This document shows positions 1 to 64,000 of a stretch of DNA of 64,000 bases, in pieces (positions within the stretch are counted from its first letter, which is position 1; the number at the start of each line of letters is the position of its first letter). Source of the stretch: a virus; IMG/VR virus record IMGVR_UViG_3300020045_002743, positions 1-64,000 of that record. One strand, given 5' to 3'. A program made the translations under genes and the position numbers. The notes beneath the pieces are model-generated. The model was not told the origin of the DNA. It did no database searches and worked only from the letters and a program-made list of their open reading frames with translations.

Positions 1-1256
1 TAGGAGATGCTTTTCTAGCTTTATCTACGATTTGCTCTATCAGTTCCGTCTACTTGAATGGTACTCGTGGGTATGGAGATGTTTGGTATTCATTTAATGT
101 GCAAAGTGCATTAGGCGGTAGTATAGGTACAAAAATAGGTGGTGAAGCGATTGAGTATTGGGAGCTGCCATCAGAGACTTTTAGACAGATTGATCAAGAA
201 GAGCATGAGATGTTTATTAATAAGAAGATTGAACTACTTGTTGTCAGAGATGAGTTAGTACAGTTATGGTGTGAGTACTTGGAGAATAAAAAATGAAAAT
301 GAAACAAGTCTCAGAAAAAGACTGTGAACATATTATGGATTTATGTGGAGCTTACAAATCTGGTAATCAATATTATCGAAATGTCAGCGACTGGAAATTA
401 GACACACTTGTTGGGGAATATAAACAAGGTCAATGGGAAGTTCCAAACTATCTCTACGAAGCCTGGATTAAGCCGGGTTATGCGGTAAAAAGCACCCTAG
501 AAACCTTGCAAAGCTATTCTCTGTGGGATAGACTGTGTTGGTCAATTAAACGTATTTGGGAGGTGTGAAATGAAGCATACAGAGTTACACACATGGACAT
601 TAGAATATGAAAAAGAATTAGTATCCCCTAGTAACTACCAAGAGCTTATGGAAGAGATTAAGTTGTTCAAGTCTTCATGGCCGACTGCCCAAGTTAATGG
701 TGATAGGATGGGGTATGTTTCTATTAGCTACTCTTGTTGGAGAACTGCCGAAGCTGCTGCTAAGATGTTTCAACAAAATGTTGGCCGACACGACTGGTGG
801 AAGGAAATAAAATAATGTCTCTGTCAAAATGCGAAGGTATATCCTGCCCAGTTAAACACAAATGCCTTCGATTCCTACAAACCCCTCTTGTGAAATACCA
901 AGCTTATTTGTGCCAGATCGTAGCTTGCAAAGACATTAATGAGGATGGGTGTAAATTCTTTATAGATAGTGAGGAGAAAGAGAGTGGAAATAGTTCTTTA
1001 TGAGACAATAATTAAAGCAAAGAAACCTAAAAATAATCGTGAAAAAGGATTCTTTGGTATAGTTGGAGAGACAGATAAATTTTGGATAGTTTGTGATAAA
1101 AATAGCTCACAATATAGTAGCTATGGAAACAGAACAAAATTCAGCAAGGCAACTTTAGATCAGAAGTTTTGCTGTTCAGAGTTTTGGCATTGCTATAGTT
1201 GTGGTAATGATTCTCAGACATGGCGTTGTAGGACATGTTGGCCTTGAAAATAATCC

Positions 1257-1285
1257 TTGACACACCCCTAAAAACCACCTAAGCT
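1257..1285 (+). promoter_or_regulatory. sigma70-type early promoter
   Basis: TTGACA-17 bp-TAAGCT, preceded by AAAATAAT. Confidence 0.75.
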
Positions 1286-2232
1286 ATCCCTACACACAGA
1301 ATATTGAGGAAAGATGTTATGAAGGTTGGAGATAAGGTAGAAGTGATTAATAGTGTATACGAGGGTTTTTCTGTGGGTTACCAAGGGTTGATTACTTCAT
1401 CCTGTTATGGTTGGGATGATGAGGGAAACGTCGCTATTATTTTCTACCTTGATAATAAAGGTCGTAACCCATTTCTTGCATTTGAACTAGAGGTATTGTC
1501 ATGAAAACTCCACGTAAATCCACCACTGTATCCGTCAAAGCATCTCAACAACAAATCCTAGACGCACAGAAATGGCTACAGTTTGTAGCCCATTGCCAAA
1601 TCGCCTGGGAAGACCTTTCACCAGCTTGGCAAGAGTTCTATTATGCTATGGGAACGACAGAATGTAGTTCTGATGAACTGAACAGTCTTATTACGATTGC
1701 TATTGAAGGAGATAAAGAATGAACATTGACCTTGGCTGGCTTGGAAAGGTTGTATTAGAAGAACTTGAAATACCTTGGCTTGAATCAGACCACGGAGAAG
1801 TTTTCGAGATTACACATGATGGCTATACAGAATCAGGTATTCGTGTTCATGCTGTACTTGACCGTCATACTCATAGGACTTACCCAACAGTGTGGAATAA
1901 CGCTATCTTGATTAAGGACTGGATGCAATGAAACTCTCAGAACTGAAAAGTAATATCTATGAAGAAGTTGATATGTCAACTATCTATTCCCGCATTAAAT
2001 CATACGCTGAGGATGGTGAAAGTTATGTACCCTTTGATCACCGAGGTTGTGAAGAGGAGGATCAAATTAGTGAAGCTCAAGTAGCTATCCTTCGTGAAGC
2101 GGGCTATACTGTTGAGCGGAATCGTGCATGTCTTTGGTATGAAGTGAGTGGATGGAAATGAATCAACAAGAGATTGTCCTTGAACACACGGATACAGAAG
2201 CTTATCGTTATGATGATTCTGTTGTAATTTAC

Positions 2233-2260
2233 TGGACAAACGAAGAACATCCGCTATTCT
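2233..2260 (+). promoter_or_regulatory. Probable sigma70-type promoter
   Basis: TGGACA-16 bp-TATTCT in an intergenic gap. Confidence 0.5.
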
Positions 2261-3012
2261 TATCTAAGAAAGATTTACAAAACATGTTGGGTTTATTTGA
2301 GGAGGATTAACCATGAACATCCTACAATTACGTGACACACTCCGCCAAGCAGAGCAAGCTTACACTAAAGCTAAAACTAGCTTGGACGGGAGTGATGAAC
2401 TAATCAATGCAAAGTCAGCTTTGAAAGATGCAAGATTTAATTATGCAGAGGCTGCAATGGATCTTGTTGAGGAAATGATAATGATGGGAGAATTGAAATG
2501 AATCCTAAATATTCAGTTGGAGAGAGGGTGATTCTTCAGAGTGTGAGCCACCCAGAATACAACGGTGAATATACAGTTTCCAAAATTATAGGTGATGGTC
2601 AAGTTTATAATTGTAGATTATCTGGAAGAGGTTTGGTGAGTGTAGATTTTGGTTATTTTCTAGATACCCCTCTTAAAGATAAACTAGAAGATTTTTGTGT
2701 AGAAGTTAAATGGGGCGAATCAGCCTTGCGAAAACGTCACGAACCTTCGCAAATGTCTTTCCAATCTCTTATCCAAAGTATCAAAAGTCCAGTGAAACAA
2801 GAGAGTTAGCCATGAAACTCCTAAAAGATATAACAACAATATTCATTATTCTATTCACATCTATCATAGCCTTAGGAGTAATTGTTGTTCTCTTTAAGGC
2901 TATCTTTGGTTCAATGGTGAATTTATTTGCGTGTATTGTGCTTGTGTTAGTGGTGAGTGTGGTGTATTCTCTTGGAAGATTGATTGTTAGGGAATATAAA
3001 TAGGGGTTTGTA

Positions 3013-3099
3013 ATGACATCAATAGAATTTTGTAGGCAACAGGCAGAAAAGATTCCTTATGTCAAGGGTAATGAAGGGAGTAAAAGAAATGCCATGTAA
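3013..3099 (+). pseudogene. Stub of a deaminase N-terminus left upstream of the HNH insertion
   Basis: Translates MTSIEFCRQQAEKIPYVKG..., paralleling MTKWLDFCRKRASEIPYTQS of the gene at 3825. Confidence 0.6.
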
Positions 3100-3832
3100 A
3101 CAAACAATATTAGAGGGGAGTGTTTATACTAATAGGTTTGGAAATAGCTATTCAGTTAAAACTTATGTAAGTTACGCAAAAATTCTTGTTGAATTTTCCG
3201 AGCCACATACACATACTGTGTGGTCTGCTGGGAAGGAGGTAATCAAGGGCGCTTGTAAAAGTCCCTATAATAAGAGGTTAATAGGTCGGGGTTATGTAGG
3301 TGAAGGTAAATACACACCAAAAGACCACAAATCTATTTATAGAGTATGGAAAGATATGATTGAGAGATGCTATACAAGAAAAAGAAATACTGAAGCTTAC
3401 ACTGACTGTAATGTACACGATTCGTGGTTTAATTTTCAAGAATTTGCGGGTTGGTGTGAAAACCAAAAAGGCTTCGGTATGAAAGATTGGCAACTAGATA
3501 AAGACATTTTAGTAAAAGGTAACAAAACTTACGGACCGATGTTTTGCAGATTTGTACCTAGAAAAATAAATAGCGTTTTCATTAGTCGGGGGAATTACAG
3601 AGGATCGCTGCCTATAGGTGTAGCTCTTTCTTATGGAAGATTTCAAGCTTCGGTTTGTAGTAATGGTAAGTCAAAATTCTTAGGAAATTTCGATAACCCT
3701 AAAGAAGCTTTTCAAGCATATAAAATAGAAAAAGAGAAGGTGATCAAAAGTTATACTGAAGAATACAGGGATTTTCTTTGTCCTGATATAGTTAAAGCTT
3801 TGCTGCAATGGGAAGTTTCAGAAGATGACTAA
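3089..3832 (+). CDS. Free-standing HNH-type homing endonuclease with C-terminal AP2-like DNA-binding domain
   Basis: W..M..RCY, LDKDIL.KGNK.Y.P..C.FVP..IN and LG.F....EAF.AY motifs; likely start ATG 3089 after GGGAG. Confidence 0.8.
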   Translation: MPCKQTILEGSVYTNRFGNSYSVKTYVSYAKILVEFSEPHTHTVWSAGKEVIKGACKSPYNKRLIGRGYVGEGKYTPKDHKSIYRVWKDMIERCYTRKRNTEAYTDCNVHDSWFNFQEFAGWCENQKGFGMKDWQLDKDILVKGNKTYGPMFCRFVPRKINSVFISRGNYRGSLPIGVALSYGRFQASVCSNGKSKFLGNFDNPKEAFQAYKIEKEKVIKSYTEEYRDFLCPDIVKALLQWEVSEDD

Positions 3833-4202
3833 GTGGCTTGATTTTTGCAGAAAGCGCGCATCAGAAATACCCTACACACAATCAAAGGAACGAGTGTACA
3901 GCTGCATCCTCAATCATAAAGGTAGGTTAATTGCACACGGAGCTAACGAATATTCACGTAGTCACCCAACACAAAAAGCTTATTCTGTCAAGGCTGGTAT
4001 GAGTGAGGGTAGGATTTTTCTTCATAGTGAGTGCAGATGTATCATTCAGGCTGCTAAACATAATCCTAAAGGCTGCAAGCTGATAACCGCTCGTGTAAAT
4101 CGCCAAGGAAAAATCCTTGACAGCTACCCATGCATATCGTGTATGATGCAAATCAAAGATTCGGGATTCATAACATCAATTGAATTTGGTATTGGAGAAT
4201 AA
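3825..4202 (+). CDS. Zinc-dependent cytidine/CMP deaminase-family protein
   Basis: HSE...PCISC zinc-binding motif. Confidence 0.75.
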   Translation: MTKWLDFCRKRASEIPYTQSKERVYSCILNHKGRLIAHGANEYSRSHPTQKAYSVKAGMSEGRIFLHSECRCIIQAAKHNPKGCKLITARVNRQGKILDSYPCISCMMQIKDSGFITSIEFGIGE

Positions 4203-4295
4203 ATAGAATGAAAAGTTTTTGTTGTCGTTAGTGTTTATAGCTTCTATCTATAGTTTCAGCAGCTAAATTTAACCAAAAGAATTGCAAAATAATCA

Positions 4296-4323
4296 TTGCA
4301 CGAATCAACAGATGTGGTAAGCT
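4296..4323 (+). promoter_or_regulatory. sigma70-type promoter
   Basis: TTGCAC-16 bp-TAAGCT with TG extension and AAAATAAT upstream. Confidence 0.6.
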
Positions 4324-4415
4324 TCTTGATAGCTGGCCTTGTCCTAGTTGTATGAGTTTGATTAGGGATGTGGGCTTTATTAACGTAATTGAATGTGGGA
4401 TTGAGGAGAGATAAT

Positions 4416-4961
4416 ATGAAAATTACGCTTTGCGGCAGTGCACGTTTTGAAGAATACTTTAAATTCTGGAATGAAATGCTTTCTTTATATGGGCACACTG
4501 TCTACACATTGTCAGTTTACCCAAGCCAGAAAGAATCAGGTAAAGATTGGTACGATGACCAAGAAAAGAAAACTCTTGATCAGGTACATTTGGATAAGAT
4601 TAGCAACTCAGATGCAATTTTTGTAATCAATCCTTTTGCATATCTTGGTGAATCAACACTTAAAGAGATTGAGTTTGCAAAGCGCCATGGTAAAGAAATC
4701 TTCTGTCTTGAGTCATGGGGGCAAGGTCATGGAATTAGTAAGCACATGCATTACAAACGTGTTGTAGATTTGGCTAAGTGGTTTGGTGTTCCTGATGAGT
4801 TTGGTAGTCCCATTCGTACTTGTGATTTCCGACAAAACACTTCTCCGTTATTGTTAGGTGGTGCTAGTAATATTCGTAGTAAGATTTTTACTTGTGAGAA
4901 GTTGTTTGAAATTTCTCTTTACGATAAAGCTGGAATTGACTTTGATATTAAGGATATTTAA
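4416..4961 (+). CDS. Nucleoside 2-deoxyribosyltransferase-like (NDT fold) protein
   Basis: MKITLCGS...HLDKISNSDAIFVIN..YLGEST.KEIEFA...GK pattern; RBS GAGGAGAG. Confidence 0.65.
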   Translation: MKITLCGSARFEEYFKFWNEMLSLYGHTVYTLSVYPSQKESGKDWYDDQEKKTLDQVHLDKISNSDAIFVINPFAYLGESTLKEIEFAKRHGKEIFCLESWGQGHGISKHMHYKRVVDLAKWFGVPDEFGSPIRTCDFRQNTSPLLLGGASNIRSKIFTCEKLFEISLYDKAGIDFDIKDI

Positions 4962-4962
4962 A

Positions 4963-5923
4963 ATGACTCCTCTACAATACCTAAAACAAATCCTCCAAGA
5001 ACATCTAGAAGTGTGTCAAGAAAGTGACGACTATAGTGCTGCTATTGAGGATGCCCTGTATGGAGCTGATCTTAGTGAGATTGGTATTATAGAGTGGTGC
5101 AATCACTGGCTAATTGACGTAAGAACTATTTCAGAGACTGATTTTGATTACCTTCGTGGTGCTCAGTTTGTGAATGATCAGTGGAATATTATTAAGGAGA
5201 AAGAAGATGTATAAACCAGAGGATTGTTTTGTAATTTTAACTCAAACAGATAGTCAAGGTAATGAGAAGTCTTTCAAGATTGATTCTTTTGTAGAGCCTG
5301 CTTTCTCAACACCAGAACGTTATCACTGGGCAACAAAAGATGAGAATGGTTTGTGGGAGTTGCGAGTTAAACACAAGGGTGGTCGTATAGCTAAATTCAA
5401 GTTGACAGAAGAATCTTATCAAAAGTATGGTATTGAAAAACTTGACCCATTTATTGATAATTTCAATCTTGAGTATAATGATGAAGATTTGGTAGAAGTT
5501 AAATGAAACACACCTTCGCCAGTTCCATCCTATCCCAACTAAAAGACAGCGGCCTCACTGTCCACAAAGACTTGAAAGAGAATCAATGGGGAATCTACGA
5601 TGGAGCTGTAGATAATAGCAATTCTCTACTGATTCGTTCACGTTCATTAGGGGATCTTATGCGACAGTCGGCTAAAGAGTTTGGATTAAAGTGAAAATAA
5701 ACTGTTGACAGGGGCTTTGTGTGGAGTATACTTAAGCCATAGGAAAGGAAAAACCTTTCTCCAGATAGGAAGCACAGACATGACCTACTCCATCGTTGAT
5801 ATTCAAACCAAAGCAGTGGTTGGTAAACCATATAATGATCGCGTGAGAGCCCGTAATCAAGCTAACAAGCTTGACTTGAAATATGGTGCAGTGCGATTTA
5901 CAATCCGTGTTAACTACGCTTGA
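4963..5923 (+). other. Four small hypothetical genes
   Basis: ORFs from 4963, about 5207, 5503 and 5780. Confidence 0.7.
5705..5732 (+). promoter_or_regulatory. sigma70-type promoter
   Basis: TTGACA-16 bp-TATACT. Confidence 0.75.
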
Positions 5924-5949
5924 TAATGAATAATTTTACCAGAAACCTC

Positions 5950-5978
5950 TTGACGCATTGAGAGGTTTCGATTAAGAT
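5950..5978 (+). promoter_or_regulatory. sigma70-type promoter inside an inverted repeat
   Basis: TTGACG-17 bp-TAAGAT; GAAACCTCT/AGAGGTTTC repeat 5942-5969. Confidence 0.7.
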
Positions 5979-6015
5979 TGTTACAAGCAAGACAAACAGA
6001 TATTGGAGAGATGAC

Positions 6016-6318
6016 ATGAAAACAAATATGACTTGCCAACAGAAACGTGATTTGTTAGATTCATTCGCTGGAAAATATTACAGCATTGATTGGGTAAAAT
6101 CTAATGGTGAAGTACGTCAAGCAACAGTTCAGCATATGCAACACAAGATGTTTGTGGGCGGTCATGCAAGTAAGGCTAATGTCAGCACTGTAGCGCATAA
6201 AATTGAGATGTATACGGCAGTGGATGTGGTTAAACAGGGCTGGATTAATGTAAATTTAAACACATTGAAACGTGTAAAGTGTGGTAATATAGAGGTGGAA
6301 TTTGGAGAAGAATCGTGA
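6016..6318 (+). CDS. SH3/Sm-like (WYL-like) fold protein
   Basis: W.K.NGEVR.AT ... AVDV.K.GW..VN pattern. Confidence 0.5.
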   Translation: MKTNMTCQQKRDLLDSFAGKYYSIDWVKSNGEVRQATVQHMQHKMFVGGHASKANVSTVAHKIEMYTAVDVVKQGWINVNLNTLKRVKCGNIEVEFGEES

Positions 6319-6467
6319 GTGGTTTATCACATTGTTTTCATTTGATTTTAACTATTATCTTCTTTCCATGGGTACTAGTCTGGATCTGCTGTGCAGTGAG
6401 TGCAGGCAATAGGAAGCGTAAGGAAGAGATGGATTTGCTACGTCAATTGGTTAAGGAGAAGAAATAA
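6315..6467 (+). CDS. 50-aa membrane protein (not in ORF track)
   Basis: GTG start with GGAG RBS; SHCFHLILTIIFFPWVLVWICC hydrophobic segment and basic tail. Confidence 0.65.
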   Translation: MSGLSHCFHLILTIIFFPWVLVWICCAVSAGNRKRKEEMDLLRQLVKEKK

Positions 6468-6884
6468 ATGGGTAAGTTTAAACTGGTTACAATTGCTGCA
6501 ATGTTTATTGGTTTTCTATCAGGATGTGACAACGATGCTCGTGTAGCCTCACGCAACCTTTCACAAGCAGCAGATAGCTTTGAAATTAATCGCCGTATTG
6601 TGTTTTACAATGGCATTACTGGCGAATACATGTTGTCTCTTGAAGGTCGCTGCTCATTTGATGTAAGCAATACCAATAAGCTTGATGTAACATGTAAAAC
6701 TGGACCTAAAGAGTACAAGAAACATTCTCTTGGGTTGAGTGATAACGTATCATTCTTCAGTGAACAGCTTGAAGGAACAGACGTGAGTGTATATCACTAT
6801 AAGGTTATTTTTAAACCTCAGATTATTCTTCCTGATGTTGACTTCAAAGGTAGTATTGATGCTACAAAAGATCTTGTAAAATAA
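6468..6884 (+). CDS. Conserved phage lipoprotein
   Basis: Lipobox LSGC; VASRNLSQAAD.FEI.RRIVFYNGIT motif. Confidence 0.75.
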   Translation: MGKFKLVTIAAMFIGFLSGCDNDARVASRNLSQAADSFEINRRIVFYNGITGEYMLSLEGRCSFDVSNTNKLDVTCKTGPKEYKKHSLGLSDNVSFFSEQLEGTDVSVYHYKVIFKPQIILPDVDFKGSIDATKDLVK

Positions 6885-6887
6885 TCG

Positions 6888-6954
6888 TTGACAGTTACAC
6901 CCTAAGCCCCTAGAATAAGTTATCGAAAGGTAATTAACGTTCTAGGGGCTTTTC
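6888..6954 (+). promoter_or_regulatory. Promoter overlapping a terminator-like hairpin
   Basis: TTGACA-17 bp-TAGAAT; AGCCCCTAGAA/TTCTAGGGGCT stem followed by TTTT. Confidence 0.7.
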
Positions 6955-9597
6955 TCATGACTCGCATGTACATACAACCTTCGTGGATTGACGCAGCCAG
7001 TGACCATTCAGAATGGAGTGGTGGTAATGGTCAATATCGCGGTGACAGGTCTGCTGACATTGCTACATTTGATCGCAATGGACGTGCAAGAGTAGAAGCA
7101 TTCTCAGATGATGCTATCGAGACACGTAAAAGTGCTCGTAAAACCTCTGTACCTCTCAAATCAAGAATCTTACCACAAGCTGCTAGGTTAGAAAAACTTA
7201 CAGCAGAGATTGTTGAGCTTGAAGAAGCTAATCGTAAAGGTGAGTTTACACCGGAGGAATACACACTGTTGAGGTCTGTAGCATTCGCTAAACGTGACCG
7301 TGCACAGATTCTTCTTAACAAAGCCATCAATGTACGTCCTACACACCCTCAAGAATCAACCGAACAAGATGAATTACCGATAGAATCAGCCTATGAAATC
7401 AACGATAGCCATTTAGCTAACTCCGTCTGTGGAGTAGGGATTATCGACGATTTGAGTGATGAAAATTGCCTGAAAGTATTTTTACAAAAGGCTTGCAAAG
7501 GATACAAGCTGGCTGTACACTACAAGCACAAAGCAGCAACATACATTCAATCTTTGAAGGATCTTTGAAATGAAGCAGAAAATACTAAAAAGCCTGTACA
7601 ACACTATTGAGTCTGATTTAGACGGTAAAACCCTTCTGGAGGCTGCCAAGTATCTGACAGAATTGGCTAATGGTGTATACTCTGAGATGGATGTTGTCAT
7701 TGAGTGGTCTATTAGTAACTACTCTGATGATTATGAACTTTCTCTTTTCGAGCGTAGGGATGAAACTGACGAGGAAGAAACCTCAAGGGAGTTACTAGAA
7801 AAAGCTCGAATTAAAGCAGTACTTGAACGTAAGAAGATTCAATTTGAAGCCCTCAAAAAAGAGCTTGGAGAACAATCGTGAACATCCTCCCAAATGACAT
7901 TGTATACGTCTCAAATAAATCCTCCACAGCTGTTGTATTGTGTACATACGGGCTTGACATCAAGTCTTCATCACCCTACAATAAGCATAACAAGACACAA
8001 GCTTGCCTTAAGACTCCAATCGATGGTAAGCGTTATTGGAACATTAACGATTTGAATAAGGTGGTGTGATATGGTCATTCAACTGGCTGATGGTTTTAAT
8101 GGCTCTAAAATGAATTTTGATTCCTTCCCTTTGCAGATTGAAGGGGGTCTTTTAAAACTTCAATGTTCGGATGAAGGTAAGAGCTACCTGATCAAATGGA
8201 CAACAACACAAGATTATAATCAAGCTATCCTTAACACTCTAGGTGAAACCAAATGAAACACGTCCAACAATACACTGAACAAACATCCTTCCAGAAATTC
8301 GTTAAGACATCTAAGCTAGATAGTGTAGAAGATTATAGTGATAAGAGTAGTAAACGGAATGGCTACAGCAAGCAAAGAGAATTTAAACGAGACATGTGGA
8401 GTGTTGAATAATGGACAGCAATCGTTATGAATATCTCCAAGTCTACATTAGCGGTTATGACTCTTATTGTAATTGGGGTGATACCCAACCGTGCCCATAT
8501 CAGCTTGATACTAAAGAGGCTAAGTATTGGACAGAGGGCTTTAAAGCAGCAGAACGAGATTTTTTAGGGGAGACTAAAATAATGGACATTAAAGATGTTA
8601 TGAGAGCATATGATTATGCTAATGGTTGTAACTACTTACACTGAACTACTAACTGGTGTGCTGCTGTAGCATGGTACTTAAACAATCAACTAAAAGGTAA
8701 AGGCTGATGGATATCCGAGCAACCCAAGTACGTGAACTATTTAAGAGCCGTTATCCGTGGGCTGAAGAGATTGAAGTGACAGATCGTACTGACTGGATTA
8801 GTAGTTTAACAGGTGAAGAGGCTTCTGTAGGTCCTCATTGGAAAGTAGAAGTCAATGATGATGGTGTCTGGCGTCAATTCAAACTAAAGATTAGTGTGGA
8901 GGAAGTATGAAGCTTGAAGATGTCAATGTTGTAACTCTGCCTAAAGTTGAACCTAAACAAGTCTTTGAGTGGGTTAAAACTGGTAAGTGGTCACAGAAAC
9001 AATTCATTATCTGGTGGGAGGCATACCACCGCTATATGTTTGGGTGAGTCATGAAATTCATTGAAAACAATACATACACTCTACAAACTGACTATTACAA
9101 CAGTGTTAAGGTAGTGTGTACATGGGTGACATATAACACAGCTTACTTTAAACTATCTGCGGATGATCAATCACTAGGTTCTGATTACAGGGTTGATATC
9201 CAAAGTAAGAAGCTTCATAAGTGGGACAGTAAAGGTGCTTCTTGGGACTTGATTGAGAATACATTGTCTGAAGAGACAGTAGATGATGTGTGGTCAAAAA
9301 GGGTGGGCAATGGCTCTGATTGTTATTCTTTTACAGGACAGGATTGATTATGTATTATACAAGGATTAAAGTAATTTGGCGTAAATTCCATTATACTTAC
9401 GTGTGTCAATTTAAAATTAAAAACTCCTATTCCTTCTTATTACCTTGGATAAACATGTACTCACCACTAAGCAATACCACAAACGAATTTTCATGTTTAG
9501 AAGATGCTAAAAGGCATATTGACATCTTTCTAATTTCTACTAGTGTTTCAGACTTCTTTCCGATACCTATAAAAGAAATTTCTTTTATAAACTACCC

Positions 9598-9626
9598 TTG
9601 ACAGCATTTTAACAATCCTCTAGAAT
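9598..9626 (+). promoter_or_regulatory. sigma70-type promoter
   Basis: TTGACA-17 bp-TAGAAT. Confidence 0.8.
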
Positions 9627-9797
9627 TCACCTATCAGAAACACAATTCCTAGAGGATTAAACAATGTCAATTGTTCCTGTGACGCTTCAAATCTTAGATC
9701 AACTTTTTAGCTTCCCAACAGGTTTTGACATTATTGCTTCTTGTATTGAAGATTGGTGGGAATCTTATAAATTCATCCAGAGATTGAAAATAGTAGG

Positions 9798-9826
9798 TTG
9801 ACAACAGCATGGGTCTGTATTAATAT
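9798..9826 (+). promoter_or_regulatory. sigma70-type promoter
   Basis: TTGACA-17 bp-TAATAT. Confidence 0.7.
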
Positions 9827-10600
9827 CTCTATACAGACAAAGCAAACGAGAATAATAGCCATGAGGCAATTAAGAACTCCAATGTTTACAATGCTTGATG
9901 GCTCAGAGGTGGTGTTGTTCCAACCCTATTGGAATGCTTATATACGTAAACTGTTCTTAGTGCTTGGTGACCACGGGATGTATTGTCCTGTGGTTTTTGA
10001 TTAATTTAGGAGGTTTTATGCGAGTTAAGGAAATGATTTTATGGTTAGAATCTTTAGATCCTGAGCTAGATGTATATCTTGAAGGGCTAGAGCAATCTTC
10101 TAATCTAAACCCATCTACTAACAGGTTTGAGATCTATCACGAGGAAAGGCTTTTCAATCCTAGCCACTATTCCTATGTAAACCCTAACAAAAAATCTCTT
10201 GTTATTGGTCTAGATGTATGATATGAAAATAGTAGACATCAATTCAGCAGATAAACCCTTGATGACGCTCAAGCAAATAAATGATGCTATCGAAGGCTTT
10301 AAAGTGTTTGCACAATTGAACCATAGCTATTATACTAACCTTATTGAGCAAGGCTTTACAGAAGCTCAAGCGTTGGAAATTGTTAAGGCTTATAAATTCT
10401 AATCAAGGAATAACCCCATGTACTCCCTAAAAGACATTGTACGAATCAATGACATCCTTTCTGAATATCATGGTGTTAAGTGTGTTGTTGTGAAAGTAGG
10501 AAAGAAAAGCTATGATGTAGAGACATTGAACACGAAGACTCGGATTAGAGTGGTGCAAGAGCAGATTATTGGAGCGATTAAAAATAAATCAAAATAGTTG

Positions 10601-10629
10601 TTGACAGTTAGATGTAAGATTGAGATAAT
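10601..10629 (+). promoter_or_regulatory. sigma70-type promoter
   Basis: TTGACA-17 bp-GATAAT. Confidence 0.75.
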
Positions 10630-11600
10630 CATTCCATCGAAACCAAACAGTAAAGGAGTAATACCTATGAAAATCACAAAATCTGATGTTTATCAGGCTG
10701 CTGGTGATAAGGGAATCTCAGTATTGGATGCATTGAGTATGATGCAAGCAGTGGCAGTTAAAATGAATGATGAATCTATTCTTGAATCACTGTGCGCTAT
10801 TAAATATGAACTTCTCTTTGGTGCTGATCAATGAAATACGAAATAAATGTTTATATGAAAGCTTTCAATCAAAATAAAGCTATGGAACATAGGATCATGG
10901 GTGTTTTAGAAAACCTTACAAAAGAATTTAAAGTTGCTAAACTGCATATAGAGTGGTCAAAACTATATAACAAAGCTCAACTACCTAATTAAATAAAACG
11001 GTACACAACTTAAAAAGGACTCTAAATATGCGAGTAAAAAGCCTTATATCAGAAAACAATTTGTTAACTAAAGATAGGTATTATAATGTTATTAGAAATC
11101 TTTTTAATACCTTTGACAATCACCCTATAGTTTTGGGTGACAACGGCATTCATATTATGTTGTTTGATGATGAATTCAGTAAATGTCCTAATTGTAATGG
11201 TTTAGGTGTTATAGGTGGGTTTGTAAACTCTGAATCAGGCTACGAAACAGAAGATTGTGGTGAGTGCTGAATGCTTAGGTTCTTTTATTCCTGATTTATT
11301 GGAGAACAATCATGACACACAATAGAGAAGACGTTACAGATTATGGTATATTGTTTATCATTGGCTTTATTGCTTTGTGTGCTGTTGTAGAGGGGTTCTT
11401 ATACTACTCCCTAGATTTGAATACCTAATGAAACAAAGGCTTTAGCTATTGATTTGGAGTAATCAAAAACTCCAAAGGAGATTATATGCAACCTAAGTGT
11501 GCAAAGCTTAAGGAAGTGATGGGGTTGAAAAAGGCTTTCATTAGAGTGTTTGGAGAGGAACAGCTAGTTAAAGACCACGATACAGCAATGAGGAATAGGA

Positions 11601-12125
11601 ATGTTCAACAAGTATCTAAACATCCAAACAGGGGAGATTCTGAGTAAGAAGGACATCTCTAAAGGTAAAGTCAAGCATGAGATTGATTGTTATGTGGGTA
11701 TTGACACAAAGTTCCCTTCAGAATGCTTGACACAGGATCATCTATTAGAAACTATAGGTGTTTTAGATGGATACCTTCACAAGTCACCTAAAGTTAACTA
11801 CTCAGCTCTTTTGAAGTCTGTTACAGATAATCTTCTGACAGTTAAAGAGTCTGGCATCATTAGCTATCTGTCAGAGCATGTAACAGCCTGGGACTACTAC
11901 ATTGGAAGAGTGTGTGACTTAGATCGTATCATTAGTGATAAGAAGAATCTTAATAAATATCTAAAAGAACTTGAAAAGCAAGGTTTGATTAAGATTGAAC
12001 ATAAAGGTTTCTTTTACAAGGACAGTGTGGTTATACGTATTAGTCCCTTCTATGTTTGGAAGGGAGACATGTCTTTGAGAGGCAATGAAATACGTTCTTG
12101 GTATGGTAACGGTATTAGTGAGTAA
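11601..12125 (+). CDS. Winged-helix DNA-binding protein, RepL-like
   Basis: NLNKYLKELEKQGLIKI helix-wing and ISPFYVWKG terminal motif. Confidence 0.55.
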   Translation: MFNKYLNIQTGEILSKKDISKGKVKHEIDCYVGIDTKFPSECLTQDHLLETIGVLDGYLHKSPKVNYSALLKSVTDNLLTVKESGIISYLSEHVTAWDYYIGRVCDLDRIISDKKNLNKYLKELEKQGLIKIEHKGFFYKDSVVIRISPFYVWKGDMSLRGNEIRSWYGNGISE

Positions 12126-12540
12126 TTTATCTTAAGCAGGCTTAATAATGCCCATCATTTGATGGGCATAGGTGTATCAACAAGATTAATAGTGAGGTCA
12201 GTAAATCATCTTCTCATTAATAATAGAATTTTCTATGGAAGCCTTATAAAATCTGGTCAAAATGACTACAGGAAGTAAACTGATTAGTGTATTTTTAGTT
12301 GGTGTGAAGTGATTTAAGAATACTTGTTATGTTAAGCTCATACACTTTTCCCTACAATCTTTCCTCACAAACTACCACGACACATTCATTTAGCACACTA
12401 AACATTAGCTTCTTTACAGCCTAGCTACAAATAATCCTGTACAATTCTCTTAAACAATGTTATATGAACACGATAGGTTTTCTCCACTGTTAGTCAAGAG
12501 TGTGATAGAAATCTTTGCCAGAGAATGGTGGAAATAACTC

Positions 12541-12568
12541 TTGCGCAGAGTGTTGGATAAAGTATAAT
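12541..12568 (+). promoter_or_regulatory. sigma70-type promoter
   Basis: TTGCGC-16 bp-TATAAT. Confidence 0.65.
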
Positions 12569-12608
12569 GAACATATAGGAAGCAAACACAACCAACAGGA
12601 ATACAGAC

Positions 12609-12809
12609 ATGATCACTACAATAGCCCTATACGTTGCTCTCTGTTCATCTCCTACTACTTGTGATGAGTATGTCCCAGCTACATGGACAGCATCTAGTCA
12701 AGAAGAACTTAGTCAAGTGTATGAACAATGTGCTAAGGAAGAACAGACATACATGAGCTTCAAAGGGTACAAGGAAAGTGATTGTTATGTGATTAATACT
12801 AGTCACTGA
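12609..12809 (+). CDS. Small Cys-containing, possibly exported protein
   Basis: Hydrophobic N-terminus, four Cys, own promoter and terminator. Confidence 0.7.
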   Translation: MITTIALYVALCSSPTTCDEYVPATWTASSQEELSQVYEQCAKEEQTYMSFKGYKESDCYVINTSH

Positions 12810-12853
12810 GCAACGTTAGCTGTCTAGTGGTACACAGTGTTAGCTTGATTAAT

Positions 12854-12878
12854 AGGCCCTCTTAGTGAGGGCTTTTCT
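12854..12878 (+). terminator. Intrinsic terminator
   Basis: AGGCCCTC-TTAGT-GAGGGCTT then TTCT. Confidence 0.75.
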
Positions 12879-13383
12879 ATGCCTGTTGTTTAAGTATCTT
12901 GTACACTAAGTATTACTGCCATAAGTATTAGTATCTTAATAGACTCTTCACTAACATCCTTTGTGCAAGACACTGGTGTCTGTAGGTATGTCCTGATCAC
13001 TCTCTATCAGGATAGCTTAGGTGATAGATTGTGTTAATGATTAGGAGAGACTATTGGACAGGGAGCGTTGATGAATTCTTCCTAATATTTTGATATTATG
13101 GTTGACATATTGGAGTGGGTGGCTTAGGCTGTTAAGCCCTTCAGATATCGAGACAGTAATTTGAGAAGTAGCTCTCACCTACACCCCTTACAAATAAAGA
13201 CTTTCACATATTTCCAGAAATAAAAATAGACACTCACTAACACAGGCTAAGTGTCTTTCTGAGGGGTTTAGTATATTTTAATTATAGAGAATATCTTTTC
13301 AAAGTGCACCTGCACGTATTAATATTAGTGTGGTTGGGTGCGGTTCGTGTAAGTGCACTTATTACATACCTTTGTAAAGTGCG

Positions 13384-13950
13384 CTATTGGTATCTAGTCT
13401 CCATATTTTCAGCCAGCAGTTCATTGTAATACACCCTGGCATTCAAAGACTCTTTAGATATGGCTTGGTCAAAGGCTAGTTTGAGCATTTCATACCTTAC
13501 AGACCATCTGTTTGCATTAGGATACGAGAACATATAATCCTCAACCATGTTATCTACCTCATCCATCAAGTGTAGAGCAAAGGCATTGATAGCTTTGTGG
13601 CTTTCATTTGGTTTCATATAGTCAATCCATCCGTTGTGAATGATGCAATTCTTACTTGTGCTTTTGGCTTTCTCTCTAATGTACCTGAGCTTGTAGTCAT
13701 TAGCATCAGGATAGTATTTCCTAATAACACCATTAGCCTCATACAGTAATAGTCCTTGTGGGCGTTCGCCTAATGTTACTATCTCACTTACACAGTCTGG
13801 ATTGATTCTTTCTTTACCACCTCCTTTAGAGCCCTTAAGATTCCTCTTACACCAGTCAACAGAAACAGCACCATCTAAGGTGCTTACGATCTGTTTGTAT
13901 GTCAGCCCTTGTTTTCTAAGGCTTTCCGCTTGTTCTCTTATTTCATTCAT
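13384..13950 (-). CDS. Protein with N-terminal helix-turn-helix
   Basis: AESLRKQGLTYKQIVSTL...VSVDWCK. Confidence 0.6.
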   Translation of the reverse strand: MNEIREQAESLRKQGLTYKQIVSTLDGAVSVDWCKRNLKGSKGGGKERINPDCVSEIVTLGERPQGLLLYEANGVIRKYYPDANDYKLRYIREKAKSTSKNCIIHNGWIDYMKPNESHKAINAFALHLMDEVDNMVEDYMFSYPNANRWSVRYEMLKLAFDQAISKESLNARVYYNELLAENMETRYQ

Positions 13951-16900
13951 CTAACGGTATACACCACACCTCGTATTTTAAGTTCCAATTAGTTTCTGCT
14001 TCATTCAATCTTAGTGCCTCAGCTTCTGCTGCCCATTCATCGTCTTCATAAAAAGTAATGAAGTCATTTACATTAGCTTGCTTATGATTCTTAAAACCCC
14101 ACTCCACTTGTGTATCATGATATTCAATCTGATCTGGACATGAGTTCACTGCAACGTGGTAAGGCCATAGAATCCCATCTTGTGTATATACCCTTTCCTT
14201 CCACTTAAAGAATAGGAATGATTTTTCTTCATAAACACAAGGGTAAGCCCATCCGTAGCTCTCATGAATACCTGTTGTGTATTGTTTACCTTTATACTCA
14301 AAAGGCTTCATTGTGTGCCCCAATCTTTTTGATACGCCCAGTCTTGGAATGCCTCAGTAATACTATCACCAAAACCAACAGCGTTAAAAATATACCACTC
14401 CCTGTCGGGAGAATCTTTGCCAGGTTTCTGGTTATCTGGCACAACACAAATATAGCAGTGTTGTTTGTATGGGTAATGTGTTTTTGGAATTTTACTAATT
14501 CTTGGTTTCATTGAATAAACACCCCACTAGAACACTTCTCACAACCCTTATACCAAATCATGTAATTACCTCCTTTCCAATAAGATTTAGGAATTCCTTT
14601 GTGTTGGCATTTGAAACATGTAAGTTCTTTCATTCAGCCTTCCACCTAATCAACAATTCCTTCTTCCCGTTATACTTATCTCTGTCCGCATGTATCTCAT
14701 TAACTGTCACCACCTCTATATCAACATTGTCTAACAATATACTGACAAAGCAATATCCACCCTTCTCAATGTGATGAGTACGTGTACGGATACCTAAGCT
14801 GTTGAGTGCAGCTAGGAGTGATACCCCATCTTTGTTAGCCACAAACTCACCGTCACCAAAGTCCACTACAACGTGTTTATCTGTAAGTTCATGGTGATGG
14901 TTACAATGTGTGTATTCTGTGCTTCCCTTTGGTTCTGTCATTCCCACCTACCTCTACGGTAATACACTTTAGGCTTCTTCTTAATATCCTCAGCATCAAT
15001 CTTGTCGCCAACCCACTTGATAAGGGCTTCCTCAATCTGTAATCTGATTCTCTCTTCAATTGTAGCAAGCTTAATTTCGATTTCCATTAATCCTCCACCC
15101 AATGCTCGCAAGTCTCAGTGTCGTATTTGGTTTTCATTGCATTATCGACTGCCTCTTCAAAGCTTTGACCAGAAGAGTTCAACCAACCAATGTTTTCATC
15201 ATACCACACAACTCTGTGTTCTTTGTAAGTTGAGTTTCTATCAAAGTCAACCATTACAGAAGCCCAACGTTCTCTTTCTGTTAACCATTCCATGCGAATA
15301 AGATTATTACTTTCCATAACTCCTCCTCAAGAATAAGCCAAACATTTGTCACAAGGACATTTAGTATTCAACACTTTTTCCAGTTCTGTATTTTTAATAC
15401 ACATTATCTTTTTAAGATTAACTTCTGTAAAAGGATAGTATGGCATCTTCTCACCACCTTGTACAACTTTATATCGTGCAATACTCTCTTCCATTTCTTT
15501 GCGAAGTTGTTTAAGTTGATCCTCTACGTTTTGCATACGATCTTCTAGTGTAATATTCATTAGTTCCATTCCTTAAGAAGTTTATAAATTCTTTCATATA
15601 GATATGTCTCACTCACACTTTGTCCATATGCCAGTTCACCAAGAAGTTCTATAGCCTCTCCTCCAGCATTTAGAGCTTCTAGAGTTGGCATACCTTGAAG
15701 GCTTAAGTCCATCTGACTTTGGAAATAATCTACAGAACATTCGTACTTTGTCATACTCATTGCTCTAGCATCCCCTGTATTTTCTTTTTAATGTAATCAT
15801 ATGCAGATTGTTTAGCTTCATCAAGGGTGTAGAGAGAATCCACGTAGTCTTGGTTGAAATACAGACAATAGGTGTCGTATTCTTTCCAAGACTTCCACTC
15901 AATTTGAAAATCACCTAATGATGTATTACATTTAACATGATCATAGAAACTATTCTTACCTCCATCTGGTTTAGCTGGTTCTGTCCATTCAAACTTTTTA
16001 AGTTTAATCATTTCTCACTAAGCTCCTTTAAAGCATGTTGATATCTACCAAATATAATATCAAAAGTACCTTCAACACTCAAGTTATTTGGTTTAGGTTC
16101 TCCACGAAGACACATCTTCCCACTGTTGTGCTTAGACTCCTCACAACATTTATGTTTAGGTCTTTTACCACATGTGCATAGATGGTCAGTCATCAGTAAA
16201 AGTCCCTTGGATGTTTATATAACTGATAGCCCCTGGCAACCTTACATTAAACTTCAGTATTTGATTGCCATTACTGTCCCTAATAAAATCAGCACTAAGT
16301 ATTTCAGCATCTGGGTACATTTGTTTTGCTAGTTCTAAAGCGGAAGTCTTATTCATTTATTTCTCCAACTTTATAAAATTATCAGGCTTCATACAAGATT
16401 TATAAATTCCTCGCTCTGTCGCTGGTACACCACCAGCTGCTTCACATCTATAAAACTGTTTTGAGCTTTCTCTGACACCCATACCCGCTAGTATCAAAAA
16501 TATAATAACAAATGCTATCAATACCTTAAACATAAATCTCTCCTATTTAAATTTCTTGGTTTTACCAACTCCACGATTATAGCTAGTCTTCTTCCACTTG
16601 TACAGCAATCTTTCCTCTTCTCTCTGATAATCATCAGCATATTTTAAATATTGACTTGCTAGAAGGGGTGTATCTGCATTATTTGGGTTAAGGGAAGCTG
16701 CTAGCTTTCTGTAGTAGGCTGGAACACTTGGTTGTTTTAAGTCACGCTTTGACATTAAGGTCGTTCAACTCCAGCACTAATTCAAGAACCACTAAAGCTA
16801 ATTCTTTGTTTTTATATTGACTGCGTTCACTGGTACTAACAATCCCCAATCCCGATGGTTTGTGCATAATCAAAACACCTGAGCTTGTGAGACCTACGTG

Positions 16901-18455
16901 TTGACCACCTTTAGATTTGATATCTGGGTAGATTGACACTTCAATATCTTCTGGTTTAATCATTATAGAGTGTCCACAAATAGTTCAGTAACCCAAGAGT
17001 CGTACATGAATTTGAACGGATCACTATCTTTATCCATGATCCGGCTGAGTTCATACAGGTATTCTCGTGCATCTTCCTCTGTTGTCCAAATATTCTTAGA
17101 ATAGACAACGTGGAATCCGTGTGAATCTCTTTGGTATACAGCTTGGTAATATTTCATTTCCTCTCCTAATTGTTTAGTATACAATGTAAAACTTAATATT
17201 TAGCCAGAAATGCATTGTATTTAATACTTCCTCTCTTCGATTTCTACAAAGTTAAAATCTTTAGTAGCCTCTAAAACATCCTGAAGATTAGTGCACCTAC
17301 CAAAGTTATGATAACCACCATAGAGCCCTAGATGCCATCTCTTACCATCTTCTCTTACGTGACTTACTGTCCAACAAGGGAAGTCTAGGCGTTTACTGTG
17401 CTGTTCAATGGTTTCAACAATCTTATCCTTGCTCAGCCATACCCAATCCTTTGAACGGTCTCCAATGTACTGATACTCGGCCCAATTATCTGTATCGGCA
17501 CACGTTTCACAATAGGCTTTAGCTTCTAGATATTGATTGTAGTCCATTTTCTTGTAGATAATAGGTGCATACCAATATTCAGCTTTAGTTCCACACTTAC
17601 AAGTTGGTCTCATCTAACTCTCCCAATTGGTGTCCACACCCAAACTTCTCAACCTTTCAACAACCTCTTTTTGACTCTTATACGTTTCAAAATAAAGCTT
17701 ATAACAGTTATTCATTTCTTTATGTTTAACGTAATTAATCCCATAACCCTCAAACAAGTGGTAATCCACCCAACTCCAGTTCAGTGAGTCTAACACCTCC
17801 TTTCTAATTCTTACCTTAACCATATCAGCTCACCTTGTAAATCAAGTAGCCTTTATCTAAAGCGTCAGCAAGCTTCACAAGCTGCATATTTCGCTGTGGA
17901 AGGTATGTGTAATACTCCCCATCTTTCTTAACAAGGCTAAATACAGCATTCTCAACATCTGCAAAGCGAATAGATGAGATTGATTTCAATACAACTCCAT
18001 CTTGTGCTGTGTAGAATGATGTCACTCCGTTAATTGTACGTACTTTGATGTGATTGCTCATTTGTAATAAATCCCCTTCTCTCGTCGTTCAGCATCCGTA
18101 TCAAATACACCAGTCCAGTAGGCCTTTGTGTAAAACATCCAGCTTGTTTGAGTGTTAAAGTCTTGGAAGTATTTATCCAGTGTAGGGTGTAACTCAATAT
18201 CCATTCCCCAAGACTTTGCAAGGGATAGGAATGTCTGGAATTGCTCTTCGTGTGATTTGATCATTATGGCTTGTCCTTGACATTCTCAGCACCATGCTTG
18301 TATGCAGCATAAATAATCAGTGGGACAGTGACAACCCAAAAGATAGCAGCTACACAGCTTGCTTTCAAGTTGAATTTATGTCCAACAGATACACAGCAAA
18401 GAGCATCTATGTAGAGTGTTAGGATAAATCCTACAACATAGATTATAAATAACAT
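13943..18455 (-). other. Cluster of about 18 small minus-strand hypothetical genes
   Basis: Contiguous ORFs with minus-strand GGAG RBSs. Confidence 0.7.
16742..16963 (-). CDS. Stand-alone peptide-chain release factor catalytic (GGQ) domain
   Basis: KGGQHVG.TSSGV.I.HKPSG......ERSQYKNKELAL matches RF1/RF2/ArfB domain 3. Confidence 0.85.
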   Translation of the reverse strand: MIKPEDIEVSIYPDIKSKGGQHVGLTSSGVLIMHKPSGLGIVSTSERSQYKNKELALVVLELVLELNDLNVKA

Positions 18456-18498
18456 ATTTCTCTCCTAAAACAATCGGTAAAATTCATATAACAAACAT

Positions 18499-18527
18499 AG
18501 TTTACATGATTACCCTGTACGTGTCAA
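18499..18527 (-). promoter_or_regulatory. sigma70-type promoter
   Basis: Minus strand TTGACA-17 bp-TAAACT. Confidence 0.7.
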
Positions 18528-18622
18528 GCTTGTTTTGATTAACTCGTCTGGAATAGGGTAAAACTACGCCAACTTGATCCCTTTGCGTCTAAGTCTTTCA
18601 GATATCTCGAACCAGTTAAAAT

Positions 18623-19339
18623 TTAAATTAGAGTAAAAAGCTTTTCTATGCCCTTCTTACTACTCACATCCTTATTAAGACTGGAATTTACCTCTTTTGA
18701 CCATATACAAACAAAATCATCTGGCATATTGTACTCAGATACAAATACTTTATGACCCTCATTGTGACGATCACGACACCATTGATAAAACCGTTCATGA
18801 TCAAAGTCATCTTTGTATTTCGTTGTACCTGCATACGGAGGGTCACAGTAGATAGTCGCTTGGTTTGTAATATTTAGGTCAAATACTGATTTATGTTTGA
18901 AAACAACACCTTCAACTTCTTTTCGTGCTTTTTCTACGGCCCTGTAGCTTTCACCGAGCCTGTCGCGGCCTTTACAAACAATATCTTCAGAGTTTCCGAT
19001 AAATCCACCAAACCATTTAGCTGCATAAGTAAAACAAAATCCCACACAGGCTACTGTAGCTTTATCATATGAGCCTTTGTTGTTATTTATATGATTGTAC
19101 ATTTCAAGATTAATATTTTCTGGTGGTTGGTAGCCTATTTGTAGTGCCTTGAAGAACTCAATTAGGTACTCATTTGAATCAAGTCCAAGTCGCTTAGGTG
19201 CAACGACGGGATCAACTTTAGATATCATATTAGCCCCACCAACAAAAGGTTCTACATACCACATATCTGATTTATGCTCTTTCAAGATAATTGGCAGTAA
19301 CTCTTTTGCGTGACGTGCTTTCGATCCCATATATTTCAT
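18623..19339 (-). CDS. DNA adenine methyltransferase (Dam/D12 class)
   Basis: MKYMGSK, YVEPFVGG SAM motif, IYCDPPY catalytic motif. Confidence 0.9.
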   Translation of the reverse strand: MKYMGSKARHAKELLPIILKEHKSDMWYVEPFVGGANMISKVDPVVAPKRLGLDSNEYLIEFFKALQIGYQPPENINLEMYNHINNNKGSYDKATVACVGFCFTYAAKWFGGFIGNSEDIVCKGRDRLGESYRAVEKARKEVEGVVFKHKSVFDLNITNQATIYCDPPYAGTTKYKDDFDHERFYQWCRDRHNEGHKVFVSEYNMPDDFVCIWSKEVNSSLNKDVSSKKGIEKLFTLI

Positions 19340-19692
19340 TAGTTGTTATCTCCTTTATTTTCTGAGAATTCAAGCACTAGACCGACCATAGCTACAGCAG
19401 TCCACGTAGAATTAGCATTTACAAGCTGGTTTAGATTACTAAAGCCCGTTGACTCAATAAACTTATCCATATCAACTCCAGTCTTCTTGCAAGCTCGACG
19501 GATGTACTTTGTAGCTGATGCTGGAATATACCAATGTGGCATAGTTAGCTTATATTTTGATGCAATCTCTCGCCAGTATGATTCATCTGCATAATCTGTT
19601 TTGAGGCTAGCTTTAGCGTATTCTTGAGCCACCACACGTTTCTGTTTAGATTGCTCTCGTTGTTCTTCAGTCATCGGAACTAGATGTGTCAT
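19339..19692 (-). CDS. Hypothetical protein
   Basis: Start MTHLVP after AAGGAG RBS. Confidence 0.7.
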   Translation of the reverse strand: MTHLVPMTEEQREQSKQKRVVAQEYAKASLKTDYADESYWREIASKYKLTMPHWYIPASATKYIRRACKKTGVDMDKFIESTGFSNLNQLVNANSTWTAVAMVGLVLEFSENKGDNN

Positions 19693-19835
19693 TTTACAAC
19701 TCCTTTGTATAAATCGTATGTGCACTGACTACCCATCACCCTAACAGTCAATGCGTCTAGGAGATCAGGCTTACCAGCGCACAATACAATCCACAATGTA
19801 ATAAACCCAAGCCAACACAAATCATTTTTATTCAT
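19689..19835 (-). CDS. 48-aa membrane protein (not in ORF track)
   Basis: MNKNDLCWLGFITLWIVLCAGKPDLLDAL...; GGAGG RBS. Confidence 0.65.
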   Translation of the reverse strand: MNKNDLCWLGFITLWIVLCAGKPDLLDALTVRVMGSQCTYDLYKGVVK

Positions 19836-19844
19836 ATATCCTCC

Positions 19845-20129
19845 CTAAATCGTGATACCGCTGTTCATAGAACATTTCTTAACCAAATAACTATGAATAT
19901 CTGTAATCGTTTCCTCTGTAAACTTATACCCTTCCTTAGATTTCTCAATCACAAGCTCTCGTGTAACATGCCAAGCTTTAGATTGACATTCTTTGAATAC
20001 AGCATCATGCCATCTGTTATACATTGGTGATGTGATGATAACGTTCTGCTTTGGTGGGGCAATTGTACAGCCTGTTATCACAACAGTCAAGGATATTGTC
20101 AGGATAAGCTTTACAGAAGAATTATTCAT
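19845..20129 (-). CDS. Lipoprotein
   Basis: Signal peptide with ITGC lipobox. Confidence 0.6.
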   Translation of the reverse strand: MNNSSVKLILTISLTVVITGCTIAPPKQNVIITSPMYNRWHDAVFKECQSKAWHVTRELVIEKSKEGYKFTEETITDIHSYLVKKCSMNSGITI

Positions 20130-20163
20130 TTTGGTTTGTCCTTGAGGGGCTTCCTCAGCGAGA

Positions 20164-21398
20164 CTATGTTTTAGGTTCCTGTTGCTTTAGTGATTCGATG
20201 TAATCTAACACATCTTGAGTCTGTTGTACAGCCCATGAAATAGTATCATTTGGTGGAATGTCACAAGCTTTGGCTATACGCTTGCAACGACGATCACATT
20301 TGTCAAGATCACGTTTCAGAAATTCAAGTTCTTTTGCTAATTTATCTTTAGTCACTCAAGATCCTCCTCAGTGAAATTTGGAAAATTATATCCAACATGT
20401 CTCAGATGAAACAGTCTACCTAAAAGATCTTCTGTTGTTGCGTCAACAAAACTCTGTCCATCATATTTCAGACCAATTGGTTTACGTTCACAAGAGTCAA
20501 GAAACTTTATTTGATTAATATACTGCTCATTCCAAGTATTAATTACTTCTTTTGTAAAAGCATTATTTACGGGAATTGGGCTGTCCAGACGCGGGACATC
20601 TCCTAAAATACGATTACCAGCAACATGTGTATGCCATTGTCCATCACAACCTTCATAAATATACAGGTCACAAGACCAATTCATACTAGACCATCTACAC
20701 AGAGCCATAAAACCTCCTAATTAATTTATAAATACATAATAAAACAAAAGGCCCTCAAGCGCAATGCCTAAGAGCCTTATAAATTTCTATTGACTGAATA
20801 GTTGCGATGCATTTTCTTCATAGTATTCTCTTAGCATCAACCCAATCTCTCTGCTCGTCCAACCACGTCCAACAATCACTTCATGGTATTTACCTTTCTC
20901 AGAATGAAAGCCATGATTATATTCGCAGGCATACATCCACGAGGAATCACTGAAAAGATATACTATTGATCTGTCCATAAATACACCTCACAGATATTTA
21001 GAGTAAAGCATGTATTCATAAGCCTTGTCTACAAAGTTTACAAGATTGCTTGTAGTGCGAATGTGTCCAGTTTTCTTATTCAGTTGGATGTTCACAATAT
21101 TTACAACCTTGGCAGCTTTAGCTTTACGGATTTTGTAGTGGCTGAAGTCAAATGGGTAATTAAAGCCTCGTCCATGTGAGTCTGAATAGAAACCATTATG
21201 TAACTTTACTGCTGTGTGTACAGAAATACTCTTACGAGCTTTGTTCTCGTAATCATAACTTACAAAGCGTGGTGAATCGAATAGACGACCTTCGTATTCG
21301 TAATTAAGTCCACGCATGAACTCTGTTAAAGATTTGAATTGAAGCTTATATGTGTCAATGATTTCTTCTGGTAGAAGGATATTCTCTGTAGCTGTCAT
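20164..21398 (-). other. Four hypothetical genes
   Basis: ORFs 20164, 20352, 20787, 20988. Confidence 0.7.
20741..20778 (-). terminator. Probable intrinsic terminator
   Basis: AAGGCTCT...AGGGCCTT stem on the minus strand followed by a U-rich tract. Confidence 0.5.
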
Positions 21399-21814
21399 TT
21401 AGGTTCTCCTTTAAATTGTTCAACTTGTATATTACATTCTTTCAGATATTCAAGTGGTGACGAATCTCTGTATACTTCTCCATATACTACCTTACTAATC
21501 CCAGCCTGTACAATCAAATTTGAACAAGCTTGGCATGGACTTAAAGTCGTAAAGATTGTGCTTCCCTTGAGACTAATACCTGCCTTCGTGGCCTTCATAA
21601 TGGCGTTGGATTCCGAGTGTAGAACTGTGTTAAGAGTATTCCCATACTCATCTTCACATTTGTTATCAAAGCCCTTACTAGTACCATTCCACCCAATAAG
21701 GACTACTTCATCCGGAGTAATCAAGCAACTTCCAACTTTCTTACGTTCTGCATAGGAATTGAGAGCTACACGACAGGCAAAGTCGAAATATGTATTATAT
21801 TCCTTCTCTTTCAC
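21395..21814 (-). CDS. dCMP deaminase
   Basis: KVGSC, GWNG, HSESNAI, TLSPCQAC, QAGI.KVVY motifs. Confidence 0.92.
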   Translation of the reverse strand: MKEKEYNTYFDFACRVALNSYAERKKVGSCLITPDEVVLIGWNGTSKGFDNKCEDEYGNTLNTVLHSESNAIMKATKAGISLKGSTIFTTLSPCQACSNLIVQAGISKVVYGEVYRDSSPLEYLKECNIQVEQFKGEPK

Positions 21815-22661
21815 GGGCTAACACCAAGAATGAGCCGTTCAGTGTGTCCAAGAACATGTTCTCCAGGCTTCCAGAAGTCTTGTTGATAGACACTAAAACC
21901 TCCACAAGTCCAAACCTCGAGGGTAAATGCGTATTGATTGTTTGTGTATTCCTCAAGTTCTTTACAAATCTCTAAACCTTCTTCAACAGTAATTCCAGTA
22001 GCCTCAGACTGAAGGTGTCCATTACACATCTTAGTTTGATTTAAAAGAAACTTTGCAAAATTAAATGGCATATTATTCTCCTTAATTTGGGGCCTTCTGC
22101 CCTTTTCGACAAGAAGTTCCCGTAGCCGACAGGCCACCAGATTCAAGCTTTGACTTGCTCACAATATTCTTTGATGTCTTCACAACATAGCGATTTGGTC
22201 CAAAGATTTCGTCGCATTTATCTTGAGCCAACTTCCTATCACTTGTCTTGTAGAAGTAATAATCTTGCATTGCACTCATTGAAAAGAAACTTCCAGGTTC
22301 CACGAAGTCATATGAAGTGTAGTCGGTAAATGAGACAATAACCACTTCGATATCTCTGGGCTTCTTTTCACTCATAAGGGCATTCTACCTTATTGCTTGC
22401 TGAAAATATCACTTGACCACTTCCTCCAAAAGAGTCTGCTAGTGTAAATAATACGTAACCACTAACCTCAATTTCCATTCCAAGTGAAAGCTCTGAAAAA
22501 GTTTCCCCTTCTCCATCATACAGCATATCAATATCTTCTTCAGTAGTCCAGCTCACAGAATCTGACTGTGTATCATGAAACCATTTACATTCTGTAAAGT
22601 CTTCTGGCATAACCAAGTGTTCTTTAAGAACTTCTAAAGCATTTAGATAACTCATTGCCAA
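21811..22661 (-). other. Three hypothetical genes
   Basis: ORFs 21811, 22082, 22368. Confidence 0.7.
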
Positions 22662-22818
22662 TCTCCTTGAGCATATTCCAAGTCTACTTCTTGATTCCAG
22701 AAAGGATCTACATCAAAATTGTGTTCTGTTACACACAAAAAATCTTCGTAGTCGTCACCAAGCTCATAAACCAAACCATTCAAATTCATTATACTCTCCT
22801 TTGTGTTAATCTGTCGCT

Positions 22819-22847
22819 ATTGTAAGCCGACAGATTGTTTGAGTCAA
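22819..22847 (-). promoter_or_regulatory. sigma70-type promoter with -10 in the loop of an inverted repeat
   Basis: TTGACT-17 bp-TACAAT; AATCTGTCG/CGACAGATT 22808-22836. Confidence 0.7.
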
Positions 22848-22849
22848 GC

Positions 22850-23074
22850 TTATTTTAGAATTATTTCAATCTTGGGTGTTTTCCTCATCTGCCTGTCTTG
22901 TACTGACATTTCAGATAGAGATTGTACCTTGAGTTGATAGCCCGTTTCAGGAATCAATTCTACAACCCTATCAACCAACCAGTTCATACCCTCTTCTGTG
23001 TATGGTATTTTATTATCTTTTATAAGCTTAAAGATAATATCATTTATGTACTCTTCTGTAATCATTTTAGTCAC
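22850..23074 (-). CDS. 74-aa protein resembling the tail sheath C-terminal segment
   Basis: IIFKLIKDNKIPYTEEG vs sheath IYFRLINSLKIPMTNPG; GY...DRQMR vs GW...MRAAR. Confidence 0.65.
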   Translation of the reverse strand: MTKMITEEYINDIIFKLIKDNKIPYTEEGMNWLVDRVVELIPETGYQLKVQSLSEMSVQDRQMRKTPKIEIILK

Positions 23075-23840
23075 CTTGTGGAGCCGGTTGTACAGGTTTT
23101 GGTTTAGATTTCCGGCCTAATTTCTTAGCAACTTCGTCTTTTTGTTTATCATACGCTTGCAAGGCACGAGTAACAGCATCTTCAACGATCTTATCAATTG
23201 TCAAAGGTTTTTCGCCATCTTCTTGAACAAGCCCACATTCCTCACAATTAGGATCACCACAACCTTGAGCTTCTCGTGCTGCTGCGTAAATATCTAGACG
23301 GTCCATGATTTCATCTGCATCCAAGTAGATGTCTGTACCAGAAATTACAGTTTCAATTTCATTTTCTGTCAAGAAATTAGCATAACGTTTACGCATCTGT
23401 TTGTGGCTTTGCTTGCGGATGAACTCAGCTTGTGCAAAATTTTCATGTTCTTTTCCCCATGAGCCATAGCTGCACGTATGGCAAAAGAACTCGGCAGTAT
23501 CTGAAACACCCCATGTGTCACAAGCCAAGAAGATGAATGTAGCCATACTACCACAATCACTTTCAATAAATCCAATTACGTTTGCCTCTGATTCATTGAT
23601 TGCGTTTATGATCATGTTACCAGTGTTTACGCTGCCACCCCCACTCCGGATTCTAATTACCACCTCATCTTGGGCCGTAGCCGTGCGAAGAATGTTACAA
23701 AGGTCTAGGTAATCCTCAGCTTCCCCAATTGAACCAGTAAGATAATAATCATAACGAACACCACGAAACTCTGTAGTGAATGTTTTATTGTTTCCGATGA
23801 ATGGGTACAGCCCCATTTCACTATTTGATTTCTCTTTCAT
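23067..23840 (-). CDS. ClpP-like serine protease
   Basis: IRIRSGGGSV, CGSMATFIF (catalytic Ser), FFCH (His), DIYLDADE. Confidence 0.85.
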   Translation of the reverse strand: MKEKSNSEMGLYPFIGNNKTFTTEFRGVRYDYYLTGSIGEAEDYLDLCNILRTATAQDEVVIRIRSGGGSVNTGNMIINAINESEANVIGFIESDCGSMATFIFLACDTWGVSDTAEFFCHTCSYGSWGKEHENFAQAEFIRKQSHKQMRKRYANFLTENEIETVISGTDIYLDADEIMDRLDIYAAAREAQGCGDPNCEECGLVQEDGEKPLTIDKIVEDAVTRALQAYDKQKDEVAKKLGRKSKPKPVQPAPQGD

Positions 23841-24646
23841 TATTTATTCTCCTGTTCACGATCTTTCATCATACCAATTGCAATATCTTTAACCAAACCT
23901 CCGCGAACAATTTCTGAAGGGTCAGAGAAGTCAATAACCGCAACACCTTTCAAACCATGTCGTTGTGCGAATGACATAAACCATTCAAGACCTGACTCAC
24001 CTTGAATATCCTTCTGTAAAATGTCCCCGCAGAGAATCAGCTTACATTGATCAGAAACTCGCGTAACAATACTTTGCATTTCTTCTTTTGTGGTCTGTTG
24101 AGCTTCATCAATCACCAGATACGATGGTAGATCAAAGGACCTACCCCTGATACTTTCAACTTCCTGCACCTGAATTTCACCAGATTCTCCGTCCTTAAGT
24201 GCAATTTCGTAGGCTCCGGCACCAATACGGGACTTGATAGTGTCTAGGACGTTGCGCACATAGGGGTAGAGCTTTTGCAATGAACTTCCAGGCTTATATC
24301 CTGATGTTTTACCGGTTTGAACATAGGCACGAGCAACAATAATTTGTTTAATTTCATTCTTGCGGAACTTATCAGCAGCTACAACAGCCGCACAAAAAGT
24401 CTTACCTGTGCCATGAAGACCAAGGCATACTATTGCTTTAATCTCAGGATCTTCCAAAAGACGGAAGTATTCTTTCTGTTTAGCAGTCTTGGCAACAACT
24501 GGCGGTGGATTATTACGTTCTTCTAAAAACTTTTCCTTAATCTCAGGTTTAACACCACCATTTCTGGTGGACCGTGTTTTCTTACGAGGTACTGCCACTT
24601 CAACACCATCAACTACGGCCAAAAACGCCCGAGACTTATTGCCCAT
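23840..24646 (-). CDS. phoH: PhoH-family ATPase
   Basis: GLHGTGKT Walker A, IRGRSF, VIDEAQ, LCGD..QKD. Confidence 0.93.
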   Translation of the reverse strand: MGNKSRAFLAVVDGVEVAVPRKKTRSTRNGGVKPEIKEKFLEERNNPPPVVAKTAKQKEYFRLLEDPEIKAIVCLGLHGTGKTFCAAVVAADKFRKNEIKQIIVARAYVQTGKTSGYKPGSSLQKLYPYVRNVLDTIKSRIGAGAYEIALKDGESGEIQVQEVESIRGRSFDLPSYLVIDEAQQTTKEEMQSIVTRVSDQCKLILCGDILQKDIQGESGLEWFMSFAQRHGLKGVAVIDFSDPSEIVRGGLVKDIAIGMMKDREQENK

Positions 24647-24679
24647 TTATTATTTCCTTTCTCTAGTTAAGTTTCAAAA

Positions 24680-27600
24680 CTACCCTACCACAAACACAAC
24701 CTCACCACTTTCCTCTACACTATCCCGCCAGCTCTGCCTTTCTCTAAGCTTCTCATCCATACTAATCTTTTTCTCAACTAATTCCAATAATTTGTGAATA
24801 ATTTCTTCTGGATAAAAGTGAGTTTTATCTTCAAGGTCGTCACTCGTCTGATCTACCCAACCTAAGTATTGACTTAGTATAAGCTCTTTATCTTCTTTTG
24901 TAAAGATCATCTTGTAAACCTATAAAGTTATTTATCTCTATAAAATATACTAGAGCCATGTGCCGAGCGGAATGACCTATTGACTCTTGTAATGCCTCCG
25001 AAATAACACTTCTCACATCCTGGGGCAATGACAATTGCATCAGCAGTGCAATCTACCATAGAAACATAGTTACCCAATATATAAATTTTACCACTATACT
25101 CGATATTATTTACAGACTGTCCAGTGTAAAGAACTTTGAACTTTTCTTGGTCTAAATCTTTGGACATTTCGATAATGAATTTGTCCCTTTCGACTACATT
25201 GCGTTCTAAAGATTGTAGATCCTCTTTACGTACTAAATTAAACAATTTACAGATTAAATTCTTCATGTAATATCCTTAATCTCTATCTCAATCGTAGCAA
25301 TAGCTTTCTCAAAAGAGACATCACCTTCTACTAATGTAGCAACTATTGCAATAATATTCAAGAGATATTCTTTACCATCACCAACATAATAAACTAAACC
25401 AGATTCTGATGTGTATACTCCGTTTGATAGTGTTCCTCGTGTTGTGTCCATTATTGGTCCTCCTTGATATCTTCAGTATAAACTAAATGTTCTTTCCCGT
25501 CCCCACAATGACTCATATAGACCTTATCCGAAATTAAATACTTAATCCACACCCTTTTACTAAACTTTGTAGACCAATAAATTTTACTAATTTCAATTTC
25601 CACTATTAAAGCCCTCTTAATTTCTACCAAGGCTCATATCCATTTTCATATGCCCATTCTTCAAACTCTGTATAACGCTCAAATCCAATGCTCATTTTGT
25701 ATCCTCCAAACTGTCAGTCAGAAAGAGAATAATTTCATCGTTCTCTGTGAAAGTGAAGGAGTAGTTAGCAGAATCCTCCGCTTCTACAGTCCAAACTCCA
25801 TTAACAACTGTAGGCTCTCCCCAAGCTTTGAAAGAGTAGTCTTCTCCGTTGTTATCCATTGCGTAAAATACTTGACCGTGTTTAAGCTCTTTAATTTTTA
25901 GCATTATTTCCAACCCCTTTTGTTAGCAAAACAGGTCAACCAAATTCCTGCTGGAATACCTAATAAGAATCCAAGAATCAAGCCGGTAGTGAGCAGAATA
26001 TCGCCGTGTGTCATTATTAAATCTCCTTATACCAAATGTCTGTTTCTGCCGATGTAGTGATCCTAAGACCATAATCAGAATAACCTCTTGGGTCTTTTGA
26101 ATTATCTTCTTCCCATTTATTCACATTATCAAAATGTTCAAAAAACGCTATAGTCCCTACCTCATGATTGAAGATTTCGTAAAGAACGTGGTGTTTTGTG
26201 TACATTTGCTTTCTCCCTTTTAGGCTGATTTTCTAAATTTTCAAGATCATATTCATAGTAAATCCTGTTACTTAAATAATCATATTCCTCCCAAATAAAA
26301 TAGTCAACATCATCCTGATCTTTGTCATTTAACAATACATTAACTCCGAGAATTTAGATCATACTTCCACACCATGTACATTAATTGCCCAATCAACAAA
26401 CGCTTTATATTCTTTTTCATCAACAGAAATCAGTTCAGCTTGCGCTGCTGCATACTCCAGATCACCCCGAATGTAGTCATTAAACCAGTGAGTAAGGAAA
26501 TCTTCATCATTCACGATTGTCTCATACAATTCCTCATATGTCTTTAGGACTTCATCCTTACTGTACCCCTGAATAGCCGTGTATGCATAGTCATGTGCAA
26601 TTTGTTTTGCGGACCACTGATAGGTGTGTCCGAAATTTGTCTTTACGATAAAGTCTCTCATGTTGATTCTTCTCCGTCTACAGTTTCAATCTGAATACCC
26701 TCAAGATTCAGAATATCAAATGCTGCGTTGCTATGGTCATAATTTAAAGAGTCATAGCAATGTGACAATGGCTCCTTATCAATCACAAGCTTTTCATCTT
26801 TATAAATTTTATATCCTTGTGCGTAGGAGTAACCACATGTCTCACATTCGTGCTGATCTTCTAGCCAAACAATCGTGTAACTTTTCATCTATAACCCCTT
26901 AAAAATCTTCTACGATCTGTTGATAACTAGCAGCATTCTTCAATACAGATTCTAGCACTTTCCCTTGATAAGTCAAGCCATTATGAATAATCACTAAGAA
27001 TTCTTTTTCAAATGGCACTTCAAGACAGTTATCCCTATATTTAAGTCTTTTCAAAGGCAACCCTTCAATATTCCCATATTTTGCATCGAATGCAATTACA
27101 CCTGATACACTGCGGATGTTACCTTCGTAGAAATAAAGAAATCCTGACAATGTTCTGAAAACAAGTGACGTACGTTCATCGTTGATGATAAGGCTGTCTA
27201 GTGTTTCTCGTTTAAGTTCTTTGAAATCTGTCATTCTTTAATTACCTCAAAATCTGTGATAGAAAAGTCCCAACATGCTGGATATATGCATTGACCATAC
27301 TCCGTATATTCCCCGTTATCCCTATCTACATCTAAACTATATAACCCGTCACCATTAGTTAGAATATCTGCTTCATACTCAATAAGCTCTTTTTCAATAT
27401 CTTGTAGACCACAAACTGTGATTTTACCATTTATTTCATAAATAAATGTGTCCACATCTCCAAACTTCATGACCTTAATTTTAATACTCATCATTTATCC
27501 TCATGATTTGGTAGAACATTATCCCTTGTGTATAAATTATTCGCTTTCAACACTGAGGATAACACACGATTCTCTTCTGTCAAAGCTTTCTTTTCCTCCA

Positions 27601-29029
27601 AGGTCTGTTTCACCAAATACTCTAGTGCTTTGTGGTAAGGCATGTTCAGGATATTTGGGCGCATAAGTAGCTCTTGGATCGTTCCCGACGAGCGATCTGG
27701 ATCAAGACCAACAAGGAATCGTATCTCGTTTTCTTTCATGTGTTTTCCTCGGTAACTTCTCTCTCTTTATTCATTTATGCAGCCCACCTTTGATAAAAAA
27801 TAGAGCAGAACCTACGAATACGGGTGCTAGTACAAAAGTTATTACGCAGGCCTTAGTGAAGGCAAAAATGCCTACAGATAACAAGCCTGAAACAATAAAA
27901 GACTGTAAGCCCTCCAGAATACATACAATCAGTCCTATATGCCACCACATCAAACAAAAATCCCAAACTTCTTTAAACCAATTTTCAAAATATTTCATCA
28001 AACCCTCCAGCAGCTATTCATATTGTAAGGTGGTACCAAATAGATTTCAGCAAATGCGTTCGCAGATTCTCTTGTGGAGAACTCAGCTAGCTTCTCACGT
28101 TTGTAAAATATTGCAAAGCGTTTCTTACCATAGGGTTTTTCTATTAGCTTAAGTTTTGTCATTGATCTTCTCCTGTGTATACGGAGATATGTGAACCTTT
28201 ATAGCAGTGATCTTCAAAATATTTAGGATCGGTATCTGTGATTCTAGAATCCTCTGCCCATTTCTTTAGGGCGTAAATTTCAATACTATTTTCCGCAACT
28301 ATGTTTAAAGTGCCGTCTGCACTCATTACTACTTTCATTTAGTCATATCCTCAATACGCTTACGCATATGTTCGTCTGTATCATACCAACCTGACAGGTA
28401 AGCTGTAAATCCACTTTCTTGCCACGAGCAATGACCGTTTGGTTTATTTTCTGGGTCATACCCGTAACACTTGCGGCTGATACCACGGATCTCTGATAGC
28501 TGATCAAGCATGTTCATGCCCGATACTCCACGCGAAAGTTCTCAATAATTATTTCATCCCCACACTGCACATCACCATTATCTAGATGTGCAAGCTCTGT
28601 ATATTCTCGTGAGAGAAATAGTTTCTTGTTACAATCACAAGAATAGTTCCCATCTTCATACATATACTCTGCACCGCCTTCCCAATGACCGTAACCGAAA
28701 TCCTGTTCGTGATAGTATGACTTACCTTCATACACAAGATCCATACAAGCTATGGTTCGATTGTGAATATCCCCCTCTCCTTCGTCGGTTACTATAGTGC
28801 CTTTTGTCCAATTTCTAGCTTTCTGTACTAAATCTTTCATTTCAGACTCTGTTTCAAAGTAATAGTACAGGGTGTCATCATGATTTTTGGTTGGTGGGTA
28901 TTCTTTAATAAACTCTTTCTGTCCACCACCCCAAGCCTTTACCATATAATTCTGCATTTCTTCTCTCCTTCTATATTTGATAGTTAAAGAATAACACAAG
29001 GTCTTTAGGAAAGCAACAGATTTTATCAA
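24680..29029 (-). other. Cluster of about 18 small minus-strand hypothetical genes
   Basis: Contiguous ORFs; 28514 ORF has EDGNYSCDCN motif; 27771 ORF is hydrophobic. Confidence 0.7.
28988..29016 (-). promoter_or_regulatory. Leftward promoter
   Basis: TTGCTT-17 bp-TATTCT on the minus strand. Confidence 0.6.
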
Positions 29030-29040
29030 ATAAATAAATC

Positions 29041-29135
29041 TTTACACAAACTCAAATACGTGTTACAATGTTGTATAGAAAGAGAGAAAATAAATTTAAA
29101 TCTCTATTGCTTTATAAGATTTTATGCTGTACAAT
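29041..29135 (+). promoter_or_regulatory. Two tandem rightward promoters
   Basis: TTTACA-17-TACAAT (29041-29069) and TTGCTT-17-TACAAT (29107-29135). Confidence 0.7.
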
Positions 29136-29141
29136 TTATTC

Positions 29142-29434
29142 ATCTACTAAAAATGTAGATCGGAACAGAGAGATATGTAGCACTCACCGTACTGTTCTTA
29201 AAAGCCTATGAAGAGAACCATGAAGGGCTAACCCGAGTAATTAGAGCTTGTTGAGGGGAAGTGGCTAGACTTACAATCTTAGGATTGTCTAGGTAAGACA
29301 AGCAATTCATCTGGCCTCAAGCCAGCCTAGTGACATCTCAATTAGGATGTACAAAGGGGAGAAGTTATGCTAAGGTTACTCCTAATGCAAATTAAATTTT
29401 GTATGGGGTTCCCTAGGCTAGTTGTAACTTCTCC
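29142..29434 (+). ncRNA. Candidate structured RNA or long leader
   Basis: ORF-free; several helices, including GGAGAAGTTA/TAACTTCTCC. Confidence 0.4.
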
Positions 29435-29503
29435 TAGCTCAAAACTCATTAGGATATTATATAACTATATCTACTTAGTAAGAATAGAGATAAGGAGAAA
29501 GAG

Positions 29504-29686
29504 ATGTATGAAGGTTTAGAAGAGCTAAAGAAAGATTATAATAAATACAATCCATACTTAGCAACAGGAGAAGATCTTGATCGTATAGGCGAGCTTTGTG
29601 GTTTAAAAAGAGAATATAATGAATGGCTAGAATCTGATAGGGATTTCAGGATTAGGGTTTTATATGAGTTAGTTAAATATATTTAA
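29504..29686 (+). CDS. 60-aa protein resembling the baseplate wedge helical motif
   Basis: ATGEDLDRIGELCGLKR...ESDRDFRIR; AAGGAG RBS. Confidence 0.7.
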   Translation: MYEGLEELKKDYNKYNPYLATGEDLDRIGELCGLKREYNEWLESDRDFRIRVLYELVKYI

Positions 29687-29694
29687 CTTAGCTA

Positions 29695-29722
29695 TTGACA
29701 TCTGTTATTCAATAGTGATACT
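29695..29722 (+). promoter_or_regulatory. sigma70-type promoter
   Basis: TTGACA-16 bp-GATACT. Confidence 0.6.
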
Positions 29723-29755
29723 CTTCATATTATAAATCAAAGAAGGAGTCCACTT

Positions 29756-29932
29756 ATGGGCGAAGCTGTATTTTGCTCGTATTGTGGCGAGCTAGAAAGT
29801 GATTGTGTATGTGATGTTGTAATTGAGTATCTAGAAGACAATGATCCTGACTTCAAATTTGAATGGGCTCATGAGTCAACGACAGAATTGAACTCAACAT
29901 CATTTAGAATTATTTTACCAATTTATGAATAA
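29756..29932 (+). CDS. 58-aa acidic Cys-motif protein (not in ORF track)
   Basis: MGEAVFCSYCGELESDCVCD...; AAGGAG RBS. Confidence 0.65.
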   Translation: MGEAVFCSYCGELESDCVCDVVIEYLEDNDPDFKFEWAHESTTELNSTSFRIILPIYE

Positions 29933-29936
29933 ATAC

Positions 29937-29965
29937 TTGACAAATAACCATTGTTCATATAAACT
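29937..29965 (+). promoter_or_regulatory. Promoter of the tRNA/ncRNA cluster
   Basis: TTGACA-17 bp-TAAACT. Confidence 0.75.
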
Positions 29966-30163
29966 AAAAGAACTGAATAAGAAAAGATTTATGCGAGGCC
30001 AGATAACCCTTTATTGGTTATCGAAAGGTAGGGCACTACTCAAGGCTGACTAATTTTGTCTGTCTCCTACACAGCTCGCACTTAACACATTCAATCTTCG
30101 TCAAGATTGTCTAATTCCCTTTAAGGGGCTTGAAGAATTCTGACGAGAGTTTAAAGTCTTCCC

Positions 30164-30313
30164 TTTGTGTGACGGAGAGCAATGAATTAGCTGAAAGGCA
30201 AAAAGAGCATGCAGTTCAATTCTGCTCGGTAGCTGAGGGTTGGTACGCAACCGTTCGATTCGGTTCTAGTCTATCTGGTGATAGAAGCTTGACTGATGGA
30301 AAGACATCACAAA
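30164..30313 (+). ncRNA. Candidate ncRNA with two T-loop hairpins
   Basis: GCAG-TTCAATT-CTGC and AACCG-TTCGATT-CGGTT; ends TTTGTG/CACAAA can pair. Confidence 0.5.
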
Positions 30314-30317
30314 TTAT

Positions 30318-30390
30318 TGGGGAGTAGCACAGCGGTAGATGCGCAAAGCTGTTAACTTTGATGTCGCAGGTTCGAATCCTGCCTCCCTAG
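30318..30390 (+). tRNA. tRNA-Asn(GTT)
   Basis: Cloverleaf; CAAAG-CT GTT AA-CTTTG; GGTTCGAATCC; CCA not fully encoded. Confidence 0.93.
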
Positions 30391-30396
30391 CCTTTC

Positions 30397-30470
30397 GCCC
30401 TTCTCGTATATTGATATTACATCTGTTTTGTAATCAGAATAAGGCAGTTTGATTCTGTCGTGGGGCACCA
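30397..30470 (+). tRNA. tRNA-Thr(TGT), somewhat degenerate
   Basis: GCCCTTC/GTGGGGC acceptor, TT TGT AA loop, TTTGATT T-loop, ACCA end. Confidence 0.75.
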
Positions 30471-30534
30471 GCTTAGAAAGCTAGATAAGCGTCGGGTAAC
30501 AGAGACTAGCGAACATATCTCGACAGCGACCAAT

Positions 30535-30611
30535 ATTCCCGTAATTCAACTGGATAGAATATCTGTCTTCTAAACAGAACGTTGCTGGATCGTACCCAGC
30601 CGGGAATACCA
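30535..30611 (+). tRNA. tRNA-Arg(TCT)
   Basis: ATTCCCG/CGGGAAT acceptor; TCTGT-CT TCT AA-ACAGA; ACCA end. Confidence 0.88.
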
Positions 30612-30616
30612 GATAT

Positions 30617-30696
30617 GCGGATGTAGGTCGCCCCTACAGCTTTAGACAAGAATTCAGAGGCATCTGAAAGATCAATTTAAAGTGGCCTCCGCACCA
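30617..30696 (+). ncRNA. CCA-terminated tRNA-like RNA without canonical arms
   Basis: GCGGA/TCCGC stem plus ACCA; internal hairpins do not form D, anticodon or T arms. Confidence 0.45.
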
Positions 30697-30703
30697 GTTT
30701 CAC

Positions 30704-30945
30704 CCACAATCACTAAGATTAAGTCTAAAAAGATTGTGGTATTCACGCTGTCATCTCCTCTCCTAAGACAGCACTTAAGATATTCTCTGTTCCTCCTCTC
30801 TCCTCGCAGAGAATATCTTCTGGCCTTGGATAGATTATACTAGTCCTCTCCTTCTAATATAATCTTCGCTAACAGGGCCATTTCTTAAGCGTTCTTCTTC
30901 ATTATGAATACTACAGGGCATAGCCGGTAAGTTCGCTTAAGAAAT
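30704..30945 (+). ncRNA. Tandem hairpin array with anti-Shine-Dalgarno loops
   Basis: Five consecutive stems; three loops contain TCTCCT. Confidence 0.6.
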
Positions 30946-30969
30946 CACTTATTCATAGGAACATACATT

Positions 30970-31383
30970 ATGGCTGGTAATTCGAAAGATAAACAGACCG
31001 ATAAGCAAAAAAGTACACAGTTCCAAGGTGAACGTAGCAATAGAAATACCAAAGGCAATAGCAAGGTTCGTATTACTAAGTCAAAACTTCGTGCAACTGC
31101 TGAAAAGCTTCGTGAGATTGAGCCTAAAGCACTTGAGAACATCAAGAATAGTGTTGAAGGTATTGAAGTTGACGCTAAACAGCTTTCAACCAGTCAATGG
31201 GTAATTACGAGCATCATTTCTCTGGACCGTGCAGCAAGCGGAGAAGAGGCAGCCTTGACCAAGATTCGTCTTGAAGGTAAGCGTACGGACGATGATGAAG
31301 ATGAGCAGAGAGAAGCTGCTGAGATTGTAAAGCTCGTACCTCGATTAAAGCTTACCTTTGATGAGCCACCCAAAGAAGATTAA
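30970..31383 (+). CDS. Probable terminase small subunit
   Basis: STQFQGERSNRNTKG N-terminal motif, helical body, position ahead of the morphogenesis block. Confidence 0.6.
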   Translation: MAGNSKDKQTDKQKSTQFQGERSNRNTKGNSKVRITKSKLRATAEKLREIEPKALENIKNSVEGIEVDAKQLSTSQWVITSIISLDRAASGEEAALTKIRLEGKRTDDDEDEQREAAEIVKLVPRLKLTFDEPPKED

Positions 31384-31527
31384 AAGAATTTGTAGTGAGC
31401 CAGTGTGAAACGGTAGGCTTTAAATGGAGCGAGTACTCCCAGCTACAAACCTAACTAGATCGTAAGGTCTGGTATCGTCCTTTGCCTAGGACACCCGGAA
31501 CCTCTGGCGGGGTTCCATCTATTCCAA

Positions 31528-31602
31528 GGGTCCATAGTTCAGTCCGGTTAGAACAGTGACCTCATAAGTCATTTGTCGTAAGTTCAAGTCTTACTGGACC
31601 CA
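31528..31602 (+). tRNA. tRNA with CAT anticodon (elongator Met or Ile2)
   Basis: GGGTCCA/TGGACCC acceptor; GTGAC-CT CAT AA-GTCAT; GTTCAAGT. Confidence 0.9.
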
Positions 31603-31619
31603 CCCCACATAAAAGGAGA

Positions 31620-31961
31620 ATGACAATGCTCACTGTAAAACGTGGGGACACTTTCGATCAACTTGTCAGTCTCCCCGATACATTTGCTGATGGCTATTTT
31701 GTAGGCTGGACAATCACATCACAGATTAGGACATCACAATACTCAAGGCTAATTTCTGAGTTTAGTCCTACATGGCTTGACCCTGTAACCACAAGAGTAG
31801 TTAAGCTTTTCATGCTTGATACACAATCTTGGCCTATTGGTATATTACAATTAGATATTCAGTTTACAAGAAACTCTGATTCCTACGTTATTAGTACACA
31901 AACTCTTGATGTAACAGTAACCAAGGATATTACCTTTCCAACTCCAGTGGTGTCTGTGTGA
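31620..31961 (+). CDS. Virion accessory/adaptor protein (Ig-like)
   Basis: KRGDTF start, beta-rich, coupled to the fibre gene. Confidence 0.55.
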   Translation: MTMLTVKRGDTFDQLVSLPDTFADGYFVGWTITSQIRTSQYSRLISEFSPTWLDPVTTRVVKLFMLDTQSWPIGILQLDIQFTRNSDSYVISTQTLDVTVTKDITFPTPVVSV

Positions 31962-34456
31962 TTGAAGTAGAATTTGCTGGTCAGTATTTCAAAGGTGATA
32001 AAGGTTTAAACTGGAAAGCTGCATATGTTAACACAACAGCTTATCTAAAAGACGATGCTGTATTTTATAATGGATCGAGTTATGTAGCTCTCCAAAACAG
32101 TACAGGAAATCTTCCAACTAATACCACTTTTTGGAGCATCCTTGCTCAGAAGGGAGATAACGGTTCCGGTTCCTCTGTCACATCTGTGAACGCTAAGATT
32201 GGAGATGTTGTCCTTGTTCCTTCTGATATTGGTGCTGCTACGTCGGCTCAAGGTGCATTAGCGAACACTGCTGTACAACCATCTGGTCTGAACAAAGCTG
32301 CTGTAGGATTATCTAACGTAGATAATACCTCAGATATTAATAAACCAATCTCTACAGCTGTTCAGTCTTCGTTAGATTTGAAAGCCCCTCTTAACTCTCC
32401 GTCCTTTACAGGTACTGTCACCGGTCTTACAAAAGCAACAGTTGGGCTAGATAATATCGACAATACTGCCGATATTGATAAACCTCTAAGTACCCTACAG
32501 ACTAACGCATTATCTCTAAAGGCACCCCTAAATTCCCCAACGTTTACGGGTACAGTGGGCGGGCTCAATAAGACGTTCGTAGGTCTTGGTTCAGTTGATA
32601 ACACTTCTGACTTAAATAAACCAGTAAGTACTGCACAACAAGCTGCACTTAATCTGAAGGCCAATGTAGAATCTCCAGCATTCACCGGGAACGTTATTGG
32701 CGTCGATAAGACAATGGTTGGCTTGTCTAATGTGGATAACACCACAGATGCAAACAAACCTATCAGTACAGCCCAAGCTGCTGCCTTGGCATTGAAAGCC
32801 CCACTGGATTCACCAGCTTTTACTGGCACGGTTACAGGATTAACTAAATCAACTGTTGGTTTAGGAAATGTTGACAATACTAGTGATCTGAATAAGCCTA
32901 TCTCAACGGCTGCTCAGGCGGCATTGAATCTAAAAGCTAACTTAGCTTCACCTACGTTCACAGGAACTGTAGGCGGGATTACAGCTAGTATGGTCGGTCT
33001 TGGTAATGTCAATAACACAGCAGACACAACCAAACCAATTTCAACAGCAACTCAAAGCGCATTAGACCTTAAGGCTCCTTTAGCCTCACCAACCTTTACA
33101 GGAACAGTGAGTGGTATTTCTGCCGCCATGGTTGGCCTAGGTAATGTAAATAATACGAGTGATGCTAACAAACCAGTAAGCTCAGCTACCCAAACAGCTC
33201 TGAACCTTAAGGCTGATTTGACAACGCTAGCTAATTATCGGCTACTTACAAACAACGCATTTACTGGAACATCTGCTGCCACTGCATTTCCTACATCTGT
33301 TGGACAATTAGCACCAACCACTAGCACAGCAATGACTTGGACACCTCTAACAGCCTCACAAGCTGTAGTCCCAGCCATGCTAACCACTCTTAACATTAAT
33401 ACAGCAACAGCTAACACTGTCACTAACAGTCATGGTATTGGTGAGCTTGTTATTACAACTGTTCAAGGTGGTGGCTATTGTGACCTGTCTTTTGCAAAAG
33501 AATATCGTTTTGCAATGCAGAATGCTAGTACAGCTGGTCAGTTCATCGGAACTAAATATGTATTTGAACCAGACAGCACTAACAGTGGTACGCTAAATAC
33601 TTTTATCACTGAACAGTTTGATAATATGACAACAAGCGTTACGTGGATTAGTAATTTCCAACGTAATTTCCTTGATCCTCGTATGGTTACATATCATGCT
33701 GGAGGACAAGTAGCGTTTGCTCAAATTATTACTGGTAATTACACGTTCACAGATAAAGATTCTGGTAAGACATTTGTCTATAATTCAGCATCTCTTGGGA
33801 CGATGACATTTGGTGCTGGTATTACCAATGGGTTTAAAGTTACAATTAAGCATGGTTTAGGTGGTGCTGGTGTAACACTTGTTTCCTCATCAAGAACAAT
33901 AGTAAACAACGCAACCCGTATTGCTTCTTTGTTTGCACTTGATGAAGTCACTGTTGAGGCTTTAGATCCAGGTGGATTCTTAACTTTAAACTGGAAAGAT
34001 CCCCTTCCAACTTATTCTGTTAATAATACAACCTCTATCACCAGAAACGTAACTACCAACAGTTCTGTATCAGATCTTACTGTAAACCTTGAAGCCAATT
34101 CTGTTTATGAAGTAAGTTTTAATTGTGCCTACACTACAACAGCTACTGCACAAAGTCTGAAACTTGGATATGCGAGTACAGCAACAGGGACTACTTTCCT
34201 ATTTGATGCTGGTGTTCAAATAACTAACGTCGCAGGTACAGCTTCTACAGTATTAGGCCCACTTAATACTACAGCAGCAACAATTGCAGGGACAGCTTCT
34301 GTTGCAAGTGTTGAGCAGAATGCTTTCATACGTGGTAAGATAATCACATCCTCAACTGCTGGTAACTTTGCTATTCAAGTAGGGGCAATCTCTACAGCTA
34401 CCACGCTGACAATAGCAATTGGTAGGGCACCGCTCTTAATCAAGAAGATTAAGTAA
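31958..34456 (+). CDS. Long fibre protein with 46-aa repeats
   Basis: VGLGNVDNTSD.NKP.STA...AL.LKA.L.SP.FTG repeats; beta-rich C-terminus. Confidence 0.85.
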   Translation: MIEVEFAGQYFKGDKGLNWKAAYVNTTAYLKDDAVFYNGSSYVALQNSTGNLPTNTTFWSILAQKGDNGSGSSVTSVNAKIGDVVLVPSDIGAATSAQGALANTAVQPSGLNKAAVGLSNVDNTSDINKPISTAVQSSLDLKAPLNSPSFTGTVTGLTKATVGLDNIDNTADIDKPLSTLQTNALSLKAPLNSPTFTGTVGGLNKTFVGLGSVDNTSDLNKPVSTAQQAALNLKANVESPAFTGNVIGVDKTMVGLSNVDNTTDANKPISTAQAAALALKAPLDSPAFTGTVTGLTKSTVGLGNVDNTSDLNKPISTAAQAALNLKANLASPTFTGTVGGITASMVGLGNVNNTADTTKPISTATQSALDLKAPLASPTFTGTVSGISAAMVGLGNVNNTSDANKPVSSATQTALNLKADLTTLANYRLLTNNAFTGTSAATAFPTSVGQLAPTTSTAMTWTPLTASQAVVPAMLTTLNINTATANTVTNSHGIGELVITTVQGGGYCDLSFAKEYRFAMQNASTAGQFIGTKYVFEPDSTNSGTLNTFITEQFDNMTTSVTWISNFQRNFLDPRMVTYHAGGQVAFAQIITGNYTFTDKDSGKTFVYNSASLGTMTFGAGITNGFKVTIKHGLGGAGVTLVSSSRTIVNNATRIASLFALDEVTVEALDPGGFLTLNWKDPLPTYSVNNTTSITRNVTTNSSVSDLTVNLEANSVYEVSFNCAYTTTATAQSLKLGYASTATGTTFLFDAGVQITNVAGTASTVLGPLNTTAATIAGTASVASVEQNAFIRGKIITSSTAGNFAIQVGAISTATTLTIAIGRAPLLIKKIK
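32300..33215 (+). repeat. About 6.6 tandem 138-nt (46-aa) coding repeats
   Basis: Visible in translation; nucleotide copies diverged. Confidence 0.85.
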
Positions 34457-34511
34457 ATATCCTTAATTATATTTTAAGGTATAATTAGGTAAAAGGATTT
34501 AGTAGTTTTTT

Positions 34512-34540
34512 AGAATGCCTTCCACAAGAGGGCATTCTCT
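34512..34540 (+). terminator. Terminator-like hairpin
   Basis: AGAATGCCTTC-CACAA-GAGGGCATTCT. Confidence 0.55.
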
Positions 34541-34679
34541 AAAGATTACTTATAGAGTCTAGACGACTCTTTTTCAAAGCAGACGAGGCTGCCTAACTAA
34601 AAGCCTGTGTTGTCTGTCTACAGGCTATAATCCCTCAGAACAAGACAATCCCTAATAAAAATAAAATAGGATTGTTAAA

Positions 34680-34946
34680 GTGGCTAATACCATTCCTGAT
34701 GTAACTGTAGTAGTAAATAATTATATTGACCTTTATGCAGCAGCGGGCATTACTGTTGGAAAACCTTTATTGATCCAGAATAAAGGTACAAGCGCTGCGT
34801 ATATACAAATTAAAGATTTTCAACCAGCAACATCCTCTGTTGATGGTGTATACCTGACATCCTATGCGTTCTGTGTTGTAGATGCCGGAGCTTCTGGATG
34901 CTGGGCTAAGGGGCAAGGTAAGCTCTCTGTACAGGAGATGAGCTAA
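34680..34946 (+). CDS. Small virion adaptor, paralogous to the N-terminus of 36368
   Basis: LY....TVGK.L.I.N ... W.KG....VQE shared. Confidence 0.65.
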   Translation: MANTIPDVTVVVNNYIDLYAAAGITVGKPLLIQNKGTSAAYIQIKDFQPATSSVDGVYLTSYAFCVVDAGASGCWAKGQGKLSVQEMS

Positions 34947-36352
34947 TGCCTGTTCATCCATATTTCCCAGGTGGTAATAGTGGCGCAGGAGATGGCGCTG
35001 TAACTTCTGTAAACGGTGAGCAGGGAGATGTGATTCTTACAGCCCAAGATTTACAAGCCCAACCACAATCAACCGTACTGACAGATATTGCTGCCATAAC
35101 AATGCCGGACAATAGCTTTCTTCACACAGACTCATCTGGCAATTTTACACCATCCCTATGTATGCCAGCTGGAGTTGCTTGGTTAGGGTATACAACTGTA
35201 GATCAACAAAAGGCTCATCTTGCTTATGCAACAGTTGCTACTACAGGCAGCTACTCAGATCTAACAGATAAACCATCTATACCAACAGCTCAAGTTAATA
35301 GTGATTGGAATGCCACATCGGGTGTTTCGCAGGTATTAAACAAGCCAACCTTATTCTCTGGATCATATGCTGACTTGACTGGTAAACCCGTTTTGTTCAG
35401 TGGAAACTATGCCGACTTATTTGGAAAGCCCGCCTTATTTGATGGTACTTATACAAGTCTTACAGGCAAGCCAACAAGTTTTCCACCATCAGCACATACA
35501 CATGCAATAAGCGATGTCACAGGCTTACAGACAGCTCTAGACAATAAGGTGGGCGTTGGTTCTAATATCCCGTACAGTGTTTTGACAGGAACGCCTGTAA
35601 TTCCTGCTGCACAGATCCAGAGTGATTGGAACCAGACTAATACATCCGCCTTAGATTTTGTTAAGAACAAGCCAACCATTCCGTCTGTTAATTATCCGGT
35701 TACTTCGGTTAATACTAAGACTGGTGCGGTAATTCTTACCAACACTGATGTCGGGGCAGCAGCTACAGTCCACACACATTCAATTTCGGATGTGACCGGA
35801 CTTCAAGCTAGTCTAGACAGCAAGGCCACAGCATCCTCCCTATCAGGGTATGTAACTACCTCATCTTTGTCAACGACATTGACTGGGTATGCCACATCAA
35901 GTTCTCTTACATCTGGCTTGGCTGGCAAATATAATACACCTACAGGTACAACGACTCAGTACGTACGTGGTGATGGTACACTAGCAACATTCCCTACGAT
36001 TCCTACAGTACCAACTATTGTAAGCGATTTTACAAACGACAGTGGCTATCTCACAAGTGCCGTCTTGGCGGGTTATCGTAAAGTTGAAACATTCCTTGGT
36101 ACAAGTGACGCAAGTGGTAATGTTACAATAACCTTTGCAAATACTTATACTACACCGCCTGATGTACAGCCTCAAATAATTGGTGGTACTTTTAATCAAT
36201 CTGTTAGGGTTGTATCAGTATCTACTACAGGGTGTGTCGTACAGGCTGCTCAGCGTAATCTTGTAACCCTTCTAAGTATAGAAGTATTGCTTGGTGCTAC
36301 AGTTAACCTTGTCGGTGCTTCTGTTACAGTTCAGGTAACACCACGCTCATAA
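34946..36352 (+). CDS. Second fibre protein
   Basis: VTSVNG, Y.DLT.KP repeats, two HTH.ISDVTGLQ..LD repeats. Confidence 0.85.
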   Translation: MPVHPYFPGGNSGAGDGAVTSVNGEQGDVILTAQDLQAQPQSTVLTDIAAITMPDNSFLHTDSSGNFTPSLCMPAGVAWLGYTTVDQQKAHLAYATVATTGSYSDLTDKPSIPTAQVNSDWNATSGVSQVLNKPTLFSGSYADLTGKPVLFSGNYADLFGKPALFDGTYTSLTGKPTSFPPSAHTHAISDVTGLQTALDNKVGVGSNIPYSVLTGTPVIPAAQIQSDWNQTNTSALDFVKNKPTIPSVNYPVTSVNTKTGAVILTNTDVGAAATVHTHSISDVTGLQASLDSKATASSLSGYVTTSSLSTTLTGYATSSSLTSGLAGKYNTPTGTTTQYVRGDGTLATFPTIPTVPTIVSDFTNDSGYLTSAVLAGYRKVETFLGTSDASGNVTITFANTYTTPPDVQPQIIGGTFNQSVRVVSVSTTGCVVQAAQRNLVTLLSIEVLLGATVNLVGASVTVQVTPRS

Positions 36353-36367
36353 GCCCGGTAAATAATA

Positions 36368-37189
36368 ATGATAAGAATTTCCCTGCCGCCCGGTCTTGAC
36401 TACTATAATTTATATACTGTCTCATCTACAACAGTAGGCAAAAGCTTAGTAATAACTAATCATCATACTATCCACATCTTTCTTGAAAGGTCTTTAAATA
36501 AACCATCACCAACAACTGAGACAGGTCTTCCACTAGCTCCTGGAGATTCCTGTGTTATATATGGAGATGGGGTTACGCCGATATGGGTCAAGGGGAATTC
36601 AAGTCCTATAGTTGTGCAGGAACTAACCTCTATAATTGGTTCTAAATATGGGGTTGCTGATTTACCAAAAGATATTTACACATCATCAACAGAAAACTAC
36701 AGAAGAATAAGGGTAGACACTGCTCAAACTTCTTTCTTTCAAGGAAGGCAGTTCAGAAGTTATTATGATTTTGGTTTGACGGCCTCTGAAGTCAGATATT
36801 TTAGGTTCACATCTTTAACTGATTTTGTACTCTTCGATCAGTCTATATCTGTAAGCGGGGGAAGCATAAGACTTTCTGTGTGGACTGGATCAACCCCGGC
36901 AGGTACTTGGACTAATATTCCCGTCATTGGTAAGAATAGGATGTCTTCTATACCTCAACCACCTTATATAAGCTCGGTAACATTCCAAACTGGTGGTACA
37001 TTTACAGCAGGTACAGAGGTTGAGGCTATTAGACTAGTTTCCGCCACAGCAACTGCCCAACAGTCCACAGTAGGTGCAAGTTCGGGGGATGAAAGAGGAT
37101 TACCAGCATCATCTTTTTATATAAAAATTGAGGCAACTTCCAGTACCCCGACAGTTGTTTATAGCTTGTTTTGGGAAGAACGTCCTTAA
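36368..37189 (+). CDS. Virion-associated beta-rich protein
   Basis: N-terminal domain paralogous to 34680. Confidence 0.65.
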   Translation: MIRISLPPGLDYYNLYTVSSTTVGKSLVITNHHTIHIFLERSLNKPSPTTETGLPLAPGDSCVIYGDGVTPIWVKGNSSPIVVQELTSIIGSKYGVADLPKDIYTSSTENYRRIRVDTAQTSFFQGRQFRSYYDFGLTASEVRYFRFTSLTDFVLFDQSISVSGGSIRLSVWTGSTPAGTWTNIPVIGKNRMSSIPQPPYISSVTFQTGGTFTAGTEVEAIRLVSATATAQQSTVGASSGDERGLPASSFYIKIEATSSTPTVVYSLFWEERP

Positions 37190-37199
37190 TAGTTTTACA

Positions 37200-37225
37200 A
37201 AGCTGTCTTGAAATATAGACAGCTT
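37200..37225 (+). terminator. Terminator-like hairpin
   Basis: AAGCTGTCT-TGAAATAT-AGACAGCTT. Confidence 0.65.
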
Positions 37226-37268
37226 CAATAAAATTATTGAAAATAGTTAAAATAAATTAGACAAATAC

Positions 37269-37298
37269 TTGACAAATAGCATGGCTATCATGTAATAT
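37269..37298 (+). promoter_or_regulatory. sigma70-type promoter
   Basis: TTGACA-18 bp-TAATAT with TG extension. Confidence 0.6.
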
Positions 37299-37331
37299 CT
37301 CTTTTATGAATTGAACACATTGGAGAGAATT

Positions 37332-37676
37332 ATGAATAAATATGAAATCTTTATCACCGGTGGTGATATTATGGGTTATGACTTTATTAACAAGATTGTA
37401 AAGTACGCTAATATGGGCGCCACAATTAGTGATGAAGAAATCCCACGAGTAAAGAACTTCCCACAAACTGTTCGGATGTTTATCCAGACAGAAGAAACTC
37501 TGAAAGAAGAGCCTGGCGTACGTTTAGCAGCTTATCGTGAGATTGAACATTTCACCAAAGAAGAGCTAGATTCTATGGAATGGGACACTTTACGGGCACA
37601 CGCTAAGAAGGCCGGGATTACAGGCCGGGATAGGCAGAAACTTGTGAAAGAGTATCTTGAAGAGATGGAAAAGTAA
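37332..37676 (+). CDS. Hypothetical protein with C-terminal Rho-N/HeH-like helical motif
   Basis: MEWDTLRAHAKKAGITGRDRQKLV; GGAGAG RBS before ATG 37332. Confidence 0.6.
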   Translation: MNKYEIFITGGDIMGYDFINKIVKYANMGATISDEEIPRVKNFPQTVRMFIQTEETLKEEPGVRLAAYREIEHFTKEELDSMEWDTLRAHAKKAGITGRDRQKLVKEYLEEMEK

Positions 37677-37773
37677 CAGAACAAAATGAGAGCGAACGGG
37701 ATTGCAAGCCCTGATGATTGCCGATACAATCGTCTAGTTCTCACCTAATTAAATCTTATCGGAGATATAAAGT

Positions 37774-38814
37774 TTGAATTATCAGAAAATATATCATGCT
37801 CTTGTAGAGAAAGCTAAAGTTCGCGGCCTTGATAAAACTCAACACGCTGGTTACTTTGAAATTCACCACATTCTGCCTGTTAGTTTGGGCGGTGGTAATG
37901 AAAAAGAAAATCTGGTGATGTTTACTGGACGTGAACACTTCATTGCGCACATGTTGTTGTGGAAAGCATATCCTGAAGATGTAAGTCTCCAACGAGCAGC
38001 TTGGATGATGAGCGCCCGTAATGTATGCAAAGTTAACTCTAAGCTATATTCTGCCATTCAACAAGTAAAGAGAAAAGAAGCTTCTGAGCAAATGAAAGGT
38101 CGTTACTTTAAAGATCTTACTGGAAATCGTTATGATCGTCTGGTTGTAGTTAATCAAGGGGAACATTACTATACTCCCGGCGGGCTGCAATATACTCGTT
38201 GGAATTGTATATGTGATTGTGGAAATGAGACTTTAGTCCATGCAAGCTCCCTCACTAGTGGAACTACGAGAAGTTGTGGTTGCTATGCTAAAGAGCTTAG
38301 TAAGAAAGCAAAAGGGAATCTGGAAAATATATTGCCGACACAATTTAAATCTGGTGAACATCACATCAATTTCGGTAAAAAGATGCCCAAAGAATTTGGA
38401 GAAGCAATTTCTCGCGGTAGAAAAGGCGTAAAATATTCGGAGAAAGCTTTAGAAAATTATAGGCTTTCCGGTATTGCACGTCGCGGCGAAAATAGTAGCT
38501 TATATGGTAAGCCTCGTTCTCCCGAAGTTATAAAAAAGATTTCAGATGCAAATAAAGCTTTAAACTTAAAGCCTTGGGAAGTGTCAGTTAATATTAAAGG
38601 TTTGGGTAGAGATAGGTGGTTATTGGCTGATTACTACTATGATTTGTGGATATTCTTCGATAAACCGGCAACCAAGAAGTTTGCTAAGTGTTTTAATGAA
38701 ATTCACAACGATGACACTAAGTATAGTGTCTATGTAACCATGATCAATAAATTTATTAATGGTTGGATTCCTTTAGAAGATGAGGAATGGGTAAAATTTT
38801 CTAAGGATTGTTAA
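37774..38814 (+). CDS. HNH homing endonuclease with NUMOD3-like repeats
   Basis: EIHHILP.SLGG.N..ENLV..T.REHFIAH; WNCICDCGN; YGKPRSPEV.KKIS. Confidence 0.9.
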   Translation: MNYQKIYHALVEKAKVRGLDKTQHAGYFEIHHILPVSLGGGNEKENLVMFTGREHFIAHMLLWKAYPEDVSLQRAAWMMSARNVCKVNSKLYSAIQQVKRKEASEQMKGRYFKDLTGNRYDRLVVVNQGEHYYTPGGLQYTRWNCICDCGNETLVHASSLTSGTTRSCGCYAKELSKKAKGNLENILPTQFKSGEHHINFGKKMPKEFGEAISRGRKGVKYSEKALENYRLSGIARRGENSSLYGKPRSPEVIKKISDANKALNLKPWEVSVNIKGLGRDRWLLADYYYDLWIFFDKPATKKFAKCFNEIHNDDTKYSVYVTMINKFINGWIPLEDEEWVKFSKDC

Positions 38815-40322
38815 TGAATGAAGAACAAGTAGTGATTGGACCTCAGTCAAAATTCCAAGCTGACTATTTAAACAGCTCATCTAGGATTTTGGTGGCGGGG
38901 GGAAGCGCCGGCTCATCGAAGAGCCACGTGGGATTAATGAGACATTTACGTTGGATGGACGACCCTCTTTACAGAGGGTTTTGCATTCGTAAAAACTCCA
39001 CTGCAATTATGAAGAGCGGTGGTTTGTTTGACGCAGCAGTACATCTATACTCCCAAGTAGATGATATCAAGATTAAGTTGAAAGATCAGCGTATTGTTTT
39101 TGGATCAGGAGCCTCTGTTTCCTTTTCTCACTATGAGAACGACACTGCGGGTCAGCTCTATCATGGCCTTGAACTCTCAAATGTGTTTTATGATGAATGT
39201 ACACACGCTGATGAAAAGCATATTTGGTGGTTGATATCACGACTTCGTACAAAAGCTAATCTTGACCCTTCAATCTGGCTAAGTTGTAACCCTGACCCAG
39301 ATTCGTTTTTATATAACTGGGTTAAATGGTGGCTTTATGACGATGAGCACCCCAACGCAGGTCTCCCAGATCCAGCAAAGAACGGGAAGGTTCGTTGGAT
39401 TCTTCGTCGAGAAGGGTTGATGTTTTGGGGAGATTCAAGAGAAGAAATGATTGTCCGTTACGGTAATCCTGATCTTCCTATTGACCACCCAAAGCAAGTT
39501 AAACCCCTAAGTTTTCAGGTTATTCTTGGGACAATCTACGATAACCCGTGGTTGATCGAAAATCAACCCGAATATCTCGCTTCTCTTGAAGCAATGCCAG
39601 ATATCGAGCGCCGCCGCCTGCTGTTAGGTGACTGGAATGCAAGAGAACAGAATTCTACGCACTTTCTACGCAGCTGGTGTACCGAGGCTACTGAAGAACC
39701 GCCCAAGTCTGAAATTGTTAAGACGGTTCGCAGTTATGATCTTGCTTCCACGCTTAAATCTGACGCAAATAATTCGCCAGACTATACTGCAACTTGTAAA
39801 GTCTCTAAGCTTAAAAATGGAAGTTACTTCATACATGATGTGCAGCGTACACGCATTCGTTTTGGAGATTGGAAAGATTTCATTCTGAATAATGCCAGAT
39901 CAGACGGCTATGATGTTGATGTGATTTTACCTTTGGACCCTGGTGCTGCTGCAAAAGCTTCTACTGGTATTCTTACAAGGGAGATTTCTGAGGCTGGGTT
40001 TAGGGTAAGAACACTTTCAACGACGAAGAGCAAGCTTGATAGATTTCGTCCAGTAAGTTCATTGGCACAGAATGGTCATGTAGTATTCTTGAAAAACTGC
40101 GGCACAGACCACGAGAACAAAATACAGAATGATTTGAACTTTGTTTATCGTGAGCTGGAGGCATTTACCGGGCAAAGGAAATCTGGTGAATCAGGCCACG
40201 ATGATGTTGTCGATTCTTTAGCTGATTGTGTGGCAATTCTAGCTCAGTCCATCAATATTCCAAACTTCACTGCTGGTCTTCTGTCAGCAAACCTAACAAG
40301 ACCTAACCTTTTTAACCAATAG
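38814..40322 (+). CDS. terL: Terminase large subunit
   Basis: GGSAGSSKS Walker A variant, FYDEC Walker B, SCNP, YDLA and HDDVVD nuclease motifs. Confidence 0.93.
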   Translation: MNEEQVVIGPQSKFQADYLNSSSRILVAGGSAGSSKSHVGLMRHLRWMDDPLYRGFCIRKNSTAIMKSGGLFDAAVHLYSQVDDIKIKLKDQRIVFGSGASVSFSHYENDTAGQLYHGLELSNVFYDECTHADEKHIWWLISRLRTKANLDPSIWLSCNPDPDSFLYNWVKWWLYDDEHPNAGLPDPAKNGKVRWILRREGLMFWGDSREEMIVRYGNPDLPIDHPKQVKPLSFQVILGTIYDNPWLIENQPEYLASLEAMPDIERRRLLLGDWNAREQNSTHFLRSWCTEATEEPPKSEIVKTVRSYDLASTLKSDANNSPDYTATCKVSKLKNGSYFIHDVQRTRIRFGDWKDFILNNARSDGYDVDVILPLDPGAAAKASTGILTREISEAGFRVRTLSTTKSKLDRFRPVSSLAQNGHVVFLKNCGTDHENKIQNDLNFVYRELEAFTGQRKSGESGHDDVVDSLADCVAILAQSINIPNFTAGLLSANLTRPNLFNQ

Positions 40323-40330
40323 GAGAGACA

Positions 40331-41824
40331 ATGGTAGATACAACAGACGTCTCCCTTGAAGCTGGAGATAATGAAGCTCCAGCTTTGACTATGGGAGAGA
40401 TGGGTAGTCCTGGCCTACTAACTTTAGGCGGACAGGTGATTGAGGAGTGTAGCCTAGAACTTCGCTGGCCTGAAGCAATTAATACCTATAAGCGTATGGC
40501 AAAAGATGGGGCCATTGCCCCAGCTCTTGAGCTTGTAGAGATGATGATAGCAAGGGTTCCGTGGACTGTCAAGATTCCTGAAGGATATGAGGATCAACTT
40601 AAAGATAAAGCTAATTTTGTTCGGCAGTGCATCGGAGATATGGAGCACGACTTTCAGAGCTTTATTAAACAAGCAGTGAGCTTTAATCGATATGGCTTCG
40701 CCGTGACCGAAAAAGTTTACAGGTTTAGGAATAAAGACAAAGGAAGTAAGTACGATGATGGTTTGATAGGAATTAAAAAACTTCCTATTAGAGCACAAGA
40801 TACTGTCGAAGGATGGTATTGGACTAACAAAGGCAGAGATATTGGCGGTTTTTACCAGAGAGTTTGTAATCCCGGTAACTCTTCCTACATGGGTTGGGAT
40901 TTTGTACAAACAGCAGATAACGAAACGACCTTAAAGAAAATTCCCCGTAAAAAGTTTTTGCTTTTTAGAAACAACCCTTTGAAAAATAGTCCTGTGGGAA
41001 CTTCTCCGCTAAATGGTGCTTGGCAAGCTTGGAAGTACAAACAAGCCTATCAGGAAAGTGAAGCGATTGCAGTTGCCCAAGACTCTAATGGCTTTAAAGT
41101 TTTATATATTCCACCAGAATATATGACAACTGATGCTAGTGAAGATAAGAAAGCAGCTTTTGAAGAATACAAAAAAATATTGGCTAATATGCATCAAGCT
41201 AAACAATCTGGGGTAATCCTCCCACTGGTTCTCGATTCTGCCGGTAAAAAGATGTTTGAGCTAACTTTTGAGTCTATTACCGGTCAAAAGTCTTACGACA
41301 CTAACGCAATCATCAACAGGTATACTTCAGAAATTTTGACTGCCCTTTTTGCAGACTTCTTGTCTCTGGGTAGCAATGGTAGCGGTAGCTTCTCTTTAGC
41401 AGAATCAAAGATAAGCGTGGTGGAGATGGCAATCCAATCTAAATTAGATGAAATCAAAGCCCAACTTAATCATGACCTTATTAAACAATTGTTTGAATTG
41501 AATGGCTGGGAAACTGACGTTCTTCCTTACTTGGACTACGGTTCTGTAAGTTCAGAATCTCTTGATGAGCTTGGTAAATTCATTCAACGAGTATCTGCAA
41601 CTGGCAACCTACCAAAAGTGCCTGAAGTTATAAACTGGATTATGGCACAAGCAGATATACCTTACCGTGTTGATCTTGATCTTTCAACAGAAGACCTTAC
41701 AAAGATTTTATCTCCAGACACATCCGCCAGCGGAAGTGGACTTGAAAATGGTCTTCCATCCGGAACAGGTAATGCAGACGGTAGCTCGGGTGACTCTTCA
41801 ACTTCTAATAACGAAAACACATAG
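40331..41824 (+). CDS. Portal protein
   Basis: 497 aa after terL; NSPVG.SPL..AW..W and GS.GSFSLAE motifs. Confidence 0.88.
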   Translation: MVDTTDVSLEAGDNEAPALTMGEMGSPGLLTLGGQVIEECSLELRWPEAINTYKRMAKDGAIAPALELVEMMIARVPWTVKIPEGYEDQLKDKANFVRQCIGDMEHDFQSFIKQAVSFNRYGFAVTEKVYRFRNKDKGSKYDDGLIGIKKLPIRAQDTVEGWYWTNKGRDIGGFYQRVCNPGNSSYMGWDFVQTADNETTLKKIPRKKFLLFRNNPLKNSPVGTSPLNGAWQAWKYKQAYQESEAIAVAQDSNGFKVLYIPPEYMTTDASEDKKAAFEEYKKILANMHQAKQSGVILPLVLDSAGKKMFELTFESITGQKSYDTNAIINRYTSEILTALFADFLSLGSNGSGSFSLAESKISVVEMAIQSKLDEIKAQLNHDLIKQLFELNGWETDVLPYLDYGSVSSESLDELGKFIQRVSATGNLPKVPEVINWIMAQADIPYRVDLDLSTEDLTKILSPDTSASGSGLENGLPSGTGNADGSSGDSSTSNNENT

Positions 41825-41835
41825 GGAGTCCATTA

Positions 41836-43191
41836 ATGGCTCATGAACTCGTTAGACTTAGGTCTAAATTGTTCGACACTCCTTTGCTAGTGGACTCTAA
41901 AAGTTTTGAATCTATTCTTAACTATGTAGATAAACGTTGTGAAGGTAATGTTGAAGTAACTCCAAAAGCTGACAATGAATTTTCAATGTACAGCACACTG
42001 CATTACCAAGAAAGTAATTTAGGTGTTATCCACATCTCAGGGCCACTGACCAACAAGTCTACTGGGTGGGAAGCGTTCTGTGGTGGCACTTCTTACGAGA
42101 GTATCAAAGAAGACTTCGAAGCTCTACTAGAGGCAGGCACTAAGACTGTAGCCTTTATGGTTGAGTCTGGCGGCGGTGAAGCGTATGGAATGATGGATAC
42201 TGGCAATTATCTGCGTAAATTAGCAGATGAAAACGGTGTAAAGATCATCTCCTATGTAGATGGACTATCAGCATCTGCTGCTTACGGCCTCACTGCCATC
42301 TCCGATGAAATCATCACTAACAAGAACTCTGAAATTGGTTCTATTGGTGTTTTGATTCGTTTGATGAATGATTCTAAAGCTCTTGAAATGGAAGGTTACG
42401 AACGTAGCTTTATTTCAGCGGGTACTCAGAAGATTCCATTTGCAGAAGATGGATCTTTCCGTAAAGAATTCTTGGATGATCTTCAATACAAAGTAGATGC
42501 TCTCTACAAAGATTTTACTGAATATGTTGCCGAACATCGGAACTTGTCAGTAGAAGCAGTTAGGAATACTCAGGCAAACACCTTCCTTGCAGAAGATGCA
42601 ATTGCTTTGGGCCTAGCTGATAAGGTAATGACGCAAGAAGATTTTTATTCTTACCTATCGGGCCAAGCCCAAAATAACAAAGAAGGAAGTTCGATGAGTA
42701 ATCGTATCTTTAAGTTTAGTAAAACCAATAATGAGGAAACTCTAGAAATGTCTCAACTTGCTCAATTGCAAGAACAGCTCACTGCTGCTAATGCACAACT
42801 CTCAGAGTTCACTTCTGTAAAAGAAGCTTTGGCCTCTGTTCAAAGCGTACTTGGTGAAAAAGAAGCAGCTCTTGCTGAAGCTTTGGGTAAAGTTGCCCAA
42901 CTTGAACAAGTTGCTGTAACTACTAAGCTTAACGCTCGTAAAGAAAAATTGGCTGCTGTAATGGCATCCGATAAAGTGGACAGCGTATCTGCTGCCTTGG
43001 CTTCTCTTGATGATGAAGCTTTCTCCGTTGTTCTGGCAGGTTACGGCCTACAGAAGCAACAACTTGAAGCTAGCGACCTGATGAATGAAATCGGTGACCA
43101 AGGCTCCGAAGTTGAAACCCCAACCCAAGCCTCTGGTGATGACCTCACTCTGAAAATGGCCCAAGCTAAATATAAAAAGGAAGGTAAATAA
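41836..43191 (+). CDS. Prohead protease (S49) fused to scaffold
   Basis: VESGGGEA, SASAAY, IGSIGV; coiled-coil C-terminus. Confidence 0.88.
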   Translation: MAHELVRLRSKLFDTPLLVDSKSFESILNYVDKRCEGNVEVTPKADNEFSMYSTLHYQESNLGVIHISGPLTNKSTGWEAFCGGTSYESIKEDFEALLEAGTKTVAFMVESGGGEAYGMMDTGNYLRKLADENGVKIISYVDGLSASAAYGLTAISDEIITNKNSEIGSIGVLIRLMNDSKALEMEGYERSFISAGTQKIPFAEDGSFRKEFLDDLQYKVDALYKDFTEYVAEHRNLSVEAVRNTQANTFLAEDAIALGLADKVMTQEDFYSYLSGQAQNNKEGSSMSNRIFKFSKTNNEETLEMSQLAQLQEQLTAANAQLSEFTSVKEALASVQSVLGEKEAALAEALGKVAQLEQVAVTTKLNARKEKLAAVMASDKVDSVSAALASLDDEAFSVVLAGYGLQKQQLEASDLMNEIGDQGSEVETPTQASGDDLTLKMAQAKYKKEGK

Positions 43192-43634
43192 TGCCTGTAG
43201 TAGCGCGTCCTCTTGAACCACTCTTCTCTGATCTTGTCTTTCACGAACTGGACCCTTCTGTAGGTTACGCTCGTGAGTGCATCAACGTCACTCCTCCAGC
43301 TGCCTCTGCTCCAGTTCTGCTTGGTACTGTTGTATTCCGTGCTGCTGGTGTTGACCCAGCTGCTGCATACGCTGTTCTGGTTAACGCCTCGGATATCGTT
43401 GCAACCAATGAATTCGCTGTTGTGTTTGGCGATGCTTTTGGTTTTAATGCAAGTTATGTACCTAATACTGTAACTGCCGGCGTATTTAACTCCGTAGCCT
43501 TCAAACGTGGTCCAGTACAACTGAAAGACTACTATATCAAACTCCGCCATGCAAACCTTAACGCCACCCAGTTCGCCAGCCTGAAAGAAGTGCTGAAGAA
43601 ACAAGGCGTAATTGTTGAACTGACCGTAGCTTAA
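43191..43634 (+). CDS. Head decoration protein
   Basis: Position before the capsid gene; highly biased codons. Confidence 0.75.
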   Translation: MPVVARPLEPLFSDLVFHELDPSVGYARECINVTPPAASAPVLLGTVVFRAAGVDPAAAYAVLVNASDIVATNEFAVVFGDAFGFNASYVPNTVTAGVFNSVAFKRGPVQLKDYYIKLRHANLNATQFASLKEVLKKQGVIVELTVA

Positions 43635-43648
43635 GGAATAATAATTAA

Positions 43649-44725
43649 ATGGCAATTGTATTTGATCGCAGTAATCTTAACCGCGTAGTAGATCGTACCG
43701 ATGTACTTGAAGTCATCCCCAACCAATGGGGTTTGATCAATGACATGGGTATCTTCACTGATCGCTATTCTACTCAGAAGCGTATTGAAATCGTTCGTGA
43801 GTTCGACCAACAGTCTATCGCTGTTGACCGTAACTGGGATGAGCGTAACAGCACTGTTGGTCCTCTGACTCGTGACAGCCTGTTGCTGAAAATCCCTCAC
43901 TTCCCGATGGATGATGCTATTACCCCTAACGACATTGACGGCATCATTGCTGTTGACAACGTTAGCGATGCTATCAACCTTGAGACTGTTGCTGGTATTC
44001 GTATGCGCAAGATGGAGCGTCTGCGTAAGACTCACGCCCTGACTCTAGAAGCTGCTCGTGCTCAACTGATCACCACTGGTACTGTGTATGCACCCACTGG
44101 CACCCTGCGTGCTGGTGCTGTAGCTACTACCAACTACTATACTGAGTTTGGTGTTACTCGTACTGAGCTGCCAATCACCTTGGTTGGTGCTACTGACCCA
44201 CGCACACAATTTGAGAACGTTCTTGCTGGTATTCAAGACGGTTATCAGTCTGGTCAAATCATGACTGGTTACATGGTTCTTTGTTCCCCTAGCTTCTTCT
44301 CAGCTCTGTGGACCAACCCGTTTGTAACTGATGCTGTTAAATACTTCCAACAGTCTCAGTCATTGTCCATTCTGACTGGTCGCCCTCAAGCAGCTGGCCT
44401 GGATGCTCGTTATCGTTCCCTGACTCTTTGGGGCATGACTTTCGTTGAGTACCGTGGTGGTTATCGCATCGGTGGTCAGGCAGGCACCTTTGTACCTTAC
44501 ATCCCGGCTGGCGATGCTTATGCATTCCCAATGGGTACTGACGATCTGTTCGAAACCTACTACGCTCCGGCTAACCGTTTTGGTTCGGTAAACCGTACTG
44601 CCCAAGGCAGCTACTGGTTCGAATACCTGAATGAGAAAGATGACATCATCGAAATCATGACTGAACAGAACTTCTTGAACGCCCTGCTGCACCCACAAGC
44701 TGTTGTACGTCTGTACCTCGCTTAA
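43649..44725 (+). CDS. Major capsid protein (lambda gpE-like, HK97 fold)
   Basis: IPHFPMDDAI, T.E..R, AYAFPMGT, YYAPAN motifs; strong codon bias. Confidence 0.92.
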   Translation: MAIVFDRSNLNRVVDRTDVLEVIPNQWGLINDMGIFTDRYSTQKRIEIVREFDQQSIAVDRNWDERNSTVGPLTRDSLLLKIPHFPMDDAITPNDIDGIIAVDNVSDAINLETVAGIRMRKMERLRKTHALTLEAARAQLITTGTVYAPTGTLRAGAVATTNYYTEFGVTRTELPITLVGATDPRTQFENVLAGIQDGYQSGQIMTGYMVLCSPSFFSALWTNPFVTDAVKYFQQSQSLSILTGRPQAAGLDARYRSLTLWGMTFVEYRGGYRIGGQAGTFVPYIPAGDAYAFPMGTDDLFETYYAPANRFGSVNRTAQGSYWFEYLNEKDDIIEIMTEQNFLNALLHPQAVVRLYLA

Positions 44726-44734
44726 GTAGCTTAT

Positions 44735-44764
44735 AAGGGACTTGAAATATAGTCCCTTTATTTT
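44735..44764 (+). terminator. Intrinsic terminator
   Basis: AAGGGACT-TGAAATAT-AGTCCCTT then TATTTT. Confidence 0.8.
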
Positions 44765-44778
44765 CGGAGAATAATAGT

Positions 44779-45009
44779 ATGGCTGTAACAACTAATAACG
44801 GTTGGATGTTTGCTGTTAATGAAATGGATGCAAAAGTAGCTACAGGCGGTCTGGTCCCAGCAGCAACTACTGCATTAGCTGGTAAAGTAAAACAAATCAC
44901 CTTTACTGCTCAACAAGGTACAACCTTTGCTGATTTGGCTGCTGTAACTGCTGCCTACAACGCATTGCTCACTAAATTGATTGCTGCTGGTATTATGCCT
45001 GCTGCGTAA
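44779..45009 (+). CDS. Small head fibre-like protein
   Basis: AATT..AG.VKQ...YNALL.KL.AAGIM. Confidence 0.65.
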   Translation: MAVTTNNGWMFAVNEMDAKVATGGLVPAATTALAGKVKQITFTAQQGTTFADLAAVTAAYNALLTKLIAAGIMPAA

Positions 45010-45033
45010 GTATGAGGGTGGTTAATTCTGCCC

Positions 45034-45062
45034 TTGTAATATAAGATATTTTGTGATAAGCT
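45034..45062 (+). promoter_or_regulatory. Promoter of the HNH gene
   Basis: TTGTAA-17 bp-TAAGCT. Confidence 0.55.
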
Positions 45063-45092
45063 ATTCAGTCAAATTTAACTAGGAGATTGAGA

Positions 45093-45566
45093 ATGCATCA
45101 CAACGCAAAACATGGTAAATACAAAACAAAGACTTACGCTTCTTATCGAGCAATGATTCAAAGGGTTACGGATGAAAATCATAAAACTTTTGAACACAGT
45201 GGAGGTAGGGGTATTAAGATTTGTGATCGTTGGCTTGATCCTGTTAAGGGAGTTTTAAACTTCTTTGAGGATATGGGTGAACGCCCTGAAGGAACCACAT
45301 TAGACCGTAAAGATGTTAATGGGGACTATTCCTTAGAAAATTGCAGGTGGACAACTTACTCTGAACAGAACTTCAACCAGACTCTTAAGTCCCATAATAC
45401 ATCAGGTAAAACTGGAGTTAGTTGGAACAAAGAAAAAGAGAAGTGGGAAGTTTATATTTCAAAGAATAAGAAAGTAATCAAACTTGGTTATTTTAAATCT
45501 TTGGAAGAAGCTATCAAGGTAAGACAGGAAGCCGAACTAGAATACTATGGTTACACAAAGGAATAG
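45093..45566 (+). CDS. HNH-AP2 homing endonuclease
   Basis: GGRGIKIC.RW, DMGERP.G.TLDR.D.NG.Y...NCRW, NTSG.TGV.W. Confidence 0.88.
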   Translation: MHHNAKHGKYKTKTYASYRAMIQRVTDENHKTFEHSGGRGIKICDRWLDPVKGVLNFFEDMGERPEGTTLDRKDVNGDYSLENCRWTTYSEQNFNQTLKSHNTSGKTGVSWNKEKEKWEVYISKNKKVIKLGYFKSLEEAIKVRQEAELEYYGYTKE

Positions 45567-45568
45567 TT

Positions 45569-46006
45569 ATGGCATTAACTCCTGTCGAACAGGTTAGACT
45601 CCTTATAGGGGATATTCCAAGTAATCCGTTTTATCCCCTATATACCGATGAAGAAATACAGCAGTTTTTAGATTTAACGAATCAAAATGTCTTTCAAGCA
45701 GCAAGATTGGCTGCTATATCAGCGTCTTTCACAGTTGCTGGTTATAGTACAAGGGAGCGTACAGGGGACATTGAAGTTGAAAATAATTATGCTAAGAACT
45801 ATCTAGCAGCACTTGGTAACTTCATCAACAACCCAACATTCATTATCCCTCCAGGCTTATTTCCTTGGTCTGCTAACAAGTGTCCAAGTAAACTCATGAG
45901 TATTGAAGTTTGTGATAGAGATAATTGCAGAGAAGCAGTTTGTTGTGAAACTGGCTGTGGGTGCAATGATTGTCATGCTGCCGGTGAAACCTTTCTTTAT
46001 CAATAG
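45569..46006 (+). CDS. Head-tail adaptor
   Basis: VRLLIGD....P...DEEI..FL; position. Confidence 0.7.
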   Translation: MALTPVEQVRLLIGDIPSNPFYPLYTDEEIQQFLDLTNQNVFQAARLAAISASFTVAGYSTRERTGDIEVENNYAKNYLAALGNFINNPTFIIPPGLFPWSANKCPSKLMSIEVCDRDNCREAVCCETGCGCNDCHAAGETFLYQ

Positions 46007-46014
46007 GAGTTGAA

Positions 46015-46401
46015 ATGTTAAAACCTCAATTCCTCTTGACCCACAAAATTCCACTAACAATCTTTCGTAAATCTGAAGGCTCTTATGTTAATGGTAGGTG
46101 GGTAGAAGGGTCTACTTCTGAAATAGTTTTGCAGGTAAATATCCAGCCACTTAAGCCTTATGAAATCCTAATGCTTCCAGAAGCTGACAGAACTAGAGCT
46201 TGGGTTAAATTCTATTCTGCTGATTATGCTCGTACTCTCAAGGAAGGGACTGGTGGCTGGTCTGCTGATGAATTCATTTGGAAGAATGACCGTTATAAAA
46301 TCATGAAGGTTGATGATTGGACAAATGGAATGGGAATTTTGGAGCATGTGAAAATTCAAGCTGCAAGAATTGAGCTTACCCCAGATGCACCCTCGACCTA
46401 A
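46015..46401 (+). CDS. Head closure/stopper protein
   Basis: G.YVNGRW..G, IQP, LPE.DR; position. Confidence 0.7.
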   Translation: MLKPQFLLTHKIPLTIFRKSEGSYVNGRWVEGSTSEIVLQVNIQPLKPYEILMLPEADRTRAWVKFYSADYARTLKEGTGGWSADEFIWKNDRYKIMKVDDWTNGMGILEHVKIQAARIELTPDAPST

Positions 46402-46410
46402 GGAGTATCT

Positions 46411-46878
46411 ATGCCATCTACATTAAAAATAGATACTTCAATATGGGACAAGATAAAGAGAAATATCTTGGTTGGTAATGATCTTGAAGTTTCTACCGGA
46501 TTCTTTGAGGGGTCTATCTACGGATCTGAAAATAACAATGCTCAAGTAGCCCAAATCGCTAGGGATAACGAAGAGGGTACAGTAAAGAACCCAACACGTC
46601 CTTTTATGAGGGTTGGGTTTGGTGGCAAGGTAGCCAAGCAGCTGCCTGAGTTGTTCAGAGCAAGCATGAAACGTATCGCTGAGGGTAAGACCACATTCAG
46701 GCAAGAATACACAAAGTTAGGCCCAATTCTTACCTCTGAAATGAAGCAATCTATTATCGAATGGTCCACACCACCTAACAGCCCTTCAACGATTGCAGAG
46801 AAGGGTTTTAATGATCCTTTGATCAAAACAGGGAAGATGTTGGAGTCTGTGGAATCAAAAGTTGAGGCTAAAACATGA
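46411..46878 (+). CDS. Neck/tail completion protein
   Basis: NE.GT...P.RPFMR, PPNSPSTI..KG...PLI.TG. Confidence 0.75.
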   Translation: MPSTLKIDTSIWDKIKRNILVGNDLEVSTGFFEGSIYGSENNNAQVAQIARDNEEGTVKNPTRPFMRVGFGGKVAKQLPELFRASMKRIAEGKTTFRQEYTKLGPILTSEMKQSIIEWSTPPNSPSTIAEKGFNDPLIKTGKMLESVESKVEAKT

Positions 46879-47408
46879 GTATTTATTCTCAGCTAGAAAA
46901 TGGGTTGTACAATGTGGCTTTGGTGGCCCTTTCAGAGTTTACTAATCCACAGGTAATTTTCAGCCACCTTAATGGCACAGAACCTGCTGAAAGCTTTGTG
47001 ATAATCAATATCCTAAGTAACACTCAGCAAGGACATCACACCACTTCAACACTTACAGATACTCAAGAGATATTAGCTACTCAAGCATCTTATGAAGTTT
47101 TTGTACAATTTAGTTTTTGTGGTAGTAAGTCTGGAGAGATGTCTTCAAGCTTCAATCAAAGAATTAATAACAATCACAAAGTGTTTGAAGAGTTGGCTAA
47201 AAACAAGATGGGTGTTATGCGTAAAAGTCCTATGCGTAGAGCCCCACAGAAAAGAGATACTAAGTGGGTTGAATACCATAACTTAGATGTTACCTTTTCC
47301 TATACAGTAGTTACACAAGAGCTTGTAGATGTTATTGAAGTTGTAATTCTTCAAGATGTTATTACAGGCGATGTATTCACTGTTCCCCCAGATATCGTTA
47401 CACCATAA
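46875..47408 (+). CDS. Tail terminator
   Basis: Position immediately before sheath; size. Confidence 0.65.
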   Translation: MSIYSQLENGLYNVALVALSEFTNPQVIFSHLNGTEPAESFVIINILSNTQQGHHTTSTLTDTQEILATQASYEVFVQFSFCGSKSGEMSSSFNQRINNNHKVFEELAKNKMGVMRKSPMRRAPQKRDTKWVEYHNLDVTFSYTVVTQELVDVIEVVILQDVITGDVFTVPPDIVTP

Positions 47409-47446
47409 GGCATTCGTATGCCAAACAACAATTAAAGGATATTCGA

Positions 47447-48739
47447 ATGTCAGAACTCGACCAAATCGTACAGCTCCAGCTGACTCGCGGCTCTACTCCG
47501 GTGGAGACGGCCAGCTTTCAGATCCCCGGCATCTTAGCTACATTTACCAATTTCTCGGAACGTACCCGCACTTATACCGATATTGATGGTGTTGGCGAAG
47601 ACTTCCGTACAACTGATCCAGTTTATATTATCGCAAGTAAACTGTTTGGTCAGTCTACTGTTGGTGCTGTTCCTCCAAGTATTGTAGTAGGTCGTCGTCA
47701 AGTTAACACTGTAAATGGCTCTGTAACCGTACAGAACTCTACTCCTTACACTGTAACTATTAACGGTACTACTTATAGCTTCACCAGCGATGCTTCAGCC
47801 ACTGCAATTGAAATCATTGCAGGCTTGGACACAGCAGTAGGTACAAGCCCGGTAGGTGTAACTTTCACTGACAACTTGGATGGTACTTTCACTGTAGGTC
47901 CAACCGTCGCAGGTACTCCATGGTCTTTCCGTGCATCTAGTAACATTACTCTTGCAAATGCTACACCTACCGAGAGTTATGCAGATGCTGAAGTAGCCAT
48001 GAACGAAGACAACGGTACTTGGTATGCCCTGTTTACCGATACCCATGTTCAAGCTGATGTAGTTGCTTTGAGTAACGTGATTGTAGCACAACGTAAGATC
48101 TTCGGTACTTCTTCACAAGATGCTGCTGTAATCACTACGGGTACTACTGACGTGGCTGCTGTGCTGAGTGCTGCAAGTGCTGGTCGTACTTATGGCGTGT
48201 ATCTCCCTACTGCTGACACTGAATACCCAGAAGCAGCTTGGGCTGGTAGTCAGCTGGCTTATACCCCAGGTTCTAATGATTGGGACTTCAAACGTGCCGT
48301 AGGCGTTACTGTCAGTAAACTTAGTGACACTGCTCGTGTAAATCTTCGTAACAAGAACATGAACATGTACACTCGTGGTGGCGGTGTTAATATCTTCCAA
48401 GACGGTAATATGTTTGATGCTTCTCCGATTGATGAAGTTATTGGTATTGACTGGCTGTATGCTCGTTTGCAAGAAGGTATCTATTTCCGTTTGATCAACT
48501 CCCTAAAAATCCCTATGACCAACCCAGGCCTAGTTATTATCGAGAATGAAATCCGTTCTGTACTCTCACAAGCAGAGGCTAACGGTTTGATTGATCGCGG
48601 ATGGAATGTAACCACACCTGATGTACTCGACATTCCAGAAAACATGCGGGCAGCTCGTACAGCTGGTGTATTCAAGTTTAATGCACGTCTTGCAGGGTCC
48701 ATACGTCGCGTCCAGATCACCGGGTTCTTGTCTGTATAG
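47447..48739 (+). CDS. Tail sheath protein (DUF3383-like)
   Basis: PGS..W.FK...GV, IDEVIG.DWL, KIP.T..G, LAGSI. Confidence 0.9.
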   Translation: MSELDQIVQLQLTRGSTPVETASFQIPGILATFTNFSERTRTYTDIDGVGEDFRTTDPVYIIASKLFGQSTVGAVPPSIVVGRRQVNTVNGSVTVQNSTPYTVTINGTTYSFTSDASATAIEIIAGLDTAVGTSPVGVTFTDNLDGTFTVGPTVAGTPWSFRASSNITLANATPTESYADAEVAMNEDNGTWYALFTDTHVQADVVALSNVIVAQRKIFGTSSQDAAVITTGTTDVAAVLSAASAGRTYGVYLPTADTEYPEAAWAGSQLAYTPGSNDWDFKRAVGVTVSKLSDTARVNLRNKNMNMYTRGGGVNIFQDGNMFDASPIDEVIGIDWLYARLQEGIYFRLINSLKIPMTNPGLVIIENEIRSVLSQAEANGLIDRGWNVTTPDVLDIPENMRAARTAGVFKFNARLAGSIRRVQITGFLSV

Positions 48740-48853
48740 TAATTAAAGGATTCCTACCAGTATGAACTTCTGAGTTGTTTTTAGGAAGAACATTATGGTG
48801 ATCGACCAAACAGAACAATAGGGAGCGATCCCATAATTAAAAGGTATATTTAA

Positions 48854-49375
48854 ATGGCCGATGGCGTATTGGGCTCATACAGCCCCGAAGCAATAGTTGT
48901 AATCATCAGTAAGGGTGACTTTGTTCACCGTATTGGTGGTTACGCTGATGGTACTTTTCTAAATATTTCACGTATCACTCCAGCATCAGAACTCTATGTA
49001 GCCTCTGATCTACAAGCTGGCCGGGTTAAACGTCGGAATAAAGCAAGTACTATTTCTTTGACACTGTTTCAACAAAGTTCAAGCAATGCTATTTTGCAAG
49101 AATTGCAACGTGCTGACGAAGAAGACGATAGAAATTCTTGGGTTTTCTCTATCACCATCAAAGACACATCTGGTACTAGTGTATTCTCATCTAACCAAGC
49201 ATTCATTGCAACGGTTCCAGATGTTGGGTATTCAAATACCACTGAAACTCGTGACTGGATGATCAGTGCCGTAAGTATGGATTCTCACGTTGGTAGCAAC
49301 ATGGAGTTTGATGCTGCTGAAGTTGCAGCAATGGCAGCAGTCGGTGCTCAGGTTCCGGCTCGGTGGCAGCTCTAA
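48854..49375 (+). CDS. Tail tube protein
   Basis: YSP..., I.GYADGTF, ISLTL.Q.S.SN; follows sheath. Confidence 0.8.
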   Translation: MADGVLGSYSPEAIVVIISKGDFVHRIGGYADGTFLNISRITPASELYVASDLQAGRVKRRNKASTISLTLFQQSSSNAILQELQRADEEDDRNSWVFSITIKDTSGTSVFSSNQAFIATVPDVGYSNTTETRDWMISAVSMDSHVGSNMEFDAAEVAAMAAVGAQVPARWQL

Positions 49376-49391
49376 TAGGTAAGGAAGTATA

Positions 49392-49892
49392 ATGGCCCGA
49401 TTAGCTACTTATATGCCAGAGGAAGTAACTATTCTTCTTGCTGGTATTCCAGTCTCAGGATTTATCCAAGGGTCATTTATTTCCGTTGACAAGGATGTCA
49501 AACCTTTTACATCTAAACGTACTGCTGATGGAACAGTTAGTCGGATGTACAATAATGACCAAACCTATACAGTTACTTTGACTCTTTACAGCGGTAGTGA
49601 TTCTAACCAACTTCTAACAAGACTTTGGCAATTAGATGAAATTACCCAAAGAGGTAAGTTTCCCTTGATGATCAAGGACGGTAGTGGATCAGATTTATTC
49701 TTTTCCACAACTACATGGATTGAGGGTATTCCTTCTTTAGTGAAGAGTAATCAATATGAACCTCGTGCTTGGACATTACGTTCAAGCTCAGCAATCATAA
49801 ATATTGGTGGTAATGGTGATGCTGAGTCTATCTTAAATGATATTGTCAGTATTGCTGCTTCTGCTCTTCCAGCATTGAATGGATTGCTTTAA
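49392..49892 (+). CDS. Tail tube paralogue
   Basis: Same pattern as 48854. Confidence 0.7.
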   Translation: MARLATYMPEEVTILLAGIPVSGFIQGSFISVDKDVKPFTSKRTADGTVSRMYNNDQTYTVTLTLYSGSDSNQLLTRLWQLDEITQRGKFPLMIKDGSGSDLFFSTTTWIEGIPSLVKSNQYEPRAWTLRSSSAIINIGGNGDAESILNDIVSIAASALPALNGLL

Positions 49893-50390
49893 ATGACTAA
49901 TTCTTTTAGTGTTGAGACATATTCAGCTTCAGATGTGAAGTTATCTATTGGTGGTTCTATTATCACAGGATGGGATAACTTAAGTATCAATAGACGGGTA
50001 AAAGCTTTTACTCCTGTCTATGGTATTCGTGGTAAGAACACACGAGTTAAGAACGTAGATACTTCGGCAACCATTACTGTCACTCTTATTCAAACAGCAC
50101 AAAGTAATGACGTATTATCAGCAATACATGACTTGGATATTGATGAGGGTACAGCAAGGATTACCTTGACTCTTAAAGATAGTTCCGGCAGAAGTGTATT
50201 TTCAAGTAATGAGGCATTCATTACATCTTACCCTGCAAAATCTTTCTCTGGTGATTTTACTTATAACACTTGGGAAATTATTCTGCAGTCTACACAATCA
50301 TACACTGTTGGCGGAAATGGCAGGCCCAGCACTGGCCTTCTAGATAACATCATCAGTGATGCAACTGACTTTGTTAGTGGTTTATTTTAA
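49893..50390 (+). CDS. Tail tube paralogue
   Basis: Same pattern; ITVTLIQTAQSN.VL, LKDSSG. Confidence 0.7.
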   Translation: MTNSFSVETYSASDVKLSIGGSIITGWDNLSINRRVKAFTPVYGIRGKNTRVKNVDTSATITVTLIQTAQSNDVLSAIHDLDIDEGTARITLTLKDSSGRSVFSSNEAFITSYPAKSFSGDFTYNTWEIILQSTQSYTVGGNGRPSTGLLDNIISDATDFVSGLF

Positions 50391-50417
50391 AGCTAACTAC
50401 AATCTGAGATAAAATAA

Positions 50418-50741
50418 ATGGCAGCTCCACAATTTTTAAATGTTTTACCGCAAGAAACTCTTAATGTTGATGACGAAGAATATGTTGTCACAGCAATGCC
50501 TGCTGAATTTGGTCTTGCTTTTATGCAAAAATACCAGTCAGACATGGATGAAGGTAAACAAGATTATAAAGTTATGAAAGAAGTTATCACTTCGACCGTA
50601 ACTAAAGATAATAAGATCATCGATGCGAAAAGATTTGATATTATATTTGCCCGTAAATATATGCATGTACAAAAGCTTTATAACGAAGTTATCAAATACA
50701 ACTTCGCTGATGTTTTTCAAGCGCCCGGTACAGAAGAGTAA
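50418..50741 (+). CDS. Tail assembly chaperone (G)
   Basis: Position before tape measure. Confidence 0.75.
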   Translation: MAAPQFLNVLPQETLNVDDEEYVVTAMPAEFGLAFMQKYQSDMDEGKQDYKVMKEVITSTVTKDNKIIDAKRFDIIFARKYMHVQKLYNEVIKYNFADVFQAPGTEE

Positions 50742-50980
50742 TAAATAATCCTTCTGTATCCGGGCCTGTAGAAAAAGAGATTGAAAATAAATACTCTCAG
50801 AGATGGGAGATTTATAGAATTGCAACTCATGAAAAAGGTGGGTTGGGTATAGCTGCTGACATGAGTACAAAGTATAGTACTAAGCAGCTATATCAGATGT
50901 TAGAAACATTAGACGTATACGATACACTCAAGAAACTGGCTCATGATAAAGCCCTAGCAGAAGCTAAGACTAAGAAATAA
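50711..50980 (+). CDS. -1 frameshift extension of the tail chaperone (GT)
   Basis: GTTTTTC at 50712-50718, hairpin 50723-50765, -1 frame open to TAA 50980. Confidence 0.75.
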   Translation, partial: CFSSARYRRVINNPSVSGPVEKEIENKYSQRWEIYRIATHEKGGLGIAADMSTKYSTKQLYQMLETLDVYDTLKKLAHDKALAEAKTKK

Positions 50981-50991
50981 GGAGAAGACAT

Positions 50992-52842
50992 TTGGAGATT
51001 GCTCGCTATACGATAGGAACTTCGATTGTTTTCCCTCGTTCAGAAATTGTTAGGTTTGATGCTCAGTTAAGAATTCTAGAGTCAAAGATAAGAGCTTCTA
51101 GCCAGAAAATGAATGCTCTGTTTAATTTAAACCTCTCTAGGTTTAATGTTAATCAGCCAGCGTTAAATAGGGCTTTAGGGAATGCTTTAGATATTGCAAG
51201 CGCATCTCTATTCTTCCGAGTAGAGCATTTTGTTGTAGACACCGATGCACTCCGTAGGGCTTTGTTAGCGGCCCAATTAAGAGCACAAGCTGGCCTCCCT
51301 CCAATTAACTCCCGAATCAATGGTGGTCCAGGTGGAGGCGCGGGTGGCTTAGGTGGTGGTATTTATGGGGGCCTATCCCGGCTCTATGGTCCAGCACTTG
51401 CGCTAGGGTTTGGTGGATATGGCCTGAGTAAGCTCAACCAAAGAAACCAAGAAGTTGTCGCTGCTCAATTGCAAACACAAGCTGTAAGTACGGCTAACGG
51501 TGGCACAGCTGAACAGGGTGATCAGTCTTTTGCTTGGCTTAAACAACAAGGTAATAGGGTTGGATTTAACTACCTTGAGGCGGCGCCCAGCTTTAACACA
51601 TTAACAGCAAACCTACTAGGATCTGGTAGCTCGTTACAAGATTCTAAGAACGTTTTCAAGGGTTTTTCTGAATTCGGCAGAATTAACAAATTATCAGCTG
51701 CAAAAATGCAGCTTGTTTTCAAAGCTCTTGGAGATATTGCAGGTAAAGATAAGCTACAAGCACAAGAGCTAACCACTCAATTAGGCAACACTCTCCCCGG
51801 GGCGAGAGGTATTTTTGCTCAAGCATATCAAAACCAACTAAAAGCAACGGGTAAGGGTAAAGGAGACCTTACAGGCAGTGCATCTATTGTGGCCCTATTA
51901 GATGCGATGAAGAAGGGCGAAGTACATGGTAATATCTTAACTTATGCAGCAGATATTGCATCAGCCAAAGCCCAACCAGGTTTAGAAAAAGCCTCTCAAG
52001 CATCTCAAGCTGAACAAGCTCGTTATCAGAATGCTGTAACTGATATGGCTATTGTAGCTTCTAACTCAGGCGTTGAAGAAGGTTTTGCCCGTATCTTTCG
52101 TACCCTTACAGCAGGCTTAAGTGAAAGCAATGGTCTAGTGACCACTCTTGCAGAAGGCTTCAATGAAGCTACTAAATGGGCCGATGATTTACTACTTTTC
52201 CCTCAATCTTTTGCAAGAGCCTTGGAAGGTAAAGACAGCCTTGTAGCAGACTGGCTTGGTGTAGATAAAACTTCCCAGCTAGTCAAAGATTGGCAAGACA
52301 TTAAGACCTTATGGGATCAAATGTCAGCTCTTAATCCCAGCAACTTGTTTGGTCAATTTCTCCCTACAATAGAAGCCACCACTCGTGAGCTTGCAATGAT
52401 TTTAAACCAGCTTGCACAGTTCCAACAATGGAAGACTAATCTCACAGCTTCACCCTCTCAAGATACTGATGTGAGCTTCTGGCAACGTCCAATTACTTCC
52501 ACTTATCAAACGCTGGGTAGATTCTTTGGTGGTGTTGGTGATGCTGTAGATAGGTCCAAGGACAGAGGCCGGGCGGTATATGATGACCCTAATGCTTTCT
52601 TTTATCAGAATCCAGCACTCTATGATGAAAATCAAAAGAACATGGCTATGGATCAGGCTGCTGCGGGGAATGACTATCAACTGAATGGGTCTGGCTCAGT
52701 AACTAATCAGTTTGATATTAGTATCAATATAGATCCAGCAACAATGGGAAATATTGATGTTCAGTCCCAAGCTGAAGATTTGATGAACAGATTTAAAATT
52801 GAATTGTCTAATGCCTCTGTTAATTTCCCTGTCAAAGAGTAA
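50992..52842 (+). CDS. Tape measure protein
   Basis: TTG start after AGGAGA; KAL.DIAGKDKLQAQEL..QLG..LPGA tape-measure motif. Confidence 0.85.
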   Translation: MEIARYTIGTSIVFPRSEIVRFDAQLRILESKIRASSQKMNALFNLNLSRFNVNQPALNRALGNALDIASASLFFRVEHFVVDTDALRRALLAAQLRAQAGLPPINSRINGGPGGGAGGLGGGIYGGLSRLYGPALALGFGGYGLSKLNQRNQEVVAAQLQTQAVSTANGGTAEQGDQSFAWLKQQGNRVGFNYLEAAPSFNTLTANLLGSGSSLQDSKNVFKGFSEFGRINKLSAAKMQLVFKALGDIAGKDKLQAQELTTQLGNTLPGARGIFAQAYQNQLKATGKGKGDLTGSASIVALLDAMKKGEVHGNILTYAADIASAKAQPGLEKASQASQAEQARYQNAVTDMAIVASNSGVEEGFARIFRTLTAGLSESNGLVTTLAEGFNEATKWADDLLLFPQSFARALEGKDSLVADWLGVDKTSQLVKDWQDIKTLWDQMSALNPSNLFGQFLPTIEATTRELAMILNQLAQFQQWKTNLTASPSQDTDVSFWQRPITSTYQTLGRFFGGVGDAVDRSKDRGRAVYDDPNAFFYQNPALYDENQKNMAMDQAAAGNDYQLNGSGSVTNQFDISINIDPATMGNIDVQSQAEDLMNRFKIELSNASVNFPVKE

Positions 52843-52854
52843 GGAGCAACACTT

Positions 52855-53646
52855 ATGACGCTAGCCGTTAGATGGGGTGAAGACCTTACAGATGATTTGG
52901 GCGGTTTCATCTACTTTGACGCTATTACAGCGTATACACAAAACTTCAAAGGTCAGGTTACCAAGCACCCCATAGCTAATGGTGGGAATGTTTCTGACCA
53001 CTTTATCAGAGATAATCCAGTAATCACATTATCTGGTGTTATTACTGGAGTAGATATCTCGACTGGTGTTTATCTCATTCAAGATAATAGTGGTATAGAA
53101 CCTTCAAACACTTTTCCAGCTCCGTCTGCTGTGTCTGTTAACTCAACAGATCAAAGTGTTCTACAAAGGTTTATTCCAGACAGTATCGGACAATTCCTGG
53201 GTGACGCTACTCCCAATGTCACTGTAGATGCAAGACGTGCTGATCTTATTGAGCAAATTAGACAAGCTTTGGTGAACCTTGCAACAGGTGATGTTTATAA
53301 TTCAAATACTGGTCAATTTAGACCTCAAATTCAAATAGTTCGTTTATTTGAATTTGATAAGAACTTGATTCGTAGGATTATAAACAGACTTGTAATCACC
53401 AACGTAACTTTCAAAGAAGATGCTAACTCTGGTTATGCTCTTTATTGTGATATTACCTTTGAACAAGTTACCTTTGCAAACCTTAAGAAGACAACCATCC
53501 CCAAAGATGTGGTTAACTCTCTTAAAAAGAAAGGTGCTACAAAGGCTGATAAAGGCAAACAAGACAGTACGCCACAGGATATTTCTGGAGGATCTACTGA
53601 TGCCCCCAAAGATACAGATCCTCTAAGACAAGCTAGGGAGAACTAA
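52855..53646 (+). CDS. Tail tube initiator / distal tail protein
   Basis: FDA......VT.HPI..G..VSDH. Confidence 0.7.
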   Translation: MTLAVRWGEDLTDDLGGFIYFDAITAYTQNFKGQVTKHPIANGGNVSDHFIRDNPVITLSGVITGVDISTGVYLIQDNSGIEPSNTFPAPSAVSVNSTDQSVLQRFIPDSIGQFLGDATPNVTVDARRADLIEQIRQALVNLATGDVYNSNTGQFRPQIQIVRLFEFDKNLIRRIINRLVITNVTFKEDANSGYALYCDITFEQVTFANLKKTTIPKDVVNSLKKKGATKADKGKQDSTPQDISGGSTDAPKDTDPLRQAREN

Positions 53647-53978
53647 TGGCTACCAAATACATTTCACTCCCTCTGTTCTCTGATCCCTATTATACATATG
53701 CTGTAGCTCTTCAAGATGTGTCCTATAATCTTGAATTTATCTACAATGAGCGTACTCAGCTATACTCACTATCTTTGTATGATCAGAACAATGATCCTAT
53801 TGTTCTAGGTGAAGCTTTAGTACCAAATTATCCAATATTTAAGGACTATGCAATATTCCCTTTAACTGGATTCTTCTGGATGGAAGAGAGGGCAGATATT
53901 ATATCAGAGCCATATAAACTTTATCCAGATTCTATTGATCAATATTACAATCTCTTTTATATTTATGATGAGGTGTAG
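53646..53978 (+). CDS. Baseplate protein
   Basis: Y.L.F.YNER...Y.L.LYD; position. Confidence 0.65.
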   Translation: MATKYISLPLFSDPYYTYAVALQDVSYNLEFIYNERTQLYSLSLYDQNNDPIVLGEALVPNYPIFKDYAIFPLTGFFWMEERADIISEPYKLYPDSIDQYYNLFYIYDEV

Positions 53979-53980
53979 TT

Positions 53981-54868
53981 ATGGACTTGATTCAAAAGAA
54001 TCGCCAGTATAAATTAATAATTGGCAACTATCAAACTACAAACGCCTTAGAGATTGATGCTCTTCAAGTTACATTTGATATTTCAAAGTCAGTTAACAAT
54101 AAGAAGAAAACTAACTCAGCCTCTATTGAAGTTTATAATCTTACTGATGATCAACTAAAGATTTTGGATACAGACTTCCCGGCAGCTGTATTCTCAGCGG
54201 GTTATGAAGATACTGGTGGTGTCAAAAGACTTTTCTCTGGACAAGTTAATAATGTGACAACCAGAAAGTCCGGCACGGATCGTGTTACTCAGATACAAAT
54301 GGGTAGCGGTTACACTGAACTAAACCATGAGGTTCTGAGTCAGGTTGTACCTCCCGGTAAGAATGTGCAAGATGCTATTGAAGAACTACGTAAGGCTATT
54401 GGTGCTGATCGTGGTGTTTATAATGGTACCAACCTAAACAATCAAATCATCTATGGTTATCCTTTGTCTGGAACACCTAAAGAGATGCTGGATGAGTTAT
54501 CTGAAAAATATAACTTAAATTGGCAACTTGATGGTGAAGTTCTTTATGTCAATAATAATGACAGAGCTAATACTGAGAACTTCAATCAGGCTTATGTAAT
54601 TTCTGAGTTTACAGGTATGGTTGAGATTCCTTATCGTACTACCTTGAACAAAGGTAGATCAAAGAAAGATAAGATTAAGAAGCCCGGAGTTCAATTCAAG
54701 ATTCTTCTTAATCCAGCTATTATTGCTGGTGATATTATCAGACTTGAAGATACTTTGATTACTGGATGGTACAAAGTAGAAGATATCAGACATACTGGTA
54801 GCTGGAGAGGGTCACCATGGTATTCGGAAATTAAGGCAACAACACTAGAGAAAGTAGACAGGAAGTAG
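53981..54868 (+). CDS. Baseplate hub
   Basis: FDI.KS....N.A.IEVYNL, AGY, LLNP.I..G. Confidence 0.75.
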   Translation: MDLIQKNRQYKLIIGNYQTTNALEIDALQVTFDISKSVNNKKKTNSASIEVYNLTDDQLKILDTDFPAAVFSAGYEDTGGVKRLFSGQVNNVTTRKSGTDRVTQIQMGSGYTELNHEVLSQVVPPGKNVQDAIEELRKAIGADRGVYNGTNLNNQIIYGYPLSGTPKEMLDELSEKYNLNWQLDGEVLYVNNNDRANTENFNQAYVISEFTGMVEIPYRTTLNKGRSKKDKIKKPGVQFKILLNPAIIAGDIIRLEDTLITGWYKVEDIRHTGSWRGSPWYSEIKATTLEKVDRK

Positions 54869-54871
54869 ATT

Positions 54872-55630
54872 ATGGTTCCAGAATTACAAGAATTTGTTAT
54901 GAGTGCAATCGAATCAGAGAACAATAACAAATACACTTGTATTCCTTGTATTGTTGTTGCTGTCAGAGATGATTTGAACACTCAGATGGTAGATATTCAA
55001 CCAAGTGTGAACCAGATGTTCAAGGATGGTACTGTTAAAGAACGTCCTGTAATTCAAGGTGTTCCTGTCTCTTTTCAAGTGTCTAAGACTTCTGGGTTCA
55101 CCTTTCCCATTAATGTAGGGGATACTGGCACAGCTATTTTCTCTATGCGTAGTATCGAAGCATGGAAAGGTGGTAATGGTAGGCCATCAGCACCCACTAA
55201 CTTCTCTAAGATGGATAAGAGTGATGCCATCTTCATTCCCGGTATTCAACCTCCGGGTAATGCTGTGAACAATCCAGCAAAGCATGTACTTACTCATAGC
55301 AGTAAGGACACTGTGATTTTCGGCAACATTGGTGGTGCAGAGGCTGAAGTTCGTATTCGTGCTGATGGTAGTATTGGTATTACAACAAGTAATATGCCCA
55401 TCATTGTTGAGGGTAGCGATGTGACAATTAATGCTTCTTCAAGTATTAACTTCAACTCACCTTCAATGATTGTAGATGTTTCAGCAACCACTTGGATTGG
55501 TAACATCACACATCAAGGTGACTACGCTCAAACAGGTAATTACACTTTGGTTGGTGGTCAAGCTACGTTCAATGGGGTAATTTTTAATACTCACAGACAT
55601 GCGCCGTCTACAGTACCACCAAGTAATTAA
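54872..55630 (+). CDS. Baseplate central spike
   Basis: VDIQP, VPV.F, TFPI.VGD; C-terminal THRH metal motif. Confidence 0.82.
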   Translation: MVPELQEFVMSAIESENNNKYTCIPCIVVAVRDDLNTQMVDIQPSVNQMFKDGTVKERPVIQGVPVSFQVSKTSGFTFPINVGDTGTAIFSMRSIEAWKGGNGRPSAPTNFSKMDKSDAIFIPGIQPPGNAVNNPAKHVLTHSSKDTVIFGNIGGAEAEVRIRADGSIGITTSNMPIIVEGSDVTINASSSINFNSPSMIVDVSATTWIGNITHQGDYAQTGNYTLVGGQATFNGVIFNTHRHAPSTVPPSN

Positions 55631-55641
55631 GGAGGTGTGTC

Positions 55642-55998
55642 ATAGATTTTCTACTAAATGAACAACATGATATTGTTTGGCACAACGGACCACTTTTGAA
55701 GTCTGATACCACACAACCTTTGATCGATACAGTTAGGCAGAGGTTGCTTATCCTCTTGAAGACGTTCCAAGGTGAGTGGTTCCTCGATACTACTTATGGA
55801 GTACCTTGGTATCAAAGTATACTTGGACGTAAGACTACAAAAGATGGTGTAGACCTAATCTTCCAGACAGCTATCTTATCAGAAAATGGAGTTAAGGAAA
55901 TTACATCCTTCTCATCCACCTTCGTTAAAAGACAATATTCCATGACTTTCTCTGTGAGAGTTAATGATGGTCAGATTACAGCTCCCATCACTATTTAA
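55642..55998 (+). CDS. gp25-like baseplate wedge protein, probable ATA start
   Basis: QRL...L.TF.GEWFLD...GVPW; AAGGAGGT RBS before in-frame ATA. Confidence 0.75.
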   Translation: MDFLLNEQHDIVWHNGPLLKSDTTQPLIDTVRQRLLILLKTFQGEWFLDTTYGVPWYQSILGRKTTKDGVDLIFQTAILSENGVKEITSFSSTFVKRQYSMTFSVRVNDGQITAPITI

Positions 55999-56016
55999 TT
56001 AAATTAAGGAAATAAA

Positions 56017-57459
56017 ATGGCGGGTATTTCTGACCAAGGCTTTACAATTAAAAGAATGACAGAGATACTTTCAGACTTACGTGCTGAAGCTACCTCTTTA
56101 TTTCAAGATTTAGTTGAACCCGGTGATCAGGTCGATACATCCAATAGCTCAGCATTGGGTAGGCTTGTAGCGCTTGTAAGCCCAAGCTTAGCAGACTTAT
56201 GGGAAGTAGCACAAGCTGATTACCAAGCATTTGATCCTAATTCTGCAACAGGCATTGCTCTAGATAACCTTGTAGCCCTTGGGGGTATTACAAGACAAGA
56301 ACAGACATACTCTACTGCACAAGTGATCATATCAGGAGATAATGGTACTTTGGTGTCATCAGGTCTGACTGTAGGCAGCTCAATTGACAGTAGTCAGTGG
56401 ACAATTCTGTCTCCTGTAGCGCTTTCTCCTTCTCAAGCTGTCGGTGTTACGGTTACTCCTCTAGTCGTCTCAGATAGCACAGTTTATAGCATAACTTACA
56501 CATCTATCAGCACTGCTAATACGATCAATTTCACAAGTGATGCTTCTGCTACAGCTGCTGAGATTGTTGCTGGGTTGAATGCTGTAATTATTGCAAGCCA
56601 CCCAAGTCTTGTTAGCAGCATTGAAGGTACGTCTCTTAAAATTAGTCGTGTTGATGAATTCTCTGCTGTAACTTTCACCGTAACCCCTAATCTTGGTATT
56701 ACTAAAGTACAAAAACTTGGTGAGATTCAGAGCAGTGTAGTGGGCGAGGTTAATGCTGAAGCTAATACTTTGAATGTTATTCTTACCCCTCAGCTTGGTT
56801 GGGATAACGTTACAAACCCTCAAGCTGCAAGTCCGGGACGTAATCTCGAAACAGATGAAGAACTTCGTCTAAGATTTAGAGAAACTAAATTTGATAGGGC
56901 CTCTAATATTCTCGAAGCTCTTTACTCAGCACTTATTAATCTTGAAGGTGTCGAGGAAGTAAGAATTTACGAGAATGACACAGATGTTGTAGATGCGTTT
57001 GGTGTACCTGCACACAGCTTTATGCCAATTGTTCTTGGTGGTGTTAGTATTGATATTGCAAACACCATTTGGGAAAACAAGCCAATGGGTATCAGAAGTT
57101 ATGGTGATACAGTTGTAGTTATCTTTGATACTCAAGGTTTTTCTCATAACATTGGTTTTGAACGTCCTGATCCATTGCCTATATATATTACGATTAATCT
57201 TACTACAGACAGTGAATTTCCGGGTACAGGTGTTGATGATATTAAGTCTGCTTTGATTACATACTTTGATAGTAATCTTGGTATTGGCGATGACGTTATT
57301 TGGAGCAGATTATTTACACCAATTAACACTGTTAAAGGTCACGAGATTGATAGTTTGTTTATTGGTACATCTCCCAGCCCAACAGGTACTGACAGTATTC
57401 CGGTAGCTTTCGACATGATTGCTTCACTATCTTCAGACAATATTATAATCAATACATAA
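56017..57459 (+). CDS. Baseplate J-like wedge protein
   Basis: ATG.ALD.L....G..R, ETDEELR.R, YENDT, PAHS. Confidence 0.88.
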   Translation: MAGISDQGFTIKRMTEILSDLRAEATSLFQDLVEPGDQVDTSNSSALGRLVALVSPSLADLWEVAQADYQAFDPNSATGIALDNLVALGGITRQEQTYSTAQVIISGDNGTLVSSGLTVGSSIDSSQWTILSPVALSPSQAVGVTVTPLVVSDSTVYSITYTSISTANTINFTSDASATAAEIVAGLNAVIIASHPSLVSSIEGTSLKISRVDEFSAVTFTVTPNLGITKVQKLGEIQSSVVGEVNAEANTLNVILTPQLGWDNVTNPQAASPGRNLETDEELRLRFRETKFDRASNILEALYSALINLEGVEEVRIYENDTDVVDAFGVPAHSFMPIVLGGVSIDIANTIWENKPMGIRSYGDTVVVIFDTQGFSHNIGFERPDPLPIYITINLTTDSEFPGTGVDDIKSALITYFDSNLGIGDDVIWSRLFTPINTVKGHEIDSLFIGTSPSPTGTDSIPVAFDMIASLSSDNIIINT

Positions 57460-57469
57460 GGGGTGGTAC

Positions 57470-58270
57470 ATGGCTATCACGCCTTTTGAACAAATCGATT
57501 ATCTTTCTGAAGCTCGTGAACGAGTGACGGAGCAGTTCGTAGGAAAGGAAGTTTTTGATAAATATCTTCAACTCCTTATTAATGCTCAAGTAGAAATACA
57601 AAAAGTATTTAAAGACCTTATGCAATTAAGAAGTCTTGATACAGCTACTGGAGCCCAACTAGATGTTATTGGTAGAATTGTTGGTCAAGAAAGAATCTTA
57701 CTGAATGCTGACTTCTACAACTTCTTTGGTTTCCAAGGTGCAATAAAAGCATCTAGTTTTGGTGAGGTGGGTAATCCATCCGTAGGTGGTATGTTCTATG
57801 ATTTTGGTAAACCACTTGGTGGTAATATCGAACTAGACGACGCTACCTACAGACTCTTCATTAAAGCCAAGATTTTCAAGAACACAACATCATCCACACC
57901 AGAAGAATTTCTAGCTGTACTCAACCTTGTTTTCGGGACTGATACAACAGTATTAACAGAAGAGGGAGACGCCTCTATTACTGTATTGTTATCTAGAACC
58001 TTGACTGACTTTGAAAGGGCGCTCCTCTTCTACATCAGTAATGAGCCGGGTTACCCATCAAGACTTATTCCAAAGACGGTGGGTGTGAGAATAAACTTTG
58101 GTGAGTATGATGGAGACAACTTCTTTGGATTCCAGGGCGTACCTAATGCTAAGGGGTTTGGAGAATTTACAGGAAGCTACGGCTGGGGACTTGGTTACGG
58201 CCTCCACTATGGTGACAGCGATTATGCAACAGTGAGTGGTGGGTACTTCGCCTCACTCTATCAAATTTAA
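57470..58270 (+). CDS. Baseplate wedge protein (DUF2612-like)
   Basis: ATGAQLDVIGRIVG..R, FFGF, LDD.TYR..IKAKI.KN. Confidence 0.8.
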   Translation: MAITPFEQIDYLSEARERVTEQFVGKEVFDKYLQLLINAQVEIQKVFKDLMQLRSLDTATGAQLDVIGRIVGQERILLNADFYNFFGFQGAIKASSFGEVGNPSVGGMFYDFGKPLGGNIELDDATYRLFIKAKIFKNTTSSTPEEFLAVLNLVFGTDTTVLTEEGDASITVLLSRTLTDFERALLFYISNEPGYPSRLIPKTVGVRINFGEYDGDNFFGFQGVPNAKGFGEFTGSYGWGLGYGLHYGDSDYATVSGGYFASLYQI

Positions 58271-58288
58271 GTAAAGGAAAATATAGAC

Positions 58289-59137
58289 ATGGCTGAAATC
58301 ACCAAGCCGTTAGATATTAACAAAATTTGGGCATCTGCTGGCGATGTCTTAGCTCCATCTGATTCAAAAATTGCTACAGGCTGGCAGGTCGAGGTTCCTC
58401 CTAGACAATACTTTAATTATATCGACCAAAAACAGGACCAAGCTATTGCACACATCAATCAGCATGGTATTGCTGTTTGGGACAATACTACAGAATATCA
58501 GTATAGTCTAAGTGGTACTAAATCTATTTGCATGGGCTCTGACGGCACTATTTATCGCGCAAAACAAGTAAGCGTTAACCAGAACCCAGCCACAGATACA
58601 ACTGACACCTATTGGGAAATTGCTTTTGCAAACGTCTCTGATTTTTACACACAGACTCAAAGCGATGCAAGATATCTCCAAAAATCTGCAAATCTTTCTG
58701 ATCTTGTAAACCCTGCAACAGCCCGTACTAATCTTTCTGTATACTCCCAGGCTCAGACCTATACTAAAACAGAAGTTGACGCCAAAACTACAGTTGCAAG
58801 TACCGCTCAAGCACAGGCGCAAGCCTCAGATACTGTATTGATATCAGCCTTAAAACTTACACAAGCATTCCAAGGAGCAAATCAGTCTCTTCTGTCTTCA
58901 GGCACACAAAAACTTCCTGGTGGGTTGATTTTGAAATGGGGATCTGTTGGTAGTGCCTCTGTTCCTGCAACCTCAACCTTTGATACTCCCTTTCCTAATA
59001 ATTGCTTCCAAGTAATTGCCACTCATAGTGGTGCAACAGCACAGTCTGCTAACGTGTCGGCAATTACAAACAGTGGCTTTACTTGGTCCCAAACAGGGTC
59101 TGTTTTTGGTTTGCGTTATATTGCGGTGGGTAACTAA
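58289..59137 (+). CDS. Tail fibre, baseplate-proximal
   Basis: WA..G, GW....PP.QYFN; LPGGLILKWG..F..PFPN C-terminus. Confidence 0.8.
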   Translation: MAEITKPLDINKIWASAGDVLAPSDSKIATGWQVEVPPRQYFNYIDQKQDQAIAHINQHGIAVWDNTTEYQYSLSGTKSICMGSDGTIYRAKQVSVNQNPATDTTDTYWEIAFANVSDFYTQTQSDARYLQKSANLSDLVNPATARTNLSVYSQAQTYTKTEVDAKTTVASTAQAQAQASDTVLISALKLTQAFQGANQSLLSSGTQKLPGGLILKWGSVGSASVPATSTFDTPFPNNCFQVIATHSGATAQSANVSAITNSGFTWSQTGSVFGLRYIAVGN

Positions 59138-59139
59138 TT

Positions 59140-61152
59140 ATGTCACAACTAATAGCTCCATTTGTTGAAGGTAAGTATGGTTGGAATTATGGAGAGTCTG
59201 GTTGGAACTCTGGTATGGATGAAAACCTAGTAAAGTTCTCATTCCTATTTGACAGAAATATTGATGCAATTGTTTCTTCTTTGCCTGCCTCTGTTTCAGG
59301 AACAGCCTATTACTTGTCTACAGATAAGCGTGTTTATTTTTCTGTAAACAACACTTATTACTCAAGTCCAGTACCTAAATGGTTCACTTTGATTGTAAAA
59401 AGTACAGGACAGACGTACCAGTTCAATGGCACAGACTTGTTGTCTGTTAGCACTGGTACACAAGTTGAGACTCGACTTTCGTCTGTAGAGGGGACTATAA
59501 ACTCTTTGGGTACTGCTGCATTCCAACCAACCTCAGCTTTTGCTACGAGCGCTCAACTGGATGTTGTTTCAGCTCAAGCAAATAGCTATACTGATACCTT
59601 AAGAACTAACCTCTTCTCTACAACAGGTACTAGCCTCGTAGGGCATTCGTACATATCACCAACTAAGATTCTCATTTCTGATATACTAAATGGTCTTACT
59701 GTACCAGCTACTGCAAATGGAGCTTTAGGTAATGGTACGGATGAAACATCTTTACTACAAAGTGTAATTTCATTTCTACCATCTGGCGCTACAATTGATG
59801 GTCTTGGTAAGACATTTACAGTAACTAAACTGTTACTAAAATCTAATATGAGAATGAGGAATATTAAGCTTGTAACTAAAGCTAATGCCTCGCCTTTTGA
59901 TTGCCCAATTACTATTGATGGCACGGGAAGTGCAAAAAGTAATATCATATTAGAAGATGTAGAAATTAATGGTAACAGGTCAAATCAAACATCTATTGTA
60001 ACACCCTCTGCTGAAGATGGTGGCCTTCACGGTATAAGGGTAGTTGGGTTTTGTTCAAACCTTTACTTAAATAGAGTAAAAGTATATGCAGCAGGGTCAT
60101 ACGGTATACTTCTTTTTTCTAGTATTTCTGCTGGACCTACAGATAATACTTTTGTCTTCAACAACATAGTTATTAGAGACAGCTCTTTTAATGGTTGCCG
60201 GGCGCATGGTGGTGCCAGTGACAGTACCTTTAATTTCCGCTTTATCAGTGTTGACTTAAAAGATAACGGGAATGATCTAGCTGGTAGTAGTGGGGACCCA
60301 TTAACCTCGGGTACTCGTGGTGCCCGTAGTGCAGGTAATTTGTATGGCACAGGTTGGGATTTTGAGGGCTATGGACTTGGTTCCGCAGTTGCAGAACTTT
60401 ACTTGTTAAAGGTTGTTGCTCTGGGTAATGCTCGAAATGGTATTTTGTTCTTTGACCAACTAGACAACCGCCCTGCTGGGTTTGTGGCAAGGCAAAAGAT
60501 ATGGATATCAGATTGCTATTTTGACAAAGGTCTTGATCCAGCTTCAGATGGAACAGCACTTACTTTTTCAAGTACTATTACTTCCAAGACTTTAGCCCCT
60601 CTTTATTCACAAGTGTATATAAATAATACCAGACTTGATGGCAGCTTAACGTTGAGGGGGTGTGACAACATTCAAATTAACGGTGAAGTGGTACACAGTA
60701 CAACAGCTTTTTATAGCCTGTTGGATTATGCCACCAACATTGTTTTGAATGTTACAACCCCAGGAAGCAGTAAATCTGTTAACTCTTCCAACTCAACTTG
60801 GGTATCTTCAAAATCTTCTGCGATTTCTGCTGGTAATCCTGTCTTATCTCTGTTGTCCGGTACAGGCACTCTTGGCAGCATCGTTGTTACCCCCATAGGT
60901 GGAACAAAAGGTCAATACTACAGATATTCTATATCTGCACAATGGACAGGCTCAGCAGCAGGTTCTCCTTTGTTTAGGATTACTCCAGCAGCTTCCGGTA
61001 CACTTGCCTATGCTCCTAGATTTGAAATTATCAACTCAAGTACATTAATAGCCGTACCTACAAGTTATGTTACAGCAGTTAACTATGCGAAATTTACAGA
61101 TCCGGGATCGGTTATGTTTTATATACAAGCTGTTGTTGATGTGGTGGCTTGA
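59140..61152 (+). CDS. Tailspike / receptor-binding protein with right-handed beta-helix (possible depolymerase)
   Basis: GA.GNG.D.T..LQ, I.GN..NQ, HGI.V repeats. Confidence 0.8.
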   Translation: MSQLIAPFVEGKYGWNYGESGWNSGMDENLVKFSFLFDRNIDAIVSSLPASVSGTAYYLSTDKRVYFSVNNTYYSSPVPKWFTLIVKSTGQTYQFNGTDLLSVSTGTQVETRLSSVEGTINSLGTAAFQPTSAFATSAQLDVVSAQANSYTDTLRTNLFSTTGTSLVGHSYISPTKILISDILNGLTVPATANGALGNGTDETSLLQSVISFLPSGATIDGLGKTFTVTKLLLKSNMRMRNIKLVTKANASPFDCPITIDGTGSAKSNIILEDVEINGNRSNQTSIVTPSAEDGGLHGIRVVGFCSNLYLNRVKVYAAGSYGILLFSSISAGPTDNTFVFNNIVIRDSSFNGCRAHGGASDSTFNFRFISVDLKDNGNDLAGSSGDPLTSGTRGARSAGNLYGTGWDFEGYGLGSAVAELYLLKVVALGNARNGILFFDQLDNRPAGFVARQKIWISDCYFDKGLDPASDGTALTFSSTITSKTLAPLYSQVYINNTRLDGSLTLRGCDNIQINGEVVHSTTAFYSLLDYATNIVLNVTTPGSSKSVNSSNSTWVSSKSSAISAGNPVLSLLSGTGTLGSIVVTPIGGTKGQYYRYSISAQWTGSAAGSPLFRITPAASGTLAYAPRFEIINSSTLIAVPTSYVTAVNYAKFTDPGSVMFYIQAVVDVVA

Positions 61153-61292
61153 TGACAAACTATTCAGAAGCTGCAAAGCTCTTGGGTGTAGAGGAGGCAG
61201 CCGTAAAGGCTGTCGCTTCTGTCGAGAGTCAAGGATTCATATTTTTTCTTGAATATTTTGATGTAACATGCTATTATTATACCTCAAATTAA
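61152..61292 (+). pseudogene. Stub of a DUF3380-like muramidase endolysin
   Basis: MTNYSEAAKLLGVEEAAVKAVASVESQGF, then runs into the HNH promoter and stops. Confidence 0.7.
61249..61277 (+). promoter_or_regulatory. Promoter of the HNH gene
   Basis: TTGAAT-17 bp-TATTAT with TG extension. Confidence 0.6.
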
Positions 61293-61305
61293 TTGTGAGG
61301 TTTTT

Positions 61306-61869
61306 ATGTGTAAGGTCAGTGAGTGTTTAAAAATAGAAGGAAACAAAGAGAAACTTGTTAAACGGATTTCTCAGCGCACTAAAATTAATCCCGAAACTGG
61401 GTGTATTGAGTGGACAGCAAGGTCAAGAACATCTTTTGGCTACGGGCAAATTGGGTTGAAAGATTTTACGGGTCTACGTGTTCACAGGGTTGTTTGGACT
61501 ATAGCTAACGGGGAAATACCCGAAAACCTGTTGATTATGCACTCTTGTGATAACCCACTTTGTTGTAATTTAGAACACCTTTCTCTAGGCACTCATAAAG
61601 ATAATACTGCCGATATGTGGACTAAAGGGCGTCAATCAGAGCCACCAATCCACAAAGGTTTAGAGGAATATAGAGAACGAAACCCCGGAAAATTTCGTGG
61701 TGAAGAAAATGCTACATCTAAACTAAAAGAATTTCAGGTTTTAGAAATTCTTACTTCCCCAAAAAGCCCTAAGTATTTTTGCGAAAAATTCAATATTTCT
61801 AAGCATACTATTTCTTTAATCAGAAAACGAAAAATATGGAAACATGTTGAGGTTCCTAGTGAATATTAG
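61306..61869 (+). CDS. HNH homing endonuclease
   Basis: C.EW, GYG, HRV.W, HSCDNP.CCN..HL.LGT..DN..DM. Confidence 0.92.
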   Translation: MCKVSECLKIEGNKEKLVKRISQRTKINPETGCIEWTARSRTSFGYGQIGLKDFTGLRVHRVVWTIANGEIPENLLIMHSCDNPLCCNLEHLSLGTHKDNTADMWTKGRQSEPPIHKGLEEYRERNPGKFRGEENATSKLKEFQVLEILTSPKSPKYFCEKFNISKHTISLIRKRKIWKHVEVPSEY

Positions 61870-62287
61870 TCAAAAAGGCATTAGCCTAATTAAAAGTTTT
61901 GAAGGTTTGTCTCTTAAAGCTTATAAAGACTCTGTTGGTGTTGTGACAATTGGCTATGGTTCCACTGGTCCTCATGTTTCAATGGGACAAACCATCACTG
62001 AGACTCAAGCAGAGTCTTTGCTGAAAAGTGACCTTTCAAGATTTGAAACGGCGGTCGGCGGTCTAGTCACTGTCGCCCTTAATCAAAATCAATTTGATGC
62101 TTTAGTTAGCTTTAGCTTCAACCTTGGCTTAGGTAATCTCAAATCCTCGACTCTACTGCGAAAACTGAACTCTCTGGATTATTCAGGTGCAGCTAAAGAG
62201 TTTGAAAGATGGAACAAAGCAGGCGGTAAAGTTTTTGCTGGACTAACCCGTAGACGAATTGCAGAGAGGGATTTGTTTCTCTCCTAG
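61859..62287 (+). CDS. Endolysin, GH24 lysozyme
   Basis: FEG.SL.AY.DSVGV.TIGYG (E-D-T triad), QFDALVSF.FN.G, GL.RRR.AE; GTG start. Confidence 0.93.
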   Translation: MNISQKGISLIKSFEGLSLKAYKDSVGVVTIGYGSTGPHVSMGQTITETQAESLLKSDLSRFETAVGGLVTVALNQNQFDALVSFSFNLGLGNLKSSTLLRKLNSLDYSGAAKEFERWNKAGGKVFAGLTRRRIAERDLFLS

Positions 62288-62296
62288 GCACGCATA

Positions 62297-62635
62297 ATGA
62301 CAGATGTAAAGAATGAAACAGTTCCACTAACAGTAGATACACAAACAGAAGCTACAATCACTTCTACAGTTTCTTCAACCCCTAAGAAACTGGAGATAGT
62401 AAGTAACTGGCGTAAGGTTCTACTTACGTGGAGTTTTTGGCTTCATATGGGCTCTGTGATCCTAACCTTCATTGACCAGCTATTGCCGTTCCTAGGTTTG
62501 CTTGAGCCAACCATGACAACTCAAACCTACGCCTTACTTATGTTTAGTTTCAACGGACTAGGTTTATTTGCAAGGTTTATCAAGCAACGCAAGTTGTGGG
62601 AATATAATCCAGAGGATAAGGAAAATGTTCAGTAA
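62297..62635 (+). CDS. Holin-like membrane protein
   Basis: NWRK....WS, two hydrophobic segments, AR.IKQ. Confidence 0.6.
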   Translation: MTDVKNETVPLTVDTQTEATITSTVSSTPKKLEIVSNWRKVLLTWSFWLHMGSVILTFIDQLLPFLGLLEPTMTTQTYALLMFSFNGLGLFARFIKQRKLWEYNPEDKENVQ

Positions 62636-63068
62636 CCTATTCTCTGGTGCTGCTCTGTACATCATCCTAGCCTTGTTAGCTTCAACAGTAGGGTTTGGCT
62701 ATCTTTCGTATAGTTTGAGCAACGACAAGGCTGTAGCAGTAGCTCAGCTTAAGACAGCCAATGAAACGGCTGAAGGATATAAAAACTCCCTCAACTTAAA
62801 GGATTCTTCCTGTAAGATTGATGACACTTCAGTGGTTGAAGTTGAAACAGACAAGAAAGACCTTCAAAGTAAAGTTGATGCTGTATCTGACAAATTTGAT
62901 AAGCTAAAGATTATTACGGCTACTAAGCCTTCAGTCAAACAAGAGATAATTAATCATGAAACTAATGTCTTGCCTGATGATGGGATTCTTAGTCCTAACA
63001 TTACAAGCTTGCTCAATGAAGGGTGGTGCAATGCCTTCCCCTCAGATAACGTATGTCGGACCAAGTGA
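62625..63068 (+). CDS. i-spanin
   Basis: N-terminal TM then coiled coil; overlaps the lipoprotein gene. Confidence 0.75.
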   Translation: MFSNLFSGAALYIILALLASTVGFGYLSYSLSNDKAVAVAQLKTANETAEGYKNSLNLKDSSCKIDDTSVVEVETDKKDLQSKVDAVSDKFDKLKIITATKPSVKQEIINHETNVLPDDGILSPNITSLLNEGWCNAFPSDNVCRTK

Positions 63069-63234
63069 CGCATTGTTGATGAGACCCTGCAAAGCTACTC
63101 CGGCTGGCGAGAGCCTTATTGACCTAGCCAAAGCTCAGAATAAGAATGTGTCATGTATCAGTATGTATCAGAAACAGTTAGACGCAATCAAGAAGAATAG
63201 AGACGCCCAAAAGGAATTGTATAATGTCCGATGA
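62956..63234 (+). CDS. o-spanin lipoprotein
   Basis: LQAC lipobox, P...L..PC, C-terminal Cys. Confidence 0.75.
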   Translation: MKLMSCLMMGFLVLTLQACSMKGGAMPSPQITYVGPSDALLMRPCKATPAGESLIDLAKAQNKNVSCISMYQKQLDAIKKNRDAQKELYNVR

Positions 63235-63505
63235 TGCAGCTAACAGTAGAATCACTGCTATATGGGAGAGGTTTGCGATAGGTCTACTCTCTGTGGTGAT
63301 GGCTCTAGGGTTAATGGTGATCCAAGACCTGCGTACACAGGTTAAGGAGACAGAAAGCCGTGTCTTGTTCCTTTACACGGACAAGGTCAGTAACCAGCAG
63401 CTCAAGGACACAGAGCAGCGATTAGTGACTAACATCGAAGGTATGCGTTCAGACCTTCTTGCAAGGCTAGACTTGTATTTTGGGAAGTTAACAAAACAAA
63501 AATAA
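63224..63505 (+). CDS. Single-TM coiled-coil protein (holin/antiholin candidate)
   Basis: Hydrophobic segment within the lysis module. Confidence 0.5.
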   Translation: MSDDAANSRITAIWERFAIGLLSVVMALGLMVIQDLRTQVKETESRVLFLYTDKVSNQQLKDTEQRLVTNIEGMRSDLLARLDLYFGKLTKQK

Positions 63506-63517
63506 TTAGGAGGTCCA

Positions 63518-63856
63518 ATGGTTTGGAAGATATTGGATCGTGCTGGGACATTAGCATATCTATTACTGTCGACAATACTAATAACAATACTAATGTCCAA
63601 TTCCAGTGAGAATGCTGGTGTTAACAACTTCTCACAAAAACTAGACTTAGTAAAAGAAGAGATACTTAAAGTTGTAGTTAATAACACTACGTATCTTGAA
63701 GGAAGAATAAACAATGTATCAGAAAGACAAGATAACTACCAAGTCACAACTGATCAGCGTGTTTATGTGTTGGAACAAAGAATTAAAGAATTGCAAAACA
63801 ACAATAAAAGTAGTCAGAAAATGATTCAGAATAATATCCAGACTTTGACTAACTAG
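63518..63856 (+). CDS. Single-TM coiled-coil protein
   Basis: AGGAGG RBS; N-terminal TM. Confidence 0.6.
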   Translation: MVWKILDRAGTLAYLLLSTILITILMSNSSENAGVNNFSQKLDLVKEEILKVVVNNTTYLEGRINNVSERQDNYQVTTDQRVYVLEQRIKELQNNNKSSQKMIQNNIQTLTN

Positions 63857-63926
63857 AAAGAATAAAAATAAGCACTGCCCTAGCAGACATTTGAGGTTAC
63901 GCCATTAACCTTATCTCAGAACTTTG

Positions 63927-63957
63927 CCCCGCGTCCGAAAGGATAGCGGGGATTTTT
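63927..63957 (+). terminator. Intrinsic terminator ending the late operon
   Basis: CCCCGC-GTCC-GAAA-GGAT-A-GCGGGG then ATTTTT. Confidence 0.85.
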
Positions 63958-64000
63958 ATCGTCTTAAGTATAATCTTTAGAATCCTCATCTTGCCCCCCT

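Follow-up and report, generated by a model that had tools for sequence, protein, structure and literature searches.

A gene outside the tail operon of an uncultured myophage encodes an arm-less relative of the tail-sheath handshake domain

Why would a contractile-tailed phage carry, apart from its tail genes, a small gene whose product resembles one piece of a tail sheath? The question is raised by a 71-amino-acid protein (here, the mini-protein) encoded in a 64,000-nucleotide stretch, hereafter the window, of a 91,262-bp IMG/VR virus record that derives from a contractile-tailed phage and is rated complete by CheckV. The piece at issue belongs to the four-stranded handshake sheet, a joint that is found universally in phage tails, tailocins, extracellular injection systems, and type VI secretion sheaths. 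In this joint, the two strands of sheath domain I accept an N-terminal strand from one subunit and a C-terminal strand from a neighbor, and the resulting four-stranded sheet holds contractile sheaths together (PMC9942802, PMC11915804, PMC8894135). The C-terminal domain of the Pam3 sheath consists of three helices and two strands; the Pam3 initiator gp21 resembles this domain in its core and takes up the arms of the first ring, and the terminator adds a strand of its own to the last sheath ring (PMC9942802). The same handshake occurs in Mu, whose gp25-like BW1 protein resembles sheath domain I (PMC11915804), and in AlgoCIS, where the helix attaching the sheath to the tube is located in domain I (PMC8894135; see also PMC6088184).

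The mini-gene and its cassette

The first-pass annotation of this DNA had described a 74-aa ORF following a ClpP-like gene. The ORF (22850-23074, minus strand) and its position were confirmed, whereas its length probably needs correction. Translation from the alternative start GTG 23074 would yield 74 aa and overlap the upstream ClpP-like gene by 8 nt. ATG 23065 lies 1 nt past the ClpP-like stop, is preceded by a ribosome-binding site (AAGGTGA), and was also taken by the gene callers, the 71-aa product being on record as P0001. Judged by these sequence features, ATG 23065 is most likely the start. As first annotated, the mini-gene is remote from the tail genes: 25 kb separate it from the tail module, and it occupies the opposite strand, in a PhoH/ClpP-like/nucleotide-metabolism region among early or middle genes (Table 1). 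An Rfam scan around the mini-gene gave no match.

Table 1. Coordinates of the cassette and tail features in the window
Feature	Position (nt)	Strand	Remarks
PhoH-like ATPase gene	23840..24646	-	Pfam PhoH E 2e-42; first gene of cassette
ClpP-like serine protease gene	23067..23840	-	Pfam CLP_protease E 6.9e-6; phrog_1827 "ATP-dependent protease" E 8e-57
Mini-sheath gene	22850..23065	-	71 aa from ATG 23065; stop 22850-22852
9-bp inverted repeat (AATCTGTCG ... CGACAGATT)	22808..22836	-	Read from sequence; just past mini-gene stop
Tail (neck) terminator	46875..47408	+	Pfam Phage_tail_terminator_9 E 2.7e-17; directly upstream of sheath gene
Own tail sheath	47447..48739	+	430 aa; Pfam DUF3383 E 1.6e-32; phrog_205 E 6.7e-93
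gp25-like baseplate wedge protein (sheath initiator)	55696..55998	+	phrog_120 "baseplate wedge subunit" E 3.7e-26; Pfam GPW_gp25 E 0.0022, below cut-off

An inverted repeat and two promoter-like sites (22847-22819 and 22817-22788), which overlap this repeat, come after the stop of the mini-gene, which therefore appears to close a three-gene unit with the PhoH-like and ClpP-like genes. A promoter-like -10 element lies within the loop of the repeat. At the other end, a sigma-70-like site, which is a consensus match only, is located near the PhoH-like gene (24677-24649). A role of the ClpP-like gene as prohead protease was ruled out, as the phage has a separate head maturation protease at 41836-43191.

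Comparison of the cassette (window 22850-24646) with its counterpart in the relative G016 (L091 4707-6506) revealed 39.5% identity for PhoH, 39.5% for the ClpP-like protein, and 42% for the mini-protein, whereas the genes flanking the cassette are 92 to 97% identical. This change from more than 90% to about 40% identity suggests that the cassette was exchanged as a unit (mosaicism), and the similar divergence of its three products argues that the mini-protein is constrained as much as the two enzymes. The space between the PhoH and ClpP-like genes is also one of the insertion places of homologues of a 159-aa ORF that the window phage carries in its structural module (45087-45566, plus strand) and that encodes a weak AP2 domain (E 8e-4). 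The places of these homologues (L090 4311-5078; L096 2924-3559 and 5023-5535; L091 7977-8480) differ among relatives, and this ORF behaves like a mobile homing-endonuclease-type gene.

Relationship of the mini-protein to DUF3383 tail sheaths

Two segments of the ORF had been aligned by eye with the C-terminal part of the phage's own sheath, and both matches were reproduced. BLASTP paired residues 13-30 of the mini-protein with residues 345-362 of the own sheath (9/18 identical, E 0.003), and an hhalign comparison of 12 mini-proteins with 17 sheaths joined the two segments in one colinear block of 63 columns, in which mini-protein residues 8-70 correspond to sheath residues 343-413 (E 0.0021). 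In the own sheath, this homologous stretch (nt 48473-48685) is followed by the C-terminal arm (residues ∼414-430). The own sheath is also the best non-self match of the family HMM among the 380 ORFs of the window, yet with a marginal E value of 0.59.

Library profiles and wider searches point in the same direction. P0001 matched phrog_205 ("tail sheath") with an E value of 0.0033 and positions 447-479 of Pfam DUF3383 with an E value of 0.016 (14.6 bits, below the cut-off of 34.9), while the family members P0006 and P0007 matched DUF3383 positions 376-411 (E 0.014 and 0.0016, both below cut-off); thus, different members match colinear parts of the same profile. Among 1.84 billion proteins, a HMMER profile built from four close mini-proteins retrieved P0017 (E 6.6e-4), whose sequence identifies it as a true sheath C-terminus: it matches DUF3383 above cut-off (E 2.2e-10) and is 35% identical to residues 322-430 of the own sheath (E 5e-17). 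P0142, P0143, and P0144 are full-length relatives of P0017 (353-377 aa; DUF3383 E 3e-33 for P0142). In pairwise comparisons, P0001 is 36% identical to P0017 over 67 aa (E 4e-14) and 30% identical to P0142 over 67 aa (E 6e-10), and P0007 is 34% identical to P0142 over 70 aa (E 5e-9). Consistently, a tblastn search of 2.3 Gb of GenBank phage DNA with P0007 found its best matches in annotated sheath genes, the family profile matches the sheath ORFs of two relatives, and the XM1 and Pam3 sheaths rank second and fourth, respectively, in a family profile search of 177,635 PDB sequences.

The alignments further define which part of the sheath is represented. The motifs KIPxTxxG and D/E-R-x-x-R-x-x-P are common to mini-proteins and sheaths, KIPxTxxG and D/E-R-x-x-R being the most conserved positions of the family, and G26 and R61 are invariant across both groups (alignment A5). 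Homology begins at about sheath residue 340 and stops before the last 16 to 19 sheath residues, with an 8-residue deletion after helix 2 in the mini-protein relative to the sheaths. The mini-protein thereby comes without the N-terminal arm, the C-terminal arm, and the outer domain, and no family member has an arm.

Structural predictions agree with this layout. The AlphaFold2 model of the mini-protein (mean pLDDT, 84.5) comprises two helices (4-18 and 24-37), a strand (43-48), a third helix (55-61), and a second strand (65-70). The model of the own sheath predicts helices at 328-352 and 359-378, a strand at 387-389, a helix at 398-401, a strand at 408-415, and the arm strand at 423-429, so that the order of elements in the mini-protein is that of sheath residues 339-415 and ends before the arm strand. 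Tail sheaths take the first six places among the Foldseek matches in the PDB, with XM1 at the top (probability, 0.99), and sheaths also lead the matches in a viral library. VIA-align superimposed the mini-protein on chain residues 379-481 of the 497-residue XM1 sheath with a Z score of 5.5, 71 of 71 residues aligned, and 28% identity. A search independent of Foldseek again placed the XM1 sheath first, but unrelated small alpha/beta domains came within one Z unit of it, with HAD-type cap domains tying at Z scores of 5.2 to 5.4; no gp25 chain was among the listed fold matches. A small alpha/beta fold alone is not specific, and the case for homology therefore rests on sequence and structure together. 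The profile or structure match to sheaths proposed as a check on the first-pass annotation is thus at hand in Foldseek and phrog_205, with Pfam DUF3383 staying below cut-off. Taken with the pairwise E values against P0017 and P0142, which are decisive, and the colinear profile matches, these data uphold the proposed kinship: by sequence and model, the mini-protein is truly, if distantly, homologous to the C-terminal domain I core of DUF3383 sheaths.

Resident tail genes, distribution, and origin

Sheath, gp25-like initiator, and terminator are all encoded by the window phage itself, and the mini-protein is thus not a substitute for any of these parts. An hhalign comparison with the gp25-like protein of the phage showed no similarity to the mini family (E 0.41). 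Three tandem paralogous genes (48854-50390, plus strand; 165-173 aa) that come immediately after the sheath gene all match phrog_280 ("virion structural protein"); they are probably tube-like, since they are located where the tube gene is expected. In the relative G028 (L076 4003-5100), a group I intron (Rfam RF00028, 95 bits, 4003-4290) with an HNH endonuclease ORF (4308-5072; Pfam HNH E 8e-5) interrupts the sheath gene at about residue 331-336, and the second sheath exon (to 5406) starts almost exactly where homology to the mini-protein starts. The sheath match ends early, covering residues 1-329, in 5 of 80 related loci (L076, L074, L077, L078, and L082).

The mini-gene is present in 4 of 31 near-complete relatives (G004, G008, G016, and G025) and lacking in 27. 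These genomes belong to a large, uncultured clade of myophages of 83 to 93 kb; among isolates, Pseudomonas phage vB_PsaM_M1 comes nearest (55% sheath identity), followed by Flaumdravirus and Pakpunavirus phages. In four of the five genomes with the mini-gene (window, G004, G008, and G016), it comes directly after the ClpP-like gene, from which it is separated by 1 to about 80 nt. In G025, the mini-gene is surrounded by small ORFs unrelated to it, and a ClpP-like gene is missing from the vicinity. The sheaths of G001 and G010 are 98% identical to that of the window phage, yet both genomes are devoid of the mini-gene; in such relatives, the ClpP-like gene is followed directly by a homologue of a 45-aa ORF. 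Given the 4 carriers among 31 relatives and the resident sheath, initiator, and terminator, an essential virion role is very unlikely, in keeping with the earlier proposal that the product is not a virion part.

Searches beyond the clade recovered few further members. The mini-family profile had no match in the closest isolates (vB_PsaM_M1, KIL3b, vFB297, and PPSC2), nor did mini-protein alignments in a scan of IMG/VR. A metagenome scan for close mini-gene DNA returned solely an unrelated high-GC contig (L097), and an ESM Atlas search gave low-score, unnamed viral clusters only. An exhaustive HMMER search of 1.84 billion proteins with the four closest sequences as query added about ten clusters of 72- to 105-aa proteins; two further candidates from this search, P0014 and P0015, were rejected as family members, both being repeat proteins. 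The isolated Otagovirus PPSC2 encodes a 63-aa protein, orf57 (P0005; L001 3992-4183), whose resemblance to the mini family is confined to the N-terminal half. It shares KIPMT with the family and aligns with it over 32 columns (hhalign E 4e-5; tblastn E 1), in a different gene context. This protein, possibly a distant relative from a cultured phage, was kept as a lead and not counted as a member.

About 12 family sequences at 32 to 42% identity keep the length, start, and stop of the ORF; P0002 and P0003 are closer relatives, at 77 to 90% identity. Neutral decay, which the first-pass annotation expected if its reading was wrong, is thus not what these sequences reveal: the frame stays open, with equal length and ends. 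On this sequence evidence, the mini-gene is a rare accessory gene that is conserved and under constraint.

The origin of the module can be narrowed to two options. The mini-protein of the window scores ∼21 bits against the own sheath and 38 to 46 bits against an uncultured lineage of short DUF3383 sheaths. Across 14 family members, BLASTP scores against this lineage (P0142, P0143, P0144, and P0017) range from about 20 to 46 bits, over 60 to 76 residues in most cases, whereas scores against the sheaths of the carriers' own genomes range from 10 to 27 bits and mostly concern short stretches. The first-pass annotation had taken the mini-protein for a piece of the phage's own sheath, which these scores do not bear out. 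Either the module was taken from the P0142 lineage, or it retains an ancestral DUF3383 consensus that was lost in the resident clade. The R..R..P motif, which is also found in the XM1 sheath, bears on the second one. P0142-type sheaths have no close relatives in IMG/VR or among GenBank phages and isolates.

Possible functions and comparison with known systems

Because domain I accepts arms and the mini-protein has none, the mini-protein corresponds to an acceptor module without donors. Through strand addition, such a module could attach to the free arms of DUF3383-type sheath subunits that are still unassembled, and it might also contact the tube, via the domain I attachment helix. A sheath subunit with occupied arms could not join a growing sheath, so that the mini-protein would cap, and thereby inhibit, sheath polymerization. 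The most plausible targets would be contractile tails other than the phage's own, namely, those of coinfecting or resident phages with DUF3383 sheaths, since the sequence affinity of the mini-protein is foreign and its context is accessory and nonlate. On sequence, model, and structural analogy, we rank first among the candidate functions, as possible although well short of probable, that the mini-protein is a cap, a dominant-negative inhibitor, or a regulator of sheath polymerization acting chiefly on other DUF3383-type tails. Several considerations weigh against this proposal. Across the clade, the sheath arms are well conserved, and they are similar to the arms of P0142-type sheaths; therefore, the cap might also poison the phage's own tail. 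This self-poisoning is the main difficulty of the proposal, no self-protection being evident. Effective inhibition would also need amounts comparable to those of the sheath protein, and the similarity to the P0142 lineage, which suggests foreign targeting, could perhaps just reflect a retained ancestral DUF3383 consensus. Our literature search on sheath mimics and virion-protein decoys found nothing on point.

The same structural logic would serve a helper of the phage's own tail assembly, which transiently holds the arms of new sheath subunits, prevents premature polysheath formation or aggregation, and hands the subunits over to the baseplate-tube template as a dispensable fitness factor. 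The own sheath is a possible ligand, because its arms are conserved in the carriers, and dispensability fits the patchy distribution of the gene. However, 27 of the 31 relatives have near-identical tail modules and do without it, the gene is placed within the PhoH/ClpP-like/nucleotide-metabolism region, at a distance of 25 kb from the tail genes and on the other strand, and its product has more in common with a foreign sheath lineage than with the sheath of the phage itself. We consider such a helper doubtful.

It is similarly unlikely that the fold has been co-opted for a task within the cassette, with the mini-protein serving the ClpP-like protease as an adaptor, as a regulator, or in substrate recognition and having no present role in the tail. 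The recurrent placement immediately after the ClpP-like gene, with short gaps in four of five genomes, speaks for this partnership, as does the divergence of the two proteins in step. Conversely, the G025 mini-gene has no such neighbor, most ClpP-like genes of the clade come without a mini-gene, and the motifs shared with sheaths, KIPxTxxG and D/E-R-x-x-R, are still the most conserved positions.

Another candidate function is that of an immune decoy or inhibitor, which would mimic a sheath surface seen by a host defense sensor and block or preempt that sensor. A small, patchily distributed accessory gene in an early or middle region is typical of counter-defense genes, and the mini-protein does copy a conserved virion-protein domain. 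We nonetheless judge this function quite improbable: the literature search found no sheath-sensing defense system, a PADLOC search with the mini-protein gave neither a match nor a related signal, and a faithful early mimic should set off a sensor, not keep it quiet.

Initiators and terminators use handshake-type modules structurally (PMC9942802, PMC11915804, PMC8894135), which would allow for a minor virion component, e.g., an extra handshake module at the baseplate or neck that happens to be encoded off the tail operon. That the mini-protein has such a place is very improbable, since the canonical initiator and terminator are present, finished tails are without free arms according to the cited structures, and 27 of the 31 relatives lack the gene. 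Finally, a chance resemblance or a functionless, decaying relic, e.g., the displaced second exon of an intron-split sheath gene, can draw on the indecisive fold search, the marginal HMM match to the own sheath (E 0.59), and the group I intron that splits the sheath genes of some relatives close to the homology boundary, but is hardly credible beside pairwise E values of 4e-14 and 6e-10 against true sheath sequences, an ORF kept open with equal length and ends in about 12 divergent sequences, the lack of an arm in all members, and the presence of a ribosome-binding site.

Returning to the capping of sheath arms, a wider proposition can be formulated, in which we place little confidence: free-standing sheath handshake domains may form a recurrent, so far undescribed class of phage "micro-sheaths" that act as weapons or regulators by capping arms, the present one, modeled on a foreign DUF3383 lineage, poisoning the tails of competing phages or of resident prophages or tailocins in the same cell. 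In solved structures, the handshake joint is engaged by the initiator and by the terminator or cap, and an arm-less, diffusible acceptor whose gene is not one of the tail genes would add a further kind of participant. If capping is true, the mini-protein could be a natural inhibitor or timer of sheath polymerization, phage-against-phage competition at the stage of virion assembly would be suggested, and a small, easily made reagent for blocking contractile machines would be at hand. If the mini-protein is instead tied to the ClpP-like protease or to a host sensor, it would show that virion domains are recycled for accessory functions.

Among known proteins, the DUF3383 sheaths (PF11863, phrog_205; XM1 gp6, 7KH1, and Pam3 gp13, 8HDW) share with the mini-protein colinear homology over its whole length, the motifs, and the order of helices and strands. 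They differ in size (350 to 500 residues versus 71), in having the outer domain, the arms, and the 8 residues deleted from the mini-protein, and in gene position, as the mini-gene is found among early or middle genes and not between the terminator and tube genes. The gp25, TssE, Pam3 gp21, and Mu gp46 initiators (PF04965) are likewise small, with a core resembling sheath domain I and a two-stranded acceptor sheet for the arms of the first ring (PMC9942802, PMC11915804, PMC8894135), and the mini-protein may be a module of this kind. In contrast to these initiators, it has no PF04965 match at E values of up to 1 and, at 71 aa, no wedge-clasping part, and the clade can dispense with its gene, which 27 of 31 relatives lack, whereas initiators are universal. 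Microproteins, which inhibit as copies of a domain, and shortened phage homologues like the small ArdA family (PMC12548430) provide the parallel of a short, single-domain derivative of a larger protein that is encoded as a separate accessory gene. The mini-protein, like these, would be expected to act by competing for the partners of its parent; this parent is a virion assembly protein and not a DNA mimic or a transcription factor.

Follow-up and report, generated by a model that had tools for sequence, protein, structure and literature searches.

A 60-residue copy of the baseplate wedge core motif encoded by an accessory gene in uncultured phages of about 90 kb

Introduction

Among the assembly interfaces of contractile tails, tailocins, T6SS and extracellular injection systems, the core of the wedge heterotrimer is the most conserved. 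Its motif is common to J-like and I-like subunits. The large wedge (or triplex) subunit, known as Baseplate_J (PF04865), includes T4 gp6, P2 gpJ, Mu gp47, gp88 of phage P7-1 and GpJ of Wolbachia WO, and carries the motif NP..ATG..LD.IG...G..R, followed by a second block, E(S/T)D..(F/L)R.R. The small triplex subunit (DUF2612, PF11041; Phage_Mu_Gp48, PF10076; Tail_P2_I) includes the N-terminus of T4 gp7, P7-1 gp89 and the pyocin and diffocin proteins of this type, and its two blocks are contiguous or nearly so. In the P7-1 atlas, a helical bundle is shared by gp88-a, gp88-b and gp89 (PMC13338283). The loop between the two blocks is the site of the J-protein insert, the ‘wing’ domain (PMC10996793).

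Here we describe a gene for a 60-aa protein that carries both blocks in miniature. It lies in a window (the whole stretch of DNA analysed, 64,000 nucleotides) that makes up the first 64 kb of a complete 91,262-bp IMG/VR virus record, IMGVR_UViG_3300020045_002743. The complete genome, that of an uncultured phage with a contractile tail, is referred to as G000.

Results

The mini-wedge gene and its surroundings

Direct reading of the sequence upheld the initial annotation of a 60-aa open reading frame with a strong ribosome-binding site. The gene, its parts and the two full-length bearers of the motif in the same window are the following:

29504..29686, plus strand: mini-wedge gene, 60 aa (P0001), ATG start
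29492..29497, plus strand: Shine-Dalgarno sequence AAGGAG, 6 nt before the ATG of the mini-wedge gene
29546..29611, plus strand: block 1, residues 15-36, YNPYLATGEDLDRIGELCGLKR; aligns with J 72-93 and with residues 57-76 of the DUF2612 protein
29612..29629, plus strand: variable-length loop, residues 37-42, between R36 and E43
29630..29656, plus strand: block 2, residues 43-51, ESDRDFRIR; aligns with J 277-286 (ETDEELRLR) and with small-subunit residues 124-135
56017..57459, plus strand: baseplate J, large triplex subunit, homologue of P7-1 gp88; full-length bearer of both blocks
57470..58270, plus strand: DUF2612 small triplex subunit (gp89-like); full-length bearer of the motif

Immediately to the left of the mini-gene is a divergent region, which separates a leftward block of small genes (13.4-29.0 kb) from a rightward block. 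After the mini-gene, the rightward block comprises a 58-aa Cys-rich gene, tRNAs, two fibre genes, and the genes for terminase, portal, capsid, sheath (DUF3383) and baseplate; baseplate J lies about 26 kb downstream. A promoter scan gave as many sites as expected from shuffling and no convincing sigma-70 promoter immediately before the mini-gene. Near the locus, Rfam detected tRNAs only. A fourth tRNA-like Rfam match (43 bits), which ARAGORN does not report, is found at 30397-30467, between tRNA-Asn and tRNA-Arg.

Relationship to the J protein and the small triplex subunit of the same phage

The J protein of the window is closely homologous to P7-1 gp88 (Pakpunavirus; E 1e-108). As judged by J, the closest cultured phage is Pseudomonas phage vB_PsaM_M1 (Ounavirinae), hereafter M1. 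When the mini-protein was compared with J by BLASTP, residues 6-37 matched J 63-94 with 12 identities in 32 positions (38%; E 5e-5), and residues 42-51 matched J 277-286 with an E value of 0.074. The two blocks, described from the outset as lying about 190 aa apart in J, are indeed separated in this manner. The counts of 9 identities in 22 positions given initially for block 1, both with J and with the protein encoded at 57470, are also right by direct reading; BLASTP of the mini-protein against the latter protein yielded no match.

Pairwise comparison within one genome deserves a cautious reading. When small open reading frames were searched against large ones with single sequences, the match to J had an E value of 0.002 among some 700 small queries, which is the level expected by chance. 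Because the match to J does not rise above chance once all queries are counted, its significance rests on the family profile, on profile-profile comparison and on the fold search. The profile of the small-protein family described below was run against all 847 open reading frames (at least 30 aa) of the genome. Besides the mini-protein itself, it matched only J (E 2.6e-5) and the DUF2612 protein (E 1.5e-4), and the next-best frame had an E value of 0.32. In M1 and in two relatives (G001 and G002, described below), the profile likewise matches, the mini-protein aside, only J and the small subunit. The family profile detects the 57470 protein, for which BLASTP gave no match. In Pfam, the 60-aa protein has no match at E <= 1.

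A family of small proteins and its distant homologues

A HMMER search against 1.8 billion cluster representatives retrieved seven further small proteins, and a profile search extended the family to 27 clusters of 39-96 aa (most of them 58-78 aa), several of which are on contigs of 89-93 kb. In an alignment of 26 members, five residues are invariant (L25, D26, R36, E43 and D45) and eight are nearly so (K14, N16, P17, A20, G22, I28, G33 and R49), while the first 13 residues and the C-terminal tail are variable. The loop from R36 to E43 is the sole internal site of length variation, with 6-11 residues. Most members are acidic, with a pI of about 4.3-5 and a net charge between −3 and −9, which argues against DNA binding. 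About 26 clusters retain an intact frame, a start preceded by a ribosome-binding site and all five invariant residues, with identities as low as 36%. The family is conserved in an uncultured clade of phages of about 90 kb, related to Ounavirinae and Pakpunavirus.

The longer proteins matched by the profile in a database of 5.8 billion sequences are J-like, Wolbachia WO GpJ being an example. The clearest pairwise match is a Mu gp48-like protein of 298 aa (E 5e-11, 43% identity over 58 aa), in which both blocks are contiguous. When the family was compared by hhalign with Wolbachia WO GpJ and with an alignment of small wedge subunits, the probabilities were 95.7% and 97.7%, respectively; the target alignments include proteins first found with the same profile, and the comparison is therefore not fully independent. 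In 50,697 phage records, weak tblastn matches fell nearly all inside genes annotated as baseplate proteins. Pfam was less responsive: none of the 26 members matches Baseplate_J at E <= 10, and three of them touch DUF2612 (PF11041), with a best E value of 0.08.

One longer protein (P0030; 393 aa, on an ENA contig of 49.9 kb) contains three tandem copies of the module, at residues 154-215, 282-322 and 337-377 approximately. Such an arrangement is consistent with modules that associate with one another, and the protein may be a single-chain analogue of the three-chain core.

Several candidates were discarded. L001 was a chance match of 12 residues within an unrelated protein of 248 aa, and P0004 and P0011 are repetitive proteins that match the N-terminal helix only. 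The ESM Atlas gave no usable match, and megablast of the locus against cultured phages gave none. Scans with P0006, P0008 and P0026 for further gene contexts were also without match; a metagenome scan for such contexts yielded one contig of 1.1 kb, and the last two DNA-pattern scans returned G002 only.

Predicted fold and the part of the wedge that is copied

An AlphaFold2 model built from the family alignment (pLDDT 77) has three helices (residues 3-15, 22-31 and 45-59), the second and third being joined by an extended segment. When the model was compared with 48,161 PDB chains, the ten best matches were all chains of baseplates or contractile injection systems, mostly wedge or triplex subunits, with Z scores of 4.9-6.9. 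Scores of 5-7 are middling for a small helical model, and their weight lies in the enrichment and in the agreement with the sequence evidence. The top matches come from phiCD508, Bas63, a Streptomyces injection system, Mu, A-1(L), PhiTE, Milano and Pam3, and are followed by diffocin, XM1, pyocin R2 and phi812. A second alignment pass gave the same picture, and the matches in BFVD, a set of predicted viral structures, are baseplate proteins. Small subunits align with the model contiguously, over residues 35-105 of their chains approximately, while in large subunits the alignment is interrupted by a gap of about 100-250 residues.

In the J protein of the window, block 1 precedes and block 2 follows an insert of 182 aa (residues 95-276), which by position corresponds to the wing. 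The DUF2612 protein has about 45 additional residues at this point, and by their position they would correspond to fibre-attachment loop 1 of gp89. The insertion hotspot between the blocks, which characterizes the N-terminal core of the wedge, is found in the loop of the mini-family as well. Block 1 of the mini-protein matches the final part of the wedge core-bundle segment. Given the position of the blocks around the J insert and the variation of the loop, the mini-protein comprises this final part together with the first helix of the trifurcation unit.

Comparison with complete subunits delimits the copy further. The mini-protein shares with the large subunit the motif in both blocks and the arrangement of helix, extended segment and helix, and the wing insert of the large subunit sits at its between-block loop. 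Unlike the large subunit, however, it lacks the leading helix of 40-60 residues, the wing and, apart from its first helix, the trifurcation unit, as well as the ring-forming dimerisation domains. With 60 aa it is too short to accommodate wing, trifurcation and dimerisation domains, and hence is not a full-length Baseplate_J protein; the absence of a Pfam Baseplate_J match is a further difference, as is its location as a dispensable gene in an accessory slot 26 kb from the baseplate genes. The small subunit is the closer of the two types in that its blocks are contiguous or nearly so, and in that it provides both the best pairwise match (the gp48-like protein) and the best structural matches. 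Compared with a full DUF2612 or Phage_Mu_Gp48 subunit, the mini-protein is the N-terminal module only: the N-terminal helix, the loops and the C-terminal fibre-binding domain are all missing, and it therefore cannot attach fibres or complete a wedge. The part covered is thus the N-terminal wedge core without its leading long helix, wing insert and C-terminal domains.

Altogether, the view that the protein is a true miniature copy of the wedge (triplex) core motif common to J-like and I-like subunits is well supported, and the resemblance noted in the initial annotation was confirmed by the profile search, hhalign, the pairwise match and the fold search. The domain is known; its stand-alone form is new.

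A gene-precise exchangeable slot

The mini-gene sits in an exchangeable slot, the limits of which coincide with those of the gene, before a conserved promoter and the gene for the Cys-rich protein:

28961..29504, no strand assigned: upstream flank, divergent intergenic region; 97% identical to G002 over 544 nt, up to the ribosome-binding site
29505..29674, plus strand: exchangeable cassette; G002 and environmental contigs have a 157-aa HExxH gene (491 nt) instead, between conserved flanks
29695..29722, plus strand: sigma-70-like promoter for the next gene (TTGACA, 16 nt, GATACT), conserved in G002
29756..29932, plus strand: conserved 58-aa CxxC...CxC gene, always directly downstream of the slot

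Contigs of two metagenome runs retain both flanks (29300-29504 and 29692 onward), which differ at few positions, and carry 491 other letters in place of the 187 nt of the gene. G002, a complete phage of 84.3 kb that was found by a pattern search with the upstream flank, shows the same exchange. Its slot contains a 157-aa open reading frame with an HEVGH motif that starts at the same place as the mini-gene; about five mismatches are found over the last 280 nt of the upstream flank, and identity is restored from AAATATATTTAA (the final codons of the mini-gene) onward, across the promoter and into the Cys-rich gene. A contig from a third public run (X3) breaks off at the ATG of the mini-gene, and its loose end is made of the first codons of the HExxH gene. 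The 491-letter insert of one of the runs (X1) had been considered to encode a member of the mini-family (P0024), as both contigs had a length of 1561. This identity was rejected because in G002 an insert of equal length, between these very flanks, is the HExxH gene, and also because the loose end of X3 reads the first codons of that gene. Nothing from RNA run X16 fell on the locus, which has no bearing on expression.

The HExxH open reading frame (157 aa; G002, L015 3533-4006, minus strand) contains the motif HEVGHHVHH and belongs to no Pfam or PHROG family; it is absent from G000. The Cys-rich gene has its own TTGACA promoter and a ribosome-binding site, AAGGAGTCCAC. Its product has the pattern MGE..FC..CG.....C.C ... 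ILP.Y[DE] and no family match. The order mini-gene then Cys-rich gene is found in three contexts (the window, G001 and contig L006), and in the last two the promoter TTGACA lies inside the last codons of the mini-gene.

While the upstream flank is 97% identical between G000 and G002, the neighbouring genes reach only about 40-60% identity at the protein level. It contains an open reading frame of 50 aa (29367-29519, with a GGGGAG ribosome-binding site) that overlaps the start of the mini-gene, as well as a repeated ATTAGGAT. The 28961-29504 stretch may be a regulatory element or a recombination site.

Baseplates of relatives with and without the mini-gene

G002 provides the most informative comparison. 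Its J protein is 96.9% identical to that of the window phage and its small triplex subunit 97.7%, and no copy of the mini-gene is found anywhere in its genome, where the family profile detects J and the small subunit only. Hence, a baseplate made of triplex proteins that are 97-98% identical can do without the mini-gene, and the mini-protein is an accessory protein encoded in a cassette. G002 speaks against a role as essential baseplate part or assembly factor. The gene is likewise absent from M1, and no homologue of the mini-protein is found among the chains of the P7-1 baseplate structure. In G001 (92.9 kb, with terminal repeats), the J protein is only 50% identical, and the mini-gene is kept at the same place, about 26 kb upstream of J.

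Other proteins of G000 and G002 are more divergent, with about 70% identity in the remaining baseplate proteins and about 40% in those of the head. The 832-aa fibre encoded at 31958-34456 is 97.6% identical. This pattern suggests that the triplex has been recently exchanged, together with a fibre, as a module. The ends of G000 also showed similarity: both (approximately 829-2501 and 89481-91234) match the same G002 segment (approximately 9727-11377), and the open reading frames at 293-568 and 89126-89593 share a stretch of 28 aa that is 96% identical. A diverged terminal repeat or a duplication may explain this similarity.

Other tail-domain mini-genes

The initial annotation had placed the mini-wedge gene in a possible set with a mini-sheath. 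Two other genes of G000 were considered in this regard:

22850-23074, minus strand: mini-sheath
G000 64119-64412, minus strand: second mini-J domain, just beyond the end of the window

Both would be small accessory genes that, like the mini-wedge gene, copy one domain of a contractile-tail protein and lie outside the tail operon. They differ from it in the domain copied, and their co-occurrence with it is not obligatory. BLASTP of the second mini-J domain against J gave no significant match (E 0.8). Single-sequence searches for the mini-sheath and the second mini-J domain found neither in G001, G002 or M1. The corresponding stretches of G000 have no nucleotide match in G002. A weak match to the sheath by the frame at 16186-16356 (minus strand), distinct from the mini-sheath, was at chance level and was discarded.

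G000 thus has three mini-genes, G001 one (the mini-wedge gene) and G002 none. The idea of a set did not stand in an obligate form, as the mini-wedge gene occurs alone in G001 and all three are missing from G002; the three/one/none pattern is compatible with independent accessory genes.

Discussion

A gene that is not needed for the baseplate may be a molecular mimic, and the accessory, cassette-borne nature of the mini-gene makes the mimic functions proposed here more plausible. This nature also speaks for an accessory or conflict role more than for a structural one. The role left to the protein would be that of a putative accessory protein that works via the protein-protein contacts of the wedge core. 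As a non-virion protein acting in the infected cell, it would bind other proteins through the same surface with which wedge subunits assemble into the heterotrimer. Devoid of ring-forming domains, the module would then cap or divert subunits of the J/I type, and the result would be a dominant-negative modulator, or even a poison, of triplex assembly. Heterologous baseplates, those of a co-infecting phage, a prophage or a tailocin, would be the most plausible target. Competitive capping of J/I-type N-termini, leading to interference with triplex assembly or to its modulation, is the explanation that we favour, if only tentatively. It has a weak side: the module lacks the first 40-60 residues, which make up most of the core bundle, and may therefore not bind triplex partners at all. 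In addition, its likeness to foreign wedge proteins is no more than expected of a consensus-like motif.

Capping might also serve the phage itself, if the mini-protein were a non-essential helper, a chaperone or timer that transiently covered the N-termini of J or the small subunit and thus prevented a premature or off-pathway triplex. Fold and motif are indeed common to the mini-protein and both triplex subunits of the genome, the gene lies upstream of the fibre and structural genes on the same strand, and its distance from J is maintained in G001. However, nearly identical triplex proteins do without such a gene in G002, M1 lacks it and the P7-1 baseplate chains include no small homologue; furthermore, a foreign Mu gp48-like protein resembles the mini-protein more closely (43%) than does the J of the same phage (38% over 32 aa). 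We thus regard the helper explanation as unlikely. An alternative that seems unlikely too, if perhaps marginally less so, is an immune decoy that would present the most conserved wedge motif to a host defence sensor of baseplate proteins, occupying the sensor without activating it. A small acidic accessory protein, encoded in a cassette at the boundary of the early and late regions, would suit this task, and in sequence the mini-protein follows the consensus of diverse wedge proteins, not its own J in particular. The unrelated HExxH gene that takes its place in the slot could be another counter-defence gene. Against the decoy, we know of no defence system that senses wedge proteins.

Two further explanations can be given less credit. 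The exchangeable slot, the absence of the gene from close relatives and the partial nature of the domain would be expected of a functionless or selfish relic, a truncated piece of a captured wedge gene that persists where recombination is frequent. Such a relic is quite improbable: intact frames of 39-96 aa, with their starts and invariant residues, have been retained across the clusters of the family in spite of wide divergence, and G001 keeps the gene in place next to a J protein of only 50% identity. A small nucleic-acid-binding regulator, built either as the helix-turn-helix of sigma-70 region 4 or as a helix-extended-helix fold of the SAP/Rho-N kind, is very improbable. The gene adjoins promoters, and the best single PDB-profile match is in fact SigB region 4 (E 0.0013-0.006 over about 20 residues), with a local likeness to region 4.2 that reads LD.IG..(F/C)GL.RE.....E.D; SAP, LEM and Rho-N domains also appear at Z scores of 3.5-4.6. 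However, the would-be recognition helix (R36-E43) varies in length by up to five residues and is modelled as non-helical, extended chain, and the family is acidic. As a consequence of these indels, the modelled conformation and the charge, neither similarity survives. Moreover, the 50 best structural matches include no sigma factor, and Pfam Sigma70_r4 matches no member of the 26; sigma matches over one block only, while wedge proteins match over both.

Returning to interference with the wedge core, a broader version can be envisaged in which the whole mini-protein family would mimic the heterotrimerisation core of contractile tails, its members being either dominant-negative poisons of rival phage or tailocin baseplates or decoys for host sensors, and the gene being one of three independently acquired tail-domain mimic genes. 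So extended, the proposal is less secure than capping itself, and we put it forward as a speculation that is probably too wide.

If the mini-protein acts on foreign machines or immune sensors, it would represent a new class of phage conflict gene. The G000/G002 pair, with a near-identical triplex and a slot occupied by either the mini-gene or the HExxH gene, is a clean natural comparison for experiments. A natural, dispensable copy of the wedge interface, only 60 residues long, would be a ready-made probe or inhibitor of baseplate assembly.

Follow-up and report, generated by a model that had tools for sequence, protein, structure and literature searches.

The RNAs most closely resembling the element described here are those of the cuckoo group, which comprises alpha-r14 (NfeR1, SmelC397) and RSs0680 (CcsR1-4), and is represented in Rfam by RF02344 (ar14). 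Cuckoo RNAs of the alpha-r14 type have two to four adjacent hairpins, with highly variable stems and the same pyrimidine anti-Shine-Dalgarno (anti-SD) motif in every loop (PMC4615179, PMC10746234). In NfeR1/alpha-r14 there are three hairpins with an identical aSD loop motif, the seeds being redundant and occluding ribosome-binding sites (RBSs) (PMC10746234; PMC4615179). Staphylococcus aureus RNAIII, with its C-rich loops H7, H13 and H14, and the actinobacterial 6C/B11 RNAs are similarly reported to be multi-hairpin RNAs in which several C-rich loops serve as seeds for SD regions (PMC2837412, PMC6486639). With respect to genomic setting, the nearest parallels are T4 rnaC/rnaD and PAK_P3 ncRNA1/ncRNA2 which, like the array described below, are non-tRNA RNAs located within phage tRNA clusters and ahead of late or packaging genes; those of PAK_P3 are released through processing and are abundant late in infection (PMC10914365). 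Our literature search returned no account of phage RNAs that carry several anti-SD loops. To our knowledge, very few trans-acting regulatory RNAs from lytic phages have been reported.

The stretch of DNA analysed here (the window, 64,000 nucleotides) covers positions 1-64,000 of an IMG/VR virus record that is complete at 91,262 bp (IMGVR_UViG_3300020045_002743; ~39% G+C). The large terminase of this phage is 84% identical to that of Pseudomonas phage vB_PsaM_M1 (M1), 62-65% identical to those of phiPMW and SYP, and 39% identical to those of PAK_P1-like phages. The carriers of the RNA family are a clade of uncultured ~90-kb myophages that are kin of M1. A homing-endonuclease-like ORF (37774-38814, + strand; phrog_655, E = 8e-51) lies directly upstream of, and overlaps, the large terminase gene, as it does in M1. 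The hairpin array sits in a + strand non-coding island between tRNA genes and a 137-aa ORF, 1.3 kb from the point where two gene blocks diverge. The features of the locus are as follows.

29695-29722: second sigma-70-like promoter candidate (consensus match only).
29937-29965, + strand: sigma-70-like promoter candidate, TTGACA-17-TAAACT, which could drive the tRNA and non-coding RNA cluster (consensus match only).
30318-30392, + strand: tRNA-Asn, co-oriented with and upstream of the array.
30397-30467, + strand: additional (fourth) tRNA gene, scoring 43.2 bits with Rfam and missed by ARAGORN.
30535-30611, + strand: tRNA-Arg, co-oriented with and upstream of the array.
30617-30696, + strand: CCA-ended tRNA-like element, assigned from sequence and fold, its 3' CCA abutting the first base of the RNA.
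30697-30704, + strand: 5' motif GUUUCACC, present in about 20 of 25 members.
30704-30739, + strand: H1, an 8-bp stem with a 20-nt A-rich loop.
30747-30772, + strand: H2, a 6-bp stem (GCTGTC/GACAGC) with loop AUCUCCUCUCCUAA, putative anti-SD loop 1.
30777-30819, + strand: H3, a 14-bp stem with loop UCCUCCUCUCUCCUC, putative anti-SD loop 2.
30821-30880, + strand: H4, a two-part long stem (outer and inner helix) with loop UCCUCUCCUU, putative anti-SD loop 3.
30880-30945, + strand: H5, an AU-rich, perfect 12-bp base helix (AUUUCUUAAGCG/CGCUUAAGAAAU) with a branched top and without a U-tract.
30970-31383, + strand: 137-aa ORF of no recognisable family, downstream of and outside the RNA, used as synteny anchor.
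31528-31604: tRNA-Met, downstream of the array.

The additional tRNA gene shares 87% identity with tRNAs found in Pseudomonas phages VCM and Kremar. The tRNA-sized element adjoining the array has an acceptor-like stem (GCGGA.../...UCCGC) and an encoded ACCA, and is without a T or anticodon arm; its site is often occupied by a true tRNA in relatives. Upstream of tRNA-Asn there is a non-coding module (30058-30189, + strand) that is 90-92% identical in two related contigs (L154 41-173 and L152 887-991) and, because these are distant relatives with far more diverged proteins, it is probably a second conserved structured RNA. The ORF at 30970-31383, which had been labelled terS in the original prediction, is without support for that name, as it has no Pfam or PHROG function and no homologue in GenBank phages; the neighbouring ORFs are also without a Pfam family.

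The + strand of 30697-30945 folds as five abutting hairpins, which together make an element of ~250 nt, and all five of the back-to-back stems that had been predicted are present at the coordinates given for them. The fold of 30690-30960 has an energy of -76.1 kcal/mol (z = -6.38 versus dinucleotide shuffles, with none of 200 shuffles as good), compared with z = -2.47 for the minus strand of the same region. The H3 stem, predicted as a perfect 13 bp, does contain 13 Watson-Crick pairs, to which a closing U-G pair is to be added; the stem is semi-conserved at its base, (A)AAGA/UCUU(U). The loops of H2, H3 and H4 are pyrimidine runs with CUCUCCU in common, so bearing out the claim that the three central loops converge on one motif. 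On the + strand such runs are frequent only where genes lie on the minus strand, i.e. as the antisense of their RBSs; in the + coded block at 31-64 kb they are sparse, yet three occur within 100 nt in the array, each of them in a loop. There is one copy of the array in the genome.

The outer parts of the element are conserved in their own ways. Members of the family usually start with (A/G)GUUUCACC, often directly 3' of a tRNA CCA. The H1 stem varies among relatives (CACAATC, CCAAC, GGCACATT, GACATCA, CACAGC, GATAAGAC and others) and the loop motif is kept, with the consensus AAGA..AA(A)UUCUA..AAAG, also given as AAGA..AAAUUCUA..AAAG. The family consensus of the H4 loop is CCUCUCCU. The element is closed by H5, a conserved three-way-junction hairpin with a long, AU-rich helix (UUUCUUAAG.../...CUUAAGAAA in the family); a hairpin of this type is directly 3' of H4 in 27 of 28 members, its upper base pairs being variable. 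In six related loci (L132, L134, L144, L154, L158 and L171) a motif after H5, UAUUUCUCAUGUGUU, opens a long-range helix; this motif is absent from the window.

Relatives were sought among IMG/VR contigs using the downstream 137-aa ORF as anchor, initially alone and then as a profile, which gave 32 loci with ORF protein identities of 43-92%. Upstream of the ORF, most of these loci show an abutting series of two to four hairpins, the stems being unrelated and the loops reading, for example, CCUCUCCU, CCCUCUCC and UUUCUCUCCUC; over the whole family, the range is two to six hairpins per array. Of the pyrimidine runs at the family loci, 44 of 84 are located within a stable hairpin loop, as compared with 27 of 367 at other sites in the genome of the window (Fisher p = 1e-19). 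The raw module gave 0 pairs with MAFFT and RNAalifold, because stem lengths differ among the relatives; since MAFFT was unable to align the unequal stems, a covariance model (R1) was seeded from the window and a 95%-identical copy (L154). Full-length matches of R1 to the three-hairpin core were found in 25 related IMG/VR phage loci.

In the R1 alignment 94.7% of pair cells are standard pairs, versus 56.4% with shuffled 3' partners and 37-44% with slid ones, compensatory (both-side) changes are seen in 37 of 39 pairs, and the covariation score is 0.612 versus 0.149; as the alignment is fitted to the model, pairing is somewhat inflated in these counts, with the margin being large and the raw hairpin lists being in agreement. 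The changes are distributed over all the helices: helix 1 (H2) is 96.2% paired with double changes in all six pairs, helix 2 (H3) is 92.6% paired with double changes in 13 of 14, and helices 3-5 (H4) are 95-96% paired with double changes in 18 of 19. While the stems vary, the loops are conserved, with CUCC being present in loops 2, 3 and 4 in 25, 26 and 24 of 27 rows, respectively, and UCUCCU in 21, 24 and 20; the 16S form, CCUCC, occurs in only 8, 5 and 1. This combination of unrelated stems and conserved loops was anticipated in the original prediction. The loops in the alignment are 89% pyrimidine, range in length from 7 to 22 nt with a variable position of the motif, and in some cases hold overlapping copies of it. 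With regard to strand, G-U/U-G pairs outnumber A-C/C-A pairs in the helices (66 versus 14), so the RNA is read from the + strand, i.e. that of the tRNAs, as had been proposed. On the comparative evidence, the array is a real, conserved and uncatalogued phage RNA family of the + strand.

A second model (R2), built from all the R1 matches, matches only family members among the at least 118 IMG/VR loci with a 3 x CTCTCCT pattern, and gives no match in PAK_P3 and T4 (loci L013 and L174) or in the M1 tRNA region; among the pattern matches listed, most are coding repeats or lie outside hairpin loops. A match of R2 at 82.3 kb in M1 is weak and antisense to a CDS, and was taken as chance. A search of the locus against Rfam, as recommended with the original prediction, gave nothing at gathering score, and BLAST against GenBank phages gave matches only via the tRNAs. 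No cultured phage was found to carry the array, with the closest isolate, M1, having only one such hairpin. This single CU-loop hairpin of M1 (L001 10862-10889, positions 40861-40888 of the record; loop UGUUCUCCUC) is intergenic, is flanked by two late-type genes, and could represent what is left of an array, or a minimal version of one. One relative (L166 1379-1580, + strand) has two tandem arrays with five to six pyrimidine-loop hairpins. In an unrelated, G+C-rich IMG/VR contig (L119, ~8140-8245 of its + strand, with the array read minus) there are three different hairpins, with loops ACUCUCCU, ACUCUCCU and CCUCUCCUGCUC and with no R2 match; this array may be an independent analogue.

The array is independent of the ORF that follows it in the window. 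Seven contigs (G001-G005, G008 and G009) have no array immediately before the ORF; in all seven the array is found 1.2-3.2 kb further upstream, on the same strand and separated from the ORF by other genes, and is often directly 3' of a tRNA; because the two are this far apart in seven genomes, the array is not a leader of the 137-aa ORF. The gene after H5 differs from genome to genome. Comparison of the window (30693-30888) with L154 (947-1145) reveals H1-H4 to be 95% identical, though the ORF protein is only ~47% identical. In L063 (6244-6472, minus strand, versus window 30694-30948) H1, H2 and H5 are almost letter for letter those of the window, whereas in H3 and H4 the same loops are carried on entirely different stems. 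The hairpins appear to behave as exchangeable cassettes that recombine between phages, i.e. to undergo mosaic evolution. The L063 contig also has a group I intron (2331-2557, minus strand; Rfam 71.5 bits). The original prediction held that there is no credible + strand ORF in the array; there is in fact a 53-aa GTG ORF (30682-30843), but its reading frame is not kept in relatives, the L154 copy (95% identical) having indels of 1 and 2 nt and L063 having replaced H3 and H4 stems, which argues against a coding function.

As to how the RNA might be produced, no consistent -35/-10 was found for a promoter of its own before GUUUCACC, no terminator-like sites were found in 28900-32100, and there is no U-tract or U run 3' of any of the five stems; the last two results also speak against the array stems as Rho-independent terminators. 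No self-cleaving ribozyme was detected upstream of the array at Rfam gathering score in 20 family loci. The number of sigma-70-like promoter matches, including the two candidates given above, is no higher than shuffle expectation. We infer that a ~250-nt RNA is co-transcribed with the tRNA cluster and that GUUUCACC is its 5' end, produced by tRNA 3'-trailer processing, such that release would occur directly 3' of the CCA of the preceding tRNA or tRNA-like element. The ...CCA|GUUUCACC junction is found in at least 8 members, with the tRNA or tRNA-like ...CCA being followed directly by GTTTCACC in 8 relatives. The sequence CCAG|UUU at the 5' motif agrees with the RN|WUU preference of RNase E. 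At the other end the branched H5 hairpin would terminate the RNA, either as a 3' stabiliser or as an RNase III-type processing site.

Contigs of two rhizosphere metatranscriptomes (from one study) and of one soil RNA run match positions 30696-30837, 30696-30846 and 30696-30802 at 98-99% identity. Upstream of the match their sequence is unlike that of the window, so that the 5' motif is the point at which the RNA-library contigs of relatives start to match. Two of these contigs end, within the match region, in Illumina adapter sequence, which we take to be the read-2 adapter; this hints at many short inserts ending in H4. The matches are evidence of presence in RNA libraries, and not proof of transcription, strand or ends, as these are contigs and the libraries may hold DNA.

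The RBS consensus of the phage is (U)AAGGAGA(A/G). Among the hexamers that precede start codons AGGAGA is the most frequent, being found for 35 of 169 crude gene calls, with AGGAGG being rare. Pairing with a loop at -9 kcal/mol or lower is computed for 46% of start regions, versus 6% of random 25-mers. Loop matches of 7-11 nt include those at 17157, 4416, 85707, 40331 (portal) and 50992 (tape measure). The proposal that the loops complement AGGAGA-type RBSs is thus upheld as regards the consensus, and the portal, tape measure, 31626 and 4416 sites do match, over 6-9 nt; as single-gene targets, these are not sustained, because about half of the start regions of the phage pair with the loops. 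The loop-RBS matches are generic SD complementarity. No specific mRNA target stands out in the computed pairing with phage start regions. A preference for early/middle over late RBSs is a trend only (median -9 versus -6.9 kcal/mol, p = 0.14), and counts of the loop motif reveal no significant preference between early and late genes (p = 0.2-0.5). A role in host shutoff is not obvious, because it is the RBSs of the phage itself that match the loops best. In the non-structural gene blocks the phage RBSs are slightly better matched to the loops than to the 16S tail, and since the conserved core is CUCUCCU, not the 16S CCUCCU, an RBS complement is a more apt description than a literal mimic of the 16S tail.

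Comparison with the RNAs introduced above reveals a clear resemblance to the cuckoo group in overall design. Three adjacent hairpins, H2-H4, form the body of the phage RNA, the stems are highly variable (compensatory changes in 37 of 39 pairs) and the loops are conserved. By contrast, the core in the phage is CUCUCCU, and the cuckoo loop motif CCUCCUCCC is in none of the loops listed from the alignment; ar14 (RF02344), the only Rfam family scoring at the locus, reaches 24 bits versus a gathering score of 58.8 (E = 0.06). The settings also differ, the phage RNA being encoded in a lytic-phage tRNA cluster with Pseudomonas-phage kinship, whereas cuckoo RNAs occur on alphaproteobacterial replicons, often beside the conserved OG1 gene. 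The phage RNA lacks a terminator-like last hairpin with a U-tract, and has extra conserved domains, i.e. H1 with its A-rich loop and the branched H5. The phage RNA may well work like a cuckoo RNA, yet judged from the differences in motif and Rfam score it is not a member of that family. RNAIII and 6C/B11 have no sequence or Rfam likeness to the phage RNA, have loop motifs that are UCCC or C-rich rather than CUCUCCU, and are cellular, with promoters and terminators of their own. PAK_P3 ncRNA1/ncRNA2 and T4 rnaC/rnaD were rejected as homologues in that, although alike in setting, they are without the pyrimidine-loop array and give no R2 match, and their folds show tRNA-like arms. The CsrB/RsmY/RsmZ sponges also have many hairpins with one short loop motif; that motif is, however, a protein-binding GGA, which in the phage would be on the untranscribed strand, the + strand loops being predominantly pyrimidine.

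The RNA probably regulates translation on behalf of the phage. An anti-SD function is plausible and well precedented. That the RNA is processed and acts in trans through three redundant anti-SD seeds, in the manner of the cuckoo/alpha-r14 (NfeR1, CcsR) sRNAs and of RNAIII, is a reading that we regard as evenly poised between right and wrong, the cuckoo/alpha-r14 precedent and the linear-seed-like loops being the reasons for placing it there. The working parts would be H2-H4, the stems of which evolve freely, with each loop keeping a single-stranded CUCUCCU core. We infer that each loop acts in trans as a redundant anti-SD seed, pairing with the GGAG/AGGAGA RBSs of phage or host mRNAs and so blocking 30S binding, in the way established for NfeR1 (alpha-r14), through its three aSD loops, and for RNAIII, through its C-rich loops. 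The anti-SD model does not account for H1, with its A-rich loop, or for the branched H5, both of which are likewise conserved.

Among the other explanations, it is unlikely, though not negligibly so, that the CUCUCCU loops bind a pyrimidine-binding protein (e.g. ribosomal protein S1, a cold-shock protein, Hfq or a phage RNA-binding protein), so titrating or recruiting it, as CsrB does CsrA. The display in loops of three to six copies of one short motif would suit such a decoy or scaffold, as would the failure of any specific mRNA target to emerge, and the conservation of H1 and H5 as further domains points beyond a simple antisense RNA. However, because loop size (7-22 nt) and motif position vary widely, with copies overlapping in some loops, a linear pairing seed fits better than a shaped protein site; moreover, no candidate protein is linked to the locus, the neighbouring genes of which differ between genomes. 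It is more improbable that the array is an element acting in cis on the tRNA and late-gene transcript, for its processing, stability or insulation, in which the hairpins would provide RNase III/RNase E sites or exonuclease blocks and the released piece would be functionless. The position between tRNAs and protein genes, the want of a promoter or terminator of its own, and the nature of H5 as a long duplex without a U-tract are all compatible with this, and the PAK_P3 ncRNA1 and ncRNA2 are likewise processed 3'-UTR pieces (PMC10914365). Against it, selection is on loop sequence and not on stems, a structural block having no need of CUCUCCU in three loops, and the form of the array is kept whatever gene comes next.

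The remaining alternatives are considerably weaker candidates. Pseudomonas uses RsmY and RsmZ, and the relatives of the phage infect Pseudomonas; as UCCU complements AGGA, the loops might pair with host sRNAs of this GGA-loop type, or with other purine-rich RNAs, rather than with the RBSs of mRNAs, so rewiring the Rsm/Csr network. The conserved core of 7 nt (CUCUCCU, i.e. anti-AGGAGAG), however, exceeds what an A(N)GGA loop can pair, and we consider such capture very unlikely. A minus-strand transcript, which had been offered in the original prediction as a CsrA/RsmA sponge with AGGA loops, would present AGGAGAG loops, each carrying one to three GGA motifs; it is disfavoured by the excess of G-U over A-C pairs in the helices (66 versus 14), by the fold z-scores (-2.5 for the minus strand versus -6.4 for the + strand), and by the fact that all the flanking tRNAs and genes, and the conserved tRNA-CCA|GUUUCACC junction, are on the + strand, such that its probability is slight indeed. 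Least probable, by a small margin, is a DNA-level element, i.e. inverted repeats for packaging, replication or recombination, despite the divergence of two gene blocks 1.3 kb away and the exchange of hairpin cassettes between phages, since G-U pairing is preserved for one strand alone, conservation falls on the single-stranded loops and not on the variable stems, and the array is linked to tRNA genes.

Returning to the trans-acting anti-SD RNA, it may be, although we regard this as rather doubtful, that it serves as a global translation switch: an abundant RNA, released from a tRNA precursor, in which at least three redundant CUCUCCU loops mask AGGAGA-type RBSs, those of the phage itself included, so timing the early-to-late shift or shutting off competing translation, with the hairpins as recombining cassettes. 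An RNA would then be doing what T4 does with the proteins RegB and RegA. Comparative support for the family is strong, and the hypothesis is clear and can be tested by mutating three loops of one motif. An Rfam entry for the family is possible, and would enable better annotation of apparently 'empty' tRNA-cluster regions in many metagenomic phages. If the proposed role is confirmed, it would mean that phages control translation initiation by means of an RNA that competes with the ribosome for Shine-Dalgarno sequences, and that they have converged in this regard with regulators from three bacterial phyla, namely the cuckoo RNAs, RNAIII and 6C.
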